NCBI GenBank assembly: GCA_951406725.2
Contig: OX597827.1
Coordinates: forward strand, 40,548,001-40,612,000
Reading direction: 5' to 3'
DNA from: Octopus vulgaris
Lineage: Eukaryota
DNA length: 64,000 bases
Positions 1-64,000 of this stretch are shown here, in pieces (the stretch's first letter is position 1; every line of letters begins with the position of its first letter). Below the pieces are notes generated by a model. That model was not told the origin of the DNA and searched no databases. It was given only the letters and a program-made list of their open reading frames with translations. The position numbers were made by a program, and so were the translations under genes.

Positions 1-275
1 GCTCCACGAGGCTCCGGCAGGGGATGGTGGTGATCCCTGCTGTACTCTTTCACCACCACTTTCTCTCACTCTTACTTCCTGTTTCTGTTGTACCTGTATT
101 TCAAAGGGCCGGCCTTGTCACTCTCTGTGTCACGCTGAATATCCCCGAGAACTACGTTACGGGTACCAGTGTCTGTGGAGTGCTCAGCCACTTACACGTT
201 AATTTCACGAGCAGGCTCTTCCGTTGATTCGGATCAACCGGAACCCTCGTCGTCGTAACCGACGGAGTGCTTCCA
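1..275 (+). mobile_element. tRNA-derived SINE (family C), cut by the window edge
   Basis: gctccacgaggctccggcagggg...gtactcttt matches the copies at 19640-19858 (-) and 49091-49395 (+). Confidence 0.75.
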
Positions 276-581
276 ATGCATGTATATACGTGTGTGTGTA
301 CGCATATACATACACAAAAAATGCGCACACACACATGTTTCAGTAATTCGTTTTAAAATGGCACTCGTAATATGGCGAAAATGGTTATGGAGAAAACTCA
401 GAACAATAGCCGTTCAAAAGAAAAAAAGCAAAAAACGGTAAAATACGTTCGTTTGTGTTTTTTTTTTTTTTTGCGTGAAATGTTGATCACATACGAATCC
501 TAAGACACAGGTTTCAGCAGTGAGCTAATGCTATAACATCATCATCATCATCATCATCATCGCCTTCACCCCTCCACCACC

Positions 582-613
<32 letters not shown>

Positions 614-816
614 GAAGCAACAGCAACTATGATAAAGATTTTTATTTAATTACAATGAATAAATTTATTAAATAAGTTCTTCACGCATGTTCTGTGTTGT
701 TTCTCTGGTGAGGAAGATGAAATAAAAACACATATCAAATATGCGCCATATACATCCTAAGGTAGACGCTGTATATCTTATGAGAATCAAGAAATGTGGT
801 GTGTGTATATACATAC

Positions 817-879
<63 letters not shown>

Positions 880-1736
880 AATGATAATAATATGAGGGAA
901 TATTATTCCAAACTTACAGGGAAAAATTCAATTTAGAAATACTAAATCAAATTTCTGAAAATATAGTATATATACATATATATATACTGAATTGATAAAA
1001 GGTGGTTATATATATATTTATATATATATACACATGTGTGTGTATATACAGATATGTGTGTGTATGTGTGTCTGTGTGCATGTATGTATAAAAGGAACAT
1101 GTAAAATGGCTTGATGAAAGTTCAGGCTTGCTATACTATTTTTCTCACACGAATGATGTCACTCAAAACACATACTTGCGCGCACACAAACGCATGTCTT
1201 TTGCTTAATATAAATATAATAAATAGCGCAAAAATATCTATAGACATACTGTCAAGCATACCGTCACACATACACACGTCTTCTACCTCTGTTGGCCTGC
1301 AAGAAATAGAAGTCAAATTCCCTTGAAATCAAGCTTTTCTGTCTTTAAGGTAAAGTATTAGGAGCAAATGAATAATGTTATCTTGAATGAACTGTGCCTG
1401 AAGGCAAAAAATATAATTAGAAAAAGGGTTGATAGTCACTGCAAGAGCGTCCTGGATCATCATAAATCGGTACGATTAGCGCTGAACTGGGGTTAATGAA
1501 CAACTGCAATAACTAGACATTAAGACACAGACACACGTACGCAAAAGCACGCACACACACAATGTGTCTTTTATCTATTAAGGCCTCGTTAAGCTTCAAC
1601 AAGTGTGTACAACGACAACAGCAGTAGCAGCGACAGTAGCAGCAGTAATAGCAAAGAGATCCACAACTTGATCATCACCCCATTCTATGGAACAGGATGC
1701 TGATAGTAAGCGTATAAAAAGGACCAATCGTATTAC

Positions 1737-1770
<34 letters not shown>

Positions 1771-1772
<2 letters not shown>

Positions 1773-2133
1773 TTCAATTCGTCCTTAGTCGAAAGACACC
1801 TGTTATGTCCTGTTATTATTTTTATTGTTTTTTTATGTTGTATTTATTGTATTTATATTTGTGTAACATTGTTTTTTCGGTCCTTGTTTTTGTATACATT
1901 CGATGCTTTCTTCCAAGGAATCTAATGCTCTTAGCTTAGTTTTTCCTTGGGGCTGGCCAGATTGGAGCAATCTCGAGTATAATCAGCCGAAATTGCGAAG
2001 ATAATCTGGTACTCGACTGAGGAAAGAAAACTTTGAATGACCCGTCCTTGTTTTCTTTGTATCGTCTGGATGTTTTGTTGTCCCTTTTTGTATGACCTAG
2101 TTGTCCGGATGTTTTGCGCTCTTGTCCCATTTG
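1771..2133 (+). mobile_element. Retroelement-like fragment flanked by (GTAT)n, carrying a highly structured RNA module
   Basis: (GTAT)n on both sides; shares GGCTGG...GTATA(A)TCAGCCGAAA with the hammerhead-bearing repeat at about 50710-50890. Confidence 0.5.
1938..2032 (+). ncRNA. Predicted double-pseudoknot RNA with a kink-turn and hammerhead-like core motifs
   Basis: Helices GGCTGG/TCAGCC, CCAGATTG/TAATCTGG, GCAAT/ATTGC, TCGAGTA/TACTCGA and outer TTTCCTTGG/CTGAGGAAA; GA/GAAGA internal loop; CTGAGGA, GAAA and ATC motifs. Paired by eye, not by computed folding. Confidence 0.5.
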
Positions 2134-2331
2134 TATGTATGTATGTATGTCATTATTCAGTTTTATGTATTTTATAGATATAAATGTATGTATGTATATA
2201 TGTATCTTCATATTCATAGTTCAGTTAAAACAGGTTACCCTGAAGGAATACAGTTCAACTTTGACAGGCTGGAGTGACACACCACAAAAATACTTGCAAT
2301 AACAACCCTGCCTTCATTTCTTATAGTTATA

Positions 2332-2717
2332 ACAGGTACCGTATTGAGGTGCAGTTGACATTATACAGGGTACCAAAGGTACTGTGTTGAGGTACGGTCG
2401 ACGTTCTACTGGTTACAATTGGTATTGTGTTGAGGCGCAGCCGATATTCTGGAGGTAACAAATGGTACCGTATCGTGGTGCAGCCAATATTTCGGAACAT
2501 ACAACAGGTACCGTATCGGGGAGCAACCGATATTTCGGAACTTACAATAGGTACAGTATCGTGGTGCAGCCGATATTTTTGATGTTACAGTTCATACTGT
2601 ATTGAGGTTCTGTCAATATTTTGGATGTTATTACAATTATGACTGAGTTGAGGCGTAACCGACATTCTACAGATAAGCTGGATCTGTATTGAGCTGCATT
2701 CCATATTCTTGAGACGG
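2332..2717. repeat. Degenerate 43-bp tandem minisatellite, about 9 copies
   Basis: Units such as acaggtaccgtatcggggagcaaccgatatttcggaacttaca recur every 43 nt with many substitutions but conserved length. Confidence 0.85.
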
Positions 2718-2882
2718 TGTTGACGTTGATGCTGTTATAACTGACGAGAGCTTTCGTTGGACCGAACGGTGTTTAGGGTTCCAAGTTCGAATCCACCGAT
2801 GTGCAGAGAAGCTGAATCTGCTCAGTAATAAAGCGGGGTGGAGTTAGGGGCTAGCAGCAGCAACCACAGCAACTGCTGCTGC

Positions 2883-2946
<64 letters not shown>

Positions 2947-3404
2947 ACTGAATAACAGCAACAAAGATGATCGCCCAAGCTACTAGAAAAAGAAGCTATA
3001 TATCTCGCCAACCACACGCTATTTTCTTATTAAGGGCCAGATCGCGTTAGTTAATGTAAACATATTACATGCCTGCCCCTAAAGAGAAAGCGGTATGCTC
3101 ATTTGCTGTGTGATGCCTGTTATCATAGGTCCGTTAGATCAGAGTTGGCTCGGGGTTAAATAACTATAGCGACAACAGCCTCCAACAGCAATAATAGACC
3201 AAAAACTACCACCACCACTACCACCACCACCACCACCACCACCACCATCACCACCACCACCACCACCACCACCGCCACCAGCAACAACAGTAACAACAAC
3301 AACAACAACAACAGCAACCACTACCACCACCACAACAAGTCACAACAACAGCAACACTAAAATCGAATGATCACTTAGAGTCGATCGATCTATCAGAAAT
3401 AATG

Positions 3405-4525
3405 GTTTCAAATCTGGGTACAAGGAGAGCAAATTAAAGAAGGAGGAGTTTAAATGGATTACATCGAACTCAGTGCTCAGCTGGTACTTTATTTTCTCGG
3501 CCCCCAGCGAAATCGACCTCGGTGTAAATTGAACTCAGAAACGTAAAGAACTAGAAAGAAATACTGCTATGCATTTTGTCCGTCGCACTAACGTTTCTTA
3601 TTTCTTTATTGCCCACAAGGGGCTAAACATAGAAGGGACAAACAACGACAGACAAAGGGATTAAGTCGATTACATCGACCCCAGTGCGTAACTGGTACTT
3701 AATTTATCGACCCCGAAAGGATGAAAGGCAAAGTCAACCTCGGCGGAATTTGAACTTAGAACGTAACGGCAGACGATATACCTATTTCTATTTCTTTACT
3801 ACCCACAAGGGGCTAAACACAGAGAGGACAAACAAGGGCAGACAAACGGATTAAGTCGATTATATCGACCCCAGTTCGTAACAGGTACTTATTAAATCGA
3901 AAGGCAAAGTCGACCTCGGCGGAATTTGAACTCAGAACGTAACGGCAAACGAAATACCGTTAAGTATTTCACCCGGCGTGCTAACGTTTCTGCCAGCTCG
4001 CCACCTTAACCCCTTACAAATAATCGTTTCTATTATAGGCACAAGGCCTGAAATTTGGGAGAGAGGGATAGTTGATTACAACTACCTCAGTACTCAACTG
4101 GTACTTAATTTAGCGACCCCGGAAGGATGAAAGGCAAAATCGACCTCGGCGGAATTTGAACTCAGAACGTTGCGGCAGACGAAATACCGCTAAGTATTTC
4201 ACCCGGCGTGCTAACGATTCTGCTAGTTCACCACCGTAACCTGTTACAAATAATAACCAAATCTCCCTCGAATCACACCTGCGTTTTCAAGAAATGAAGG
4301 TAGCAATGGATAACAATAATATGTTCTTTCCTACTCTAGGCACAAGGCCCGAAATTTTGGGGGAGGGGGCCAGTCGATTAGATCGATCCCAGTACACAAC
4401 TGGTACTTAATTTATCGATTCCGAAAGGATGAAAGGCAAAGTCGACCTCGGCGGAATTTGAACTCAGAACGTAAAGACAGACAAAACACCTGGCGTGCTA
4501 ACGTTTCTGCCAGCTCGCCGCCTTA
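3405..4525 (-). mobile_element. Cluster of tandem/nested tRNA-derived SINEs (family A)
   Basis: Repeated cgaccccgaaaggatgaaaggcaaagtcgacctcggcggaatttgaactcagaacg (reverse complement of a B-box plus a core that resembles the MetaSINE domain). More copies at about 6190-6580, 16455-16665, 31224-31440, 44430-45028 and 47620-48310. Confidence 0.85.
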
Positions 4526-5410
4526 GCTAACAATAATCTGTTAACAATAATATGTGGGATGGTCACATATGGAACACCTTTGATTATAGGGGTTATATGG
4601 GGCGCTTACAGCAGAATTCCACCCCAAACTGTAATGACTATGGCCAAAGTGTCTTTACGACGGCAATGATTACTGATTCAGAATGCAAAGAGCCAGGAGA
4701 AATGTTGCAATGCTTTTCAATGCTTTTCATTCAGACTATCTCTAACGGTTTCTACCAATCCGCTCTCCTAATCCACTCTCTTGCTATGTAACAACAGTAA
4801 CAACAGACAACGAGAAATAGCAGCCAAATTTCCTTCGAATAAATTGCATTCTACTAACCGAGAGAGAGTGCATTAGATATTCTTGTTCAAAATTCAAAAC
4901 AAACCGAAGCAACAAAAAACAAAACAAAACAAAACAAACAAAAACACAACCCCTTCACCCCCCCCCTCCAAAACCACTACTAAACTTGAAATAAAGTCGA
5001 GTGTATCTTTGTAGGCCTATTTGATTAGAACAGACCTAGGTCTAAACAACATTACCCACCCCCACCACCACCACAACAACAACAACAACAACAACCAACC
5101 CTAATGGCAAATAAAAGTCGTAGCAATAGCAATTGCAAAATCTCGTCTATATACGATAACGAAAAGAGCCTTAACTGGTCCCTCAATATCCTAGAAATAA
5201 CAGTGAAATCTCCTTGAAATTATTCCCTACTGGTTAAAACAAAATCACATGCACTATACATTAAGAAATGGTATGGTCATAGCTTTGGTATGGTCATAGC
5301 TGGAATGATTTTGATGGTGGGCCCACTCAGGGCAGACTTGGGACTACAGAACGCCAACAATCACAACAAATATAAAAAACAATATCAACAACGTCAACAA
5401 CAACGGCAGA

Positions 5411-5441
<31 letters not shown>

Positions 5442-5550
5442 CCAACAATAACAGCAATAATAACGTCAACAGTGGATGATTTCTGGGATGGACCGAGCAG
5501 CGATTTCGGATTCCAATTTTCCTTGGTTTTTGTCGTTTTTCTTCGGTGGT

Positions 5551-47078
<41,528 letters not shown>

Positions 47079-47224
47079 AGTGAAGTCTGCTGTCACATCA
47101 AACCCGCTTCGGTACTTCAGCACAAACTCTGCTTTGTAGGGTGAAAGATTTCCGTGTAGATCTGCCAAAAGACGAAATTATATTAGAAATAATATGAATA
47201 TCGTTCATATATGTATACACACAA

Positions 47225-47310
<86 letters not shown>

Positions 47311-47389
47311 CAGAGGAGTTTCCACCTTTTTATTATATAACTAAATTAAATGTCCATGTCAAGTCTTTCCAAGCCGTTTGCTTTTTCAG

Positions 47390-47462
<73 letters not shown>

Positions 47463-47507
47463 TTACCTATCTGTCTGTCTGTTTGCCTCTCTTTCTGTCT
47501 GCCTGCC

Positions 47508-47578
<71 letters not shown>

Positions 47579-49044
47579 GGTTTTTAGCACGCAAAAATAG
47601 GAGCTTCGATTTACATATTGGTTTCAAATTTTGCGACATGGTTAGCAATTTCTGGGAAGGGGCTAAGTCGATTACATCGACCCCAGTGTTGAACTGGCAC
47701 TTATTTTATCGACCCTGAAAGGATGAAAGGCAAAATCGATTTCGGCGGCATTTGAACTCAGAACGTGATATGTAAAATATACTGACTAAACGACAAAATA
47801 TGCTACTGTCGTCAACAGAGGCTGAGCATAGACAGGTGACCGATACGAATATATTTCCAGATAAATATACTTTAGAAGATGACCAAAAAGAGAATGGATG
47901 AGATGAAGATGACTCTTGTTTACTCTCGATCAATCTGCGTCGAAAATTGTTTTGCTACTGTGACTGTGTTTCTGTAAAAACCATTGTTCAAGTACGTTCT
48001 TCATAATTTTGGCGCAAGATATGCAATTTTTAGGGGAGAGGCAAGTCAATTATATTGACCCAAGTACTTAACTAGTATTTTATTTTTACTAATTCCGAAA
48101 CGTTAAAAGGCCAAGTTGACCTCGGTTGGATTTGAACTCAGAAAGTAAAGAGCTGGAACAAATGCCGCAAAGTACTTTTTCCGTTGCTCTAATGCTTCTG
48201 CCTGTTAGTTACCTCAGCGGTATCTGATTACATCGAACTTCGTACTTGACTGGTACTTTATTTTATTGATTCCGAAAGGATGAAAAGCAAAGTCGACATC
48301 GGCGGAATTTGATCGTTCGGGTTCATTCCATTACCTGACTCTCCTGGATCAAAAATAACCGCACAATAAAGTCACGAAGTGTCAAAATCCGGAGAAAATT
48401 ATTTCAGCTCTTCCGCATTGAACCACAGTATTACATCGCCAATAACATCGACAATCAAAATCACAAACGTATTCAAGACTACTGATACATCATACTTAAA
48501 AAAAAAAAAAAAAATCAAGAAATTCATTTCTAAGCAGGAATGCACACAGCAATACTATACTGCTGTAAAGGGCATAATGTTGGTTGATGCAGTGTATAGA
48601 ATAGTACTGCGATTAAATATGGAAGACTTCAATCCTTATGATATTACAGCCTCTTTTGATGTAACCTGATTTCGTAATTGGGGTTATTATCTAATTTGAG
48701 AAAATTCAGGTCGACTATCATGTCACTTTAGCAAGCTTTTAGATACATGATGTTCTCGGTGATATAATGACACACACACGCCGCACGCACGACGCACGCA
48801 CGCCACACGCACATACGCACATACGCACGTAATACATTAATGAATAAATGACAAGAGGACAGGAATCATGCAATCAATTTCGTTACCTTACAGCTGTTTC
48901 TGCTATAGGATGAAGTGCCTTCAGAGTCGAGTGCTTGAGCTGCATCATATAGTGAATGTTTCTGTGTGTGTTTATGGACGTATATATGTGTGTGTGCGCG
49001 AGTGTCTGTGTGTTTTTATTTATGTATAATATATACATGTAAGC

Positions 49045-49090
<46 letters not shown>

Positions 49091-49092
<2 letters not shown>

Positions 49093-49395
49093 GCGCAATG
49101 GCCTAGTGGCTAGGGCAGCGGACTCGCGGTCGGAGGATCGCGGTTTCGATTCCAAAACCGGGCGTTGTGTGCGTTTATTGAGCGAAAACACCTAAAAGCT
49201 CCACGAGTCTCCGGCAGGGGGTGGTGGCGACCCTTGTTGTACTCTTTCGCCACAACTTTCACTCAATCACTCTTCCTGTTTCTTGAGTAACGCTGCGATG
49301 GACTGGCGTCCCGTCCAGCCGGGAGGAACACATACGCCACAGAAACCGGGAAACCGGGCCCATGAGCCTGGCTAGGCTTGAAACGGGCGACGTTT
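49091..49395 (+). mobile_element. tRNA-derived SINE (family C)
   Basis: Head ggcgcaatggcctagtggctagggcagcggactcgcggtcggaggatcgcggtttcgattcc. Confidence 0.85.
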
Positions 49396-49993
49396 ATCGT
49401 TATATATATATATATATATGCATGTATGTATTTATGCATGTGTGTGTTTGCATGCGTATATTTATAATTGCGTCATATTTATAATTGCGTCACTACACAT
49501 AGACATAAGATACTAATTTAACCAATCATAAGTATACTGACATGTTTTGTGACACACCCGACCGTGTGACATTTCTGTGATATCTGTTTTTCAACAAGGT
49601 GTTTGGCTTTCTCAATGTCATTTTAATTAGGTCTTAACTATGTTAAGGCTTTCTTTTATATATTCATACATTCATACATATATCTGTGTGTGTATGTTTG
49701 AGTGTATGTATCTATGTGTGTGGTGTGTGTGTGAGTGTATGTGTCTATGTGTGTGTGTACGTATGTACATATGTAGCTATGTACCCTAACATATTTATAC
49801 ACATACGCACACACACATATTTTGATTTTTCACTTGGACATAGCGATCCTAATAAACTGGTGTATATACACACACTTTAAAATTAAGAGTTAGTTTGCGT
49901 ACAGAGTATAAATATGAAATTAAATAAATGGTAGGGTAACAGAAATTATGTAATCACACACACATATTTGTACATACACGCTCACACAAACAC

Positions 49994-50051
<58 letters not shown>

Positions 50052-50218
50052 GTGTATGTGCATGTGTGTGTTCGTGTGTATGTACGTGTCTATATGTGCA
50101 GGCATGTGCGTGTGTACACATGTGTTTATATTCACCAGGTTAAGAAAATGACCAAGATACATATGTCAAGATGGCGTCCCAACGGACCCATTAGGAGTTG
50201 GCGGCTCAAGAAAGGAAT

Positions 50219-50249
<31 letters not shown>

Positions 50250-50251
50250 TG

Positions 50252-50372
<121 letters not shown>

Positions 50373-50753
50373 GCATACGCGCATATTTACCTACGTACAT
50401 AGGTACATAAGCATGGAGACAGGGAAGCCAGTGCTGATGAAATATTTCATATGTCATTGTACAGTCCTCTGCCACTGAACAGAGAGATACCACAACAGAG
50501 TAAATGCCGTAACATATTGTCTTCAACACCATTATCTTATCAACGTGAAATGTCGTTGACAGCAACTAATAAACTAGACTGTGTTAATAATAATTTTCCT
50601 TAAGGTTACGTTCATATTTTATTAATCAAGTTCAACAACAACAACAACAACAACCGCAACAACAACAACAACCGCAACAACAACAACAACCGCAACGACA
50701 ACAACAACGAAAAATACCTTAGGAATGAGAACCCATGTTCGAAATTTCCCCAA

Positions 50754-50799
50754 GACACCTGATGAAGGCTGGAGGGTATATCAGCCGAAACGTTGTGTT
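50754..50799 (+). ncRNA. Minimal type I hammerhead ribozyme in a short repeat element (about 50710-50890)
   Basis: GACAC-CTGATGA-A-GGCTG(GAGGGTATAT)CAGCC-GAAACGTT-GTGTT; intact core; palindromic AACGTT stem III; stem I GACAC/GTGTT. Confidence 0.75.
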
Positions 50800-51251
50800 A
50801 ACAACAAATAAGATGAGGACAAATATCTGTCAAATGTAAATTATGTAAATAATGTACATAATTCCTCATCTCTTAAATATAGAACTGAATCATTATTTAC
50901 TCTTTGGTTCAGAAACTTTTCAATCTAACAGCCACTCCTCTTTCTTCAAAGTTCTTGCAATCTTGAGAAAAATAAATAGAATAAGGATTGGGTCATATGT
51001 TATTTAAGGAGGACGTTCCCGTATAATCATTAGATTTGGTTACTATAACGACCAAAGTCTTTCTTGAAAGTTTTTAAAACTATATAGGTGTATGAGTGGC
51101 TGTGTGGTAAGTAGCTTGCTTACTGACCACATGGTTCCGGGCTCAGTCCCATTGCGTGGCACCTTGGGCAAGTACCTTCTACTATAGCCTCGGGCCGACC
51201 AAAGCCTTGTGAGTGGATGTGGTAGACAGAAACTTAAAGAAGCCCGTCGTA

Positions 51252-51389
<138 letters not shown>

Positions 51390-51841
51390 GATATATGTTT
51401 GTGTATGTTTTCTTCCCCGTAACTTAGCGGTTAGGCAAAAGAGACCGATAGAATAAGTACTAGGCTTACAAAGAATAAGTCCTGAGATTGATTTGGCCCC
51501 AGTCAAATGACTGAAACAAGTAAAAGAGTAAAACTGAAAACTGCCGTATAACTCTTTACTTCCAGGGAAAAACACACAGACACACACACACAGACACACA
51601 CACACACACACACAAAACATTATACAATCAAAATGCTTCAATGAAATCATAGGACCCACCCAATGTATGAGTCAATTCTTCCTCAATAAACTCTTTCACT
51701 ATTTGTAAAATACGGACAGGTAAAACACAAATATTTGTAGCATGAGCAAAAAACAATAGAGTACTTAGTTTCATACACCTGTATTTCTCGTTCATAGTTG
51801 ACCTCAGCGAGATCTCAATTCAGAGCGCATCTAAATTTCTT

Positions 51842-52613
51842 ATTCAAAATCTCCGTGACCAACGATACTCTGCGTCTCTGTGTCTTGCCTTGGGCCCTCA
51901 ACTCCTTGATGGAGTACCAAAGGGCACCATTGTAACATACACTGTGTCTTTTTTTTATATATATTTTATTGAAGTGGTCGAATGGTTAAAATATAGGACT
52001 GTCGACCCGTGGTAGTCGTAATCAACTCGATTTGTGGATGTTTTATTTTGTCTATATAATCAACTGAGTTACTCTAAATCGCTAAATCACAATATAATAC
52101 GCCCTCGCGATAAATACAGAATGGTACCTAAAGCGAATATCGATTGAACATTTCATTTTTTAAAATATTTCGGTGACAAAATTCCTCTCAAACAGCAGAA
52201 GTGACCAAGACTATTCCAGTAGAATCTAACTGATACTTTACTTAATGATCCTCATAGAGATAAAGATGACCAGTTGGCAGAATCGTCAGAGCAGCGGACA
52301 GATTGCTTTACAGTAATCAATTCGGCTCTCTGCGCTCTGAGTTCATATCCCACCGAGGTCACCTTTACCTTTCATTCTTTCGGGTTCAATAAATAAATAA
52401 AGTATCTGTTGAGAACTCTATTCTACCCTTTCTCTCACTTTTTCTATTTGTCTTTCCCTCATTTCCGGGCTGGAATAAACCGTCAGGTATAAAAAAAACG
52501 CCCGGGACACGACGTATGTTACAACGGTGCCCCTAGGTACTTCATCAAAAGGTTAAGGGCCCAAGGCAAGGCATAAAGATGCAGAGTATCGTTGGTAACG
52601 GTGAATTTTGAAT
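51842..52613. repeat. Diverged inverted repeat pair (arms about 100 bp) around about 570 bp
   Basis: 51842-51940 aligns with the reverse complement of 52514-52613 at roughly 80% identity by eye. Confidence 0.85.
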
Positions 52614-52798
52614 GGGAAATGCAGGCGTATAAAAACTAAGTGTATGTATAGATATCCATATTATACATATACAAATGTACGTACATATGTATGCTTCTGT
52701 GTGTGCAAGAGAGACACAGATAGAGAGGGGGGAAGTTGCTGAGATAAGTGGCTGTTGAGAGATGTTACGTTTGTAATGACTTAGGGGACATTAATTAT

Positions 52799-53833
52799 GT
52801 TGTCCATGCTCTTAGATGGCGATATACAAGAAAGTTTCCCTGAAAAATGAAGCGATTATATATCTTTGCCTTATTGAAAGCAGCGCGAGTATTATTGAAG
52901 AAGCACGAGTATGGTGTGTGAATCAAGGCTGCGGAAGGCTAAAGAGGAGAGTAAAAAGCAATAATATTTGTACAGGAGAGTAAAATATTGTTAGAGGTGA
53001 CAGCAAGTGGATCGTAAATATGCAGAAAGAAGAACGTGTAAGTCATAGGGGAACACTGAAGTTGATCCGAATCTTCAGTTTTTATTGGAAAGCGTCTATT
53101 AGGTAAGACCTGCATGTTGCCTTCTGCCATGAAACTTTCGATCTCGTTATTTACTCAGGAGGGTTTCAAAATTGCCTGGCACAGTCAAAGGTTTAACTGA
53201 TGCTAAGCGGAAAGCTTTACTTTCACGGAAGTCTTCAAGCGCCAAAGACTAGTGAGAGAGTCAGTTTCTGGTGGTCAATCTAGCCCTACGAAAGAACCTA
53301 TCAGTTTTCACTTAGAAGATGAGAGAGATGCAACTAATGAGAGGGAGAGCTGTCACTAAGAAGAGGGAGTGATGCCACTAAGAAATAAGAAGAGACGCAA
53401 AGTGACCAGGATGACTGCTTCCATCATATCTGAGATGTTAACACCTCTTTCGATTTTATTTCAAATTCGATTGATGTCAGCATGTTTCATCATTTAGCCT
53501 ACACCGAAATGCCAGCCAAATCACCCTAAAATCACCCGAAGTTTCAAAAATAGGAAGGACACATTGAACAAAGTTGTTTGTTGTCAAAGATATACAAAGC
53601 TTTATTTACAGACGTAGAATTTGAGTACTTCAATTAATTACAAATGCTCTGTAAAACATCCGTATATCGAACTCATTACGCCAGAGGGTTGGTAGTTCCA
53701 TTCTTTAACCATTCGACCATTTAGGAGATGGTATGAGTAAAAGCAGTAGAGCTTTCAATAAGGCAAAGATATATAATCGCTTCATTTTTCACGGAAACTT
53801 TCCTGTATATCGCCATCTAAGAGCATGGACAAC
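52799..53833. mobile_element. Element bounded by 83-bp near-identical inverted repeats
   Basis: gttgtccatgctcttagatggcgatatac...ttattgaaagc (52799-52881) is inverted at 53751-53833 with 2 mismatches. Confidence 0.75.
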
Positions 53834-53841
53834 TGAGTGAA

Positions 53842-54456
53842 CAACCGAACGGGAGACAAACACAGAAGGTCCCTAATTCTTCATCATTTATCAACCAATT
53901 GGTAATACTCAGTTTCACACCATTAATGATAAGACTGAGGACTTCCCGTATTGGCGGTGCCTGTAGAAAAACCTTTTGCGGAGAATTCGGGGCCGAGAGC
54001 AAATAAAACAAAGCAAAACAACAGAGTGTGATTTAGGGTCAAGGACGAACAGACGAGCAAAATACGGCCTTAGGGCCAAGAAGACAAGGATAGTGGGTAA
54101 CGCTTAGAAGATATCCTAAAGGATAGAGAAGAGAGAGAGAGAGAATTTACGACTGGTGAGCTACGGGATCAGTATGAGAAAGGGAGAGAAAGAGGGGAAA
54201 GAAAGTTGGCCACGGGTAACGTGACAGCAGCAGGCAGAGAAGAAGGACAGCAAGAGAGCGACAGAGAGAAAAAAGAGACGAGATGGAGGGAGAAGAGAGA
54301 GAGAGAGGAGAAAGGCTAGGAAAACAAGAGGGGGAGAAAGAAAAGGTGAAAGTGGAAAGGCTAGAATAGAAGCGAGAGGGTGAGGAAAGGAAAGAGTAGA
54401 AAGGTTAGAATAGATGTGAGAGGGTGAGAGAAAGAAAAGAAGAAAGAATGAAGGCC

Positions 54457-54513
<57 letters not shown>

Positions 54514-54700
54514 CAGGTATATAAAAAACTTACTTGTTAATACAAATTAGGTGTGTGTTGCGTTCCATTACTTAATAAATGAGAAAATATATTGAGTATA
54601 CAACCGGACGGGAGACAAACACAGAAGGTTACTATTCTTCATCAGTTAACCAATTGGTAATGCTAAGTTCCGCACCATTAATAATAAAACTGGAAGTCCT
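53842..54700. mobile_element. Penelope-like repeat with ~100-bp diverged direct repeats around a purine-rich core
   Basis: caaccgracgggagacaaacacagaaggt...ccaattggtaat at 53842 and 54601; the second copy contains CTGATGAAG on the minus strand. Confidence 0.55.
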
Positions 54701-55013
54701 CAGTTGCTATGGCTACTTTGGATAGATACAAAGTTGTTTCTTTGTTATGGGAATATTACGTGCAATAGTTATTTGTCGTCCTTAAAAAGGCACATATCAC
54801 TGTTCCTGTTTAGAGATGGCATGTATGTGTTCTGTCAATAGTAGTGATTGATAGACAGCAAAACAAGATAAATGCATCAACGACCTTTCGATTGTTTGCA
54901 GTTTGTGAAATGATTGACTCTTAACGACAATAGGCGTATTCGAAAACAGTGTGTATGTGTGTGTGTTTGTATGGTATGGTGGTGGTGATGGAGGTGATGA
55001 TGTGTGTGTATAC

Positions 55014-55068
<55 letters not shown>

Positions 55069-55123
55069 CATATATGTATATACATGTATGAATATAATAT
55101 ATACATATTATACATGCATATAT

Positions 55124-55175
<52 letters not shown>

Positions 55176-55638
55176 CGCATGTATATAGAGATTTATATAT
55201 ATATGTATATATATATAGATCTATATGTATATATCTATATCTATATATGTCGTTTGGCAAAACACATCGATAGAATAAGTACTAGGCTTACGAAGAATAA
55301 ATCCTGGGGTCGATTTCTTTGATTAAGGGTGGTGCTCCCGCATGGTCGCAGTCACATACCCGAAACAAGTAAAACAAAAAATAAATGCCATTTTAATCCC
55401 GTGCAACGCCGGGTATCTCCGGCATGTCTACAGCTCATGAGCTGAAACTAGATCGAATCAAATATGTATATGTATAGGCGCAGGAGTGGCTGTGTGGTAA
55501 GTAGCTTGCTAACCAACCACATGGTTCCGGGTTCAGTCCCACTGCGTGGCATCTTGGGCAAGTGTCTTCTGCTATAGCCTCGGACCGACCAATGCCTTGT
55601 GAGTGGATTTGGTAGACGGAAACTGAAAGAAGCCTGTC

Positions 55639-55692
<54 letters not shown>

Positions 55693-55935
55693 GTGTGTTT
55701 GTGTGTCTGTGTTTGTCCCCCCCAGCATTGCTTGACAACCGATGCTGGTGTGTTTACATCCCCGTTACTTAGCGGTTCGGCAAAAGAGACCGATAGTATA
55801 AGTACTGGGCTTACAAAGAATAAGTCCCGGGGTTGATTTGCTCGACTAAAGGCGGTGCTCCAGCATGGCCGCAGTCAAATGACTGAAACAAGTAAAAGAG
55901 TAAAAGAGTAAAAGAGTATGTATATGTATATGTAT

Positions 55936-56036
<101 letters not shown>

Positions 56037-56287
56037 CAGATATATATAAAGGGAAAGTTTACGAAAATAAACAAAAGACGAAGGCAGGTGGAGTACAAAC
56101 AAACAAATGTATACATATATATACACACACAAATATAAACACACATGCACACACACGCACATTCATCGACACACATGTGCGCGTGCATTCAGGTATATGT
56201 TTTTATGTACGTATATGTATATAGGCGGGTATCTCTACCATGTCTACAGCTCATGACCTGAAATTAGATCAAATCAAATCAAATATA

Positions 56288-56345
<58 letters not shown>

Positions 56346-56379
56346 CATACATATATATATACACATATAAACACATATG

Positions 56380-56436
<57 letters not shown>

Positions 56437-57258
56437 TCATTGACACACATGTGCGCGTGCATTCAGGTATATGTTTTTATGTACGTGTATGTATATAGGG
56501 CGAACATAATTATATTTTATATGTACATGCATGATATATTACGTTTATTCCATTAACGTATCTGGAAAACAAACAACGACTTCACGCCATTAAATACAGA
56601 CGTAACAGTTTTAAAATGTTACGTTTGCTTTTCACTGGATTCAATTTTATATTGTTTGTCTGGTTAATTAGATGACAAAAGCAGTAAGAGTCAGAAATCA
56701 GAACGATGTTTCACTTCGATGACGGATTACTTTCGATTTTGAATACGTTACCAGAACACTCATGCCTTGAAATTAGCCTTGAAGCAGACGATACAACACT
56801 CTGAATCAATGAAACAATGGCGGGTGTGGGTTATGATTTTGTTGCTTCAGTGAACTTAATGTGAATAGATGGTCATCAATAAATAGTATACGTCTATACT
56901 ATAATTTATATAACTGATATATACTGAGCCTATTATCTTTTCACTATAAAGCGGTGATGTTAAATGGCTAAGATGTTAGGATGACAGACTAAATGCATTA
57001 GTCTATGGTTTTCATTCGTCTAAGGTTGATAAAATAAATGCTAGTATCTATTATCTTTTATTTGTTTTAGTCATTGGATTGCGGCAAAGCTGGAGCAGTA
57101 CTTTCAAGGATTTAGTCGAACAACTCGACCCCAGCTCATATTTCTTTTCAAAGCCTGGTAATTATTCTATCAATTTCTTATGCCAAACCCCTAGGTTACA
57201 GAAATGTAAAAAAAAAACAACGCCGGTGTCAAGCAATGGGAGGGACAAACACAAAGAA

Positions 57259-57488
<230 letters not shown>

Positions 57489-57493
57489 ATATA

Positions 57494-57534
<41 letters not shown>

Positions 57535-58485
57535 CGGGTTTCCACACGCAAGGAATTGGTCGGTCCAGGGTTTTATAGAATGCTCTTGCCGCGCAGTGAG
57601 ACTGAAACCAAGACCACGTGATTGTAAAGTGTGCTTCTTAACCACACAGCAGTACTTGCAACTACTGAGTGGTTGTGTGGTAAGTAGCTTGCTTACCAAC
57701 CACATGGTTCCAGGTTCAGTCCCACTGCGTGGCACCTTGGGCAAGCATCTTCTGCTATAACCTCTGGCCGACCAAAGCCTTGAGAGTGGATTTGGTAGAC
57801 GGAAAAGAACCCCGTCGTATATATGTATATATGTGTGTGTGTTTGTGTGTCTGTGTTTGTCCCCCCAACGTTGCTTGACAACCGATGCTGGTGTGTTTAC
57901 GTCTTCGTAATTTAGCAGTTCGGCAAAAAGACCGATAGAATAAGTACTAGGCATGCAAAGAATAAGTCCTGGGGTCGAAATGCTCGACTAAAGGCGGTGC
58001 TCCAGCATGGCCGCAATCAAATGACTGGAACAAATAAAATAGTAAAGAGTAAAGAGTATTTTCGATTAAATACTACACTCTCTTTCCTAGATAACCATAT
58101 ATATTTATAGGCGTCAAGTGGATAAGCGTCATAGCATTAAGATCAAATCTGGCCTGGTTGATTTCATCAGCCATTTCTCTCGGTTCGATAGTACCAGTAA
58201 TATAAAAGCTCAATTAAATTAACTCTGTTCATTCTTTTGTAAAAGAAAGATTTGTATCTGGTTAATTGGACGCCATAGTTATAGACTCGTGTCTTAATCT
58301 TTCCAATATCGACTTAGTCCTTTGAATAAAAGCCAGTAAAATATATCGATTCATTTGGCCCTAATTTTGTCCCTTCAAAATTTTAGTTTAGTGCCTTGAA
58401 TAATAAGCCACTATATATTTAAAGTTCATATTGTTCGCAGGTGTCGAATTGTGATGATATTTAGCTACATTATTATTATTATTAT

Positions 58486-58529
<44 letters not shown>

Positions 58530-58697
58530 CACAGGAGTGGCTGTGTGGTAAGTAGCTTGCTTAGAACCACATGGTTCCGGGTCCAGTCCCACTGCGTAGC
58601 ACCTTGAGCAAGTGTCTTCTACTATAGCCTCGGGCCGACTAAAGCCTTGTGAGTGGATTTGGTAGACCGAAACTGAAAGAAGCCCGTCGTATATATG

Positions 58698-58728
<31 letters not shown>

Positions 58729-59164
58729 ATATGTTTGTGTGTCTGTGTTTGTCTCCCACCACCACCGCTTGGCAACCGATGCTGGTGTGTTTACATCCCC
58801 GTAACTTAGCGGTTCGGAAAAAAGAGACCGATAGAATAAGTACTAGGCTTACAAAGATTAAGTCCTTGGGTCGTTTACCTCGACTAAAGACGGTGCTCCA
58901 GCATGGCCGCAGTCAGATTACTGAAACAAGTAAAAGAGTAAAAGAGATATATACAGTCATTAATGTTTGACAAGTCATGCAAATATAATTATAATCATTA
59001 TGTAACTTTTATGTTAATTTATTTGGTCATGTATTTCATTTTAATACCCACTTCTTGGAAAAAGTCTAACTTTTAAAATAGACTGTCTATAGTAAATTTC
59101 ATTGAACCACAACACTACTCGTACAATCGACTCGGGAGAGAGGAATAGGCGACAAAATCAGTTA

Positions 59165-59520
59165 GTTCTCTCTGTGCCATGAGGCACATGAGGCTGCAAT
59201 ACAATCTCTTCAACCAGCCCTGTTTTCTTCCGCTGGTCGGATCTCATCCCAGCTTCTCCACTCTTCTCGGCTCCTTTCCTTGTCAATGGTTCTTTACTAT
59301 TGTGTCATTTCGGTCTCTTTGCTGCCACTTGATGCTGAGTATTCTCATTAAGCATGTGAATCCATTTTCTTTATTTTCTTCCATTTTCGTTTCACTTTCC
59401 AGTTTTAACACCCTTAGAGTAATACTTGTGGGCATTGAACAGCTTCAGCTTCGTTTTGTGGCCTGTCCCTTTGCTTCTCCATACCTTTGTTAGATTGTAG
59501 ATCGCTCTCCGGGTTTCATC
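59165..59520 (-). pseudogene. RTE-like LINE 3' relic
   Basis: CLMRILSIKWQQR and a terminal W..LYCSLMC segment, with stops. Confidence 0.55.
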
Positions 59521-59778
59521 AACAACATCATAGTTGTAACAGTTACAAATATGATGTTGTTGAAACATGTTCTTTGTCTATTTACTTATCCTCTTTGTGA
59601 TTTTGGATAATAAGAACACTATACAAATGAATCCTTTGAATTTAACTAAATTCTATATTTTTATGCAGCTGAAGATTGCTCTACATTTTAAAATTGATGT
59701 AATATTTGCATTGTTCAATCAAATGGAGTGCATGAAACGATCGTACTGCATTACCTCTGGATATTCTTATTTTGATTG

Positions 59779-59810
<32 letters not shown>

Positions 59811-60544
59811 CACACAAATGTACACATACACACACACAAACACACACACAACACAGTGAAAAACATACACATATGGTGGAATCGTCGGAGCATCTCATTC
59901 ATGACTGTTAACGTCCTAGTTTGAAATCTTGCCGTATCCAACTTTGCTTGTCATCCTATCAGTTTCGATGAAATAGACTACCAGATGTTGATGGTATCGA
60001 CTAGTCCTCTTCACTTGAAAACTGCAGATCTTGCCCGTAAAATTAGAGATAGCAAGTATGTGTGTATATATATGTACATGTGTCTGCTTATACGTTTATG
60101 TGCGTGTGCTGGCATTGAACTGGAACTGCTTAATACAACACACACGTATATGCGTATTAAATATATGTGTGTTGTATTAAGCTCTTCCTATATATATGTA
60201 TGTATAAATATATGTGTATGTGTGTTCAAAAACAAAGTATATATAATCACAATTACACACATACACACACGACTGAGTGGACAATAAGTGCCTATTTGTC
60301 TGTCTATGTATGTATGTATGTATGTATGTATGTATGTATATGTCTTTGTTTCAGTCATTTTACTGTGGCCATGCTGGAGCACCGCCTTTAGTCGAGCAAA
60401 TCGACCACAGTACTTATTCTTTGTAAGCCTAGTACTTATTCTCTCGGTTTCTTTTGCCGAACCGCTACGTTACGGGGACGTAAACACACCAGTATCGGTT
60501 GTCAAGCGATGTTGAGGGGACAAACACAGACACACAAACATATG

Positions 60545-60591
<47 letters not shown>

Positions 60592-60910
60592 GTATATATA
60601 TTTATATATGCATATATACGACGGGCTTCTTTCAGTTTCCGCCTACAAAATCCACTCACAAGCCTTTGGTCGGCCCGAGGCTATAGTAGAAGACACTTGC
60701 CTAAGGTGCCACGCAGTGGGACTGAACCCGGAACCATGTGGTTGGTAAGCAAGCTACTTACCACAAAGCCACTTCTGTACCTTTATGTATATTTGTAAGC
60801 ACGTGCGTGTGTGTGTGTGTGTGGATGTGTGTGTCTGTCTTTCACCGATTAACTTCGGCGGATGACATAGATAAAATATCTTGAAAACTCAGTGCGAACG
60901 CGCGCGCGCG

Positions 60911-60955
<45 letters not shown>

Positions 60956-61822
60956 GAAAGAAAAAGCATTTTAAAATGAGTGAGCTTTCAGTGAATATCC
61001 GTATTGCCCAACTCCTTTGCCACTCGCCATCGTAAATGGACCAAACCAGTGATTAACTCATTAGAAGACCGCAACCAATTACGCTGCTTTTGTTGACCAA
61101 CTGCAAAATTAAAAGCAAAAGTACTAAAGGTCGATAAACGTTTTCTGTTAAAAATCGTACAAGTTAGTGGAAATACGTATTATTGAAAATAAATACGCAC
61201 AACAATGACAGCAACATCAGTGACGTCAACTGCTGTTGCAACATCTGCAACGAATGAGACAGCTGCAATAACGACACCGTTCAGGAACGAGAGATACAAA
61301 AAGCATCTATTTAAAGAGTGTTACGGTAATGACACGTCTCGTCTGTTTGTGAAGTCAAGGGGAAGTCCGTCATTGAGCAATAAGATTACGACTTTAACAG
61401 AATATAGGCTTAGGAGTGGCTGAGTGGTAAGTAGCTTGCTTACGAACCACATGGTTCCGGGTTCAGTCCCAGTGCGTGGCACCTTGGGCATGTGTCTTCT
61501 ACTATAGCCTCGGGCCGACTAAAGCCTTGTGAGTGGATTTGGTAGATGGAAACTGAAAGAAGCCCGTCATATATATATGTGTGTGTGTGTGTGTGTATAT
61601 GTTTGTGCGTCTGTGTTTGTACCCACAACATCGCTTGACAACCGATGCTGATGTGTTTACGTCCCCGTAACTTAGCAGTTCGGCAAAAGAGACCGATGGA
61701 ATAAGCACCAGGCTTACAAAGAATAAGTCCTGGGGTCGATTTGCTCGACTAAAGGCGGTGTTCCAGCATGGCAACAGTCAAATGACTGAAACAAGTAAAA
61801 GAGTAAATGAGTAAGAGTAAGA

Positions 61823-61889
<67 letters not shown>

Positions 61890-62076
61890 AAACAGGAGAT
61901 GTGGAACACGAGTTGTAATATATAAAAAAGGAAATGAAAATGCTGACAAAATAATTTAAGTAATTTAAGTAATTTAATTAGGTGAAAGTTCTTTTTACCG
62001 GTTGCGCATTTGTTATGCTTATCAAAATTTTTTTTAAGAGAGAAAGAGTTCCTTTCTGATAGATTTTTTCCTCTTA

Positions 62077-62130
<54 letters not shown>

Positions 62131-62189
62131 GAGTGTATGTGTGTATACATGCATAGATGCACACATACACATGCAAACGCACACAAACA

Positions 62190-62400
62190 TACGGTGGGCT
62201 GCTGAAAAGTTCCTTGTTTTGAGTGAAAGAGAATACAGGAGAAGCAGTTAATTGCGATTTCATTCAACATATTCCCCTCTCAGATTTACACACTTATTGC
62301 AGCAGTCATTCAGTGCCTTTTTAAGACTTGCAAAAGAACTTAGAAGGTTGGGTCACCAGCCAGGCCTTCCGTGACACCCTTAAAGCCAGGAAATTTTCAA
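62190..62400. mobile_element. Mariner terminal fragment
   Basis: TA+cggtgggctgctgaaaagttc TIR-like end. Confidence 0.45.
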
Positions 62401-62483
62401 TACCCTTTTGTATGTGTGCGTGTAACATATGCATCGATGAACATGTGCTTACGTATATTATAAAATCTGTCTATCTGTCTGTA

Positions 62484-62650
<167 letters not shown>

Positions 62651-63015
62651 TTATAAATGTGTACATTATATGAGTGCGTGTATATGTGTATATCATACAT
62701 CCATACGTACACACACATATACGCACACATACACTCATATATATGTGCGTGTGTGTGACTGTGTATATATATGTTGTTGGCATCCTTTTTGTCTCGGGAG
62801 ACAATGGAGTTGCGCATAAAATAATCATAATCTAGTCCGACTCTCACACCCCATGTCCCAATACATCCCACGCTGCGGCCGTGGCAGCCCCATACAATCC
62901 CGGACATGTGGAGTGAACGATGGGAAGAGACTAACCAATGAGAAGGAGCGATTCAGAAGCAGAGCGGGTCCGAGATGAAATGTAAGAAAGTAGAAATAGA
63001 AGATAAGCAAGGAGA

Positions 63016-63082
<67 letters not shown>

Positions 63083-63450
63083 GAATTCTGGGAATTGGTA
63101 TACTCTTTTACTCTTTTACTTGTTTCAGCCATCCGGCTGAGGCCATGCTGGGGCACCGCCCTTGATACAATTTTAAAAAAAGCTGTTTTCCTGGAATGGG
63201 AAGTGGTTGCACACTGAACAGGATATGGTGATTGCGACACATTTTTACGAAAACATAAAAATACTCTGCAATATTTATTTATTTACTTTCTGAGTTCTTA
63301 TCCTCCTGAAGTTGACTTTTGCCATTCATCCAAACGCAAACAAGATTGCTGAAATCAAGTACTTGTTACGTATTGGCGGGAAAACAATCAGCTGTATATC
63401 CTATATCCGTGTTTGTATATATGTTCTGCGTATGTATGTATTTATGTATG

Positions 63451-63592
<142 letters not shown>

Positions 63593-63797
63593 TATATATA
63601 TGTGTGTATGTATGTATGTATAATTTTAAAATAGGATAAAATCTTTATAATAAATTATCTAGTTAGCGTGAAAAACGTCATAGGGGAAACATTTCTTAAT
63701 GTTTCCCTTTAAATATATTTATTTATATTAAGGGCATTACTATACATAAATGCCTCACGCTAGGAGGGACTCTTAAGTCAAAACTACCATAATAAAA

Positions 63798-63924
<127 letters not shown>

Positions 63925-64000
63925 ATATATATATATAGTGTGAAAATAATAAGGGTAGAAAATTTTGAGAAATTTTTCTACCGGTGGCCAGCATGCGTAA

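Follow-up and report, generated by a model that had tools for sequence, protein, structure and literature searches.

Does the densely paired segment near the start of this stretch of Octopus vulgaris DNA (64,000 nucleotides, here called the window) encode a hammerhead ribozyme, and if so, of which class? The earlier note had read positions 1938 to 2032 as hammerhead core motifs in a non-canonical order, knotted with a kink-turn (k-turn), and had not recognised them as a described class. The segment lies within a short repeated element, which is delimited as follows.

1738..1771, plus strand: (TATG)n tract, 8.5 copies at 100%, left boundary of the element
1772..2132, plus strand: one copy of a dispersed high-copy repeat of ~360 bp, with depth in 28 of 28 bins of sequencing run X8
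2131..2150, plus strand: (TATG)n tract, right boundary of the element, repeat family D3

Neither a second copy of 1772-2132 nor a tandem array over it is present in the window, no tRNA gene was called within the window, and the 360-bp copy contains no open reading frame of at least 110 codons. The copy may represent the 3' portion of a longer element. Its own 3' part, 2040-2132, is U-rich, and short internal repeats occur at 2064-77/2103-16 and 1880-90/2044-54. We also note a 43-bp minisatellite at 2334-2589, with some 3-6 diverged units, and several SINE-like copies in close tandem at 3400-4200.

Four helices make up the motif. They were found where the earlier note had placed them, with every pair formed (26 of 26 over 1951-2023), and its junction letters were likewise verified: GA at 1965-66, GAAGA at 1997-2001, GAA at 1989-91, AUC ending at 1972 and CUGAGGA at 2017-23. 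We take the hammerhead numbering to be C3-A9 at 2017-23, G10.1 at 1951, C11.1 at 1988, G12-A14 at 1989-91, A15.1-U16.1 at 1992/1971 and C17 at 1972, with helices d, a and c as stems I, II and III, respectively. The helices and the segments that they connect are listed below.

1951-56/1983-88, plus strand: helix a (stem II), 6 of 6 pairs, one G-U
1957-64/2002-09, plus strand: helix b (bridging or interaction helix, 8 bp), 8 of 8 pairs, one G-U
1967-71/1992-96, plus strand: helix c (stem III), 5 of 5 pairs
1973-79/2010-16, plus strand: helix d (stem I), 7 of 7 pairs
1951..1956, plus strand: G10.1 onward, the 5' strand of helix a, separated from A9; G1951-C1988 is the G10.1-C11.1 pair
1965..1966, plus strand: GA, positions 2n and 1n of the k-turn, equivalent of the 2-nt linker of type CSG
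1967..1972, plus strand: 5' strand of stem III (c), whose last base is U16.1, followed by C17; the cut is predicted at 1972/1973
1973..1979, plus strand: 5' strand of helix d (stem I), 3' of the predicted cut, by pairing
1980..1982, plus strand: 3 nt linking stems I and II, like type SGC
1983..1996, plus strand: 3' strand of stem II (a'), G12-A13-A14, A15.1 and 3' strand of stem III (c'), by pairing
1997..2001, plus strand: 3-nt bulge of the k-turn (1997-99), then GA (1b, 2b), by letters
2002..2016, plus strand: 3' strand of b (2002-09), continuous with the 3' strand of stem I (d', 2010-16), by pairing
2017..2023, plus strand: core C3 U4 G5 A6 N7 G8 A9, by letters

The motif contains the full hammerhead core, i.e. 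C3-A9, G12 A13 A14, the A15.1-U16.1 pair, H17 and the G10.1-C11.1 pair, and stems I, II and III adjoin this core with 7, 6 and 5 bp, respectively. Stem II adjoins G12, and its 5' strand is not covalently beside A9. When all GAA and H17 positions around CUGAGGA were tried, a single reading was obtained that combines A15.1-U16.1 with long stems I and III. A conventional type I, II or III reading of CUGAGGA was rejected by an exhaustive test, in which a stem II contiguous to A9 never exceeded 3 bp. The letters and the pairing uphold the proposal of a pseudoknotted hammerhead derivative on the plus strand, with a k-turn and an expected cut after C1972. The strand is fixed by the core letters and not by folding energy, because the z-score preference flips with the span considered. 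Over 1938-2032 the z-score is -3.66 for the plus strand vs -1.73 for the minus strand; over 1900-2035 it is -4.38 for the minus strand vs -2.95 for the plus strand, so that the assignment to the plus strand stands but folding energy cannot be counted among its supports. A weak internal direct repeat (1969-84 vs 1991-2006, 75%) is also present in the motif.

The link between helices b and c is a consensus k-turn, consisting of C-G, a 3-nt bulge, G.A, A.G and then U.G. The suggested GA/GAAGA kink-turn is borne out, since letters 1997-2001 with 1965-66 agree with the rule of a 3-nt bulge and tandem G.A/A.G pairs. The likeness to a standard k-turn (Kt-7 type) extends from the C-G pair and the bulge through G.A and A.G to a 3b.3n of U.G. 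The k-turn has 3b=U and 3n=G; according to the accessible part of PMC4382518, 3n=G permits folding in metal ions, and by the 3b=U/3n=G sequence rule the present k-turn is predicted to be able to do so. The angle of a k-turn is given as 50 degrees in the part of PMC5061560 available, and an abstract on k-turns describes their binding by L7Ae-family proteins. No description of a k-turn within a natural hammerhead was found in the literature searched.

Chance was assessed with nulls that were devised post hoc, after the motif had been seen, and the margin is large. A helix-blind pattern that combines the motif letters with their spacings has a single match in the window, and 0 of 100 shuffles contain it; a loose descriptor with free lengths and at least 4 bp in each helix has no match in 414 simulated 64-kb windows. 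The motif-only control, in which the same or a looser pattern is matched in viral (23 matches), metagenome (10) and prokaryote (7) collections, yields a mean of 10.1 and a maximum of 14 of 26 pairs (n=40). In the search for relatives, the patterns applied to the viral collection gave 23, 23, 0, 59, 78 and 2 loci, with 10 from metagenomes and 7 from prokaryote genomes. All were rejected: the first 23 viral loci are without CUGAnGA within 30 nt downstream; the second set of 23, together with the metagenome and prokaryote loci, forms at most 14 of 26 pairs; none of the 137 loci of the next two sets passed the stem test; and the last 2 match over 19 nt only. For patterns with fixed or bounded lengths, the fold is absent from the viral, metagenome and prokaryote collections.

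The repeat family offers a further view of the structure. The stretch is present in 20 of the 24 sequencing runs listed, 18 of which contain at least half its words, and two organisms are represented. Four runs were aligned on 1772-2132 at 80% likeness: X8 (DNA), X5 (presumed RNA), X19 and X23. Run X8 provided 11,254 aligned contigs, 353 of which extend past the ends; its summed depth, which is not a copy number, is highest over a, b, c and the flanking hairpin e described below. Run X5 gave 100 contigs of the repeat and X19 three, and X23 (raw DNA reads, with the species label of the runs that match best) is uninformative on the family, with no depth over 1889-2132 and low-complexity matches only. 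The aligned RNA runs consist of contigs, and the alignment listed no position at which molecules start or stop. X19 is a metatranscriptome labelled insect metagenome, and its three contigs match at about 90-95%, one of them with A at the cleavage position. These contigs may be carry-over or a real relative, both being alike possible, and no host range is drawn from them.

Variants were taken as unlinked summed-depth alleles, with 40 of 100 rows covered, 13 of which fall inside 1951-2023 (the other 27 were uncounted). Twelve of the 13 fit the fold, a result that random sets equal in 12 of 200,000 cases. Six variant rows form three two-sided pairs, all in stem I (random sets equal in 429/200,000). 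Exclusion of the CpG-prone pair 1975/2014 leaves 10 of 11 that fit (36/200,000) and four two-sided rows (3,254/200,000). The allele frequencies at the two sides are 60 and 42% in X8 and 78 and 85% in X5 for 1975/2014, and 54 and 17% in X8 and 80 and 84% in X5 for 1978/2011; the terminal pair 1979/2010 shows 46 and 51% in X8 and is discordant in X5 (79 vs 11%). No two-sided change was found in a, b or c among these unlinked 40 of 100 rows, and one-sided changes occur in stem II and b, with none in stem III. The pair-keeping alleles on a single side are 1983C in stem II, which turns G-U into G-C, and 2003G in b, where U-G is kept; 2007C (23% in X8, 76% in X5) breaks a pair of b unless its partner 1959 has also changed. 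Four variants lie at free places, namely H17, N7 and two bulge bases. The allele 1972A at the cleavage position keeps the NUH rule, and within CUGAGGA (2017-23) N7 (2021) alone varies in the 40 of 100 rows. In the same rows, the variants in the k-turn are confined to bulge positions 1997 and 1999, and GA 1965-66 is invariant. Outside the motif, the common alleles 2030G and 2034C restore pairs of the flanking helix f, 1903C and 2033C break one, and 1944C breaks a pair of e; the allele 2024U, directly after A9, reaches 75% in X5 and 5% in X8. Loose ends behind 2020 come from subfamilies that retain CUGAAGA and have an altered f strand. This pattern suggests that the variants of the family follow the predicted structure, with the invariance of the core read from 40 of 100 unlinked rows only.

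To which class would such a ribozyme belong? The order of the core motifs, site (1971-72), GAAA (1989-92) and CUGAnGA (2017-23), is the order S, G, C of the type SGC hammerheads (PMC10085705). The earlier note was correct that the order UH, GAAA, CUGA is not a circular permutation of the conventional types, and its statement that no described class is matched does not hold, for the order is that of type SGC. As presented in the accessible text of PMC10085705, type SGC is a non-circular permutation with a linker of ~3 nt between stems I and II and a fourth helix that binds the other sides of these two stems. That report comprises 583 predicted sequences and five that cleave, with all four stems tested by compensatory mutation; the sequences come from metatranscriptomes and metagenomes, genomes of known organisms contributing one weak bacterial candidate only, and a structure was announced as in progress in 2023.

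The present motif shares with type SGC (HRIMA-1 and the SGC variants of PMC10085705) the motif order, the 3 nt that link stem I to stem II (1980-82), a joining helix, in this case helix b, on the other sides of both stems, and an intact core. SGC-3, the fastest variant tested, has the same stem III letters as the motif, and in it stem III is joined to the interaction helix with 0 nt in between. About 30 rows of the alignment of SGC variants conserve extra letters at the distal end of stem I that agree with the common alleles of the octopus family, and many type SGC sequences have a U after A9, as in the allele 2024U. The difference concerns block C. After CUGAnGA, type SGC continues with the stem II strand and the interaction helix's 3' strand; here both are placed at the 5' end and lead on into stem III. 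The uninterrupted block C of type SGC is not reproduced at this locus. Of the 6 pairs with 1983-88, the bases that come after 2023 make 2, and 1 contiguous; the stem II partner of 1983-88 is 1951-56, at the 5' end of the motif. The supplement of PMC10085705 has 0 matches for kink or k-turn, in contrast to the k-turn of the present motif.

Type CSG, known from two sequences, provides the complementary likeness. According to the accessible text of PMC10085705, it runs through stem II, an 8-bp helix, a 2-nt linker, a 5-bp stem III, the site, stem I, a short linker, stem II and GAAA, and the validated CSG-1/2 have a 6-bp stem II, with lengths nearly equal to those of 1951-1996. The CSG chain opens ahead of stem I, where CUGAnGA and stem II are joined, and stops behind stem III; in the octopus motif stem III is extended through the k-turn to the interaction helix, and the chain is broken at A9/G10.1. 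Membership in type CSG was rejected on the ground that CUGAGGA lies 3' of the site and the stem II half of block C alone lies 5'. The motif possesses all three inter-block links of the ring that underlies types SGC, CSG and GCS, and this ring is opened between A9 and G10.1 because the stem II strand sits at the 5' end and not after CUGAnGA. Block C was assumed to be uninterruptible in PMC10085705, the known alignments in its accessible parts having no more than 1-2 nt inserted between CUGAnGA and the stems, and the published search patterns demand that CUGAUGA be directly joined to stem II. A permutation with a split core is out of reach of these patterns, since CUGAUGA must directly precede stem II.

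The comparison also bears on the geometry of the fold. The nearness of the ends of stem III and the interaction helix is, in the accessible text of PMC10085705, the single point of the model that its authors leave unexplained. Since the octopus motif has both of the links that connect stem III with the interaction helix, these face each other and can be read as a standard k-turn, which is a direct candidate for explaining this closeness. The hammerhead core order is already known, and the layout with a split core and a k-turn is absent from the literature searched. Hammerheads with a kink-turn, k-turn or four-way junction were not found in that literature, outside which most subscription papers lie. 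Apart from the 2023 study it contained no paper on type SGC, the octopus papers listed contained nothing on the motif, and the architecture is absent from the accessible parts of PMC3088659, PMC10162972, PMC11014351 and PMC13725137. A non-LTR retrozyme, which is defined by tandem repeats each with a type I hammerhead, was rejected for a motif that is solitary in the window and not of type I.

The sequences flanking the motif contribute two helices and a further strand that were not part of the earlier description.

1782..1792, plus strand: strand antisense to 2013-2023 (end of stem I and CUGAGGA), 11 of 11 pairs, candidate off-switch
1897..1912, plus strand: 5' strand of helix f, closing the entire ribozyme domain by pairing with 2024-39
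1913..1950, plus strand: hairpin e, 8 bp, with an inner hairpin at 1922-1939, immediately 5' of stem II, fold probability 0.94-0.97
2024..2039, plus strand: 3' strand of helix f, immediately after A9, pairing with 1897-1912

Helix e (1913-20/1943-50) forms 8 of 8 pairs and helix f (1897-1912/2024-39) is 81% complementary; both had been overlooked. Nested folding gives b, c and e at probabilities of at least 0.94, with a and d near 0, and when 1895-2045 is folded, b, c and e reach at least 0.97 and f 0.7-1.0. The values for a and d are near 0 because pseudoknots that cross b, c and e cannot show in nested folding. We infer from the pairing that e and f would make a four-way junction at the A9/G10.1 opening. 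The fold of 1772-2132 as a whole pairs 1782-92 with 2013-23 (-16.5 kcal/mol) and so masks the core with a probability of 0.94; binding of the core as good as this was seen in 0 of 2000 shuffles and in 4 of 984 window pieces. This modelled pairing makes the upstream 11-mer a candidate off-switch that may act in longer transcripts. Once 2046-2132 is included without the 11-mer, folding loses helix f to a downstream helix. The off-state proposed before, 1945-50 with 2017-22, can form and is weak (-4.4 kcal/mol); it competes with e (-10.5 kcal/mol), against which it is judged minor and was rejected as the main off-state. Within 1782-1797, the strand against the core overlaps a small GUC-GAAA-GAC hairpin (1788-97), a possible competitor. 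We also note that 2050-58 can pair with 2023-31, displacing helix f, and that 1769-77 pairs with 2033-41, so that the element may begin with a piece of 2008-2041 that was inverted long ago.

Which element carries the motif? A second hammerhead in the window bears on this question.

50754..50799, plus strand: minimal type I hammerhead of conventional form, like those of Penelope-like elements, separate from the knotted motif

It has a stem I of 5 bp, one additional base behind A9, a stem II of 6 bp and a palindromic stem III of 2 bp. The likeness of stem II to this hammerhead, which had been pointed out before, is real: both strands are identical to a/a' (five unconstrained letters, ~6e-4 by composition in one post hoc comparison). 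An alignment of the entire region to the 50754 element is not significant (108 of 1000 shuffles as good), and homology on this scale was rejected. The Rfam search suggested by the earlier note returned no match to the motif, with 3 weak matches on 1760-2150, all far under the gathering scores, and no ribozyme among the best 150 of 213 matches on the whole window. This is a weak negative, because Rfam also misses the hammerhead at 50754-50799. A hairpin at 50716-50754 precedes the conventional hammerhead, with a size and layout similar to e, and the element in which the latter lies spans about 50600-50890 and contains a (CAA)n tract. Ten letters around its stem I strand (50752-50761) recur at 1790-1801, which may be chance.

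Hammerheads in animal repeats have been tied to Penelope-like elements in the accessible parts of PMC4209133, PMC6765202, bioRxiv 10.64898/2026.07.22.740005 and bioRxiv 10.1101/2021.04.23.441226. The minimal type I hammerheads of these elements (Cervera and de la Pena 2014, PMC4209133), as far as that text is accessible, resemble the motif in their occurrence in animal repeats, in a long stem II and in that they tolerate an additional base between A9 and G10.1; they differ in a circular order, in a 2-bp palindromic stem III that needs a dimer, and in the lack of a pseudoknot or k-turn. The base between A9 and G10.1 is described there as a conserved trait of Penelope-like hammerheads. The backbone may be taken as tolerant at A9/G10.1, since Penelope-like hammerheads conserve one base at this point. 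Judged from these letters, a Penelope origin of the repeat is a lead that we hold slightly to the favourable side of even; it is only a lead because the stem II letters are shared but the regions align no better than shuffles. The retroelement carrier proposed by the earlier note is plausible as far as a repeated element goes, and the link to a reverse transcriptase was not found, no reverse transcriptase (+ GIY-YIG) frame being present among the 20 of 77 window ORFs scanned. Penelope-like elements are also marked by pLTRs in tandem or partial tandem; in the window the repeat is single and lies in no tandem array. Mariner-type transposase pieces are found at 12774-13604 and 33944-34699 (Pfam Transposase_1, E 1e-21).

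The same scan leaves room for a real ribozyme in another host, i.e. the 3' end of a LINE, a SINE-like element or an integrated viroid-like circular RNA. SINE-like elements with hammerheads exist according to the accessible part of PMC6765202, and the type SGC ribozymes of PMC10085705 derive, in the portion available, from metatranscriptome contigs. Against such a host stand the stem II letters held in common with the Penelope-type minimal hammerhead of the same window and the tie of animal hammerhead repeats to Penelope-like elements in the parts of PMC4209133 and 10.64898/2026.07.22.740005 consulted. We regard another host as quite conceivable, somewhat short of an even chance; it concerns the host alone and is compatible with monomeric cleavage.

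Taken by itself, the plus-strand RNA is probably a monomeric hammerhead of SGC/CSG topology, predicted to cut after C1972. The mechanism that we infer, which covers the three-dimensional fold, cleavage, action as a monomer, transcription, the switch and the host element, would proceed as follows. The hairpin of b and c with its k-turn would form first. The k-turn would then bend b back alongside stems III and II, where it would connect stems I and II at their far ends, and the flanking strands would pair into the 20-nt loop as the pseudoknots a (stem II) and d (stem I), by which the standard core would be assembled. The chain would enter and leave between A9 and G10.1 through f and e, the four-way junction being placed where other hammerheads tolerate one bulged base. 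After the cut behind C1972, helices a, b, c and f would still hold the two products together. Cleavage would fix an end of the RNA of a retroelement, likeliest a Penelope-like element or a non-autonomous derivative, and the 1782-92 strand may keep the ribozyme off in longer transcripts. The complete scenario, in which a Penelope-type minimal hammerhead was rearranged to an SGC/CSG/GCS ring, wholly closed by a k-turn and opened within the catalytic core (A9/G10.1) at a four-way junction, and this monomeric, antisense-switched ribozyme was amplified to thousands of copies in an animal genome, is advanced tentatively, as something that may well be so without being favoured.

The locus could also be a hammerhead derivative that cleaves barely or not at all and serves as a recognition element for a protein or reverse transcriptase, with a k-turn that could bind an L7Ae-family protein, as such proteins do in the abstract cited above. 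The split at A9/G10.1 is without tested precedent in the accessible text of PMC10085705, Penelope-like hammerheads cleave poorly in vitro and may have other roles (PMC4209133, in part), and the core can be masked by 1782-92. Yet the variants in 40 of 100 rows spare the catalytic positions and touch N7 and H17 within the allowed letters, which is the pattern of selection for catalysis as far as these rows go, and the lengths equal those of cleaving CSG and SGC ribozymes. We consider a role in recognition without appreciable cleavage unlikely.

Dimeric or trans cleavage, in which the a and d'-CUGAGGA strands of each RNA pair into the b-c loop of another, appears rather improbable. Metazoan Penelope-like hammerheads act as dimers (accessible parts of PMC4209133 and PMC6765202), a and d are unformed in nested folding, and the geometry makes it hard for a single molecule to close both linkers, as the authors of type SGC themselves remark in the available part of PMC10085705. 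However, stem III is a stable, non-palindromic helix of 5 bp, so that what usually calls for a dimer is missing. No second copy lies in the window, helix f pairs the 5' strand with the 3' strand of a single molecule, and the k-turn is what a monomer needs for folding back. An origin of the motif by chance, or its imitation by palindromes and small duplications at the DNA level, can be dismissed in spite of the post hoc recognition and the weak 75% internal repeat, since no null approaches the motif and the family variation tracks the structure.

The monomeric hammerhead with a split core, if true, would break the stated rule of an uninterruptible CUGAnGA block and would add a permutation that the six orders of Eckert et al. 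do not include. It would place a non-circularly permuted ribozyme in an animal genome, where none was found in the 2023 study. The k-turn would offer a testable answer to the open question of why stem III and the interaction helix lie close together. The origin of the non-circular permutation is left unexplained by the authors of PMC10085705 in its accessible text; with a large family near a Penelope-type hammerhead that has the same stem II, the origin of the permutation would become traceable.
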